A stretch of 63,903 nt of DNA, the filler included, from Octopus bimaculoides (taxonomy: Eukaryota), in the NCBI RefSeq assembly GCF_001194135.2. It is 7 parts of 6 records of this genome, joined end to end, with 100 filler letters (N's around TTAATTAATTAA, not from the genome) between each part and the next. Parts side by side here need not be neighbours in the genome. Positions count along the whole stretch, not along the records: positions 52,712 to 58,534 come from NW_026375185.1; 6 more parts are not named here. The stretch is one strand, 5' to 3'. Position numbers and translations under genes: made by a program. Positions 1 to 63,903 of the stretch are shown here, one piece after another. Within the stretch, counting starts at the first letter, position 1; every line of letters starts with the position of its first letter. The notes under the pieces are model-generated. The model did not search any database. It was not told the DNA's origin and saw only the letters and a list, made by a program, of their open reading frames with translations.

Positions 1-13
1 AACAATATATATA

Positions 14-202
14 GGCGCAGGAGTGGCTTTGTCCTAAGAAGCTTGCTTCCCAACCAGATGGCTCCGGGTTCAGTCCCACTGTGTGGAACCTCGGGCAAGT
101 GTCTCCTGCCATAGCATCGTGTGGACCAAATCCATGCGAGAGGATCTGGTAGTCAGAAACTGAAGGGAGCGCGTCGTATATATACATATATGCGTGTGTA
201 TA

Positions 203-250
<48 letters not shown>

Positions 251-408
251 AGCGTTTGTCCCCTCTCCATCGCTTGACAACCATTGTTGGTGTATTTACG
301 TCCCCGTAACTTTAGCGGTTAGGCATAGAGTGCGAACGCATAAGTAATAGGCTTACAAAGAATAAGACATGGGGTCGATTTGTTCGACTAAAGGCGGTGC
401 GCCAGCAT
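14..408 (+). mobile_element. tRNA-derived SINE, family A (abundant Octopus-type SINE)
   Basis: tRNA-like head (GGCGCAGGAGTGGC...GGTTCAGTCCC), internal (TG)n and a tail shared with reverse copies at 994-1408, 44225-44610 and 63630-63903. Confidence 0.8.
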
Positions 409-414
409 ACCCCC

Positions 415-965
415 TTGCATATTTGAAGCGCCTCAAACTTCCCTTTAAGATAGACCTCAACTACCATCAACAAATGGGCTGTTGTTATAGTCCGCTATAG
501 TGCACCCATCTAGAAATAGACTTGAACGGAGATTAATCAACTCCATCGCACTACCCGAAAACAATGACAACCCATGGTGCCCTCCACCCTAAAGCGAATG
601 TACACTGCCTCTACATGAAGCGGAGTAGATGTGAACGTAAGCTGATTAACGTACGGGAGTGCATCAACAGTGAAAGAAGAAACCTGGCAGAATGCTGAGT
701 AAATAGCAAAAAAATGACCTGCTCCAGTATGCTGCTCATGAAGAAGGATTTACCAAAAATGGACTTGAGAGTGCTAAAGAAGTCCGATCAAGAATAACCA
801 GCGAAAGAGAAATTCCACTCGGCATGAAATTACATGATTAGTTCCTCCGTGAAATTAGCAATTTAAAAGACCATGAAGCTTCATGGAGGTGGCTCTGCAA
901 GGGTGACCTGCAAAAGAAGCCTGAAAAGGGATGTATATCACACAAGTTCAACGAACCTCTGCAGA
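415..965 (+). mobile_element. R4/Dong-like non-LTR retrotransposon, RT C-terminal/thumb region (decayed)
   Basis: Frameshifted translation gives WAVVIVRYS..HGALHPKANVHCLYMKRS..LINVRECINSERRNL, typical of RLE-bearing R4-clade ORFs. Continues after a SINE insertion at 1500-2057. Confidence 0.7.
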
Positions 966-993
966 AAGTTTGGGAACAGGCTCGAACACGTGC

Positions 994-1408
994 TTACTCT
1001 CTTTACTCTGTTACTTGTTTCAGTCATTTTGACTGTGGCCATGCTGGAGCACCGCCTTTAGTCGAACAAATCGACCTAGGACTTATTCTTTGGAAGCCTA
1101 GTACTTATTCTATCGGTCTGTTTTGCCGAACCGCTAAGTTACGGGGACGTAAACACACCACCATCGGCTGTCAAGCGATGTTAGACAAACACAGACACAC
1201 AAACATATATACACACATACATATATATATATATATACATATATACGACGGGTTTCTTTCAGTTTCCGTCTACCAAATCCACTCACAAGGCTTTGGTCGG
1301 CCCGAGGCTATATTAGAAGACACTTGCCCAAGGTGCCACGCAATGGGACTGAACTCGGAACCATGTGGTTGGTAAGCAAGCTACTTACCACACAGCCACT
1401 CGTACGCC
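994..1408 (-). mobile_element. SINE family A, near full length, inserted in the R4-like element
   Basis: Reverse complement of the 14-408 element; CpGs intact. Confidence 0.85.
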
Positions 1409-1499
1409 TTGTGAAAGTCTTGCGTAGAAAGAGTACAAGAGCAGACATTAGAAGGTAGCCTACACTTTCATTGGCTAATATGCATGAAGTACGGATACA

Positions 1500-2057
1500 A
1501 GGTAACGGATGTTTAGTACCAACATACACCGGAAAATATAATGGACGAAAAAGGAAAGGTAAAAATTTCTGTGGGACTTTGACTTCCAGACAAGGTGTTA
1601 GAACACCTTAGGCCGGATATAGTAACCTTTAGGATGAACAAACAAATGTGTCTACTAATAATCGACTTGACAGGACCAGGAGATCAAAATTTTATCATGA
1701 AAGAAAGACAAAAGATTAATGAATATGAAGACCCGGGAATTGAGATCAGCAAGATGTAGCAGCTACGTGAGTAAAACATAAAGGCTGTCCCTATTGTCAT
1801 CGGGGCACTAGGTTCAATACGACGCAAACTGAAGAAACACCTGGGAACTTTAGAAATACCCAACAATCTAAGTGTATTGCAAAAGTCGGTATTACTAGCA
1901 ACCGCACGTATATTGCGTAATGTAATATCTGTCTGAGGTCCTTGTTGTGACATGTCAGGCAATACAAACCCTGGGAAAACACAATATGTTCAAACAACAA
2001 CATCACGATATTGGATATGGTGCGAGGTCTTAAATAGCAATAATCATAATAATAATA
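1500..2057 (+). mobile_element. R4/Dong-like restriction-like endonuclease (RLE) domain, 3' UTR and (TAA)n tail
   Basis: HLRPDIV..CLLIIDLTGPGD..KERQKINEY..KAVPIVIGALG..LQKSVLLATARILR is a PD-(D/E)xK RLE C-terminus; ends in TAA-like repeats. Confidence 0.85.
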
Positions 2058-2170
2058 TTGTTGTATTTGGGGATGGTCATGTTGTCAGTTTAGCCAATAA
2101 AAACACACGCACTATATATTTGGTGTTCATTTGCTTCAGTTTTATATTACATTACATTACATTAATCATG

Positions 2171-2298
2171 TGGAGGTGCAATGGCTCAGCGATTAGGGCA
2201 GCGGACTCGCGGTCATAGGATCGCGGTTTCGATTCCCAGACCAGGCGCTGTGAGTGTTTATTGAGCGAAAACACCTACAGTTCCACGAGGCTCCGGCA
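2171..2298 (+). mobile_element. tRNA-derived SINE family B, head
   Basis: A box TGGCTCAGCGA and B box GGTTTCGATTCCC; homologous to reverse copies at 30696-31012, 47570-47959 and 59322-59745. Confidence 0.8.
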
Positions 2299-2302
2299 TA
2301 AA

Positions 2303-3185
2303 AGACGGGCTACAGCAAATATTCTGCTGAATACCACGGATTTTCTTGTCGGATGTTTGACCTTAACAAGTTGAGCATGTCCTTTAGTGACTGACAATAT
2401 GTGCATTTCAGATCACAAGTAGAAGTTTGGGGGAGCATCATAGCCATGTATTGAAAGGAATTCTTTGGGGTTTGGTTAATTCAACTTTAGAAACATGGGC
2501 TTTTTGTTCAGCATCTCTGTGCGGACATACAAAAGACCATAGATCTGAGAGGTTAGCGTTGGAGGTTAGGCAGTTGTTTTCGATGAAAAAGTGGTAGTAG
2601 TATCAATAATAGTCGGAGCCCTGGGAACAGTAAGTAAAAATCTTGCGAAGTACATGGAGCAAATAGGGGCTGCAATAACGGTGGAGCACTTGCAGAAAAC
2701 AGCACTGCTTGGAACCGCTCGAATACTCCGGAAGGTGTTCTAAAAATAAGGGGTGATACGTTAGTTCACTGGTAGTGAACAGCTAACACAGTAGTACATC
2801 TCCAGCGTTAGAAGCTGTAGAAAGGTAATACTAATAATAATAATAATGATAATAATAATAATAATAATAAATGCCCTGATGCAGTTCCAGGCAGTGGCTC
2901 TCATGGTTTCTGATCTTAATTGATTGGAAGTGTTATCTTGTACGTTGTTTTGTCATGGTATAAAGGGTGGGCTACAGCAAATATTCTGCTTCATACCACA
3001 GATTTCCTTGTCAGTTGTTTAACCATAACCAGTTGAGCATGTCCCTTAGTGGCTGACGATATGTGCATCTCTGATCACAAGCAGAAGTAGTGGGGGAGCA
3101 TCATAGCCATGTGTTCAGAGGAGTTCTTTGGGGTTTGAATAATTCACCTTTGGAAACGTGGGTGTTTTGCTCAACATCCTTATAA
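2303..3185 (+). repeat. Two direct copies of an unclassified interspersed repeat (family C; ~2303-2515 and ~2871-3185) flanking an R4-like 3' end
   Basis: The shared core gagcatgtcc(c/t)ttagtg(a/g)ctgac(a/g)atatgtgcat..gggggagcatcatagccatgt occurs twice here and once reversed at 39285-39717. Confidence 0.75.
2520..2870 (+). mobile_element. Second R4/Dong-like RLE 3' end with (TAA)n tail
   Basis: VVVSIIVGALGTVSKNLAKYMEQIGAAITVEHLQKTALLGTARILRKVF* followed by (TAA)n at ~2832-2870. Confidence 0.85.
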
Positions 3186-3199
3186 TAATTATAATAGTC

Positions 3200-3410
3200 C
3201 TTTCTGTTATAGGCTCAAGGCCTGAAATTTTAAGGAAGGCGATAGTCGATTACATTGCCCCCGGTGCTTCACTGGTACTCAATTTATAGTCCCCGAAAGG
3301 ACGAAAGGCAACGTCTACCTCGTCGGAATTTGAAATCAGACCGTAGCTACTGGCGAAATACTGCTAAGAATTTCGACCAGCGTTCCAACGAGTCTTCCAG
3401 CTCGCCGCTA
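3200..3410 (-). mobile_element. tRNA-derived SINE family D (further copies ~10490-10690 -, ~23800-24005 -)
   Basis: Reverse complement of the 28887-29130 element (GGCGGTGAGCTGGCAGAA..GAGTTCAAATTCCGCCGA). Confidence 0.75.
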
Positions 3411-3959
3411 ATAATAATGATGATGATGATGATTTCAAATTCTGGCTCTAGGGCAGCAAGTTCGAAGAAGAAAGTAAGTCAATTACCTCCATCAAACAGG
3501 TAAATAACAACATCAATAGTACCAATTACGATAATAAGGATTCTGTCACAAACCGCGACAATTACGCTGCTCTTTCTCGTGTAAAGTCAGCAACATTTAC
3601 GCTTTCAATTGCTAATACCTACAATAACAGCACAAATGAATAAATGCTCGTTGCAAGCTCACTGCAATATGTCTAATGTGGTTTATAAGTACAAGGTCCT
3701 GAATAAACACCAAAACTCTACTAAGATATATTGGAGCTACTGTTAACTTTAAGAAAAGATATTCTACGTGTTCAAACTCATTTAGATATGAAAAACATTG
3801 TAGATCTACTTCACTTGCAGAGCACATACACTACCTTAGGAAAAAGAACATAACACATAACATGGTCCATCATTGACTCAGGTCCTCCATAGTAAGGTTA
3901 AAATGTCTCCTGCTAGTTATGTTTGAAGAAAACTATACAAATTCTATCACATAACCCAA

Positions 3960-5250
3960 CATAATTATTAGACAAATAACATTAATCCTTCTCTACCTGT
4001 CTCCGCATTTTTTCAAAATCATCCACGTTTTACCACGAATCTCATTGCACTAAAACAATTACCTCTGATTCTTACTGATATATAGTTTAGATATCATATG
4101 AACTCACTTTTAATTAAAGTAGAATACCTACAGTATCATCATATACTTATTCTTCTTTTTATAGATCTTTATTCTTTCCATTAATTCATATTTAACGCGT
4201 CCCAGCTAGATTATAACTAATCGAATGGGCTTTCAGTTACAACACTTTTGTTATTAATTGAATACCACTATGCCTTTTCTTCTCACCGTTATGGAGTTAT
4301 ACATTGAGTAATAATATACGTAATCAATTTAACTTTCCCTACCTTTTCACTGGTTTACTTATATGATAACTAGTGTCCATTGTCCATTATTATTATATTT
4401 GCTTCATTCCTGGGCCGTATAATTACGCTTTATTTAAACTTGCTAAAATAATATCAATCATTTATTTTTTATTTGTCATCTTTAGATTTTTATTTTTATT
4501 CTTCGATTCACAAAGAAAATGCACTTTCAGTAACACTGCAAACTTTAAAATTGTAATTAATATTATGAACATCTCTTTCTAGCAAAATTGTAACCAGGTG
4601 AGCCCTAAATCCCCCCTCACTTCAGGTAGTAACACGCTCTCTATAATTCAAGTTCTTCATCCTTTTACAACCCCTTAATTACCATCCTAACCAATTCTCT
4701 CCCACACTTGCAAACTCTGTTCAGAGCTGGCAGTCAGCTAAAGGATGAAAGTATCTGACATCTGCTATTCCTCATCCCTTATCTATCTGTCTATGTGTAT
4801 ACAGCTCCTAACTTCTTTTGATAAAAAGGCTCTCTCTATACAGTCAAGTGTATATCTAATTTAGTGCTTCTACCATTCTGACTTTTCTTCACATCGTAAT
4901 ATATTATTCCTACTCAAACCTAATTCATTCCTCTAATCAAAAATGTAACTAGTATCTTCGATTATTCCTTGCCATCGATTAGCATCAAGCATTCCTATAT
5001 GGTTCTACTAATGGACCTTACCTATGACTTTATTAATTATTTGATCATCGAACTGTGTAAAACATAACTAGTTTACTCTGAACCTTCTTTCATTGTTGAC
5101 AAACTGGAATCCACGATTGGAGTATTTCCTCATTTTTATACTTTCCTGACTTCTACCTTTCTGATAACTGAATTTTTATGGAATTTTTTACACAATATCA
5201 TGATTCGCATGCTTGGCTACAGTAGAAACAGTTGCACGGAACCCTAAATG
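3960..5250 (-). mobile_element. Highly decayed CR1/L2-like LINE 3' region
   Basis: Minus-strand remnants MKNLNYRERV (cf. LKNLSYEERL) and a downstream RGDL-like stretch; many stops. Confidence 0.4.
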
Positions 5251-6842
5251 TTGATATTCTCTATCTAAATTAAATGGTGTTTTTTTTTTTTTTCGAATAA
5301 TGCCAAATGTTTTGCTCTTTTATTTTTATTTTAATCTATATAGTTAACAATGCGTATGTATATCAACACAATTTTTCGGAAATTATTCGATTCCTAATAA
5401 TTTTGCCACGAAATGTGTAATTTGCTATCTAACGAATAAGAAATGAGGCATTTGTTTAAAGATCAGGAAATATTAATTTAATTAATTATTGGTTAAAGAA
5501 ATGAATATGAAAATTGTCTTACTAGTATATATTATTTATGGAACTCCACTAAAATCATTTCAAAAATTAAGGAAATGTAATATTGTTTTATTAGTTTTAC
5601 TTTCATAGACAATATTTCACAGTCAAATCGTTGAAATAATTACTGTTTAGACAATTGACTTGTGAATTATTCATTATTGTTGTTGTACAGGATCTGCTGA
5701 TTGATTTTATGTTTACATTAACGTGCTTCTTAATGTTATAATTAATCTTTCTGCCAAAGGGAAGTCATTTTATAATTCACATCATCGGCATCAATATTAC
5801 ATTTTAGTTCTACTCGAATTTTGCTATGAGTATGTATGTTTTTGTTAATTTTTATTTTAAATATTTCATAATATTAATAAAAATAAAGAAAATTTGACAA
5901 TAACAAATCTGTTTCCTTGATGTATAGGGCGTGTTCCTCCTGAACGGATATCCACTGTTCTCACGTTCTTTCCCAGTGCGTATATTGCCTTTATTATTAT
6001 TTGCCACCTCACTTAGTGGAACTGCACATAACGCCACAGATGTGGTAAACTGATAATTATAGGGATTTCTATTGAGAATTAGGGACGAAGTCAAACTATA
6101 ATTTTCTGATATTTAAAACTGGCAGGTCGGTTTCCATTCTCTACCAAATTTCGTATTTAAATTGTTAATGCTGTTATTTGTCACACATAGATTTCGTAAA
6201 TCAGAATAACTGTCGTCAAAGACATTATTGTAGCATTTATCATCATATATTTTTCAGACTAGACTTCTTTGAGTTCTTTAACTGGGATATAGCAGATGCC
6301 ATGCCATATATATGGGAGATGGCGTGTGTGTACATATGCGTATCGAAAGATGCGGTTATCACACAAAGCTGCTCTTACATATTTGCATTAATGTGTATGC
6401 TCCGTATTACAGAATCCAATTGTATCTTCACAAATTCAGGCATATACATAAAGCTAGCTAATAAGACCACCGGAAGAGCATAGTTACACCGACAATATTA
6501 CTCTAAATATACACACAATATGTCTTCCTTATTTTTACAATGTATGGAGGGTTGAATCTGAAGAGGCTCATCCATACATATTGTGCCCTTATTATTAAGT
6601 ATTATTAAAGTTGCTACACAATGGTGACAGTCATGTTTCCGTAATTCCACACATCTGAACTTCCGTACATACACACTATATCGTTTTGATCTTACATATT
6701 ATTTGATATATATGATTCAGTCAAATTACTTCTAATAATCCCTCTGGTAGATCAATCAAAAACAATTCATCTTCAGGTGACTGCCAACATGTTTACATAT
6801 ATATATATGTGTGTGTGTGCGTGTGTGTGTGTGTATGTGTGT

Positions 6843-6886
<44 letters not shown>

Positions 6887-7470
6887 TCACATATGTGCAT
6901 GAATATATTTTTCCGCATATGGTTCCGTTTATATTGATCTAAGTACGTATCTATGTTTATTTACATTTAAAATCTTTACATATTTAGTAGATGTGTGAGT
7001 GTGTGTCTGTGTGTGTCTGTGTCTGTGTGTGTCTGTGTCTGTGTGCTTGTAGGGCTGGGTACGTGTGCGTAAAAGATTTATCATGCACATATGTGTATGT
7101 ATATATGCGTATTTTGAACGTGTACAATCTTTTGACTTCTCACCCCATCTGATTTCTCTCTTCTCACCATTCCTTTCTCTCCCCCTCTGTTTTCCCTCTC
7201 CCCCCTCTCTATACATGCATGTGTGTATATGTATCTTTTATCTTGTACTTGTCACAGTCATTAGATTGCGGCCTTGCTTTTATGGAATCCTGGTACTCAT
7301 TCTTTCGTTCTCTTTTGCCGAACAGCTAGTTTACAGAAACGTAAACATACCGACGTTGGTTGTCAAGCGGAGGTCGGTAACACACACATACATACACACA
7401 CATACATGCACATACAGACACACCCGTATACATATAGATAGATAGGTATATTTATATATATATATATATA

Positions 7471-7540
<70 letters not shown>

Positions 7541-7766
7541 GAAAGAGAAAGAGACAGACAGACAGACAGACAGACAGAAAGAGAAATAGAGAGATTGAAT
7601 AATCGATAGCGAAAACAAAGACCACTGAAAGCTTTATTTAGCACGATGATCATTTCAGCTTACAACTATCCTTATATTGTCGAGCCAAATAAAATTACAG
7701 TACAGTCTGTCTTCTTTATCAATGAAAAAACCTTTATCGGTAAAACCATTTATCATCATAAATATA

Positions 7767-7997
7767 CAGGGATTAGCATTGAGTTGCTTCTCCAACATAC
7801 TGAAAATTTAGAAATAGCACTCAAAGAACTACTGATTCTAAACTACAAATTTTTCTCTAAATGGATGGCGATATTTATGGCACACATAGAACAAAAAACC
7901 GGAGGGAAAAGCACAAACAAGTTTAGAATCAGTAGTTCTTTGACTGCTATTTCTAAATTTTCAGTATGTTGGAGAAGCAACTCAATGCTAATCCCTG
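7767..7997. mobile_element. 231-bp MITE with 78-bp terminal inverted repeats
   Basis: Arms 7767-7844 and 7920-7997 are reverse complements with one mismatch; CAGGG...CCCTG termini; TA on the left and CA on the right. Confidence 0.85.
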
Positions 7998-9199
7998 CAT
8001 AACTTCATATATANNNNNNNNNNNNNNNNNNNNNNNNNNNNNNNNNNNNNNNNNNNNNNNNNNNNNNNNNNNNNNNNNNNNNNNNNNNNNNNNNNNNNNN
8101 NNNNNNNNNNNNNNNNNNNNNNNNNNNNNNNNNNNNNNNNNNNNNNNNNNNNNNNNNNNNNNNNNNNNNNNNNNNNNNNNNNNNNNNNNNNNNNNNNNNN
8201 NNNNNNNNNNNNNNNNNNNNNNNNNNNNNNNNNNNNNNNNNNNNNNNNNNNNNNNNNNNNNNNNNNNNNNNNNNNNNNNNNNNNNNNNNNNNNNNNNNNN
8301 NNNNNNNNNNNNNNNNNNNNNNNNNNNNNNNNNNNNNNNNNNNNNNNNNNNNNNNNNNNNNNNNNNNNNNNNNNNNNNNNNNNNNNNNNNNNNNNNNNNN
8401 NNNNNNNNNNNNNNNNNNNNNNNNNNNNNNNNNNNNNNNNNNNNNNNNNNNNNNNNNNNNNNNNNNNNNNNNNNNNNNNNNNNNNNNNNNNNNNNNNNNN
8501 NNNNNNNNNNNNNNNNNNNNNNNNNNNNNNNNNNNNNNNNNNNNNNNNNNNNNNNNNNNNNNNNNNNNNNNNNNNNNNNNNNNNNNNNNNNNNNNTAAGT
8601 TTGTGTTTGTGTGTGCGTATTTTTCCCTTGTTTACAATTAACACGGAAAAATAGATAAATAGTTACCAGTGTTGGAAAAAAAATTACACAAGTAAAAAGG
8701 GCGTAACACCTTGTTGTTAAAGGTAGAAACTCCGGGTTTACGTGAAATATTCTGTATAATATATATATAAATAAATAAATGGAGTTTAACGCAGGTGTTA
8801 TTCTGTTATTCAATTTTTTTTTACTTCCGACACATGTTTCGAATATATCATTGGTATTATTCCAAAGGAATAAAATGGTGTAAAACAATGTAATCTTCTC
8901 TTCAGGGAAATGACGAAATAAAACTCGACAATAAAACATTTTACAGAACATGATGGATATGTAAAGTGATGAACTGAACGCTATTAAGTTTTTTAAAAAA
9001 CGTTAGACGATATAACGTCAAAGGTAGCCTATAGAAAGAGGAGGGTAACAGAAAGAAAACAATCAGAAACAGAATAAATGAGAAGTATAGAACAATATGC
9101 AAATTAAATAAAACCCAAAAGTCTTGGTAAAATATATATTTAGTGAAAGTGAAATGTAAGAAGAAAATCAATGTTTGAATTATATATAATGATAGATAT

Positions 9200-9990
9200 C
9201 ACTTATATGAACTAAAGGTGCGTTTCTACCAATGTTTACATCGGTAGGCACGCTCTATAATCGTGTTTACAAGGGATTTTTAGAAAAAAAAGAATAACCT
9301 ATAGTTCAAGACTGCAGAAAAGATAGAATTCCTTGGCGTTATCATAAGGGAAAGAAATTGAGAGAATCAACCAATCCAAATTAAATTGTTTATTATGGTT
9401 TTTTTAGATAGCAAATTAATTTACTAAGCTCTGTACTGTTACGTTTATTCCTATCCCTAAACGTAGAGTAATGATTAGAAATTGTTTTAGATAACTGAGA
9501 AGAACTACCTATATAAATATGTGCCAGAAAGTATATTTCAAATGGTACAGGGAAGACCGCCGACCTGCTAACACTGTGGAGAAATGGGGCACATTAAAAT
9601 AAAGTCCCACCCAAATAAGCAGTGAAACCACAGAGAACCGGGAAGAACAAAGTAGGTATAATGGCAGCCCGAGCCCAGGAGGAAGGTATGGAAGATACAG
9701 ATATGGCGGGGTTCACCGAAGTATCGAAAAAAGAAAGAAAGGAAACGATGAATACACCCACTAAAAGTACAAAGTAGAAGAGGAAGAACAGCAAAATAAG
9801 AGATTATACAGCAAGCACACAACACACAGAGTAAACCCACACAGCATACATCACTACCAGTAACGTCCCCCAAAAAGGAAACCATTTGAGATACTCCGTG
9901 TTCACCTCGTAGATAAGCAAACACATGGAGAGACAGGTATAGCACGCAGTCACGCAAAACCCCACCTAAAAACTAAGCATACATAATGAC
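9200..9990 (+). mobile_element. Decayed LINE ORF1 (gag-like) remnant with broken CCHC zinc knuckle
   Basis: From 9551: GRPPTC*HCGEMGHIKIKSHP (CX2CX4HX4C with a stop and the last Cys lost), followed by a Lys/Glu/Thr-rich region. Confidence 0.5.
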
Positions 9991-10127
9991 ATACTAAAAG
10001 CACGGCTATTGAACGAATTATCACCAACTTCAAATCGGTGATTAGATTTAAATTGCCGGCAGAGGAATACACAAAAAAAACACAAAATGCACACACCCTG
10101 TGTGTGTTCGATGTTGTTTACATATTT

Positions 10128-10232
<105 letters not shown>

Positions 10233-11673
10233 CACGTTGGGCTTCCGCTCACTTTTCGCCTACAAAATTTGTTGCCGGCCCAGAGCTATTTTAGAAGATA
10301 AATGGTAATTGGATGTCGAAGACAGAAATTTGAAACTGAGAAACAACTTAGAAACACTGCGTAGAAAATGAATATAACAATTAAAGGCGTAGTGAACATC
10401 ATTAAGAGTAGAAATACATTAAATAATTCATTACATTTTTTTGTGTCTAGAAGTCGTAATTTCTATGTGTTATCTGTACTCTTGGATAGTAAGTTATTTT
10501 ATCACTGAAGGCCTGAAATTTGGGTGGAGAGGGAGATGGTCGATTGCAGTGACCTCATAGCTGAAATTGTAATTATTTAATCGACCTCAAAAGGACAACG
10601 GTAAAGTCGATATATGAACTCAATGTAAAGGTGGAAGAAATGTCGCTAAGCATTTTGTTAGGCATGCTAACGATTCTGTCAGCTCACCGTTTTCATTCTT
10701 ATTAACCTCAACCGAATTATAACCTTTTGGTTATAGGCATGCATATTCATTCACACATGCAAACACGCGCACAAACACGAATTTAAACAAACATTAATGA
10801 ACCGAATCTTTAATTGATGTTCTATTTTCCAGTATATTTTCTCAAGCACCTCTTGTCACATACACCACACCAAGCGCTTACACATATACATATACACGCC
10901 CAAGCACATTTTTATATCATTCTCACTCTCTGTCGTTCTCCTTGACTGTCTCTATCTTTCTCTCTCTCTTTCTCACTCTCATTTTTCCCCCTTTCCACAA
11001 TAACAAACAGAAAAACGCTAGGATGGATTGTTACATTCAGTTTTAATTTTCTATTACTGGCACTACATAATGAGACCTCCAGTGCCAAAGAGGCCAAGCG
11101 ATCCCCTTCCGTTTAACACCGTGTCAGCTGACTGTTAATTTCCCCTTTCCACCTAGTGAATGTTCTTTAACACGAAACATTTCTGTAACAATATCAATAA
11201 GTCGTGACGAGATTTCCACTACATATTTGTATGTATGTATGTATGTATGTATGTATTGATATAAATACAGTGAGTAGGCTAACGCAAAATAAGCTTAGTA
11301 TATATAAAACAAAACAGTGATATAATGGATGGAAATTTTAACTCCAACCGCTTCATTCAGGACCAGCGCCTTTGTATCTAAAGTTAACGCCAAGAACAAT
11401 CCTTACCAAGGTATTTAGGAGGTTGTATGGTAGATAAATAAAAGTAGGCTTAAGTCATATGTTTATATTGAGTACAAAATACAGATTACAAAATAAAGAA
11501 ACAAAAAAAACCTGTAACTAATTATGCAAATATACGTCTCAAGCCAACCTTTGTTTATCTCACTTTCCTGCTCTCTCTGTCTCTCACACTCGCTTACTCT
11601 TTGTTTATACATATGTGTGCGTGTGTGTGTGTGTGCGTGTCTGCGCGCACGTACGTGTGTAAGTATGCATTGA

Positions 11674-11709
<36 letters not shown>

Positions 11710-11712
<3 letters not shown>

Positions 11713-11892
11713 CCATGATAGATCGCTAACCACTACACATTATTTTTTCTCCTTGTTTCTTTCTGTGTTCCTTTCTGTGGAAGAGCGTAGGCTCGAAACA
11801 TTAACGACTTTTTCTATTCCCGAGCGTTATACTAATACACCTGTTTGTTTCCTACACCACCTGTCTGTTGTTTTTTTTGTGTGAATTCTCCC

Positions 11893-11947
<55 letters not shown>

Positions 11948-12128
11948 AAAAGAAACAAAAGACGAAGACAGATGGTGTAGAAAACAAACAGATGTATTAG
12001 TTTAACGCTCGAGAACTGAAAAAGTCTTTAACGTTTCGAGTCTACGCTCTTCCGCAGAAAGGAACACAGAAACAAACAAAGAGAGAGAATAAAGGATGTG
12101 TAGTGGCTAGCAATCTATCATGGCGAAT
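11710..12128. repeat. Inverted pair of Penelope-type terminal-repeat fragments around a (TA)n(GA)n core
   Basis: 11710-11892 and 11938-12128 are diverged reverse complements; each carries a hammerhead-like motif (11771-11806 +, 12026-12061 -). Confidence 0.7.
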
Positions 12129-12850
12129 GCCGGACAGAGGGGTCAAACAGGAGAGCTTGAAAGAAAGGGGTAATAAAGTAGTGGTGATCCCTAAACGAAG
12201 GTGCACGTGCCTGTGTACAAGAGAGTATGTATGTGCGTGTGGAAGAGGGCTGGTGACATTGACGTGTGTGTGCGTGTATGAGTAGGTGTATGGTTGTGTG
12301 CGTGGTGGTGTGATGTGATGTGATGTTGTGTGGTATGGTGGTGTATGGTGTAATGGTGTGTGGTGTGGTGGTTTTGGGAGGCGGGGAGGCGAGAGTTGGG
12401 AAAGGAAGGGTGGGTTGTTTGTTAGGCTGAGNNNNNNNNNNNNNNNNNNNNNNNNNNNNNNNNNNNNNNNNNNNNNNNNNNNNNNNNNNNNNNNNNNNNN
12501 NNNNNNNNNNNNNNNNNNNNNNNNNNNNNNNNNNNNNNNNNNNNNNNNNNNNNNNNNNNNNNNNNNNNNNNNNNNNNNNNNNNNNNNNNNNNNNNNNNNN
12601 NNNNNNNNNNNNNNNNNNNNNNNNNNNNNNNNNNNNNNNNNNNNNNNNNNNNNNNNNNNNNNNNNNNNNNNNNNNNNNNNNNNNNNNNNNNNNNNNNNNN
12701 NNNNNNNNNNNNNNNNNNNNNNNNNNNNNNNNNNNNNNNNNNNNNNNNNNNNNNNNNNNNNNNNNNNNNNNNNNNNNNNNNNNNNNNNNNNNNNNNNNNN
12801 NNNNGGGAGTCCGATGACCCCTGAGCAAGGACAATACGGACACACACACG

Positions 12851-12925
<75 letters not shown>

Positions 12926-13729
12926 TTGCATTCCTCAGTTTCGTTCATAAGTATGATATAAAAATATCTTTTGATAACTAATATCCATGAACACCCGTAG
13001 GAACACATAAAATCTGAACAACAACGGCTCTATGTTAAAAATCAATATTATCCCCGCGCAAGTGTATGTGAGAGTGTCTGTAAGATAAGAAAATAATAAA
13101 TGCTTTTAGATGAATATTGCAACAAGTGCTAACTGGAAAGTTACGATAATGATGCAAGATGCAGACTAATTAAATAGCATCAGGACTATACGAAGAATAC
13201 TTTCCGCCTAATTATTATCAAGATATCCTGTAAGAAGTATATGACGCGATATTTAATTTTTTGCATTGAAATCTCAAAGAAGAAACATGTATGATGCTTA
13301 AAATATACTTTCCAACATATTTTAACTGTTTTCTGATTGAAATAACGAAGGTCAGTTCATTTCAATTTCCAGTTACCTTGATTTATGTCATATCAATTAA
13401 TCTATCAATGAAATTATTTGTCAACCAGTAGGCACCACCCACACATGCACAGAAATGCGTGCGTGCGCACACACATACACGCACACACACACACACACAC
13501 ACACATACGCTCACACACATACACACATACTTACACCCCTATATACACACATATATATATATGTGCACTCTTCTATCTCTTCTACGTCTTCTCTGTCTAT
13601 CTATCTCTCTCTCCTGTTCTTCTTCCTTTCTGGTTTTCTCTCCCACCTTTTCCATATCCTTCTCTCCTCTTCACCGTTCCTCCTTCTCTCTCTCTCTCTC
13701 TCATTCTTCCTCCTTGACTCTCTTGTCGC

Positions 13730-14165
13730 TGACACGTGACGAAAGGCGATCTATTTTCTTTCTTTCACGCCCTTGGTAAAGAAAAGACGTGTTTTTACCT
13801 GCCTCTCCTCATAACTCGTCTTTCCCGCGTTCATAATTTTTCACATCGTCTCACCGTTGTTTTGACTGTCTTGTTCTCACTGTCCTGTTTTGTTACCACT
13901 TTCACCCTCCGCAAAAAATCCCAAACTTTATTATTTTGCTTTGCGGGAAGGACTGTTTCAACGAAGTCGCGTATTGTATTTACCCTCGTTACGCGGAGTA
14001 GATGAAACAGAGACAACTGATGAAGGGGAATGTTCTTTATGTTGCATGTCTCGATTCTGTGCTTGTATATTTTTTCGTTGTTCGGAAAGAAGTCAGCTTT
14101 CTATGTTTTTGTTTTTATGTTTTCGTTTTCTCATCGTGTCTACGTTTTATGATGTCCTGTAACCA
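13730..14165 (+). mobile_element. Probable Penelope-type terminal repeat fragment
   Basis: T-rich repeat-like sequence containing CTGATGA at 14017-14023; family assignment by pattern recognition only. Confidence 0.35.
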
Positions 14166-14239
14166 TATATGCATGTATATATACATATATATGTAGCTAT
14201 GTACATATATGTATGTATATATGCATATATTTATATATC

Positions 14240-14309
<70 letters not shown>

Positions 14310-15789
14310 GTATCCACTAACTCGCAATATCCAAGTAATCAGCCTCACCTGTAAGTAATCTCACTAAGTAGTATTCAAGTAGAATACGTCATGGAATTTC
14401 TTTTGTCTGGAAAATTTTAACCGTCAGTGTAGTAACAAACAGGATTAAGGAGACTGATTTCAGTAGTAATTTGTTTTGATGCCTAAGAAATTCTAATCTA
14501 GAACGGTTGCATCAGTTACTGACACAAATTGAGGCTGTAGAATGACCTTGTTTCCTCAAACGCAAGCTATATCTCGAAAACATTGATGCTAACATCTGCA
14601 GATTTATGCAGATTAGGAATGTTTGAAATGCGAGCTTGCATGTTTACTCTAAATAGCTCAATACAAGACAGGCTTTGAAATACTTCCAATCGGAATTTTC
14701 TTTACATGACAGCATGTGTGCCTGCATGGTTTGATGTGTGCGCATGTGTGTACGCGCGCTTGTGTGTGTTAGTGTGGGAAAGAGATGAAGAGAATATGAG
14801 AGTAGAATTGAAATTGAAGCAGTACGAGAAATCATAGATGGATGCTCTTAGATTCAAAGTTTAAATGTGAAATAGTATTATTTATAAGGCCTCAAGCTAA
14901 ATCGGTTTCTAAAGCGTCGGATATAGAAATCCTTGCGTTATTCGTCCGGCCTCTCTTCGGTGTGATTTCAATCCCGACCGAAGATAAATTTTCCTTCTAT
15001 AATTTGTGAATCGATAGATATCGTAACAGTTATCCAGGTCTGGATTCAGTTCGGCTCCGATTCTCTTATTCTCTCTGTTCTGATTGGTTGTGATCAGACC
15101 AGGATAAGGATGTGGTTTGATTCGTTTAAAACATTCAAGACATGCTGTCTGTATTGACCGTGCACTTCTGACTCAAGTACTTACAAGTTTTAGAATGAAA
15201 GAATGTCTGCTTGTAGATATATAACGAAAAATTTGCACCTATATTAACGGAGAATGCCGTTGATCTTCAGGTTCTTCGGGAGTCGATTTTATAATAAATT
15301 ATTTATAATTAATATGTATTATTCTAGGAATAGAGAAATATAACAATACCCATCTACATCATGACATAGATAATGAACGGAACATAAGGATAGAAAATTA
15401 GTCAAAGATAGAGACAACGCGGTGGTTTGCTTTTCTAGAAATAACAGGTGTCTCCTTGTAGACTGTAGTCGTATATTCCAGACACAAATACAGAAATGTT
15501 CTGGAGGGACAGACTTTTAACATAGATTCGGTCAATTAGGGTTGAACTAAATTTCAGCAAAATTATCGACAGAATTTACAAGAGCAACAGGAATAATTGT
15601 ATCAACATGATATAAAAGTTTGTTAAATCAATGGAAAACTTGATTAAAAACAAATGACAAAAGATTGAATATATTTAATGTCTATGTAGTGGATTTCTTC
15701 TGCAGACCAGTCATGTGTATTAACTGTTGGAATTTGCGTTGATATCGCTAATACCTTGTGGGATATTTTCTTGTTTTAACGTTGTTGTG

Positions 15790-16870
15790 GCGAGAGTCAT
15801 TCACACTCCTGTGAGAATGGAAGAATGGAGAAACCGAACTTTTATAAAGCTTACTGGTCGGTACTAGTCAAGGTGTGAATTTTGGAAGTCTCGCGAAGTG
15901 CTTCGTTTGTTGTGTCTTGATTTCGCCAACATGTGAGTTAATGCTTTGTTAATTTGAATTACGGAATTGTTGAATTTCTGAATTGTTGAATTTTGTGATT
16001 GTTTAAATTTGTGACTATTTGTATTGTTGAAAATGTTATTTGTTTTCCCTATTTATGGGTGAAGCGGTGAACAGCGTAATTATGAATATGCAGGTTCTAA
16101 CAAGCAGTTAAGTTGTAGTGACGGGCCAAAACCTGACAGCTGAGCTACTGCAGATATGTGAATTGGAAGTAAAGGACAGAGACTTCAAGAAGTTTAATAC
16201 TTTGTTGGAGAAGGAGGGGGGATATCTAAGGCTGACACCCACGAAAGAAGTGACGGAGAACACAGAAAGAAAAATCATTACTTATAGAACGTTGAATATA
16301 GCGACAAACAATGTGGAGATAGCAGCTGTAGAAACGGTAGAAGAATGTTTAAAGGATATAAAAGAGGACGAAAGTTGGGCACGGTAGAGGTATGCTTCGT
16401 TAATGAGAAGGAAACAAAGAAATACCCTACCATAGCCTTGAAATCAGCGCAGTGGGCACTGTTACCTACTTACTGTGGCAGACATGCGGCCAGAATGAGG
16501 ATAGGGAGAGTGCTACCCGAAATTGACGAGGCATGGCTTGTGGAAGCCATCCTTTATAATACAGAACAAAAAGCAGAAATCCTGAAAATGTCGAGGTTAC
16601 GTTTTAGATACGACGAATTACTATCCGTAATAACATTTGAGGAGTTATTAGTTTTTTTATATAAATATGATACAAACTGGATATAAATATTGATTGTAAA
16701 AACAGTAAAATGGAACTCCCGACTTTGTGGGGTAGGTGAGCCATTGCATCATCATTATAATCATAACTCATAATTCATTCGTTAATTGTTATATGTACCC
16801 CACGTTTATGTTGTATGTCCTTGTGGTGTCCCTTCTATATTTAAGGCTTTATGCCTATAATAAAGAAAAA
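15790..16870 (+). mobile_element. Tx1/L1-like LINE 5' region with frameshifted ORF1 remnant
   Basis: Overlapping ORFs 16118-16387 and 16345-16686 read as one broken ORF1-like protein (VEVCFVNE..LPTYCGRHAARMRIGRVLPEIDEAWLVEAI), followed by a LINE 3'UTR-like A-rich end near 16860. Confidence 0.45.
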
Positions 16871-17369
16871 GCGAAGTACGTCGTGTGAACACATTGATTA
16901 AACGTCTGCTGAATAATTTATCTATCTATACCGACCTGTAGAAAGAAACAAAAGTGGCGACGAGATATTCGAAGCTTGCGTACGATGTTTATTTTATTAC
17001 TATCTTTTCTGGATCCTTTCCTTTTGGCCGACACATAGAAAAAATAACTTTTTGTAACGAAACACTTTCAAATTTCGTATACTGGTAGAATGTGTCATTT
17101 AAAACATCATTTACTCTTGGCGTTTTTAAGAAAATTCGTTATTTTCGAAGTTATTTCGTGATAATGTTGTCGTATTTCGGTAATTTAACCAATCAATGAC
17201 GTCTATTGAGGTGGAAACACTTAGTCCTATGGTTTGTCAACAAGACTTTATGGCGGTGTAATGGGATCTTTTCCCCTGAATAAAATTACTGCCGTTGTTT
17301 TTCAGCAACAACTATCGGCGGTACTGTTGTTTATGACATCGTTCGTGCGTTTGTACTGGTTTTAGCTTT

Positions 17370-18185
17370 AGGGTCGATCGGCATTTATGTGCCTTGTGGC
17401 ATTCTGCGGCTGGAAAATGCTATGTACAGCAACATTGAGTCTGTCGTCCGAGTGAATGGTTTCCTCTCGAAACCATTCGAAACAGAGCGCTCTGTTCGCC
17501 ATGGATACCCCCTGTATCCACTTTTGTATGTGCAGACTCTTCAGCCATTGCTGCGAAGATTGAAGGCTATAGGGGATAACCCGCGTGATCTGAGTGGTGG
17601 GAAGATGGCGACCGCGTATGCAGATGACATCACCATTATCGTATCTGATGAAGGACAGTTACCTTGTGTAGAAAACGCCATCAGAAGATACGAAGAGTTT
17701 GCAGGAGCAAGAATTCATCAGGATAAGTCGGTCGGCTTGCAACTCGGCACCAGGAGAGGCAAGTCGAGGCCGCCCAATAATGTCGTGCGACGTTGGCCGG
17801 AAGGTCCTGTTATGATGCTAGCGGTCTGGTTTGATCCAGAACTCGAGATAGAGAAGAATTGGGATGAGGTAACAAGCAAGGTAACTGCCGTAACCCAGAC
17901 CAGGTCTGGAAGGACGCTATCACTTATAGGAAGGGTGGAGATGACGTGGGTTTTTATTGCGTCTGTTATGACCTACCGCCTGACCATCGTGCCTTGTCCT
18001 GATCCGTGGTTGAGCAAGCTGGATCGACTCCTCTCCGTTTTTTGTGGATGAGGAGACCACTTGTAAGGCACTCTATTTGCTGACAAAAACCGTTAAAGTG
18101 TGTGCCAGGGATGCCGTGTCTGAAGATGCACAAGTTTTAGCAGAGACTTAGGCATATCTGGCATCACCCGAATGGTGAGCAGTTA
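17370..18185 (+). mobile_element. Tx1/L1-clade reverse transcriptase fragment
   Basis: YSNIESVVRVNGFLSKPF..SVRHGYPLYPLLY (QGCPLSP motif decayed), intact YADD, RRYEEFAGARIHQDKS. Confidence 0.92.
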
Positions 18186-18529
18186 TATTCTTATCCGTAT
18201 CTTTCAATACATCACAGCGCTTCTAAAGCGAACTTTGTTTGTTGAATTTAACGTAAGATAGTGTCTTATAAAACTAGATTTATATATCCTAAAACTGCCG
18301 AAGAATATGTTGCTGGGAAGTTTATCTTAATGGTAAAGCACTTGACGCGTAATCACAGTAATGTGAGTTCGAGTCTCATGGCTGGCCGCCGAAAGATTGT
18401 TCTGCAAAGTATGGATAGTCTATCTTGTTCATGCTATACTATTAGCATTATTAACCTGCGCTTGAGAATACAAATCTTTCCTTCTCTGTATCTGTCAATG
18501 CCTCTAAAGCAAACTTTGTTGTATTTAAC

Positions 18530-18563
<34 letters not shown>

Positions 18564-19169
18564 CTGCATTATTATTAACCTGCGCGCATAAACGTAAAGA
18601 AGGCATTGTAATCACTCGTCTTTGTGTATTTGCAATATTACTGGAAAATGGATGAACGAATTTTCACCATATTTGGCAGAAATAGTCACTGGGTGAGTGG
18701 CTCAAAATGATGAACCTTTGGTTTGATTATCCTTAAAAAGAAATTAAAAAGTAATCGAGCTTACAAATATTCCGGTGACGAAATGGTCATATTTTCTTCA
18801 CTTTCTTTTTCATATAAATCGACCATCGTCTGCATGCGTTTAGATCATGGTGTACCTGTGCGCGTAGACATGAGTGCATACATACATACACCTATACGTA
18901 CATACATACGCATATACATTCATACATACATACATGGATATGCGACTCTGTGTGTGTATACGTGCGTGTGGGTGTACACTGATGGATTCGATGTTTTCAT
19001 TTATTTACGAGTTAATTTCTGAATTTCACCGGAGTTTAAATACCTATAATGGTGATAGTTAAAAAACATTCCGTTTAAAAAGCTTGTGTAAGAAATGCGT
19101 TGTAAGTCACAGTATAATATGCGAAAAAATTCATTTTCGCACGGTGTATGCATCACTGCTTCGATACCT

Positions 19170-19690
19170 TTTCTTCATCATCATTATTATTATTATTATC
19201 ATTATTATTTAACTGTTGGTAGTTTCAGGTAAATTTCTACTGCATCACCTGTTGCACCTCGTTGTCGGTAGGTCTGTGTAGAGCATTGTGTGTTCTTTTT
19301 TGTTGTTGGGTGAGTGCAAACTCTTTCTGGTATTGTATTGCGTCTTTTTCTCTTGTTATGAGATTTGGTTACAGTCTTTCCTTGTATTAGTGTATAGTGT
19401 GTGTAATGCAGCCAGTTGTGTTCTTCCGTTGCTGGTTGTATATTTCATTGGATATTTGTCTTATGTTAGTGGATTGTTTTGTTTGGGTTGTGTTATTGAA
19501 TTGATTTATCATGTGTAGGTGGTGAGCTGTTCCTATCAGGGCTATTCTTTGGATAGTGTATAGTATTGAGGGTCCAGTTATATCTTCTACGTTTTTCTTC
19601 ATATGCTTTTGTATCATGCCCGATGCTCCAATTATTACTGGTATTGTTTTTACCTTCATACCCCACAATTTCAATTCTTCAAACTTCAAT
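19170..19690 (-). mobile_element. Third R4/Dong-like RLE 3' end with (TAA/TGA)n tail
   Basis: KLWGMKVKTIPVIIGASGMIQKHMKK..IQRIALIGTAH; minus-strand tail at 19170-19210. Confidence 0.72.
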
Positions 19691-19822
19691 TTCTAAGTTA
19701 TTATTACTTTCACCACCACCACCACTTCCCACCACCACCACTGCCCACCACCACTGCCCACCACCACTGCCCACCANNNNNNNNNNNNNNNNNNNNNNNN
19801 NNNNNNNNCCACCACCACCACC

Positions 19823-19874
<52 letters not shown>

Positions 19875-19929
19875 ATACTACTACTACTACTACTACCACT
19901 ACTACTACTAGCAACATTATTAGTATTAG

Positions 19930-21230
19930 TGTTCTTTTATCCATTTAAAACGGGCTTCAATTCTACAAACGCTGTCCCTTTACACTTCTCCCATCTTCAC
20001 TTGAGTTGTGCTGTTTGTAAAATTGGAATATTATAAGCATTTTCTGATCGCATGTTTCTAAATGGTTGCTTAATGCTATCTGTCGAACATCTCTCAGTGT
20101 GCTCTTCATTGTTCCGGTAAATAATTTCCTTTCTAGCCAATATATATCTCTTTACTGTTCGGGCATTTGATGAAGTAGTTTAGATTTCTGCTTTTATTTT
20201 TGCATTTGTAAATATTCTTCCATTCATATACTGAATCGTATGTCTGAACGGACGTGTACTGCATCGCTTGTCATTGCATTTGTATGCTAGAAATATTTTA
20301 TCACTGTTGCAGAGGTCAAACTTTACCTTTTTCAATAATTGTTTGTTTCAAATCTTTTGGTTATCTTTTACTTTGAATCTTTTATTTCTTGTAGAAATCC
20401 TTTAGGTTCTGTGAGATGTTTATCTCTAGTTTCTTCGTCATTAGAATTGTAGAAATATTTGGCTATATTGTATAGGGTACTGAGTTCTGTATGTATTGGA
20501 GTTCATTTTTAATTACCACGATATCAAGAAATGTTAATTATGTGTGTCTCATTTCCATTGTAAATTCCAGAGATGGGTGCAGATTGTTCTGGAGAGTAAT
20601 GTATTCTTGCAAGGTGTCTGGGGATTCTGTCCAGGTTATGAAACAATCATTTATATATCTCTTCCACGCATATCCATTATGCCTTCTAAAGAGAGTGCCG
20701 TAGTTTTCTTCTACTCTTCGAATTAGTTGTTCTAAGTTACTGAGTTTGCATAAACTGGGACAAACCTGTTTCTCATCACCGTGTCTCTAATGTGAAGATA
20801 ATTCTTCCCGTTGTAAAAAAAAAAAACTGTGTTTCTTTCAAGGATAAGTTTGAGTGCGCCTCATATAAAGGACATATCTGAATCTACTAAGAACCACTTC
20901 TTTATCTTTCTTCCACCCAATATGTGATCGCCTTTATTCCTAAATTGTGTGGAATATCTATATAGATGTTTACTACATTAAAACTAATCAAGAATGTGTT
21001 CGATTCTGTTGCTTTGTGAAGATGGGACAAAAAGTCAACGTGATCCTGAATGGAACTTGGTATGTTGGTATATAATGGTTTCAAAAGAATGTCAACAAAA
21101 TTGCTTAGTTGATGGGTACGGCATGTTGGACGAGCTATAAATGATCTATGTCTTAGATCAATTGGTTGTAGTTGTTTTATTTAATAAGTATATGTTCCTT
21201 TGCTGCATTTTGAATTTCCTTCGACCTGTA
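19930..21230 (-). mobile_element. Decayed Penelope-like element (RT plus GIY-YIG endonuclease)
   Basis: Minus strand: LKPLYTNIPSSIQDHVDFL..FLISFNVVNIYIDIPHNLGIKAITYW (Penelope RT) and NLNYFIKCPNSKEIYIG (GIY-YIG-like) near 20130-20190. Confidence 0.8.
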
Positions 21231-21630
21231 TTTTCGTAAGCAATACAAGTTGCTGAATTTTAATTCAAAATTGGTAACGTAGTCTCTTTCAGTGGTTTTA
21301 AGTGAAATCAAATTACTAAGCTTCTTTATGATGCAATGATCGATAGTGATCTATGATTAAAGGTAGATCACAGCACAATAGGGAGCTTCTAACCACATAA
21401 CCACGTCTTGAAAAACCTAGTTATCCTAAGCTACATCACTATCGATGAATGCCAGCTCATCTGGGAAATGTATCATACGCATTTTTTCCGAAACTGACCG
21501 TAACATAACCGCTGCCAATCTGTCTGTTTCTATTAAAACGGTTTTTGATAAAAGAAGACATCATACTCACAAATGATTTTAAGTTTCACCAAATGGAATT
21601 GCTGGTGTCCAAAATCGTCATTGCAATCAA

Positions 21631-21716
21631 ATTTTTGTAACACGAAATAAATACTCAATTTTGTAACATATGAAATAAATACACAATTTTGTAACATATG
21701 AAATAAATACACAATT
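21631..21716. repeat. 28-bp tandem repeat, ~3 copies
   Basis: Unit attttgtaacatatgaaataaatacaca repeated directly. Confidence 0.85.
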
Positions 21717-24157
21717 CTGATTCATAGTTGTGATATACTGTAGATATAAACATAATTGAATATTATGTTTTCTTTTCATCGTATTCGTGCCTACAATTGC
21801 GACAGTGAAATATTTATAGGTATGGTTTCCATTTATATTTGTATCATTCATAGGTCGTTTGAGTTTTGGCTTCCGGTATATACAACGTGCTACCTATATT
21901 GTGTTGCAGGTGTAACAAAGTGGCCTAACTTCAAATGAATGGGATGCTTTGACAGTTGTCTCTCCTTTCTTTCTTTTTTACGTTCACACTCACTATGTTT
22001 GACTCGTTTAGCAATTAGCATCATACATCCAGCCTGTGTATTCCTACAATTGTATGTCTATAGGATACTTTTGTTGATTGTGTTGGTATTTAGATATACC
22101 TTATTTATCATGAAGCCGTTCTGAGATCGATATATTTCAAATCTTCTCGGATTATATTGTGTACTACCACCTAAATGTGTTTCTATTTCTGGTGGGGTTT
22201 TGACGGAGATATGCCTCCATGTCTAACGGGAAGATTGATCAACTTAATCATTTCGTTTACCCACAAGTTTATGCGCGTTGAGATGAAATATCCACTGCTA
22301 ATATGAATTTTCAAATAGATGTAGCTCATAAAGCATCTAAAGCCTGAAAAGAATACATAAATAAAAAATATAAAATGAAACGTGATAAGCATTTGCAAAA
22401 CTTAAATTCGTTGCTCTCGGTTAATAATCAAAAATAAATCTTTGCTGTCTTTGCTGAGGTGACAATTTTAATTAACTAAGCATATATATGATGTTTGTTA
22501 GCCTTCATATAAACTGAATGCGGTAACTTCATATGAGGCAAATAATATCTACATATTCTCTTAAACTAAAAACTGAGCTAAATGATTATATTGAAGTAAA
22601 ATATATCAATGAAAGCGTTAGAAAACAAACAAGGAGAAAACTATAGAAAGTGAGACCACTTCGCACAAAGTTCTCAAATATGTATTACAGTCAGGTCAAT
22701 ATCTATCCGCTGATGATATTTATATCTTTCACCTAAATTCCTAGGATGTAGTCTTCATTGCATTATCTTTGCTGAGGTGACAATTAAAATTAACTAAGCA
22801 TATATATGAGGTTCGTTAGCCTTCATATAAACTGAATGCGATAACTTCATCGTCACAACCCTTTCATTGCTGTTAAAAATCAGTGGATTCTAGTGGATTA
22901 CTCAGATCGGAATTCAAGGAACCTTACATATAGCCTCTACTTGGTTGCTCTAACTGTTAGCATTTTCTAACCAACTCTTCATCACGTCACTCCCTCTGTC
23001 AAATCTGTAAATGATTGAACGTTGCCTGGTTAGCGATTAAACAGCCTGAAAATCACTAAATATAGACATATTCTTAAAAGCTGTTTATATTCTAGTATAT
23101 GAAATTATTAGCCAACAGTATTGTTTTTCTTCTTCACAATTATTTAGAAATAACTCAATGCCAATATCATCTTACAACGTGGTATCCTATATCTCTTACA
23201 TAACACACATAAATCAACATACCGCAATTCCACACGAAGTCATGCAAAAATATATTCGCTGAGATTTTCTTGTATTTACATAAAAAGCTTCTGAAGTCAA
23301 CAACTCTCAGGATTGCTACGTTTAATAGCGGCATCAACTTAAATGTTACCTTTCTATTCCATTATGATTTGCTATTTCTTCAATATTCAGTGTATATCAC
23401 CCCTAACGATTGCCATATCTACCACCAGCTTCACAAGACATTAAACTTTATAACGTGAAGTATTTACGATTTAGTATAATGCCTCGTTGAGAAAAAATAT
23501 TATGATTTAGCAAAGAACACTTTCTATTATCATCACATTTATTGTTCACGTTCCTATTTCGTAAAGAGAAACGATGATAAAAGAAATTAGGGATATAGAG
23601 AGAGAGAAGGAAAAGATAGAGGGATGAGACAAATAGACAGTGAGAGAGCGGTGGCGAGATTTCTTATTCATAATGTTCACGTCATATCTACTTTGTTCTC
23701 TGGAAGGATTTTAGCTTACATTCTCTTATTTCTCCGATTCTCACGGGTGACATCAAAATGTAAACGAATTTGGTTGTTTTCAAGATCTCAAAAATATCCT
23801 TTTCTACTGTAGGTATAAGACCCGAAATTTTGGGGGAGGGGGCCAGTCGATTAGATCAACCCCAGTACGCAACTGGAAATTAACTTATCAACTCCGAAAA
23901 GATAAAAGGCAAAGTCGACCTCGGTGGAATTTGAACTCAGAACGTAAAGACAAACGAAATACCGCTAAGCATTTCGCCTGGCGTTTCTGCCAGCTCGCCG
24001 CCTTAAGACCTAAAGAACAATAACACTTAACAAAGAGTATATATAATCGGGTACTATTACTAATATATATTTTTAAAATCGATACGACTACTATTATTAA
24101 TACAACTAGTACTACAAATACTAACACTAGAACGACACATCTACTAAAGAGAGGAAG

Positions 24158-24310
24158 AAGAAGAAAAAGAAGAAGAAGAAGAAGAAGAAGAAGAAGAAGA
24201 AGAAGAAGAAGAAGAAGAAGAAGAAAGAGGAGGAGGAGGAGGGGGGAAGGAAGGAGGAGTGAGGGAGGGGAGGAGGGAAGAAGGAAGGAGGAGGGAAGAA
24301 AGAGGAGGAG
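24158..24310. repeat. (GAA)n/(GGA)n purine microsatellite
   Basis: Direct reading. Confidence 0.95.
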
Positions 24311-24449
24311 GTGAACTACTGAGAACTACATTAAGGGTACATGTGTCTGCGGAGCGCTCAGACATATGTACGCTAATTTCACGAGCAGGTTGTTCTGTTT
24401 ATCGAATCAGGTAAGAACTCTCGTCGTCGTAAGCGGCGAAGTGCCAGCG

Positions 24450-24760
24450 CCATATGTCCGAAGTGGAATGAAGAAGTTCCTGGAATTGCTATGTTTAAAC
24501 AATTTTAACACCATCTCCTACGAAATCTTCGCCTTGCGCTCCCAGCGCTCCTGCCACTTTTGAAATCCTGCATGGAAGTTGATTTCTATAAGTGAGTCGA
24601 AAACCTTTTGCAATTTGCTCTGGATCTCAACAACGGTGTTAAAATGGTGACCTTTAAGCAACATTTTTATCGTGAGGAAGAGATAGAAGCACGGTACTAA
24701 ATCTGGCGAATAGGGCGGGTATGCGGACGCGATTCCATGTTCTTTTGGGCAAGAAAACAC
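24450..24760 (-). mobile_element. Mariner transposase C-terminal fragment
   Basis: YPPYSPDLVPCFYLFLTIKMLLKGHHF..FQKWQERW corresponds to the mariner YSPDLAPxD motif region. Confidence 0.8.
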
Positions 24761-24989
24761 GAGTGAGAAGAGTTCAGTGACTAACTGAAGACCTAAAGAA
24801 GATATATGGGTATAGTGATTGAGGAGGTAAGTACGTTGTAAGCAGTATTAGGTTTCATTATTTCGTGTATCCATCTACATTACAACAAATGAAAATTATA
24901 GGAAAGTTTATAACTACCAACACTGAAGTTACATTTATTATTCGAGTTTGCTTGATGAAGGATGTTACATACATCTGCAGATTCCAAAC

Positions 24990-25300
24990 GTGAATAAAAT
25001 TGATCAGTTTTAGAAACGAATGGCAGAAGTAACATTACACTGGATGTCATGCTGTGTGCCATCTTATGACAACGTCTTAGAATTAATGCTGCTGGATACC
25101 TTAAGGTGTTGGAGACTATTGATAAGACCTGCGTGCTCAACAAAACTCGGCACCTTCTCACAAAACCCACAGGAGTCAGGAAGGGATTTCAGGCTATGTT
25201 TTTAAAATGTAACACCAAACTAAAGGCCGCAAAAATCGCCAGATTTAAAGCCTCTGACCTGTTACAATTTTAGCCTTGTCCAAAGGAAAACTGATCTATA
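24990..25300 (+). mobile_element. Tc1/mariner (DD37D/maT-like) transposase remnant
   Basis: LRINAAGYLKVLETI and, after a frameshift, QQNSAPSHKTHRSQE (cf. QQDSAPSH). Confidence 0.6.
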
Positions 25301-25831
25301 TCTACAGAAAGCTATAACTTAGATGAAGATTATCATTGTCTAAGGATTTCAGCGAGAATGAAAGTCAACAATTGCTTCACGTATCGAAACAATCAACTCG
25401 TTCCCAGAGGACAATGGATGAGTAAATATCCTTATTGATGTACTGATGGATTACGAATCCACATAGCCATAACCTAATCTGAGTATTTCATTTAACGAAT
25501 TACAGTGTTTTCTAACAGTATTCTCGATATATAATTCCTCGCATTGCCTATGTGTAAGTTTATCTCTATAGTAAGCTACTACATAAAGTATGCAATAATA
25601 AATGTGAAGCAATTCTGAAGATGCAAGCAGAAGACAATTTTCAATTATCTGTTATCGTACAAACATTTCAGCGATGACTCACTTATCTTCCGTCTTGTGC
25701 TAACACATTTATCCAGCATTTTTAATGAGATTATACACTGATGTAAATAGTCCAAAGGGGCATTAAAATATTATCAATTAGTTAACATATTGAATATAAT
25801 GTATACAAAACACACACACACAAACACACAC

Positions 25832-25873
<42 letters not shown>

Positions 25874-27083
25874 NNNNNNNNNNATATATATGTATGTATG
25901 TATGTATGTATAAGAGACTTAAACCAAACGTTTACAAATGCTTAGGAATATGTTGATCTAGAGGTCTAAACACGCACCCACATGCGCACACAAAATAAAA
26001 TTTAAGAAGGAATGTTACAGAGATATTAAATTAGAACTTAAACACGTAAATGAAATTTGCAGGTTTCAATAGCCCAAATCTCTCATTGATAAATTATAGT
26101 TTATAATATTCTCAAATGTACGGTAAATAACTTTTCAAGACTAGACAGCAAGAAAATCAGAAAAAAATGACTATATTTTGAATACGCTACACAGAAGCTT
26201 ACATATAAATAACTCATGTACTTGGAACACAGAAAGATACACATTTTATTCAAGTAGAAAACTGTTATAAATTATTCACAGTCGGATAGGAAATTTACAT
26301 AGTGAAGATTAATGGGAAGCTAGAAGTTAAAAAAAAATGCGCGTGTTTTCCTTCTTCCAGAAGATGAATATGATTAATTATTAGTTAGATATGAAAAACA
26401 TTATTAGATAGATATGAAAAAATTCTTTAGATATAATAAAAACCATTATTTCTAACAAAAATTGCTATTATTCCTTTAAAAAAAAGTAAAAGGCTAAAAT
26501 GGAACGAGAGAAAGCCATATACTGACGACATAAAACTTAGATAAAGGATAGAATACGACATAGACAAAGTTGCTTAGAAACACAGGTAGTAAGTATGAGA
26601 AAGGAATAATTTTGTTTTGGCAACAGAAAAAAGATGACCTGAGGTATTGAGGCAGAAAATATTTAGTAATGCAAGACATATGAGAGTTGGAAGAAAATAT
26701 ATCTACAAGTAAATTTCAAACTTTATATAAAATGTAGTATATTGCCACTTAAGTGTGGCTGACCCCTAGGGGTGGATGTTACTGTTGCTTTTAGTCCCAG
26801 GAGGACATCTCCTCCAGCTGGCTTATCGACACACGACTGTGTCCTGTTTGCCAAGGGTAGTTATCCCTCTCACCAACATCTGCAGCACGAACGGATCCGG
26901 ATTTCAGGGTTATTTCCCTTCGTCGGCGTCCGATAGCCGCTGACCTTGGTGAGAGCGACAAAAACCTGGCAATCTTATATCTTCTTTTCAAGTGAAATTC
27001 TTCACTGATATCGAAAAGGTGAAAACAAGCAATGTTAATTCTCTAAATGAAGTATTAACAGTAACTGCACGATAAAGTGTAGT

Positions 27084-27183
27084 NNNNNNNNNNNNNNNNN
27101 NNNNNNNNNNNNNNNNNNNNNNNNNNNTTAATTAATTAANNNNNNNNNNNNNNNNNNNNNNNNNNNNNNNNNNNNNNNNNNNN
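27084..27183. other. Artificial assembly gap with six-frame-stop linker (also 32687-32786, 52612-52711, 58535-58634, 61436-61535, 62767-62866)
   Basis: Each is 44 N + TTAATTAATTAA + 44 N = 100 bp, identical six times. Confidence 0.97.
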
Positions 27184-27902
27184 GTTAATCGCTTTTAAAG
27201 TTTGCAAATTTTGGGTAATTTTAACCAATCAAAAATCACAGACATATAGGTGCCTGTTTCCATGGTAACAAGCCAAGCTGTTATCAAACTGTTTACCCCT
27301 CTGTTGCTATCCTGTCCAGCCACGTGGTCATTTTTCGCTTATTAAATACTTAAAAGACATGAAGCATGAGGTGGCCGTGAGATGTGCTAAAAGTAACAGC
27401 TAAATAGGCCTTAAATCATGCACCATTTTTTTTTTTTTGCATAATCACATGAATCCTCGTGTGTAGAATACAAATTCACACAAATTTTCTGAAAATTCCC
27501 CAAAATTAAAAAGCTATGAGGGAGCTTAAAGCAGAATTCCGCCAATATTTCATTTGCTTACAGTTTGATATTAAAACACGTGCTACTATCGCAATGTTGG
27601 CAACACGTGCACTCACGTGCAAAATGACAGCTTCCAAATCCTGTTTTCTGACTTTTTTTTTTCCAAGTTACGCATCCCATGTTTTTCATATTTTTATTTT
27701 ATTTATTATTTCCTTCTTTCTTTCTTTTTTTTTTTTCTTCAAGACAGGATAGCAAAGTAATGCTTCGAGAGGATTTGGCTGCTATTTCTAAAACGTAGAG
27801 GAATCTACGACCACGTAGAGGAATCCCATGAGCTGTGAGGAGGTTATTGTTATGGATGATGATGAATATGATGATGACGATGATGATGATGACGACGACG
27901 AC

Positions 27903-27939
<37 letters not shown>

Positions 27940-28886
27940 AACTTCGCATCAATACTGAATGGTCAGACCTATGACTCATCNNNNNNNNNNNNNNNNNNNN
28001 NNNNNNNNNNNNNNNNNNNNNNNNNNNNNNNNNNNNNNNNNNNNNNNNNNNNNNNNNNNNNNNNNNNNNNNNNNNNNNNNNNNNNNNNNNNNNNNNNNNN
28101 NNNNNNNNNNNNNNNNNNNNNNNNNNNNNNNNNNNNNNNNNNNNNNNNNNNNNNNNNNNNNNNNNNNNNNNNNNNNNNNNNNNNNNNNNNNNNNNNNNNN
28201 NNNNNNNNNNNNNNNNNNNNNNNNNNNNNNNNNNNNNNNNNNNNNNNNNNNNNNNNNNNNNNNNNNNNNNNNNNNNNNNNNNNNNNNNNNNNNNNNNNNN
28301 NNNNNNNNNNNNNNNNNNNNNNNNNNNNNNNNNNNNNNNNNNNNNNNNNNNNNNNNNNNNNNNNNNNNNNNNNNNNNNNNNNNNNNNNNNNNNNNNNNNN
28401 NNNNNNNNNNNNNNNNNNNNNNNNNNNNNNNNNNNNNNNNNNNNNNNNNNNNNNNNNNNNNNNNNNNNNNNNNNNNNNNNNNNNNNNNNNNNNNNNNNNN
28501 NNNNNNNNNNNNNNNNNNNNNNNNNNNNNNNNNNNNNNNNNNNNNNNNNNNNNNNNNNNNNNNNNNNNNNNNNNNNNNNNNNNNNNNNNNNNNNNNNNNN
28601 NNNNNNNNNNNNNNNNNNNNNNNNNNNNNNNNNNNNNNNNNNNNNNNNNNNNNNNNNNNNNNNNNNNNNNNNNNNNNNNNNNNNNNNNNNNNNNNNNNNN
28701 NNNNNNNNNNNNNNNNNNNNNNNNNNNNNNNNNNNNNNNNNNNNNNNNNNNNNNNNNNNNNNNNNNNNNNNNNNNNNNAACAACACAACCACCGACAACA
28801 ACAACAACAACAATAACAACAACAACAGCAGCCTCAAGCAGGAGGCTTTTTACGTGGTTATTGGTCCTGCTAGAAATACCAACCAA

Positions 28887-29130
28887 GGCGGTGAGCTGGC
28901 AGAAACGTTAGCACGCCGGGCGAAATGCTTAGCGATATTTCGTCTGTCGCTACTTTTCTGAGTTCAAATTCCGCCGACGTCGACTTTGCCTTTCAACCTT
29001 TCGGAATCGATTAAATGAGTACCAGTTACGCACTGGAGTCGGTATAATCGACTTAATCCGTTTGTCTGTCTTTGTCTGTCCCCTCTGTGTGTAACCCCTT
29101 GTGGGCAGTAAAGAAATAAGAAATACCAAC
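28887..29130 (+). mobile_element. tRNA-derived SINE family D, near full length
   Basis: A-box-like GAGCTGGCAGAA and B-box-like GAGTTCAAATTCC; CpGs intact; A-rich end. Confidence 0.8.
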
Positions 29131-30695
29131 CACATCTTCCCCAAATCAGATACCTACCGTGTTAAAGTAAAAGAAAAGAAAAGGACGCGATAGATAGATA
29201 TTATAATTGAAGAGACACCGCATCTGTATAATAAAACAGATGAGATGGTCACGGCAGGAATCGCTTTTGAATATAATTCTGTAAATCAGAGCTGACTTGG
29301 GGCTAAACACAACACAACAACAAAAACAGCAGCAGAAGCAGAAGGAACTACAACAATAACAGCAACATCAGAAACAGAGACAGCACATATAATGTAAAAG
29401 AGTCGGTTTAACTGCATTCTCTTCCTGTTCGATTGACCAGTTTCGGCAAGAAAGCAGACAGTTTGTCTAGATACGTCGCCATTGGAATATACAGCATTAT
29501 TAGAGATCATAGCTGTGGGAATTGGTTTCTACCAACACCGAACTCACACCATACCAGACCACGACACACGCACACACACACATATAAATATATATATATA
29601 TATATATTCGTACATATGTATATACGTACATATATATATATATATGTGTGTACGTATATACATATATACGAATATATATATACATACATATATATATATA
29701 TATGATATGTATGTATAATTGTACTAGCACCCATACCATCTTTTATGTAATATAGGAACACCACAACACTGCATATATGCATATACCAGCACTATGCTAC
29801 GTCACTTCATTTCATGGCAATACGAAAGCCGCAACCAACACATGTATATCAACATCATAGCATACCACCATACATGTATATGTGTGTGTGTGTATGTGTG
29901 TGTGTGCGTGCGTGCGTGCATGTGTATATATACCGATATATGTATGTATATATATAAATATACATATATATATATNNNNNNNNNNNNNNNNNNNNNNNNN
30001 NNNNNNNNNNNNNNNNNNNNNNNNNNNNNNNNNNNNNNNNNNNNNNNNNNNNNNNNNNNNNNNNNNNNNNNNNNNNNNNNNNNNNNNNNNNNNNNNNNNN
30101 NNNNNNNNNNNNNNNNNNNNNNNNNNNNNNNNNNNNNNNNNNNNNNNNNNNNNNNNNNNNNNNNNNNNNNNNNNNNNNNNNNNNNNNNNNNNNNNNNNNN
30201 NNNNNNNNNNNNNNNNNNNNNNNNNNNNNNNNNNNNNNNNNNNNNNNNNNNNNNNNNNNNNNNNNNNNNNNNNNNNNNNNNNNNNNNNNNNNNNNNNNNN
30301 NNNNNNNNNNNNNNNNNNNNNNNNNNNNNNNNNNNNNNNNNNNNNNNNNNNNNNNNNNNNNNNNNNNNNNNNNNNNNNNNNNNNNNNNNNNNNNNNNNNN
30401 NNNNNNNNNNNNNNNNNNNNNNNNNNNNNNNNNNNNNNNNNNNNNNNNNNNNNNNNNNNNNNNNNNNNNNNNNNNNNNNNNNNNNNNNNNNNNNNNNNNN
30501 NNNNNNNNNNNNNNNNNNNNNNNNNNNNNNNNNNNNNNNNNNNNNNNNNNNNNNNNNNNNNNNNNNNNNNNNNNNNNNNNNNNNNNNNNNNNNNNNNNNN
30601 NNNNNNNNNNNNNNNNNNNNNNNNNNNNNNNNNNNNNNNNNNNNNNNNNNNNNNNNNNNNNNNNNNNNNNNNNNNNNNNNNNNNNNNNNNNNNNN

Positions 30696-31012
30696 GTGAA
30701 ATTAACGTGCAAGTGGATGAGCACTCCACAGACACGTGTACCCTTAACGTAGTTCTCGGGGATATTCAGCGTGACACAGTGTGACAAGGCTGACCCCTTT
30801 GAATTACAGGCACAACAGAAACAGGTAGTAAGAGTGAGAGAAAGTTGTGGTGAAAGAGTACAGCAGGGTTCGCCACCATCCCCTGCCGGAGCCTCGTGGA
30901 GCTTTATGTGTTTTTCGCTCAATAAACACTCACAACGCTCGGTCTGGGAATCGAAACCGCGATCCTATGACCGCGAGTCCGCTGCCCTAACCACTGGGCC
31001 ATTGCGCCTCCA
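30696..31012 (-). mobile_element. SINE family B, CpG-intact copy
   Basis: Reverse complement contains the tRNA-like head seen at 2171-2298. Confidence 0.85.
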
Positions 31013-31072
31013 CAATTTCGTACTGTAACCGCTGAAAAATTACAGATTATAATATGATCCATTTCGGTGTCG

Positions 31073-31300
31073 TGGAGACGCATGGCGTAGTGGTTAGGGT
31101 GTTACACTCATGATCCGAAGATTGTGGTTTCGGTTCCTGGACCGGGCGATGTGTTGTGTTCTTGACCAAAACACTTCATTTCACGTTGCTCCGGTTCACT
31201 CAGCTGGCAAAGTCGAGTAATCCTACGATAGACCGGCGACCCGTCCAGGGGGAATATATACACCACAGAATCCGAGAAATTGACCATATGAGCATATGGC
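31073..31300 (+). mobile_element. tRNA-derived SINE family E (inverted related copy at ~31570-31830)
   Basis: TGGCGTAGTGG A box, GGTTTCGGTTCC B-box-like motif, then a gtgttcttgaccaaaacactt..ttgctcc central domain. Confidence 0.7.
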
Positions 31301-31869
31301 TACGGACGGACTTTTATTTCTTTGGACTCCAGTACTTCACTACTCCACTGTTGATCAATTCCTTTGCTATGTGATTAGAGCTTGCTCATCGCGTTATACG
31401 TTTATATATCCAGTTTTACTTTTTTTTCTTACGTTTTGCTTAATTATTTGATGTAGTGATCCTCAGCCCTTTTTTTTTTTTTTTGCACCACGGACCGAAG
31501 GATCTCGTGGCTAGCAGAACACAATAAAGTGCGTAATATATAAGTCAATTAAAAGGGTAAATTGTAAAGAGCAAAGACCCCCTTCAGCCACACATGACCA
31601 TGGGACTGCACCTAGAAAGTTACCCTCGAAAGCACATGTTCAGGCAAGCTTGTTTGTCGAAGACCAGCAGTCACTCATGCATACCATCCTCCCCTCTCCA
31701 CGCCACCGTTACAGCTTCGCACCAGTGACATCGCAACTCACTTCTACAGCTGGGTGAACTGGAACAATGTGCAATAAAGTGTCTTGCTCAAGAACACAGT
31801 ACACAGTCCGGTTTGGGAATCAAACGCACAACCTCAACTTTCACTCATGTATATATATATGTATGTATA

Positions 31870-32093
31870 TATACACTGACCGCTAAATCCACAAGCTTTT
31901 TTTCTCTGTTTATTTCCTTGCGTTCCTTTCTGTTGAAGAGCGTAGGCTCGAAACGTAGAAGACTTTCTCACCTTTACGAGCGTCAAACTAATCCACCTGC
32001 TTGTTGTTTATATACCTGTATATATATATGTATGTATATATACACTGACCGCTAAATCCACAAGCTTTTTTTCTCTGTTTATTTCCTTGCGTT
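31870..32093 (+). mobile_element. Penelope-type terminal repeat with hammerhead-like motif, followed by the start of a second tandem copy
   Basis: Homologous to 11710-11892; motif at 31926-31961; 31861-31924 is repeated at ~32030-32093 before a 10-N gap. Confidence 0.65.
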
Positions 32094-32103
32094 NNNNNNN
32101 NNN

Positions 32104-32153
<50 letters not shown>

Positions 32154-32348
32154 ACATACATACAAAACTGCGAACATACGTAGATACATACATATGGAAA
32201 TTTTTGATATACATTATCATGATATACTTTATACGGAACATTGTAAACAACATTAAACTATTTTAGAAAGCGATTACAATTCTTGGTGAAAATAAGAGAA
32301 TTAAACCAAATCCAAATCCAAATAAATGTTTTACGTTTATATATATAT

Positions 32349-32686
32349 ACTAGCAGTATAACCCGACGTTGTCCGGGTGTGAGTTATTACGTCATCTACG
32401 ATAAGTCTTGCTAGGTGAAAATTATCTAAAAAAGAAAGCCTTACAATGAAAAAACCCTTATGATGTAAATATGTTCATAATTCAAAAGACGATGAAATTA
32501 ATATGGAAAGTCTGAAGGCTGTTTTGTGTAACGTTATTAAGTGTACGTAAATTTCATCCGTCTAATTGGCTATACAAATGCTTGTGCAAAGCAACTTTTT
32601 GCGCTGCCTTGATTATACATAGCAGGGTAATTCCTTTTCGTAGGAGGTAGGACGGCAATTTCTGATGAAGCAATTGCTAGCGATCT
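32349..32686 (+). mobile_element. Helentron/Helitron2-like non-autonomous element end (second end at 52712-53017, minus strand)
   Basis: ACTAGCAG..CCCGACGTTGTCCGGG terminal palindrome pattern; the reverse version CACGGGCAACACCGGGTATCTCTGCTAGT is at ~52989-53017. Both abut linker gaps. Confidence 0.55.
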
Positions 32687-32786
32687 NNNNNNNNNNNNNN
32701 NNNNNNNNNNNNNNNNNNNNNNNNNNNNNNTTAATTAATTAANNNNNNNNNNNNNNNNNNNNNNNNNNNNNNNNNNNNNNNNNNNN

Positions 32787-32830
<44 letters not shown>

Positions 32831-33039
32831 GTATGTATGTATATATATATATGTATATATACGATGGGCTTCCTTCAGTTTCTATCTACCAAATCTACTC
32901 ACAAGGCTTTGGTGGCCCAAGGCTATAGAAGGAGACACTTGCCCAAGTGCCATGCAGTGAGACTGAATCCATCAAAAATCATCGATAATATAAGGGATCC
33001 TTATATATATCTAATATATTTTATTTTAAAAACCAAGGG

Positions 33040-33945
33040 AAATAACCCATTCGTCCCTGGAAGGGATCCTTATATATAGCCAAGGGAAATAATCCATCCA
33101 TTTTCCTAAATTATTTGGTAAAAATGAAATTGATTTTGCTTATTTCTCAATATTTGAACTGTTAGATTTATTTTTGCAATTTATCCAGTACAACCCTTAA
33201 ACAAGTAAATAGTATTTTCTTAAACAATAGATCCACTTATTTTGGTTAGTGACTTATTCAAGAATATACCAACACTAGCGTCCCTTAGGGTAATATTCTC
33301 TGGGAACGCACAAAAGCCCTTTCCAGAGTTATTTACTTTGAATTGTTATCTCATATCTGATTAGCTGTTATTATGTAACATGCTTCATGATTTTAGTTTA
33401 CATACCTTATTAGTATTTCCTCCTAAGTTCTATATACTCTGGGAACGCATTAAAACCCTTTTCGGGGCTACTTTATTTGAATTCTTACTATCAGGTAACT
33501 AATTTCATGTTATTACATAACTGACTTCACAATTTGGGTATTCATAACTTCTTGGGAATTCCTAAAAACAAGATCCTGTGTAAGATAGTTCAGTATTCTT
33601 TATAAATGCAGGAAAACCATTTTAAGGGCTACATACTTTGTATTGTTGTTATTGGATTAGCGAAACGATTATGAGAACGGAACCAAGGGATAAGCCCCGT
33701 TTTCCCGGGAATTACTTGGTATGTCAGCTAGTAACTAATATATTTTATTTTAACAGCCAAGGGAAATAACCCATTCATTTTCCTATATTATTTGGTATAA
33801 ATCAAGTTGAGTATGTTTATTTCTTAGTATTTGAACTGTTAGAGTTATTTTCACAATTTATCTAGCCCTTAAACAAGTAAATAGTATTATTATAAACAAT
33901 AGATCCACTTATTTCGATTAGTGACTTATTCATGAATATACCATG
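33040..33945. repeat. Diverged tandem array with ~140-bp subunits and a ~680-bp higher-order repeat
   Basis: 33078-33270 recurs at 33759-33942; the ctctgggaacgca... subunit is at 33298 and 33437. Confidence 0.7.
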
Positions 33946-34139
33946 AATGATGATGCCTTTCATGTCACTTTAGCCATTAAAGATAGGTGGAATATTTTGG
34001 CCAGATATGGTCATTTTAAATGCTAAAAGGTTAAACACATTTAAATATTATTTAAAAATTATTGATTTTCAAGCCTCTGCTGCAACACTTCATCTTTTCT
34101 TATTTCACTAAAATACATGTATTACCCTTTTATATCCAG

Positions 34140-34318
34140 ATAAACTTGTGTCTGAAGACGGCATGAAAGTGATTTTTACTCCGAATCAGAAGGTCCCATT
34201 GATTATAGTGAAATCTGATGGTGGTTTTACCTATGACACTTCCGACTTAACTGCCATTAAACAGAGATTGTTTGAGGAGAAAGGCACTTGGTTGATTTAT
34301 GTCACTGATGCTGGACAG
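34140..34318 (+). CDS. RARS1: Internal exon of cytoplasmic arginyl-tRNA synthetase (179 nt, starts in phase 1, ends in phase 0)
   Basis: Translates (x)[59 protein letters not shown], recognisably matching metazoan ArgRS (human as recalled: [46 protein letters not shown]). Flanked by a pyrimidine-rich ...tatccAG acceptor and a CAG|GTgtgt donor. Confidence 0.96.
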
Positions 34319-34584
34319 GTGTGTGTTATCAGTCTTAATATCTCATTACATTCATTATTTGTGGCACCAGAATGTAGGTATATATGCATGCATGTATGCA
34401 TGTGTGTTTGTTCATTTGTTCGTTCTCTTCTGTTTTTAATTATTTCAATCAGTGGTTGGTTCCCAACCATTTATTATCCCTATGGATCCCTCCAATTCTT
34501 ATTTTACTCATGTGGACTCATAACTATTCGATGTTTAAAAAAATCCCATTATATTTTTGTAATTAAATGTCATTAGGAATTGTG

Positions 34585-35700
34585 TTGGGTCATCCCATAA
34601 ATAATGCAGTTTTTTTATACTTCTTTTATTTTTCAAAATTAAGATAAACAAAGTTCTTTTTTAATCTAAAATATACTCCTTCATTTTCTATAATGCTCTT
34701 CCAGAAGGCCCCTCTTCCAAAATTCACTTGTCTGTAACGAAAAATACTCCTCCAGTACTTTTCTGACCTTGTCTACAGAATTCATATTTCTTCCGTCCAA
34801 CTGATTTTGAAGACTGCAGAATAAATGATAATCAGATGGGGCAATGTCTGGCAAATATGGTGGGTGGGACATCATTTCCCATTCAAACTACTCCAGCCTT
34901 TGGAATGTCATCCTCGCTGTATGTGGCCAAGCATTATTATGATGGAGGTATACCTTTCATCTTGAAACCAAAGATGCTCATTTTCCTTCTAGCTCTGACT
35001 TAAGCTGTTGAAGTTGCTCGCAGTAGATCTCCTTTGTTATTGTTTGGTTTGGGTTTAAAAGTTCAAAGCAGACTAAAGCTTTCATATCCCACCAAACCGA
35101 TAACAACACCTTATGTGGCTGAAGACATTCTTTAGCCTGGGGTGCTGGTGTTTCTCCTTTCCCTATCCTCTGTCTTCGGCACTTGACATTTTTATAGAGA
35201 ACCCATTTCTCATCACCAGTCACTATTCAGTCTAAAAAAGGTTCATTCATGATGGTAAAGAAGAGCACAAATTCACTCTCTGCATGCGATTAGCCTTGGA
35301 AAGTTTGTGAGGACCCAATTTGCTGACTTTTCCGATGGTACACAAGTGTTGATGAATGGTTGAATGACCAACTCCAAGCTTCTCTGCTAGTTCCTCAACA
35401 GTTACGATGAGATTTTGTTCCACCAGGGTTTGTAGGATATCCTCGTTGTGCTCTACAGATCTTCCAGGATGAGTCTTGTCTTCTAGGCTGTAGTTTCTGG
35501 CTCAGAATTTCTGAAACCACCACTGACACTGGCTTACACTTAGTGCCTGATCTCCATATATTGCATTAATATTCCTTGCACTTTCTGTTGTGTTGTCGCT
35601 TCATTGAACTCATAAAGCAAAATATGCTAAATATGCTCCTTTGTCACTTCCATTATAGTTTTGAAAAAATAACTGTTAAAATCGAACTGCACTCATCAAA
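34585..35700 (-). mobile_element. Decayed mariner (DD34D) element inside the ArgRS intron, antisense, one TIR visible
   Basis: TGDEKWVLY, KVLLSVWWD, HHNNAWPH (HDNARPH decayed) and HPPYLPDIAPSDYHLF; TIR TTGGGTCATCCCATAAATAATGCAG at 34585. Confidence 0.92.
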
Positions 35701-35846
35701 ACTTGTCCTACCTACCTACTGACCTACCTACTGACCTACCTACCTANNNNNNNNNNCAATCACCTTGCACTACCTATATCCATTCCTGCGCCTGTTATGA
35801 CCACCTTTTCTCGTCTGTTATCACCTGCTTTCTATCATTTTTACAG

Positions 35847-35956
35847 TCTACTCACTTTTCCACACTCTTTGAAGCAGCTGAGATGCTGGGATGGTATGAC
35901 AAATCTGTGGTTCGTTGTCAACATGTTGGTTTTGGTGTTGTCCTTGGTGAAGACAA
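35847..35956 (+). CDS. RARS1: Next exon of cytoplasmic arginyl-tRNA synthetase (110 nt, phase 0 to phase 2)
   Basis: Translates [36 protein letters not shown](K), matching Arg[39 protein letters not shown]. Acceptor ...catttttacAG, donor AA|GTaagc. Joins in frame with the 34140-34318 exon. Confidence 0.96.
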
Positions 35957-36699
35957 GTAAGCGATTTCCTTCAAAATTCTGCCATTCATTCAGTTTTTTA
36001 AAATCAAATCAAAAACATAGTTTTTCTCTGCTTGCTTTTATTATATATTTATACTACTTTTTAAAAAATAATTTTATCAATTATTTTTGGGTACCACGAG
36101 TTGCCAAATATTTAAAATTATTATTATTATTATTAGCTATATTAAGTCTCTGAGCGAGAGGTAAATAGTAACAGTACAGAATCGTAAAATATATTTGCCA
36201 ACTAAATGTGGTGGTCCCATAGAAGATGATGTTACTGTTGTTTCTAGCCCCAGGAAGACATTTTCTCCAGCTGGCCAAAGGCACACTGTCTGTGTCCGAT
36301 TAGTATTTGCGAGGGGAGGTCATTGCTCCCATCTCTAGCCTTACATGATACACACAGACCTGGGTTTCTGGGTTGTTACCCGTCTTCAGTGTGTGATAAT
36401 CACTGGCTAGTGATGAAAACTCATTCCACTCGCAAAATACTGCTGTACTTTTTCCTGCAACAAACTGTCGCTGATCTTGAAAAAGGAGAAATAAGCTATA
36501 TTAAATCTCTGAGTGAGAGGTAAACAGTAACAGTATGGAATGGTAAAATATATTTGCCAACTGGTCTGGAAATCCATCTGCTGTTAGTACCCACTCTGTG
36601 TTGGACTTGAAATGCTGTCCTTCATGACTTGTTGGTGCCCACTTAAGCTGGCACACCTCCAGAAATATTTAAATACTGCATTTGTATCAACAATGATGT

Positions 36700-37530
36700 C
36701 GAAAACACGGGTAAATTGGTGTGGACATCTTTTGTGCGTCACGTCTTTCTGAGGCTTATTTCCTTGACCAAGATGCTGTCATGGGTCAAGCATAGACCAA
36801 TGTTAGGCATTTGTCATCTAGAATGTTGCTAGGCACTCACAGCATTGTAGCAGCTGGACAAAGCGATGAACAGGAAAACAATTCAAGATTTCTGTTGGGG
36901 GTTAGTTGAGAGTATGTGCATCAATGGTATTTATTCTGGGCATCAGCAAGAATCTGAGTGGCATCTTCTGGAGGGCTTTCAGGTCAGAGATTATGGATAG
37001 CTTCCAAAAGTCCTTGGCATGGTAGTGCTACAGAGATAAAGTGGTGGTGGTGGTGATGTTGGTGCATTACCTGTTTGTGACAAGCTCTTCAGGTATGGGA
37101 GTGCTAACAGCTGAACTTGCCCAAGGTGTTTGCAGAAGGATGAAGCTGTCCTGCATGCAGTTGTCCAGTGTCTGCATTAACTACTTGTGGGCCTGTGTTG
37201 ACCAGCTGCTGTCTCATGTAAGACAATCCAGCTGCTCACCTAGTGTATAGTGAATACTGATGCACCACCTTCATTTGGCAGAGAAGGGAGGCTGATCTTT
37301 CTCTGCTCAGTGGCTGTGGTGGACCCATCTTGAAGGTTTGAAGGCTAGTAATTTCCTATGTGGCCACGCTCTCATCAATTTCTTTAAGTATTGGTTGAAG
37401 AGAAAGATGAGGGTAGAGAAGGAGGTGCTGCCTTCTAGTGTGTTTATCAAAAGGTGGATGAGAGTTGCAAGACTGGTGAGGATGAATGGGCCTTTGAGTA
37501 CGTTCTTCCAAAATGGAGGTAAGAAACTGT
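36700..37530 (+). mobile_element. Tx1/L1-like ORF2 C-terminal (zinc-finger) region
   Basis: TCPRCLQKDEAVLHAVVQC (CCHC-type) and FFKYWLKRKMRVEKEVLPSSVFIKRW. Confidence 0.75.
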
Positions 37531-38901
37531 AAAAAGGAACTTCTCATGCCTTTGAAATAGCAGAGTAATCTAAACTTTTTGTGAAGGTTTTTCTCAAATT
37601 ACCCTAAGTGAACTGCCTCACTTTTGGGAATTCTATTTATTTATTTATTTTTAAAAATTCTATTTTAAAATCCTTTATTATATCCTTGTTGTTGTTGTTT
37701 CTTCTTTCAATTGATGCAAACCTTGCCTTTTTGAACAAGAAATTTAGCACTTTTTTAATAATTTTTTAAACTATACATAGAGCACTAAATGTAAAATAAA
37801 ACTAAAAGAAAAAAGTATATTGATTCATACCAGTACAAATACGAAGAATATCTGAATATCTGAAAGAAGAACAGAAAAATATAATTTCAGAGAAAACTAA
37901 TGGGGTCCAGTTGGACCATATTTTATGCTATAACATCCATATGACAAGAAATTTTTAACTCAAAATTTGTACGTGCATATATAAACTATAGACAATAAAA
38001 GTCATGAGATATAAAATCATTTAAATAAAAAATGTATAAGTTGCATAACATTTAAAATTTGCTGGGGGTCCCAAGGGATCTTGTTGGCCCATGAAGGGTT
38101 AAAAAAGATTAAAAGGGTTTCATCTAGGGCATGACAACATCTGTAGTATTTATGTCACGGTAGAACACATAGTGCTATAGCAGAAGACACATGCCCTACT
38201 AGAACCTTGCCATTGGGAAGCACACTTCTTAATCACATAGCCATGCCTGCACTATAAAGTTGTTGATAAAGGGATGAAAGCAGAGTAGGAGTTTAAAAAA
38301 CCCTTGGTTTTGTCTCATCAAAGGCATGACAACGTCTGTAGTATTTATGTCATGGTAAAACATATTCTGTTAAGTGGTAGGTGTTAAAACCAACATCTGA
38401 CCATAGAAACCATGCCAAAATTTAAATGTACAAGCGAGTGAGACATAAGCCTCCGACCTCTTTGAAGGACAGTAGCTATGAATAATAACTGACTCAGACC
38501 GTCCAACCTGTGCCAGCATTGAAAGTAGACAAGTGGTGGTGGTGGTGGAAGTGGGAGTGGCAGTGGCAATGATGGTGATGGTGGTAGTAGTGGCAGTGGT
38601 GGTGATAGTGGTAGTGGTAGCAGCAGCTGTGGCAGTGGTGGTGTTGGTAATGGTGGTGGTGATGGTGGTGGTGTTGGTAATGGTGGTGGTGATGGTGGTG
38701 GCAGTGCTGGTGTTTGTGTGTATGGGATGGGGGCTCGATGGGTGCATGTGTGTCTGTCTTCATGTGGGTGCATGTGCTATCTGTAGTAAATTTGAGACAC
38801 ATTAGACTTCATACATTTTTTGTTTCTTTTATGTCCTGTGAGAGAGAAAAAAAAATCCATCTTTAAATTCACCTTAAGAGTCATTTGGCTGTCAGTAGTA
38901 T

Positions 38902-38944
<43 letters not shown>

Positions 38945-39284
38945 ATGTGATTATTGAGTAAATTATCAGAAAAGGGGGAAAAAAAAAAAAGAATCATTCA
39001 AAGTCGTGTGCCAAAAGTTGCTAATAAGAATTAATTATGAAATGTTTTTCGATTGGCCAATATAAGAAAATTTCCTTGGCAACCAGATTTATAAGACTAA
39101 TGAAATAAAGATTTATAAAGAAAGCAACAAATTGGGTGTCTTCTTGTGATTGGCTGTCAGTTCTTGTACAAGAAAAAACATTTGCTATCTGGGTACAGTT
39201 GCATGTCATATGAATTGAGCAGTGTAGGCTTGATGTTGGTACGGAAGAGTTCATTGGAAAATATAGATGATCAAGACAGTGGTG

Positions 39285-39717
39285 GCTATTATTATTATTA
39301 TTGAGTGAGAGAGCAGGGCGTGCCATCAAAGTGACACTGGGGTAAAATATACGAAGCCCAGCATACGCATCATGACTGCCAGCCTGATAAGGGTACACCA
39401 GGCACATGCATCACAACCATATGGCGCGATATAGTGGTCTCATATCAAGATAAACAGCGCATGACCTTGCAGGTGGGGCCCAGTTAGAAATTTTTTCAGG
39501 TCGAGTAGCCCATCCTGCTAAAAAAGGTCCTTGAATAAAGGTTGTTTGAGGATGTCGAACGAAATACCCATGTTTCCAAAGGTGAATTATCCAAACTCCA
39601 AAGAATTCCTCTCAACACATTCCTATGATGCTCCCCCACTACTTCTGCTCATGATCAGAGATGCACATATCATCAGCCACTAAGGGACATGCTCAACTGG
39701 TTAAGGTCAAACAACTG
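39285..39717 (-). repeat. Family C interspersed repeat, reverse copy with (TAA)n end
   Basis: Reverse complement of the 2303-2515 and 2970-3185 cores. Confidence 0.75.
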
Positions 39718-41000
39718 NNNNNNNNNNNNNNNNNNNNNNNNNNNNNNNNNNNNNNNNNNNNNNNNNNNNNNNNNNNNNNNNNNNNNNNNNNNNNNNNNNN
39801 NNNNNNNNNNNNNNNNNNNNNNNNNNNNNNNNNNNNNNNNNNNNNNNNNNNNNNNNNNNNNNNNNNNNNNNNNNNNNNNNNNNNNNNNNNNNNNNNNNNN
39901 NNNNNNNNNNNNNNNNNNNNNNNNNNNNNNNNNNNNNNCTAAGATTCCCTTTGAGTGAGTGGAGCTACAGCAGTGAAAGAGGCAGCGTTATGCTCGGTGT
40001 TGAGAGGTTAGAATATGATATGAACGAAGGGGATGGGACAATTTTCTTGCTCTAGAGGAGATGCATGGCTCCTCATACGATAGTGGGTGGGAGTATTCAG
40101 TGGAAAGAGTGATAAAAATGGGGGTGATGAGATGTTATATCAGACCCTGGGGCAGCAGAACAAGAAGAACCAGAAGTAATGGGTAGAGACTGCAAGAGTG
40201 TATGGAGGGAGTGAATGATGGTTGGAGATGAGATAGGGGTGCAAATATCCTGAATGAGGGATGAAGTTTGAGGTGGTGACATTGATAGGATGGCAGAAAG
40301 ACTGCTTTTTGCCTGATTAAGGAGAGGTGCAGTTAGTGATTTCTTACTGATAAGGGGCAGGACATACACAACAGCATAAGCTGTATGTTCTAGGTTCAAA
40401 TCCCATCCAGGTCATCTTTGTTTTTTTACTTACTTTATGGGGTTGGGGATGGTTATAGAAATAGAATATCAGTTTACAAATACTGGGCTCTGTATCGTCG
40501 CCACCACTACCATCATCATCATCATTTAATATCTGCTTTCCATGCTGGCATGGGTTGGATGGTTCAACAGGAGCTGGCAAGCCAGAGGGTTGCACCAAGA
40601 TCTACTGTCTGCTGTGGCATGGTGTCTACAGCTAGATGATGCCCCTTCTTAATACCAGCTACTTAACACAGTATAATGAGTGCTTTTATTAAATGAGGCA
40701 CCAGCACCGGTGAGGTTGCCAACTATCTTGCACGACGAGACCCCTCAGTTGAGTGGGGAATAGTATCTAAGAAGGTGGCTTTGTGCCAAATGGCGAGAGG
40801 TTAAAGTATGATGGAGGGACGGAAACAGATATGATTGACTAAAATTCACGAGATAGTATGATGGCTGACCCTGGGATAAGTAAATAGCAACAGGTGATAT
40901 ATATCTGTTAGCTCACCTCCCACACAGAATGTCACAAAGTTTGCTATTTATCAAAACTACCTGTTTGCTGTCTTCATAACTGCTTATTGAATCTGTACAC

Positions 41001-41060
<60 letters not shown>

Positions 41061-41202
41061 NNNNNNNNNNNNNNNNNNNNNNNNNNNNNNNNNNNNNNNN
41101 NNNNNNNNNNNNNNNNNNNNNNNNNNNNNNNNNNNNNNNNNNNNNNNNNNNNNNNNNNNNNNNNNNNNNNNNNNNNNNNNNNNNNNNNNNNNNNNNNNNN
41201 NN

Positions 41203-41255
<53 letters not shown>

Positions 41256-41536
41256 TTGTCTCTGCTCGCATGAATATGTTTGTGTACTTGTGTCTTCCTG
41301 CATGTGTCTGTGCTTGTCTATGTTGTTTGTGCCTGCTTGCACGCATTTATGTATGTGTGTATTTTCTGTCTACCTGCAAACATATATGTGTGTGTTTTTC
41401 TGCCTGCATTTGTGTATGTGCAGGTGAGTGTGTGTGCATGCACACATTTGTGCCTTTCTGTGTGTTTGTCTGTATGTGTTTGTGTCTGCATGTGTTTATG
41501 TCTGTATGTGTTTGTGTCTGCATGTGTAAATGAGTT

Positions 41537-41578
<42 letters not shown>

Positions 41579-41692
41579 TCTGTCCGTCTGTGCATCTACA
41601 TGGTCAGATGTCAAAGCTGTAGTTTGAGTATTCCTTTCATGATTTCCATAAAAGAACCATTTAAGTTGGTAAAGATTTATACTTCTAGCTTC

Positions 41693-41735
<43 letters not shown>

Positions 41736-43176
41736 TACACTCAAACACATGTACACACAGACGCATAGACATGCATACAAATATAAGCAGATACGTAGAT
41801 GCACACACATATACACAAATATACTTACACTGACTTGTGCATGTGTATGTATATACATACATGTGCAGAAATGCACACACATGCACACACATGCACTCGT
41901 GTATATATATATATATATATATATATACCACAGACAGACATATTACTTACACAGACATGCATACATGTACACATGAAGTCACAAACACACATGTTCATGC
42001 ATATATATATATTTGGATGTGTGTGTATATGCAGATACACATAAACACACTTGCTCATACATATGTATATATAGACCTGTGCACACACACACATGCACAC
42101 ACATACACAGATGTACATATATACACATTATCACAGACTAGAAGTAATGCTACCCAGTGGTATTATATGCTCGTTAAAACACCTGTTGTTACCTGCAGCT
42201 TGGTTAATGAGATTGTGAAAGAGTTGCACTGAATGATGACATGTTGAATAGTTTCTATTGATTGGCTTCTCACCTGTGTGTGTGTGTGTGTGTGTATGTG
42301 TGTGTGTGTGTGTGTGTGATGATCTAAATAACTCTGTATGTAATATGTATTTATGTAGATAATTGTATGTATGTTTGGGTAGCTGCCAGTGTGTGTGTGG
42401 GAGGGATGTAGATAACTCTGTGTGTATGTGTGTGTATGTTTATGTGTATGTATGTATATATGTGTGTATATATATGTATAAGTGTGTAGGTGTATATGTG
42501 TGTGTGTGTAGATGTGTGCTCATGACAAGCATGTGTATATATATGTGTATACGTGTGTGTGCATGACATGTAGATGCCCACGTGTGTGTGTATGTATATG
42601 TGTGTGTAGATAACTATGTATGTCTGAGTAGATACCTTGTATGGGCAGATAACTGTGTAGTATAAATAAATCTGTGTGTGTATCTATCTATCTATCTATT
42701 TATGCATATATACATATATTTATATATATATATATTTATATATGAGTGGGTAGATACCTTTGTGTGTATGTGTGTGCCTGTAGCTATAAGTATGTGTGAG
42801 TAGACAGTCGTGTGTCTCTGTGTGTGGTGGGGGTAAATACCTGTGTGTGTGTGGGGGGGAGTAGATAACTGTTTATTAAGAGGGTGAGTGTATACCAATC
42901 TGTGTGTATATGTGTAATGTGAGAGTAGGGTTTGGTAACTGTACATATGTGTGGGTAGTTACCTGTGTGGTAGGGTAGTAGACAACTCTATAAGAGTGTG
43001 TGTGTGAGAACATCACCATCATTTAGTGTTTGTCTTAACAGTTTGACTCAGCTGTATGACTCTATGAAACTGAGTCAAACTGTTTTTGAATAATATACCA
43101 GCTCCTACCCAATGTGTTGAGTTCCGCTTTGTTTTGTTTGTTCACTCATATAAGTGTGTCTGTGTATTTATGTATG

Positions 43177-43223
<47 letters not shown>

Positions 43224-43486
43224 NNNNNNNNNNNNNNNNNNNNNNNNNNNNNNNNNNNNNNNNNNNNNNNNNNNNNNNNNNNNNNNNNNNNNNNNNNNNN
43301 NNNNNNNNNNNNNNNNNNNNNNNNNNNNNNNNNNNNNNNNNNNNNNNNNNNNNNNNNNNNNNNNNNNNNNNNNNNNNNNNNNNNNNNNNNNNNNNNNNNN
43401 NNNNNNNNNNNNNNNNNNNNNNNNNNNNNNNNNNNNNNNNNNNNNNNNNNNNNNNNNNNNNNNNNNNNNNNNNNNNNNNNNNNNNA

Positions 43487-43830
43487 TCATCATCATCATC
43501 GTTTAACGTCCGCTTTCCATGCTAGCATGGGTTGGACGATTTGACTGAGGACTGGTGAACCAGATGGCTACACCAGGCTCCAATCTGATTTGGCAGAGTT
43601 TCTACAGCTGGATGCCCTTTCTAACGCCAACCACTCTGAGAGTGTAGTGGGTGCTTTTACGTGCCACCGGCATGAAGGCCAGTCAGGCGGTACTGGCAAC
43701 GGCCACACTCAAAATGGTGTATTTTACGTGCCACCTGCACAGGAGCCAGTCCAGCAGCACTGGCAATGATCACGCTCGAATGTTTTTACACGTGCCACCG
43801 GCACAAGTGCCAGGAAGGCGACGCTGGGCA
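43487..43830 (-). mobile_element. RTE-tail-related SINE-like element with (GAT)n tail (other copies ~38380-38530, 40508-40740, 47260-47560, 49770-50140, 55150-55260)
   Basis: The 3' end (gttaggaagggcatccagctgtagaaac..ccaacccatgctagcatggaaagcggacgttaaacgatgatg) is shared with the RTE LINE end at 50347-50910. Confidence 0.8.
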
Positions 43831-44120
43831 TATATATATACCCTCTAAGATGGTTGCACGTAATTTGATTTGAGGGAGATTTGGCTGCTATATCTAGCTG
43901 CTCATGTGACTGCATAGGTGCACTAGCAGTGGTGGTGGGGATCATTCAAGGAATTGCATCAGAATATTTTTTTTCTGTCATGCTCATTGTTGTGTTAATT
44001 AACAATTAGTGATTCTCTATGTGCAGCTGTTGTTGCAGTTTAGCTTAATTAGAATCTTTTGTCTTCATTTATTCGCTGCCAAAATATAATTAATGAATGA
44101 CGAATCCATACTTGTGCATA

Positions 44121-44151
<31 letters not shown>

Positions 44152-44224
44152 GCCCATGGTCAGTACTGATTGAGCAGACATTCCAACTGTGACAACTTGT
44201 TCTTTTGGGCGTAACTGAAACAAT

Positions 44225-44610
44225 CTTTTATCTTTTACTTGTATCACTCATTGGACTGCAGCCATGCTGGGGCACCACCTGGAGGGATTTTAGTTGAAGA
44301 AATTTTTGACCCCTAGTACTTATTTTCTTTGAGTTTGGTTCTTATGCTATCAGTGTCTCTTACCAAACTGCTAAGTCATGTAAAGAAACCAACACTAGTT
44401 GTGAAGTGGTGGTAAGGAAGCAAAGACACAAACACACACACACACATATTGGACTTCTTTCAATTCTCATCTACCAAATTCACTCACAAGGCTTTGGTCA
44501 GCCTAGGGCTATTGTAGAAGACGCTAGCATGGAAAGCGGACGTTAAACAAAACTAGCCCAAGGTGCCACACAAAGAGACCGAACCCATGATCACATGGTT
44601 AGGAAGTAAG
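44225..44610 (-). mobile_element. SINE family A, CpG-decayed copy
   Basis: Aligns to 994-1408 with CG changed to TG/CA (caccgc>caccac, gtcgaa>gttgaa, atcggt>atcagt, ccgaaccgc>ccaaactgc). Confidence 0.75.
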
Positions 44611-45114
44611 CTTCCCTTTTTCTAAGATGATAGACTGTGATTTAAGTGATTTTTGGCTGCTGTTTCTAGCACTTTGAGTAACTGCATCATTGTCTTTGGT
44701 TTACATAAATTAAATTTTATACATTTTACAAATGATAGTTAAATAACAACAACTAGGGTTTCATAGACTTGTGAGGTGCAGGACAACCTCACTAGTGCTG
44801 GTGCCATAAAAAAAGCACCCAGTACACACTGTAAAATGGATGGCATTAGGAAGGGCATCCAGCTGTAGAAATTATGCCTGTCAAACCACATCTAACCTCT
44901 GCTGGATATTAAATGATGATAATGCACTAAAACTTCAACTCCAATGTTGCCTTAATATCTGCCATCCTTACTACTAGATCTAAGTTCCTTTTTACTCACT
45001 CCCAATTCTACCACATCTACCCCTTCTTCCATCTCACCTCTGTCATCTACCCTGCCAGTGTCTCCATCTACCTCCAATTCTCCCATCAGCTCCCAGTTCC
45101 TTTATAGATATTAG

Positions 45115-45290
45115 TCCTAAGATTATGGGTACTGCCTTCAAGGTGATGGTTATTGCCCCTAACATAATGGACTCTGCCTCTTAGCTCCCCTGAGGTGATG
45201 GCCATTGCCTCCTAGAGTGATGATGGTCACTGCCCCTAATACAATAAGCACTGCTCCTAATATGATGGGCACTGCGCCTAACAATTGATG
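45115..45290. repeat. Degenerate 21-bp minisatellite, array 1
   Basis: Consensus approximately taagatgatgggcactgcccc. Confidence 0.75.
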
Positions 45291-45519
45291 TTAAATTTTT
45301 TTCCTTTCTCTATTTAAGAGGGAAATCTAAATTATATGCCCACCAGTTCCCCTTTATTTGTAAATTATGTAATATTTTTTTCCTGGTTTTTATGGAAAGA
45401 CTTTTGGGTTAAAATATGAATGCTTGGTCAACAGCTGGTCAAACATGGTTACAGTTTTCAAAAGAAACCTCCTCTCTTCTTGCTCCTCCACTTACCCATC
45501 TCTTCCTTTTTTTATGTAT

Positions 45520-45561
<42 letters not shown>

Positions 45562-45947
45562 ATATATATACACAAATTTCAGGTCTAATATTAAATATAT
45601 TTGTTTACACAAAAATTATTCTTTCTTCACTGTGTAGTGTTAAGCATAAATTTATTTTGTTTGTCTTTTGTCCAAGCAAACACTACCTTCTGAATATAAT
45701 GGATTTTTTTATAATTTACAAAGCATATGTGACCGTCTGAGAGATCATATGATTTTACTTTGTTAGAGTTCATGGTGTTATATTCAATTGAATCTTCCTC
45801 TAGGATGTCCTACACAACCATGAATAGAATCTATTTTCATTTCAGTCTGTAGCGGTATGAGTCTCTTGTTTAAGGGTGCAAGCACACAATAAAATTTCAA
45901 TAGATAAGATCTAGACCTATAGCCCTGTAGGTCAATCATTTATCACC

Positions 45948-46171
45948 TTAACTCTTTAGCTTTCAGATTGCTCTATCAAATATAATATTTATTCACATTG
46001 TTTTGAATTAATCATGCATTATCTTGCAGCTTTGAGATTTTGTTAGTGCGATTGTTTATTTTCAGAATGACATTGTTGGGTAGGTATCAGAGACCAGATC
46101 TAGCTGGTTTGAACATAAAGCAAGCTGAATATTTGGGCCGTACATGGCTAGTTAAAAGGCTAAAGGGCTAA
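45948..46171. mobile_element. MITE with TTAA-type termini (partial copy ~33965-34034)
   Basis: TTAACTCTTTAGC...GCTAAAGGGCTAA imperfect TIRs. Confidence 0.65.
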
Positions 46172-46174
46172 GGA

Positions 46175-46545
46175 ATGGATACTGCCCCCTAGATCATGGG
46201 CACAGTCCTTAAGGTCTTAGACACTGTCCCTTATGCGATCGGCACCATCTCCTATTGCATGGACACTGTCCCTAAAGTAATGAGTATTATTCCTAAGATT
46301 ATGGAAACTGCCCTTTAGCTCATGAATACTATTTCAAAGGTGATGGTCACTGCCTCTAACATGATGGGCACTGCTTCTTAGCTTATGGCCACTAACCCCA
46401 CAGTAATGCATACTACCCCTAAGATGATGCTCACTGCCCCTAAGATGATGGTCACTTCCCCTTATCTCACTGGAGTAATAGATATTGATTGCCCTTAAGG
46501 AGATGGACATTGTTTCCAAGGTGATTAACACTGTCCCTAACTAAT
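46175..46545. repeat. Degenerate 21-bp minisatellite, array 2
   Basis: Same unit as 45115-45290; the minus strand reads as RGSDHHL heptad repeats. Confidence 0.8.
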
Positions 46546-47176
46546 TGGTATTGAGATTTACTCTCTCTTTTACTCTTTTACTTGTTTCAGTCATTTGACT
46601 GTGGCCATGCTGGAGCACCACCTTTAAAAATTTTTTTTCTAATCATAAGAAACAGTTAATATTTTGTGTATGACATTCAGTAGATCATCCTTGAATTAAA
46701 AAGAAAAAAAAGTAGCTAGACATTTAAGCATATAATGGAAGTCATTGGCCATCGTCAGTCTGTGGGTTCAGGGGTTTGTGTACACACAGCTGCTGTCACA
46801 ACATTTATCTAACCTACTGAAACCTTCCACAACCACTTCTACACCTCCACTGACCTTTGCACCACACCACAATGACAGGACATCTAGGTTGATGTCAGTT
46901 TAAGTGGATCAAAGTAGGTAGTTTTTATTTGAGACAGGTATCGGGAAGTGGGGATGGGTAGGGGGGAGAGGAGAGAAGAGAGAAGTAAAGGTTGTTTTCT
47001 TTTATGGAGTTTACTGTTTTACTTGTTTCAGTCACTGGACTGCGGCCATGCTGGGGCACTGTATATGGGGTTGAGTCCTTGAAATCATGCTTATTTTGAA
47101 TTCTAGTATTTACTGTCGATCCCTCTTTGGCAAAGTTACAGTGGCATAAACAAACACCACCTGTTATCAAGCAGTG

Positions 47177-47214
<38 letters not shown>

Positions 47215-47569
47215 CGGGACCAGTAGATGTGGTGATTTGCTGTACTTGATAAGACATGTCAAGCTAAGTAAAATCATTATCTTCCACACATACAGGCTTG
47301 TGCTTGTGGGTGCTGGTACCACTTGAGAAGCACCAGTGCTGCATTAATGCACCCATACTGGTGCTGTGTAAATGCACCCGTACCAGTGGCACGTGAAAAG
47401 CACCCAACACACTCTGCTTAGTGGTTGGTATTAGGAAGGGCATCCAACTGTGGAAACCATGCCACAACAGCCAGTTGGAGTCTGGCCAACTCCATGTCAA
47501 TCTGTCCAACCCATGCCAGCATGGAGAGTGGACATTAAACGATGATGATGATGATGAACATACATGTTG

Positions 47570-47959
47570 TTGTTGTTGTTGTTGGCACTCCGTCGCTTAT
47601 GATGTCGAGGGTTCCAGTTGATCCAATCAACAGAACAGCCTGCTTGCGAAATTAACGTGCAAGTGGCTGAGAAGTTCACAGACACATGTACCCTTAACGT
47701 AGTTCTCGGGGATATTCAGCGTGACACAGTGTGTGACAAGGCTGACCCTTTGAATTACAAGCACAACAGAAACAGGAAGAGTGAGAGAAAGTTGTGGTGA
47801 AAGAGTACAGCAGGGTTCGTCACCATCCCCTGCCGGAGCCTCGTGGAGCTTTAGGTGTTTTCGCTCAATAAACACTCACAACGCCCTGTCTAGGAATCAA
47901 AACCGCGATCCTATGACCTCGAGTCCGCTGCCCTAACCACTGGGCCATTGTGCCCCCAC
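47570..47959 (-). mobile_element. SINE family B, mostly CpG-intact copy
   Basis: Near-full-length match to 30696-31012. Confidence 0.85.
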
Positions 47960-48347
47960 TATGAACATACATACATACATACCTACGTTCATACATATTT
48001 GTGTGTGAGTATATGCCAGGTCGCCATGAATTTCTTTCTGAACATTAAACATGTTACTGCTGCATCTCACCCTATCATACTCTAAGTTTTCAACACTGCA
48101 CTTAAAGTGACCACCCTGTCTCCTATCCTTCCTAAGTTGACAAAAATCCTTAATCTTGCAAATTACTAGGTGACCTCATTGGTGTTGGTGTCATGAAAAA
48201 AATGACTCTGTAAAAGGCACCCTGTGAAGTGGTTAGCATTGGGAAGGGGCACCTAGCTTTAGAAGCTAGGCCCTTCTAGTCCTTTAGTTTCTGTTAAAAT
48301 GTCCAATCCATGCCAGTACTGAAAGCCAGTGTAAAATGAAATATATA

Positions 48348-48863
48348 CAGCAATACCTCACTTTACGAGGACTCGCTTTACAAGACCCTGGGTTTACAAG
48401 TTTTGTTTTTCAAGCACAAAATCCAAATTTTGAATGAAGAGCAAAAGTTTCTGCTATCATAACAAATGCTTCTGTGTTACCATGAAATTTATAGAGAGCA
48501 TAAAAAAAGCATCTTAGCAAACAACTCCAGACTTGTTTTTGAAAAAGAAATCTACAAGTCTATCTACAAGTGCTTGTGAATTGGCAATCACATCTACAAG
48601 TGATGGTGTGCACAAGTCTCGTGCGAGTGAATGTGCATTAGAAAATTATCATAATAATAATATTTTTTTGTTAGAAATGATCTCGACTTTCTTTTTACTT
48701 TACATTCCACTGTTGTTTTATTGCCATTTATTTACGAATATTATAAATCGTATAAGTAAAATATTTTTCTGGGAACGAATTACAATTATTGCTCTGCTTT
48801 ACGAGTTTTCGTTTTACCAGCAGTCTCTGGGAATAAATTAACTCATATATTGAGGCATTATTG
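48348..48863. mobile_element. Tigger/pogo-like MITE
   Basis: TA|CAGCAATACCTCACTTTACGAG...CTCATATATTGAGGCATTATTG|TA: imperfect TIRs with TA flanks. Confidence 0.7.
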
Positions 48864-48978
48864 TACATACACACGCACACACACAAGCACATGTATACAT
48901 GCATGTATAAACGCATGCGCGCGCACACACACACACACACACACTCTCTCTTTCTCTCTCTCTCTCTCGCTTTCTTTC

Positions 48979-49009
<31 letters not shown>

Positions 49010-49032
49010 CTCTCTCTCTCTCNNNNNNNNNN

Positions 49033-49068
<36 letters not shown>

Positions 49069-50346
49069 CACAAACACCTCAGGCTTTCCATCTATCAATT
49101 TCACTCATAAGGCATTGGTCAGTCTCTAATACATCAAATTCACTGACCCCACAGACTGATGGCCAATGACTTTCATTATATGCTTAAATGTCTAGCTGCC
49201 TTTTTTTTTTCTTTAAATTTAAAACGGTGATCTTCTGAATGTCACACACAGCACTGGTCACTTTCTTAAATGTCTGGGCAATGGAATTGACCTCAAAACC
49301 ATTTGGTTGCCATGTGTACTTCTTAATCATTAGAGCCATGCCTGCAACTATGAAATAAATAAATAAATAAATAAATAACAAAGCAGACTTGTTTATATAT
49401 TTTTTTAAATGGTTTTACAGAGAATTGAATTAAATTTAGATTTTGTTTCCAACTTTGACACCTTCCAACTTCCTTTTAAATTAGTTTAGTTGTCACAGAC
49501 AATGGTAGCAGCAGACACATTTCTAAGTCAACCGTTTATTTACATTCTGATAGTTCTTCACTTTTGTGGTTATTATTAAACATTCTTGTTCACAGTATCA
49601 AAACCTTCCTAAGTACATCCTTTTGCAACACTTAAAGCCATTATACACACACACACACATGAATGCATGCACATATGCGTGCACACATGCATGCACATAT
49701 GTGTGCACACATGCATGCACACACAGAGATTTTATATATATTCTTTTATTTCTTCATTGTTCATTATCATCATCATCATTTTAATGTCCAGTTTTCCATG
49801 CTTGCATGGTTCAGATAGAATTCACTGACGCAGATTTTCTATGGCTGGATGCCCTTCCTGTTGCCAACTCTCGCCTGTTTCCTAGGCAGGTAACATTTCC
49901 CCCCTGGTCAGACATGTTTTCCATGGAAGATTGGAAATTAATGACATTACTCAACTGATAGTGACATTCATTTGCAACCAATCTTACAGTGTCAAGACAA
50001 GGACACACTTCCGTGTGTGCACATACATCATCATCATCATCATCAACATCGTTTAATGTCTGTTTTCCATGCTGAGGTGGGTTGGACAGTCTGAGAGGAA
50101 ACAGCAAAGCCAGTGGGTTGCACTAGGCTCCATTGTCTACACCCTTCATTTCACATTGCTCCAGTCCACTCAGTTGTTGATAGGTAACCCTGCAACAGAT
50201 TGGAATTCTCTTCAGTAGCAAGTGTTGGCCTGCCTGCCTGCCTAGCTAGTAGGATGGCATCATTCAAAAACTACAACTGTGTAAGGCAAAGTATTGTGAC
50301 TGGTTGATACAATGATATCTTGATGTGAATTTAGTGTGCAGTGTAG

Positions 50347-50910
50347 TGCAGTACCATCATCATCATCATCATCAACATCAACATCAACATCTAACATTTG
50401 TTTTCCATGCTGGCATGGGTTGGACAGCTTGACAGGAACTGGTAAGGCCAGGGGCCACACCAAGTTCCAAAGTCTGTTTTGGCATGGTTTCTACAGCTGG
50501 ATGCCCTTCCTAATGCCAACCATTTTACAGAATGTACTGGGTGCTTTTTACATGGCACCTTGGTTTTAGGATTTCTGGCGGGTGGGTCTTTTTGAGTACA
50601 GCAATGTGCCGCATTTCTTGGTCCTCTCTCATCTTTGTAATGTTCGGTGTTTTGAGATTGGCCTTGACTACTTTGTCCCATGTCTTCTTGGGTCTCCTTC
50701 TTCCACAACTGCCTTTCACTTTAAACCATCGGCACTTCTTTGTGCAGTTGTCCTCATCCTTCCACATCACATGACCAAACCAGGCACAGTCTGCTCTCTT
50801 GCAGACTACATTTAATTCCTCTTATGTCCAACTTCTCTCTCAGAACACTAGTGCTCTGTTGCACATGCACACTGACTTCACACATCCAGCGGAGCATACT
50901 AGCTTCATTC
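50347..50910 (-). mobile_element. RTE-clade LINE 3' end (ORF2 C-terminus, 3' UTR, (GAT)n tail)
   Basis: WFGHVMWKDEDNCTKKCRWFKVKGSCGRRRPKKTWDKVV matches the RTE WxGHVxR..GxRxRGRPxxxW motif. Confidence 0.88.
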
Positions 50911-50999
50911 CTCTCCAACCTTAAAATAATCTGATCTGGGTTTGGTTAGGTTTAGGGTAAGAGTCTAGGGTTAAGTCTAGAATGTATGCTGAAGTGGCA

Positions 51000-51580
51000 C
51001 CACGAAATCGAAATCGAACTAAATTTGTAGACTGGCACCCATGCCAACGTCTCTTCATTCAACACTAAACTCGGCTTGCGAAGACCTGTTGGGGCAAGGG
51101 AAAGCGAAATCATGATGGCACCTGTACCAGTAGATCACTAAGAGCACCGTCCGAGCGTGATTGTTGCCAGAGCACCAGCTGTCTGGCTTCCATGCTGGGG
51201 GCATGTAAATAGCACCATTTGAGTGTGATTGTTACCAACGTCGCCCTCCTGGCACTTGTGCCAGTGGCATGTGAAAAGACATTCAAGTGAGTTCGTTGCC
51301 AGTACCGCTGGACTGGCTCCTGTGCAGGTGGCACGTAAAATACACCATTTTGAGCATGGCCATTGCCAGTACCGCCTGACTGGCCTTTGTGCCGATGGCA
51401 CGTAAAAGCACCCACTACACTCTCGGAGTGGTTGGCGTTAGGAACGGCATCCAGCTGTAGAAACTCTGCCAAATCAGATTGGAGCCTGGTGTAGCCATCT
51501 GGTTTACCAGTCTTCAGTCAAATCGTCCAACCCATGCTAGCATGGAAAGCGGATGTTAAACAATGATGATGCTGATGATA
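51000..51580 (+). mobile_element. Long RTE-tail-related SINE-like element with internal ~60-bp subrepeats
   Basis: Internal gtgcc..ggcac(g/a)t(a/g)aaa subrepeats; ends in GATGAT; homologous to 43487-43830 and 56600-57870. Confidence 0.8.
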
Positions 51581-52171
51581 AACATAGCTGATAAACTAGT
51601 GCTCCCCGAACAAAGGGTTTTGCACTGGATTATGGGCATTTCCCCATGTCATTTTTGTCTTCAGAAATTTAGTGATACCTTGATTTGCCCGTCAGGAATC
51701 AGTAACCATCTTTGCAATCTTTAGCAAATTGTGAAATAACGAAAAGAAAAACTTTAGCAAATTTGAAATAACGAAAAGAAAAACTAAATAAATGTAAAAT
51801 ACAAAATAAAGAAAAGATATTTAAGAACTTTGTCTTAGACAGATTCTTTAAATCTTTTGAGAAACAAGAAAATGTCAAATTCTTCCAATGTTCTTTGAAA
51901 TGGACTTAGTCTATTCTGCCATGTTCTTCCTTTGAAGAATTGGGTGTGGGTAGCAATTGTTGCTTTTACAGTTGAATGGTTTTTTCTTCTGCTGTTCTCT
52001 CAACCAGGCATATAATTGTGTGTATGTGTTGTACTGTGCATGTTTGTATATGCAAGTGTAGCATGTATGTTGAAGAGTATGTGGAGATGTATGTGCATAT
52101 GTAATATGTATTGATGTATGTATATATGCATGAGTGTATGTATGTATGTGTGTATAGTGCATAATGTGTAT

Positions 52172-52212
<41 letters not shown>

Positions 52213-52222
52213 NNNNNNNNNN

Positions 52223-52264
<42 letters not shown>

Positions 52265-53515
52265 ATATGTGTTTGTGTGTGTGTATATAAATTTTCTTTT
52301 ATTCTTTTACTTGTTTCATTCATTTGACTGCAGCCATGCTGAGTACCGTATGTATGTATGTATGTGTGTGTGTATGCATGTGTGCGTGCGTGTGTGTGTG
52401 TATGTATGTAACTAACCCATGCCAGCATGGAAAATGGATGTTAATTGATAATGATGATGATATATAGCTTGCTTACCAACCACATGGTTCTGGGTTCAGC
52501 CCTACTGTGTGGCACCTTGGGCAAGTGTCTTCTGCTATAGTCTCGGGCTGAGTGGATTTGGTAGACGGAAACTGAAAGAAGCCTATCTTATATGTATATA
52601 TATATGTATATNNNNNNNNNNNNNNNNNNNNNNNNNNNNNNNNNNNNNNNNNNNNTTAATTAATTAANNNNNNNNNNNNNNNNNNNNNNNNNNNNNNNNN
52701 NNNNNNNNNNNCACCACCAATAGGGGCCTTCATTCCCACATTTTAGAGCTCCATGAGCTCCATTTTGCAGGAGCAAAATCTTTTTTACAGGTTCCAGAAG
52801 ACTGAAATTTTGGAATATGCGCATAAAGATCAATAGTATGGGATACATGTCTCATGATTAGAATTTTTTTAGGGTGTGTAAAGAGGGAAAGAACCCTCTT
52901 GTGCAATTTTGATGAAATTCGAATCATATGTATTCCAGTTCCTTACAGAAAATATAACAGAAAAGTCTCATTTTTCAATTGCATGTAACACGGGCAACAC
53001 CGGGTATCTCTGCTAGTAGTCAATAAAAAGGGAACTACTATGGCTGCTCATAAAATCAATGCATACTTATGTCATTTGTCAAATTAATGTATTCCTGTGT
53101 GGCAAGAGCTGAAATGGAATGTGAATCCTAGGCCTCAAATGTTGAGTTTGAGTCAAAATTTCAAGAAATGAACTAATTCCTAAGTAAACATATTTCTAAA
53201 AAAAAAATGCAATAAATTGGGCTACATAAGTCTTCCAGGGCCCAAAATTTGAATGGAATCATATTAGGAATGTAGTTTATTCCCTTTTGCTGTTTTAACA
53301 ATGTATGGAGATTGACATCTGAATTTTACCTAGCGGAAATTCTTGTACATGTAGATTTTGTTTTTCTTTGAGTCAAGTTTTCCCAATAAAAATTATGTTG
53401 TTCAATGAATATTATTTTGTAGACTATTATCGTCCAATGGGATGTTGTTTTTTCCTGCTTTTAAATACAGTCAGATAATTTGTGGTAGTGATTTCTTTTT
53501 CACAAGCAATGTTGA

Positions 53516-53569
<54 letters not shown>

Positions 53570-55498
53570 NNNNNNNNNNNNNNNNNNNNNNNNNNNNNNN
53601 NNNNNNNNNNNNNNNNNNNNNNNNNNNNNNNNNNNNNNNNNNNNNNNNNNNNNNNNNNNNNNNNNNNNNNNNNNNNNNNNNNNNNNNNNNNNNNNNNNNN
53701 NNNNNNNNNNNNNNNNNNNNNNNNNNNNNNNNNNNNNNNNNNNNNNNNNNNNNNNNNNNNNNNNNNNNNNNNNNNNNNNNNNNNNNNNNNNNNNNNNNNN
53801 NNNNNNNNNNNNNNNNNNNNNNNNNNNNNNNNNNNNNNNNNNNNNNNNNNNNNNNNNNNNNNNNNNNNNNNNNNNNNNNNNNNNNNNNNNNNNNNNNNNN
53901 NNNNNNNNNAAAAAAAAAAAAAAAAAAAAAAAAAAGGCCCAAACCGGTCCAGTGGTGGGATAAAATCATAAATTTTCAAAACTTTTTTTCATAAAAAACT
54001 TCCCTCCATTATTTCCAAGGCTGTGGTGCAAAGAAATTGGAGAAATCCCTGTCAAATTGGAGAAAATCCAACTTATGTGGGTGTACTGACCTGAAACTTT
54101 GCTGTTCATAGCCATTTTTAATAGACCATGAAAATTTTATTGAAATAGTGTCAGATCCCAAAATCTCAAGATTTATTTAGTTCTATATCTACTACAAATC
54201 TCAAGTCCCTGTGACTTGTACTTTTGGATTTAGCTAGTTCTGAAAATACCACGAAATCGACTGTTTATTACTTGCCACAAAATAGGCTTTAAATAAATAT
54301 TTAAAAAATTGCAAAAAGGTTCTATTTTCAAGAACCTGAAAAAAATTGGCAACTGCTACCCAATGGACACATAATTTGTGTAATTTGAACAGGATTATTA
54401 CTCCAGTTTCAAAGATATGACATCACAAATATGACTAATTATTCATTAAAGCCAATTAGGTAAGATTTCAACCAATCCACTGATCATTCAGGTTGTAATA
54501 TTCCCTAAAATAGTCATCCAAATTTCACAAATGAGGTATCAAAATGTTTCTTTTTGGATGCCGTTCAAGAAAAAGTACAGCAGAAGTTAAATTTAAATTT
54601 TTTCAAAAATTCATTGTGATAACTACTTGTATGTTAAGATGCTCTGACATCTCATCACTACCATCTCTACTTTCTTTCAAACTATTCCCACCCCTAAACA
54701 ATGCAGGATAGCCATTTATCTCTTTAACAAGACACCTGCGCTTGTCCTTGTCTTATACTTTAACCTTTCAACACTTAATATAAAATCACCAACCCCCTTC
54801 GACTACCCCCCTCTACTTTGTTGTGGGGTGCTTTTCTTTTCTGTTCTTTTCTTTTTCCTGTCTTTTTGCTTTGCAAGTTACTTGGTAACCCCATTATATC
54901 CAGTAACTTGAGAAAAAACACCTAGTACACATTATAAATTGATTGGCATTAAGAAGGGCATCCAGCTGTAGAAACCATGCCAAAGCAGTCACTGGGGTAT
55001 TGTGTAGTCATTGGACCTAGTAGATTTAATATGTCTAGTAAATAATGTGAGTAATTATTTTGTATAATAATTTTATTCATTTTCTACTATAGTGTTTATT
55101 TCTAGGTTTTTATGGTATAACTTTTACAGATTTGTGTGTATGTGTGTATGTAGAAGCTATGCCAAAACAGACAATGGAGCCTGGTGTAGCCTTAGCAGCT
55201 CCTATCAAATCATCCAACCCATGCCAACATTGAACATGGACATTAAACGATCATATGACCACTACCAGTCACATGAAACTAGACAATGTAGTGCTGGATA
55301 TACAAAAATATTTGGATGGTCATGGATGGAATGCTTTTGATCATTGGTGTTCATGATTAGTTCTGACCTGGTGTTGAACAACAGTTCTAACAGCATCAAA
55401 CACATTTATTTAATGGTATCTTTTCTTTTATATTTTTCAGGCAGCGTTTTGTTCTATCACCAAGCAGTCTCGTCCTGACTCCCATCATTATAGTTAAG

Positions 55499-55990
55499 AT
55501 GACCAGTAATTCAAATGACGAATATCTGATGAAATTTCTCAACACAGAATTAAAAGAACTTAATCAACATCATATTGATCATATTGCTCTTAGGCTGAAA
55601 GAGAATAATTTATTTAACGATCATGACTGGTTAGAAAAATCAAAACTGTTAACAGAAGGATCTTCAAAATATAGCAGATTTTTTTGGAAACTATTCTGTC
55701 TCTTACGTGACCCAAAAACTGCTAAATCAACTTTTGATACTATAGTGAATTCTTTGCATGACTGTGAGCTATGGGTAGCTCACAATTTAGAATTTGCTGA
55801 TAGCACATGCAACAGAATGAAAAATAATATGGAGATTCTTGACGCTAAACAGAACATTGTTGCTAAAATTGAGTTAGATGGGACCCAGAAACTGTTCATA
55901 AAGCCAATGAGTCCTGAGTTGATTAACCAAACGCAAACTGATTTATCCCAAATTAAGAGAGAACTTTTCTTTTTTAAAGCGACAAATTGA
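55499..55990 (+). CDS. 163-aa intronless ORF, CARD/death-fold-like N-terminal ~100 aa (uncharacterised); exon probably starts at 55441
   Basis: The frame is open for 199 codons (55391-55987) in AT-rich non-repetitive DNA. It is preceded by a polypyrimidine tract and CAG acceptor at 55421-55440 with CTAAC/TTAAT branch-like motifs upstream; the ATG has A at -3. A six-helix pattern (LMKFLNTELKEL / IDHIALRLKENNLF / NDHDWLEK / YSRFFWKLFCLL / STFDTIVNSLHD / LWVAHNLE) resembles CARD spacing by eye; no HMM was run. Confidence 0.62.
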   Translation: MTSNSNDEYLMKFLNTELKELNQHHIDHIALRLKENNLFNDHDWLEKSKLLTEGSSKYSRFFWKLFCLLRDPKTAKSTFDTIVNSLHDCELWVAHNLEFADSTCNRMKNNMEILDAKQNIVAKIELDGTQKLFIKPMSPELINQTQTDLSQIKRELFFFKATN

Positions 55991-56599
55991 ATATATTGTG
56001 ACAGGATTACCAAATAATATAAACGGAAAACAAAAGCATGAAAAAAAATTGTGATAAAATGTGTTTTTCTCTCACAGTTGTTATTAAATCTTTTTAATGT
56101 TTCTTTGGCTGTTATTTTTGTGTTGTAGAAGCAAAAGTTGTTTATTTTTCCTGCCTGCCCTTCCCTCCTTTCTTTCTTTCATACTGGAACCTCTTCATCT
56201 TCTCACATAAAGATTCCACACTAGATTTTGTAGTTTTGTGAGCAGTATGATGACCTCATTAGTGCTAGTGACACACACAAAAAAGCACCTAATACATTTT
56301 AGGAAGGGTATCCAACCATAAAACCATGTCATAGCAGACACTGAGGTACCATGCTGTCTTTGGACCCATCAAACTTGTCAAACCATTCAACCCACAACAG
56401 CATGGAACATTGATGTTAAATGATGATGATGAAATACCAGCAGATGGTTCAAGTTGTATTGCTAGCACTATGTAGTTCCTCCAGCATAAACACTTAAAGT
56501 TCAAAACTGGGGAAAAGTAGACTGTAGAAGTGAAAGAATTGAAATTTAAATTTTGATTTCAATTCTAACTGAAAACTTGATAAAAAAAGTTTGAATTTC

Positions 56600-57870
56600 A
56601 TCTGCCAGTACCGCCTGACTTGCATTCGTGCCGATGGCACGTAAAAGCACCCACTATACTCTCTGAGTGGTTGGCGTTAGGAAGGGCATCCAGCTGTAGA
56701 AACTCTGCCAAATGCTGTGCGTGAGAAATCCCGGCAAGCCAAATGAGACCTAAATCTAAGGCCTCAGCCAGTCCACTTATGCGTACCTTCCTTCATTGGA
56801 CACTAAACTCCACTTGCGAAGAACTGTTGAGGCAAGTGAAATCGAAATCGAGTTAAATTCGATGACTGACACTCATGCCAATGTCGTTTCCTTCATTGGA
56901 CACGAAACTCAGCTTGCAAAGACTTATTGGGGACAGCGAAATTGTGATGTCACCTGTGCCCAGCGTCGCCTTTCTGGCACTTGTGCCCGCGGCATATGTA
57001 AGGACTTTCGAGAGAGATCGTTGCCAGTGCCCCTGGACTGGCTCTTGTGCGGGTGGCACATAAAATACACCATTTTGAGTGTGGCCGTTGCCAGTACCAC
57101 CTGACTGGCCTTCGTGCCGGTGGCACGTAAAAGCACCCACTACACTCTCTGAGTGGTTGGCGTTAGGAAGGCATCCAGCTGTAGAAACTCTGCCAATTGG
57201 AAATATGCTGTCCGTGAGAAGACCCGGCAAGCCAAGTGAAACCTAAATCTAAGGCCTCAGCCAGTCCACTTATGCATACCTTCCTTCCTTCATTGGACAC
57301 TAAACTCNNNNNNNNNNNNNNNNNNNNNNNNNNNNNNNNNNNNNNNNNNNNNNNNNNNNNNNNNNNNNNNNNNNNNNNNNNNNNNNNNNNNNNNNNNNNN
57401 NNNNNNNNNNNNNNNNNNNNNNNNNNNNNNNNNNNNNNNNNNNNNNNNNNNNNNNNNNNNNNNNNNNNNNNNNNNNNNNNNNNNNNNNNNNNGCGAAATT
57501 GTGATGTCACCTGTGCCCAGCGTCGCCTTTCTGGCACTTGTGCCCGCGGCATATGTAAGGACTTTCGAGAGAGATCGTTGCCAGTGCCCCTGGACTGGCT
57601 CTTGTGCGGGTGGCACATAAAATACACCATTTTCAGCGTGGCCGTTGCCAGTACCGCCTGACTGGCCTTCGTGCCGGTGGCACGTAAAAGTACCCATTAC
57701 ACTCTCTGAGTGGTTGACGTTAGGAAGGGCATCTAGCTGTAGAAACTCTGCCAAATCAGATTGGAGCCTGCCATAGCCATCTGGTTTCACCAGTCCTCAG
57801 TCAAATCGTCCAACCCATGCCAGCATGGAAAGCGGACGTTAAACGACGACGACGACGATGATGATGATGG
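56600..57870 (+). mobile_element. Tandemly duplicated RTE-tail-related element
   Basis: 56937-57077 is repeated identically at 57493-57633, and 56695-56810 recurs at 57180-57307. Confidence 0.8.
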
Positions 57871-58090
57871 TTATAAGGAATAGTAATAAATAGGTACAGG
57901 TATGCCTACAGGTGTAGGGGCACCTATAGGCACAGGCACGGCTGTGTGATAAGAAGCTTGCTTTCCAATAGCCTTTTTCTGAGTTCGCTTCCACCGCGTG
58001 GCACCTTGGCCACATGCCTCCTTTCATAGCCTCAAGTTGAACAAAGCTTTGTGAGTGGATTGGAAGACAGAAACTGAAAGAAACCCATCA

Positions 58091-58127
<37 letters not shown>

Positions 58128-58496
58128 GTGCGTGTGTCTTTGTATCTTTGTATCTCAGTTTGTCCCCCACCACTGCAGAGAAGAAACCAATATTTTGAGT
58201 TTCCACAATCACTTGGAACATGGAAAATGACGAAGAGTTCACTTCTATTTTTTTCAACTTGTACTTGTTTCACTTGTTGGACTGTGGACATAGTGGGGCA
58301 CAACATTGAGGGGGTTTACTCAAGTTGACCCAAACACTTTTTTAAAGTGTGGTACTTGTGTTATTGGTCCCTTTCGCTGAAATGCTTAGTTAATGGAGAT
58401 TTAAACAAACCAATACCAGTTGTTAAGCTGCCATGGGGGACTAAGCTACTGTTGGTTCAGATAGTAAGTCCTTTGATTAGGTCCTATATATATATG

Positions 58497-58531
<35 letters not shown>

Positions 58532-58634
58532 GTGNNNNNNNNNNNNNNNNNNNNNNNNNNNNNNNNNNNNNNNNNNNNTTAATTAATTAANNNNNNNNNN
58601 NNNNNNNNNNNNNNNNNNNNNNNNNNNNNNNNNN

Positions 58635-58665
<31 letters not shown>

Positions 58666-59107
58666 TTCATTTAAATGTTGCAGTTTGGGAGGTTATACTT
58701 GGTATGATAATTGATGAATCCATGTCTTTTCAAGATTGTTTTAGTATCTTTTCTCAGTTAAGTTTTTGTGATATAACCATTCGTACAATCTACTTTATTA
58801 TTATTTAGTATCATCATATTATAATTGAGCAATCATTTTTATTAATATATATAATTAATATTCTTATGTTGTAAAAATTAGATTGAACTTCATAAAATTG
58901 TGCATGTTCACCATTCTTGTATTTTGCATTTTCATATTGAGAATATATTAAAATATTCTCAATTGCAACTCAGTCTGTAACTGAGCATTTATTATAGGCC
59001 TTTATTTAGTATTTTACAGATAATTATTAACATTTCTAAGTTTGAGCTTTGTTGACAAAAATAAAAGTAATAATGAAAATACAAATTGCATTCTCAAGAC
59101 AAAAAGA

Positions 59108-59140
<33 letters not shown>

Positions 59141-59321
59141 CACTTGCTGATAATTTTCTTTTATTTCTGTTTTACAAGTTTAAGTCATTGGCTTGGTCAC
59201 TGTCTTCAAAGGTTTTAGTCATTCATACTAACTTTAGTACATATTTCAATTTGGTACTATTTTATCAATATATATTTTTAGAATGGTTAAGTTGTCTTTT
59301 AGACAAAGCATCAGAATTCAT

Positions 59322-59745
59322 GGTGGCACTCTGTCAGTTATGATGATGAGGGTTCCAGCTGATTCGATCAACAGAACAGCCTGCTCGTGAAATTAACGTG
59401 CAAGTGGCTGAGCACTCCACAGACACATGTACCCTTAACATAGTTCTCAGGGAGATTCAGCGTGACACAGAGTGTGACAAGGCTGGCCCTTTGAAATACA
59501 GGTACAACAGAAACAGGAAAAANNNNNNNNNNACAGAGTGTGACAAGGCTGGCCCTTTGAAATACAGGTACAACAGAAACAGGAAAAAAGACTGAGAAAA
59601 AGTTGTGGTGAAAGAGTACAGCAGGGTTCACCACCACCCCCTGCAGGAGCCTCATGGAGCTTTAGGTGTTTTTGCTCAATAAACACTCACAATGCTCAGT
59701 CTGGAAATTGAAAGCATGATCTTACAACCAAGAGTCTGCTGCACT
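59322..59745 (-). mobile_element. SINE family B, CpG-decayed copy
   Basis: Aligns to 30696-31012; the CpGs in the head region are lost. Confidence 0.85.
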
Positions 59746-59963
59746 TCTACATCAGAATGCATAAAGAGAGACAGAATATATAGAGACATACTTGCATGTG
59801 TTTATGTCTATGTGTGTTTGTATGTGTGTGTGCATATATGTACACATTCATGCACACACATGCTTGTGTGTGTGTTGTGTGTGATGTTGACGAAATCAAA
59901 ACCAAACAACGCATATGCGTCAAATTAAAAATATAAACTGGCAACAATTTACCCATTGTAATC

Positions 59964-60009
<46 letters not shown>

Positions 60010-60010
<1 letters not shown>

Positions 60011-60165
60011 TATTGTGTCTGGGGAGAATCATTCTCTTTTAGTGCCTTATTATTTAACACACTCACTGGTTCAATTTCCACTCATTTACTTGAGTGGAAA
60101 TTGAACCAGTGAGTGTGTTAAATAACAAAGCACTAAAAGAGAGTGACTCTCCCCAGACACAATAA
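60010..60165. repeat. Near-perfect palindrome: 75-bp arms, 6-nt loop
   Basis: 60010-60084 versus 60091-60165: four transition mismatches, all in the outer 40 bp; inner 35 bp perfect. Confidence 0.95.
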
Positions 60166-61539
60166 AATATGCTTCAACACACAAATTCGCATAAATAATC
60201 TTGCAAACTAAATCCCATAACGAAATATATATATTGTTATTTTATTCATTATTAAAAATTTTTTTTTGTCAATTAAATACACACACTGTATTCTTTTTCT
60301 TCATTCTTTAATTACTGTTATTTTATTATTTTAGTGCCGGTCCATTGTCTGGAAATCTTTCGTCACACATCTGTGACTCCTTCAGTGACACTTTTCATTT
60401 TCATGTGTGCCCTTGCTCCACTGACTCCATTCTGTTCTTCTAAGATGTGTATCTTTGTGTGTGCATGTGTCTGTGTCCTTGTATGTGTGTATGTGTGCAT
60501 GCACGTGCATGCGTGCATGTTTGTGTGTGTGTGTATGTTTGTGTGTGTGTGTATGTTTGTGTGTGTGTGTATGTTTGTGTGTGTGTCTTAGTTTTTAGTA
60601 GCAGTGTGACCTTCCCCTCAGTTCCAACCTCTCAGCTGCTGTCTTAAGACACGAGGAAAAAAAAGAAGTAAAAGGTATAGTTCCTGTATTCCTCTGTGTA
60701 TGTGTTCGTCCATGGTGTTGCTATCATAGTAGTTGTTGTTGTTGTCCTCATCAGCACCACTGCTGCTGTGGACCGTGTTAGTTGTCTTGTTGACAACATA
60801 TGGCCATCCATGCGGTTTCATGTGTGTGTGTATGGGTTTAATTTGTATGTATCCATGCCCTTTATATAGTTTTTCACATTTATCACTGGTATATGGCAGA
60901 TATATTTATATTTTCATTTATTTATTATGAGAGGTTGGGGGTGAGAGGAAGGCTACACTGCTGCTAAAAACTAAGACAAACACACAAACATACACACACA
61001 CACACATATGCACACACGTGCACACACACGTGCACACATACACACACGCACACACAAATGTGTGCGCATATTAGGATACGCATCTTAGAAGAACAGAATG
61101 CAGTAAGTGGAGCAAGAACACACACGGAAACGAAAAGTGTCACTGAAGAGGTCACATATGTGTGACAAAAGATATCCAGGCAATGGACAGGTGTTAAACT
61201 AATAAGATAACAGTAATAAATGAGTGAAGAAAAAAGAAAAATAGTACATGTGCCAAAATAAAAATTAAGTAATAAATAAAATGAGCATCCCAAAATACAA
61301 CAATATCTGTTTCAACACACGATTTCACATCAGGAATCTTCCAAAATGAATTGACAAACGAAATATATTTATATATATATGTAGTAAGTATATATATATA
61401 TGCATGTATATATGTACAGATACATGTATATATATNNNNNNNNNNNNNNNNNNNNNNNNNNNNNNNNNNNNNNNNNNNNTTAATTAATTAANNNNNNNNN
61501 NNNNNNNNNNNNNNNNNNNNNNNNNNNNNNNNNNNCTAC

Positions 61540-62330
61540 TCTCACCTTCCTCTTCAGATGATACTTGAAGAAGTTGATGAGAGATAGATAGATTGATGAA
61601 TTTGATAAAAGAACAGAAAACAATATCAATGATAGTTCAGAAATTTCTCCTACAGCTGTTTCAATGATTCTTGCATAACAAGATTATTATATAATTCAAA
61701 GGAGCCCTGTCGGCAGGAAAATTCTTCTTAAACATCAACTGCAATATTCAATACACTGTTATTTCTGTTGAAAATTCAATGAATATCGAAGATAAAAATG
61801 AAATATAGAAAAGTAGAAAGACCAGAGTGGTAGAAAGACAAAGAAAAAATAATCACGAATGTATATATAATATAAGATCTGAAGATCGTTGTTGTAAATT
61901 TGACAACTATAAACCATGTGTAGTAGTATAGATAACGAATCGAAGTACTTACCAGAACAAAGTAGTGCTAGCGGGTATTAAAGCTTGAATTATGGAGGGC
62001 TAAACGTTGCATAGCAGTGATTCAACAGACTGGTGATGGAATACCGAGACTTCAAAGAACTATGTTTTATACGCACATCGTACATTTTAGCAAGGAATGT
62101 TTGAGAATATCATTACTTTCATAGATATTAAAATCCACAAGTATCTAACATCCGATGGGATCTTCAACGTAAAGAAGGATATAGACAGGATATATAGAAG
62201 GATATATAAAGAAGGATATAGGCTCTTAAAGAAAAAAGGGGTGGAGATGTTTAATATGTGTCCAGACAGTTTCGGGTATCGCGTTGCATCTGTCAGATAA
62301 AATCTTCTAAACAACAGCCGCAAAAACAAG
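61540..62330 (+). mobile_element. Possible decayed piggyBac-like transposase remnant
   Basis: Acidic N-terminal-like stretch (DEFDKRTENNINDSSE) and VVLAGIK..LELW..GIPRLQRTM fragments resembling the LILAGV..ELW..FRxTM region; very degenerate. Confidence 0.3.
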
Positions 62331-62734
62331 TATGTTAATCACGTACTCCGAAGGTAATAGCAATATATTTTTTACAGATCAGAAGCGAATTTTTTCCCGA
62401 ATTACTCAGTTTCTCAATGATGTGTCAAACGATTTCAGGAATGCTGGATTATCATATATCAACAAAGGTCTAGAGGTAGAAAACTAAGCACACTGCATTA
62501 TAATAAAAAAAGGTTGTTATGCAAGGTATGATTCTCGTAAATTGAGTATTGAGGTGTAACCTGCATTGTACTTTGTATTATATTAGACCATATCGGAAAG
62601 GTTATGCTTCACAAACCAAGGGCTTGTGCGTATGTGTATGCGTGTGTATGTACATACATACGCATACACGCACAAACACATATACATTTATATATTTATA
62701 TATTTATATATATACTTATATATACATATGTATA

Positions 62735-62766
<32 letters not shown>

Positions 62767-63424
62767 NNNNNNNNNNNNNNNNNNNNNNNNNNNNNNNNNN
62801 NNNNNNNNNNTTAATTAATTAANNNNNNNNNNNNNNNNNNNNNNNNNNNNNNNNNNNNNNNNNNNNATAGTTTTTACCTGTAATTTTGGATTTTGTCCCT
62901 AATATTATATATATATTAAATGAAATAGAGGAATACGATTGGCAAACTAGCAATTTATTTACATTAAAATATAATATAATATAATATAATATAATATAAT
63001 ATAATATAAAAATATAATATAATATAAGAGATAAGATAACATAAACATTTTTTTAAAAACATATAAAGCCAACAATTTGTTCCGACTTATATACATTAGT
63101 TGATTTATAAAAAAATTCCTATCTACGTATACAAGCCTCTTCAAGACCTTAATTCAAAAAGACAGATGAAATTTCATGTGAAGGACTGCCAAATAACAAT
63201 TTAGCAGTCCTTTACATGGAATTTACATGGAAAGTCGAAACAAACTGTTGGCTTTATATGTTTTTTTCTAAAAATTTGTTATGTTATGTTATATTATATC
63301 TTTTATAGAATATTATATTATATTACAATGTAAATAAATTGTTAGTTTGTCAATTGAATTTTTCTATTTCATTTGATATTTGTATTTTGCATTTATACCC
63401 CTTTTTTCTGTGGTATTCATCTGC

Positions 63425-63484
63425 TGCACCAGGGAATTGGATGTTTTACATCCCTTTGAAGGAATTGTCTTTTTTCCTTTATTT

Positions 63485-63527
<43 letters not shown>

Positions 63528-63529
63528 CA

Positions 63530-63620
<91 letters not shown>
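63425..63620. repeat. Long (TTA)n microsatellite
   Basis: Direct reading. Confidence 0.95.
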
Positions 63621-63621
<1 letters not shown>

Positions 63622-63629
63622 TCGCTTAT

Positions 63630-63903
63630 TGTTTTACTTGTTTCAGTCATTTGACTGTGGCCATGCTGGAGCACCGCCTTTAGTCGAGCAAATCGACCCC
63701 AGGACTTATTCTTTGCAAGCCTAGTACTTATTCTATCGATATCTTTTGCCGAACCGCTAAGTTACGGGGACGTAAACACACCAGCATCGGTTGTCAAGCG
63801 ATGTTGGGTGGACAAGCACAGACACACAAACACACACAAACACACAGACACATACACATATACATATATACGACGGGATTCTTTCAGTTTCCGTCTACCA
63901 AAT
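63630..63903 (-). mobile_element. SINE family A, CpG-intact copy truncated by the window end
   Basis: Near-identical to 1005-1280. Confidence 0.85.

What the first reader, a model, noticed from the sequence alone, without database searches (positions are those of the whole stretch)
55441..55990. Compact intronless CARD-like ORF apparently nested in the ArgRS locus
Seen: a 199-codon open frame in unique AT-rich DNA, a strong 3' splice site at 55440 and a good-context ATG at 55499, encoding 163 aa with no transposon motifs. Established: CARD domains are six-helix death folds, and CARD-only proteins modulate caspase and inflammasome signalling. Inference: residues ~9-98 show CARD-like spacing, followed by a ~60-aa helical tail. 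This would be a CARD-only-type protein on the same strand as the ArgRS exons and inside the same CpG-depleted domain, probably within a long ArgRS intron. It is the best candidate for an undescribed gene in the window.
Basis: partly seen in the sequence, partly recalled or inferred. Interest (0 to 1): 0.75.

Follow-up and report, generated by a model that had tools for sequence, protein, structure and literature searches.

The report
Fast-evolving octopus-only gene, possibly CARD-like

Summary
Window 55394-55990 (+) is a 199-codon open frame, with an ATG ORF of 163 aa at 55499-55990 and a strong acceptor at 55440|55441. The piece is Octopus bimaculoides. The ORF is already a deposited protein model. 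Its orthologues are annotated as 'uncharacterized' or 'hypothetical' in O. sinensis (XP_029644562.1) and O. vulgaris (CAI9732743.1/44.1). The O. vulgaris model splices two small upstream exons onto the position orthologous to 55441.

No other homologue was found in 1.84 billion representative proteins, in a profile search, in Pfam or in PDB sequences.

The coding sequence evolves faster than its flanks:
- O. bimaculoides vs O. sinensis: 81% identity in the CDS against 92-94% in the flanks, dN/dS about 1.5.
- O. sinensis vs O. vulgaris: 12 substitutions in 561 nt (11 non-synonymous) against 26 in 11,951 flanking nt (p = 5e-8).
- All indels are in frame.

CARD membership fails by sequence. However, an AlphaFold model from a 4-sequence alignment (pLDDT 59) gives six helices in residues 4-110. 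Its best Foldseek matches in both the PDB and a viral library are CARDs (TM about 0.6, E about 0.5, not significant).

Verdict: a real, positively selected, genus-restricted gene. The death-fold reading is plausible but unproven. Nesting in ArgRS is unsupported.

The parts
55412..55440 (+). 3' splice acceptor: pyrimidine tract plus AG (aatggtatcttttcttttatatttttcag)
   Evidence: Sequence. It is 100% identical in O. sinensis and O. vulgaris. The orthologous AG (L003 26606-26607) is the acceptor of the last exon in O. vulgaris model CAI9732743.1, whose protein reads ...KFN|RQRFVLSP... across the junction.
55441..55498 (+). 58-nt leader of the terminal exon. It is in frame with the ORF and has no stop (RQRFVLSPSSLVLTPIIIVK). 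It is either 5' UTR or, in the longer O. vulgaris isoform, coding.
   Evidence: 51 of 58 nt are identical to O. sinensis.
55499..55990 (+). Coding sequence, 163 codons plus TGA. The protein is identical to a deposited O. bimaculoides protein.
   Evidence: The syntenic orthologues are intact.
55508..55828 (+). Residues 4-110: predicted six-helix domain (H4-17, H23-35, H43-50, H59-70, H75-88, H93-110), a candidate death-fold / CARD-like bundle.
   Evidence: AlphaFold2 with alignment A1; the ten-residue blocks spanning residues 1-100 have mean pLDDT between 48 and 83. Foldseek top hits are CARDs. dN/dS is about 2.0 in this part.
55829..55987 (+). Residues 111-163: low-confidence helical tail. It has two conserved blocks (NNMxxLDxKQNIVAKIE and IKxELFFxKAT) and a variable middle.
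55651..55652 (+). Point between codons 51 and 52 where O. sinensis and O. vulgaris carry an extra in-frame unit of 24-25 codons. The unit is a tandem copy of the 'HIxHIALRLKENNLxNDHDWxEK' segment.
   Evidence: Protein alignments. The two DNA units in O. vulgaris are about 88% identical.
55991..56100 (+). Probable 3' UTR with a candidate ATTAAA poly(A) signal at 56083-56088 (inferred, not shown).
   Evidence: Sequence. The motif and its surroundings are conserved in O. sinensis. No transcript data were available here.

Best explanation
Window 55441-55990 is the last exon, and the only substantial coding exon, of a real spliced gene known so far only from Octopus bimaculoides, O. sinensis and O. 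vulgaris. It encodes a small protein of 163 aa in O. bimaculoides and 186-188 aa in the other two. The protein has no signal peptide or membrane segment apparent by eye, so it is presumably cytosolic.

Shown: the reading frame is kept intact, while amino-acid replacements accumulate 2-10 times faster than substitutions in the surrounding non-coding DNA, on two independent time scales. This is the pattern expected from recurrent positive (diversifying) selection.

Inferred: residues about 4-110 fold into a six-helix death-fold bundle of the CARD type that has diverged beyond sequence recognition, followed by a helical tail. On this reading the protein works like CARD-only proteins. It would bind other death-fold proteins (caspases or adaptor proteins) by homotypic contacts, and either seed or cap their signalling assemblies. 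Its fast evolution would reflect a conflict with pathogens or other antagonists.

Confidence by layer: real coding gene about 0.85-0.9; positive selection about 0.75; death-fold mechanism about 0.35-0.4. The figure below is for the whole statement.
For: Gene reality:
- The identical 163-aa protein is held by NCBI, nr and UniRef, and a gene with this product is on record on O. bimaculoides LGKD02080315.1.
- Orthologues XP_029644562.1, CAI9732743.1 and CAI9732744.1 exist at syntenic positions with co-linear flanks.
- The O. vulgaris model has canonical exons: L003 10001-10022, a 34-nt exon at 13460-13493, and a last exon starting at 26608, which corresponds to window 55441.
- That annotation adds isoforms only through PASA updates from Iso-Seq and RNA-seq (PMC10700109). 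Two isoforms therefore imply transcripts (inference).

Frame maintenance:
- A neutral simulation gives P(no stop after 88 substitutions) of 0.03-0.04.
- All indels are multiples of 3: 24, 3 and 5 codons between O. bimaculoides and O. sinensis/vulgaris, and two single codons between O. sinensis and O. vulgaris.

Acceleration:
- O. bimaculoides vs O. sinensis p-distance is 0.188 in the CDS, against 0.055 upstream, 0.078 downstream and about 0.09-0.11 in farther orthologous blocks.
- pN is 0.224, against near flanks p = 1e-15 and against far blocks p = 8e-11.
- dN/dS is 1.53, 1.40 and 2.47 for the three pairs.
- O. sinensis vs O. vulgaris: 12 substitutions in the 561-nt CDS against 26 in 11,951 flank nt, Fisher p = 5e-8. 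The CDS is the only hot spot in 12.5 kb, and both lineages changed.

Fold:
- The model shows six helices (pLDDT 59, pTM 0.51).
- PDB top hits are caspase-1 CARD (prob 0.92, TM 0.64, rmsd 3.8 A over 93 columns), Apaf-1 and caspase-9 CARDs, ICEBERG, NLRC4 and RIP2 CARDs, then pyrin domains and death domains.
- The BFVD top hit is an iridovirus CARD protein.
- A junk model of the same sequence gives no death-fold hits, so the signal is structural and not driven by amino-acid similarity.
- hhalign of residues 1-112 against 13 PDB-verified CARDs aligns the whole domain in register. It scores above 200 residue shuffles, the reversed sequence and almost all 150 helix-block permutations. The score is similar to that of the genuine MAVS CARD when MAVS is left out of the profile.
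Against: - No Pfam CARD, death-fold or other domain match even at E up to 10, for all four proteins.
- No PDB sequence or profile match to a death fold.
- hhalign probability is only 3-4%, and the O. sinensis orthologue does not exceed the null.
- The model rests on 4 sequences (about 2 effective), with a mean pLDDT of 59. The Foldseek E-values (about 0.5) equal those of a junk model.
- O. sinensis and O. vulgaris carry a tandem duplication of the predicted helix-2/helix-3 unit, which is awkward for a compact six-helix bundle.
- Several hydrophobic positions change to charged residues or proline (L14R, W92P, V93E). Hydrophobic positions are not significantly better conserved than polar ones (p = 0.13).
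- dN versus dS alone is not significant (p = 0.14).
- dS (0.17-0.19) is itself above the nearest flanks.
- No caspase or other death-fold gene is listed within 10 kb of the orthologues.
- No direct expression data were seen.
Confidence: 0.4

Rival explanations
1. It is a real, fast-evolving, genus-restricted orphan gene, but not a death fold. On this reading it is a novel helical protein, possibly born de novo from non-coding DNA between old SINE copies. It would act in some other conflict-prone process such as reproduction, meiotic drive or toxin-antidote systems, or chromatin. The CARD hits would be the generic resemblance of a small predicted helical bundle.
For: - No homologue outside Octopus in an exhaustive HMMER search and in a profile search.
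- No domain match.
- Foldseek E-values are not significant and are equal to those of a junk model.
- The hhalign signal is absent in the O. sinensis orthologue.
- The duplication of the helix-2/3 unit is tolerated.
- Codon positions diverge about equally, [42, 28, 28].
- The hydrophobic core is not significantly conserved.
Against: - In two independent structure libraries the only matches with TM above 0.5 are death folds, mostly CARDs, and they cover the whole domain at 3.6-4.5 A rmsd.
- The hhalign alignment is full length and in register, and it beats the helix-block permutations.
Confidence: 0.35
2. It is not protein-coding. On this reading the ORF is a chance open frame in the last exon of a non-coding transcript, carried from one genome annotation to the next by protein-to-genome alignment.
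For: - Chance ORFs of this length are expected genome-wide.
- The codon-position pattern and dN/dS near or above 1 show no purifying selection.
- The O. vulgaris pipeline used O. bimaculoides proteins as evidence.
- No domain match and no expression data were seen here.
Against: - Neutral DNA should diverge like its flanks, yet the ORF diverges 2-10 times faster, with sharp boundaries at the start and stop.
- The frame survives about 88 substitutions (P about 0.03) and five indel events that are all multiples of 3. The joint probability is of the order of 1e-4.
Confidence: 0.08
3. The excess divergence is mutational rather than selective, for example gene conversion from an unseen diverged paralogue, or a local hypermutable tract. 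On this reading the gene need not be under positive selection.
For: - Synonymous divergence (pS 0.155) is also above the nearest flanks (p = 0.009).
- The transition:transversion ratio differs between the CDS (43:45) and the flanks (52:34).
Against: - No paralogue was found in the protein databases or in the 13-37 kb loci.
- The O. sinensis/O. vulgaris changes are scattered single substitutions, 11 of 12 non-synonymous, and occurred in both lineages. They are not a conversion tract.
- pS is not different from the farther non-coding blocks (p = 0.14).
- The hot spot coincides with the CDS limits.
Confidence: 0.1
4. It is a transposon-borne or transposon-derived ORF.
For: - The ORF lies between SINE-like copies.
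- A Tc5/pogo HTH remnant lies 7 kb upstream in L001, and a FAM200/ZBED5-like ORF lies 8 kb downstream in O. sinensis.
Against: - No transposase, integrase or reverse-transcriptase domain.
- One copy was seen per locus and per protein set.
- No terminal inverted repeats flank it.
- The position and flanks are orthologous in three species.
- The neighbouring elements are on the other strand and are separate.
Confidence: 0.03

Closest known systems
Vertebrate CARD-only proteins (ICEBERG/CARD18, COP/CARD16, INCA/CARD17)
   Same: A small protein made essentially of one predicted six-helix bundle. Foldseek TM is 0.62 to ICEBERG (1dgn) and 0.64 to the caspase-1 CARD. Proposed to act by homotypic death-fold contacts.
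   Different: Those proteins are recent duplicates of the caspase-1 CARD, are easily recognised by sequence (E = 1e-24), and lie next to caspase genes (the gene location is from my own knowledge). The octopus protein has no sequence match to any CARD, and no caspase is listed within 10 kb. It also carries an extra helical tail of about 55 aa.
Iridovirus CARD-only proteins (Lymphocystis disease virus 3, Cod iridovirus)
   Same: They are the best structural match in the viral library, TM 0.60-0.61 over the whole protein of about 93 aa. They are stand-alone CARDs.
   Different: They are viral, are annotated as CARD, and share 7-17% identity with the octopus protein. The E-values are not significant.
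MAVS CARD, as an example of a sequence-divergent CARD
   Same: When MAVS is left out of the 13-CARD profile it scores 15.0 in hhalign (probability 1.4%). That is the range of the octopus domain, which scores 17.6. This shows that a true CARD can escape this test.
   Different: The MAVS CARD fold is solved and its filament function is demonstrated. Nothing comparable exists here.
Taxonomically restricted ('orphan') genes under positive selection
   Same: No homologue outside one genus, short, a single coding exon, dN/dS at or above 1, and rapid in-frame indels and duplications.
   Different: Most orphan genes evolve at about the neutral rate. This one exceeds the local non-coding rate 2-10 fold.

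Membership tests
CARD domain (Pfam PF00619) / death-fold superfamily | Significant match to the family's sequence model | tested here: not met
   hmmscan against Pfam-A at E up to 10 gave no CARD, Death, DED or PYRIN hit for the O. bimaculoides protein, its 198-aa extended frame, or the three orthologue forms. A profile of A1 against PDB sequences gave 0 hits.
CARD domain (Pfam PF00619) / death-fold superfamily | Profile-profile similarity to bona fide CARDs | tested here: inconclusive
   hhalign of residues 1-112 against 13 PDB-verified CARDs gave a local score of 17.6 (P 0.011, probability 3.7%) and a global score of 15.5 (P 0.005). These are above 200 shuffles, the reversed sequence and 149-150 of 150 helix-block permutations. 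The O. sinensis orthologue scores 10-12, which is null level. True CARDs score 25-63 when left out of the profile (most 41-63), except MAVS at 15.
CARD domain (Pfam PF00619) / death-fold superfamily | Six antiparallel helices in the death-fold arrangement | tested here: inconclusive
   The AlphaFold2 model (4-sequence alignment, pLDDT 59, pTM 0.51) has six helices in residues 4-110. The best Foldseek matches are CARDs, with TM 0.59-0.64 and rmsd 3.6-4.5 A over 89-94 columns, followed by pyrin domains and death domains. The E-values are at least 0.45, which is no better than a junk model obtains.
CARD domain (Pfam PF00619) / death-fold superfamily | Kinked or broken helix 1 (H1a/H1b), typical of CARDs as opposed to other death folds | tested here: inconclusive
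   DSSP on the model shows one continuous helix at residues 4-17.
CARD domain (Pfam PF00619) / death-fold superfamily | Homotypic binding or filament formation with another death-fold protein | not testable with these tools
   This needs pull-down, two-hybrid or filament assays.
CARD-only decoy proteins derived from a caspase (COP/INCA/ICEBERG type) | Recognisable paralogy to a caspase CARD, and a position beside the parent caspase gene | tested here: not met
   There is no sequence similarity to the caspase-1 or caspase-9 CARD. No caspase is among the called genes within 10 kb either side in O. sinensis or O. vulgaris.
Taxonomically restricted (orphan) gene | No detectable homologue outside a narrow lineage | tested here: met
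   phmmer against 1.84 billion representative proteins returned only its own cluster. The word-indexed single-sequence and profile searches of 5.8 billion clusters returned only the O. bimaculoides and O. vulgaris/sinensis clusters. Caveat: unannotated cephalopod genomes could not be searched at the DNA level.
Transposable-element ORF | Transposase, RT or integrase domain; multiple copies; terminal repeats | tested here: not met
   No such domain, a single copy in each locus, no flanking inverted repeats, and an orthologous position in three species.

The most novel reading that the evidence does not exclude
An Octopus-specific death-fold protein with no sequence-detectable relatives. It would be either an extremely diverged CARD or a death fold that arose independently, and it would be locked in an evolutionary arms race. 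It is the single substitution hot spot in 12.5 kb between two species about 2.5 million years apart. This could point to an undescribed, fast-evolving regulator of caspase or innate-immune signalling in cephalopods.
Probability: 0.3. Interest if true: 0.65.

Novelty: new member of a known kind. Interest (0 to 1): 0.45.

Why it matters
Cephalopod innate immunity and cell-death signalling are poorly mapped, and orphan genes make up a large unexplained part of these genomes. This is a concrete, small and easily expressed protein. It has one of the clearest signs of adaptive evolution obtainable from three genomes: the coding sequence changes 10 times faster than 12 kb of flanking DNA. There is also a testable structural hypothesis, a death fold. 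If that is confirmed, it would show that death-fold adaptors can diverge beyond sequence recognition within molluscs, and it would give an entry point to an octopus-specific host-pathogen or genetic-conflict pathway. If the fold is not confirmed, the gene remains a good case study of a fast-evolving lineage-restricted gene. The gene model itself is not new.

Tried and rejected
- **Pfam, all forms of the protein:** only sub-threshold noise (YecM at E 0.04, fungal HAT1_C at E 0.46), which I rejected.
- **PDB sequence search:** weak P450 7A1 and CD38 matches at E of at least 0.38, rejected as chance. The profile search gave nothing.
- **First homologous-protein run:** it timed out and was repeated successfully.
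- **Single-sequence AlphaFold:** pLDDT 38, unusable. I used it only as a negative control for Foldseek.
- **Rfam and tRNA scans of the piece:** nothing found, so the flanking SINE-like repeats could not be tied to a tRNA here.
- **Literature searches:** nothing on LOC115218773, and nothing relevant on octopus CARD or death-domain proteins.
- **Core-versus-surface conservation:** hydrophobic versus polar conservation was not significant, so it cannot be used as support for a folded core.
- **dN versus dS alone:** not significant. The selection argument rests on the comparison with non-coding flanks.
- **Minus-strand ORF 55780-56013 (77 aa):** treated as a chance overlap and not tested further.
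- **File access:** L002 was not visible as its own file in the sandbox. I first pasted its sequence by hand, and later found it inside L001.fa.
Full report
**What is there**

The piece (window 52712-58534) is AT-rich animal DNA with two assembly gaps. The frame 55394-55990 on the plus strand is open for 199 codons. Its first ATG, at 55499, starts a 163-aa ORF that ends with TGA at 55988-55990. Immediately upstream lies tatcttttcttttatatttttcag|g, with the AG at 55439-55440. No repeat family overlaps the ORF, and GC is 31-35%.

Length alone is weak evidence. In 3000 first-order Markov simulations of the 3398-nt gap-free segment, 4 reached 199 open codons and 10 reached a 163-aa ATG ORF. That is rare locally but expected many times in a large genome.

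**Where it comes from and whether it is known**

An exact look-up places the protein on Octopus bimaculoides contig LGKD02080315.1 of GCA_001194135.2. The identical sequence is already held by NCBI, nr, UniRef, EukProt and MetaClust. It is therefore a deposited gene model, not an undescribed gene.

The only relatives in 5.8 billion protein clusters form one cluster:
- O. vulgaris CAI9732744.1 (188 aa) and CAI9732743.1 (226 aa), annotated 'hypothetical predicted protein'.
- O. sinensis XP_029644562.1 (186 aa), annotated 'uncharacterized protein LOC115218773'.

An exhaustive phmmer search of 1.84 billion representative proteins found nothing beyond the query's own cluster. A profile search with the four-sequence alignment A1 found nothing more. 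As far as annotated proteins show, the family is restricted to Octopus.

**Gene structure**

The 226-aa O. vulgaris isoform reads MCMCLAPDEENKEEVKFN|RQRFVLSPRSFLVTPIVIVK-MTSNS... The part after the bar is the translation of the 58 nt between the acceptor and the ATG; the window equivalent is RQRFVLSPSSLVLTPIIIVK.

In the O. vulgaris locus L003 the model has three exons with canonical GT/AG sites:
- exon 1 at 10001-10022;
- a 34-nt exon at 13460-13493;
- a last exon starting at 26608, 58 nt before the ATG, exactly as 55441 precedes 55499 in the window.

That annotation combines Iso-Seq and RNA-seq evidence through PASA and EVM, and it adds alternative isoforms only through PASA updates (PMC10700109). 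Two isoforms and a 34-nt micro-exon therefore imply transcript support. This is an inference, because I saw no reads. 'Intronless' is true only of the coding part.

No overlapping host gene, ArgRS or caspase is among the called genes within 10 kb of the orthologues. The neighbours are a C2H2 zinc-finger gene and a FAM200/ZBED5-like ORF, both on the other strand.

**Evolution**

This is the most informative result. The O. bimaculoides and O. sinensis loci align continuously through the shared SINE-like copies on both sides of the gene.

| Region (O. bimaculoides vs O. sinensis) | Identity |
|---|---|
| 560 nt upstream | 94.5% |
| 630 nt downstream | 92.2% |
| Leader (58 nt) | 88% |
| CDS | 81% |

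The indels in the CDS are all in frame: 24, 3 and 5 codons in the protein alignment. Farther orthologous blocks have p-distances of about 0.09-0.11.

Nei-Gojobori estimates:

| Pair | dN | dS | dN/dS |
|---|---|---|---|
| bimaculoides - sinensis | 0.265 | 0.173 | 1.53 |
| bimaculoides - vulgaris | 0.265 | 0.189 | 1.40 |
| sinensis - vulgaris | 0.025 | 0.010 | 2.47 (11 non-synonymous : 1 synonymous) |

Further points:
- Differences by codon position are 42, 28 and 28.
- The non-synonymous proportion (0.224) exceeds the near flanks (0.068, p = 1e-15) and the far blocks (0.097, p = 8e-11). dN against dS alone is not significant (p = 0.14).
- An independent, younger contrast gives the same answer. 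O. sinensis and O. vulgaris, about 2.5 million years apart (PMC10700109), differ at 12 of 561 CDS positions plus two 3-nt indels. They differ at only 26 of 11,951 positions in 6 kb on each side, a ten-fold difference (Fisher p = 5e-8).
- All 12 substitutions lie within the CDS limits. No other 561-nt window has more than 5. Changes occurred on both lineages when polarised with O. bimaculoides.
- Under neutrality the frame would survive 88 substitutions with a probability of about 0.03-0.04. Five indel events that are all multiples of three add a factor of about 0.004.

Together these results show two things: selection keeps the frame open, and replacements are driven faster than the local neutral rate. 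This is recurrent positive or diversifying selection on a translated protein. A purely mutational explanation (gene conversion or a hot spot) fits poorly, because the changes are scattered, mostly non-synonymous and bounded by the CDS. It is not excluded, because synonymous divergence is also above the nearest flanks (p = 0.009).

**Is it a CARD?**

By sequence, no:
- Pfam at E up to 10 shows no CARD, Death, DED or Pyrin match for any of the four proteins.
- PDB sequence and profile searches show none.

I then assembled 13 CARD sequences. Eleven were written from memory and checked against PDB chains, which they matched at about 2 bits per residue over their full length. Two more (ICEBERG and the 6j52 CARD-only protein) were copied from the printed PDB alignments. 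I ran hhalign with controls:
- Residues 1-112 of the O. bimaculoides protein align over the whole CARD in register. The segment 'IDHIALRLKENNLFNDHDW' falls on helices 2-3, 'YSRFFWKLFCLL' on helix 4 and 'STFDTIVNSLHD' on helix 5.
- The local score is 17.6 (P 0.011) and the global score 15.5 (P 0.005).
- These exceed 200 residue shuffles (maxima 16.3 and 12.1), the reversed sequence, and 150 of 150 (local) or 149 of 150 (global) helix-block permutations.
- However, the probability is only about 3-4%, and the O. sinensis orthologue scores at null level.
- Genuine CARDs left out of the profile score 25-63 (most 41-63), except MAVS at 15.0.

At the fold level the picture is more favourable but soft:
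- Single-sequence AlphaFold failed (pLDDT 38).
- With alignment A1 the model reaches pLDDT 59 and pTM 0.51. It has six helices at 4-17, 23-35, 43-50, 59-70, 75-88 and 93-110, with block pLDDT up to 83, followed by two low-confidence long helices.
- Foldseek against the PDB ranks the caspase-1 CARD first (prob 0.92, TM 0.64 normalised to the target, rmsd 3.8 A over 93 columns). Next come Apaf-1 and caspase-9 CARDs, ICEBERG, NLRC4 and RIP2 CARDs, then pyrin domains and the MyD88/IRAK death domains. Nothing else exceeds TM 0.5.
- Against the independent BFVD viral library, the top hit is the CARD protein of Lymphocystis disease virus 3 (TM 0.60). The cod iridovirus CARD protein is the only other match above TM 0.5.
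- All E-values are at least 0.45. The junk single-sequence model obtains similar E-values, but with TM of at most 0.32 and no death fold.

The E-values therefore carry no weight. The consistent CARD ranking reflects the geometry of one medium-confidence model.

Points against a conserved compact bundle:
- The tandem duplication of the helix-2/3 unit in O. sinensis and O. vulgaris (78 and 81 nt, about 88% identical to each other).
- Replacements such as L14R, W92P and V93E.
- No significant excess conservation of hydrophobic positions.

**Most likely mechanism**

Shown:
- It is a real gene restricted to Octopus, with a maintained reading frame.
- Its product evolves adaptively.

Inferred from the O. 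vulgaris annotation:
- The gene is spliced.

Inferred, at about 35-40% confidence:
- Residues about 4-110 form a death-fold (CARD-like) bundle.
- The protein acts as a stand-alone adaptor or decoy in homotypic death-fold assemblies.
- Its rapid evolution reflects conflict with pathogens or other antagonists.

The main rival, at about 35%, is a fast-evolving orphan helical protein of another fold and function. A non-coding artefact (about 8%) and a transposon ORF (about 3%) are unlikely.

**Novelty and score**

The gene model is known but uncharacterised. The acceleration relative to the flanks and the tentative death-fold assignment appear to be new, since literature searches found nothing on this gene. 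I rate it as a probable new, highly divergent member of a known kind and of moderate interest (0.45). It is a clear, cheap-to-test candidate, but the functional claim rests on a shallow-alignment model.

Noticed in passing
window 54920-55255, 56290-56430, 56603-56720, 57089-57205, 57646-57870: There are several copies of a SINE-like repeat. They share the core AGGAAGGGCATCCAGCTGTAGAAAC and a tail TCCAACCCATGCCAGCATGGAA...GTTAAACGATGATGATGA. The two copies bracketing the gene are present at the same positions in O. sinensis and O. vulgaris, so they predate the species split. The upstream copy is split by about 160 nt of other sequence. No tRNA or Rfam match was found.
   Followed up: partly
window 56603-57760: A GC-rich (about 50%) block is repeated at 486-557-nt spacing (families D1, D2 and D4, 92-97% identical). 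It is interrupted by an assembly gap at 57309-57492. It may be a tandem array of composite repeats or an assembly artefact. O. sinensis diverges from the window at about 56600.
   Followed up: no
window 53519-53935: An assembly gap (N run at 53570-53909) is flanked by (TC)25 on one side and A26 on the other.
   Followed up: no
window 58091-58137 and 58485-58533: (TG)n and (TA)n microsatellites.
   Followed up: no
L003 26735-26893 (O. vulgaris); equivalent in L002 (O. sinensis): An in-frame tandem duplication of a 26-27-codon unit (SHINHIALRLKENNLINNHDWVEKTQ / SYINPFALWLEENDDLINDHDWVEKTK), about 88% identical at the DNA level. It is absent from O. bimaculoides. Without an outgroup it is unknown whether it was gained in O. 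sinensis/vulgaris or lost in O. bimaculoides.
   Followed up: partly
window 55499-55990 compared with 54880-55440 and 55991-56620: Synonymous-site divergence in the CDS (pS 0.155) is also higher than in the immediately adjacent non-coding DNA (0.055-0.078; p = 0.009), although not higher than in farther blocks. Either the near flanks (UTR and intron end) are constrained, or the CDS has some extra mutational input. This is unexplained.
   Followed up: partly
L003 13460-13493 and 10001-10022: The O. vulgaris model includes a 34-nt micro-exon and a 22-nt first coding exon. The start of that first exon (ATGTGCATGTGT) is built of TG/CA repeats, with a (CA)n microsatellite just downstream in the intron. 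The upstream start codon of the 226-aa isoform may therefore be spurious.
   Followed up: partly
L001 3032-3586 (-), about 7 kb upstream of the gene and outside the window piece: A 184-aa ORF whose called gene product (175 aa, L001 3032-3559) has a Tc5/pogo-type HTH transposase domain (PF03221), probably a DNA-transposon remnant.
   Followed up: no
L002 18743-19240 (-) and L003 1-1120 (-): The neighbouring called genes at the orthologous loci are a FAM200/ZBED5-like ORF (related to hAT-type transposases) in O. sinensis and a C2H2 zinc-finger gene in O. vulgaris.
   Followed up: no
window 55780-56013 (-): A 77-aa TTG-initiated ORF lies antisense to the 3' end of the gene. It is probably a chance ORF.
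   Followed up: no
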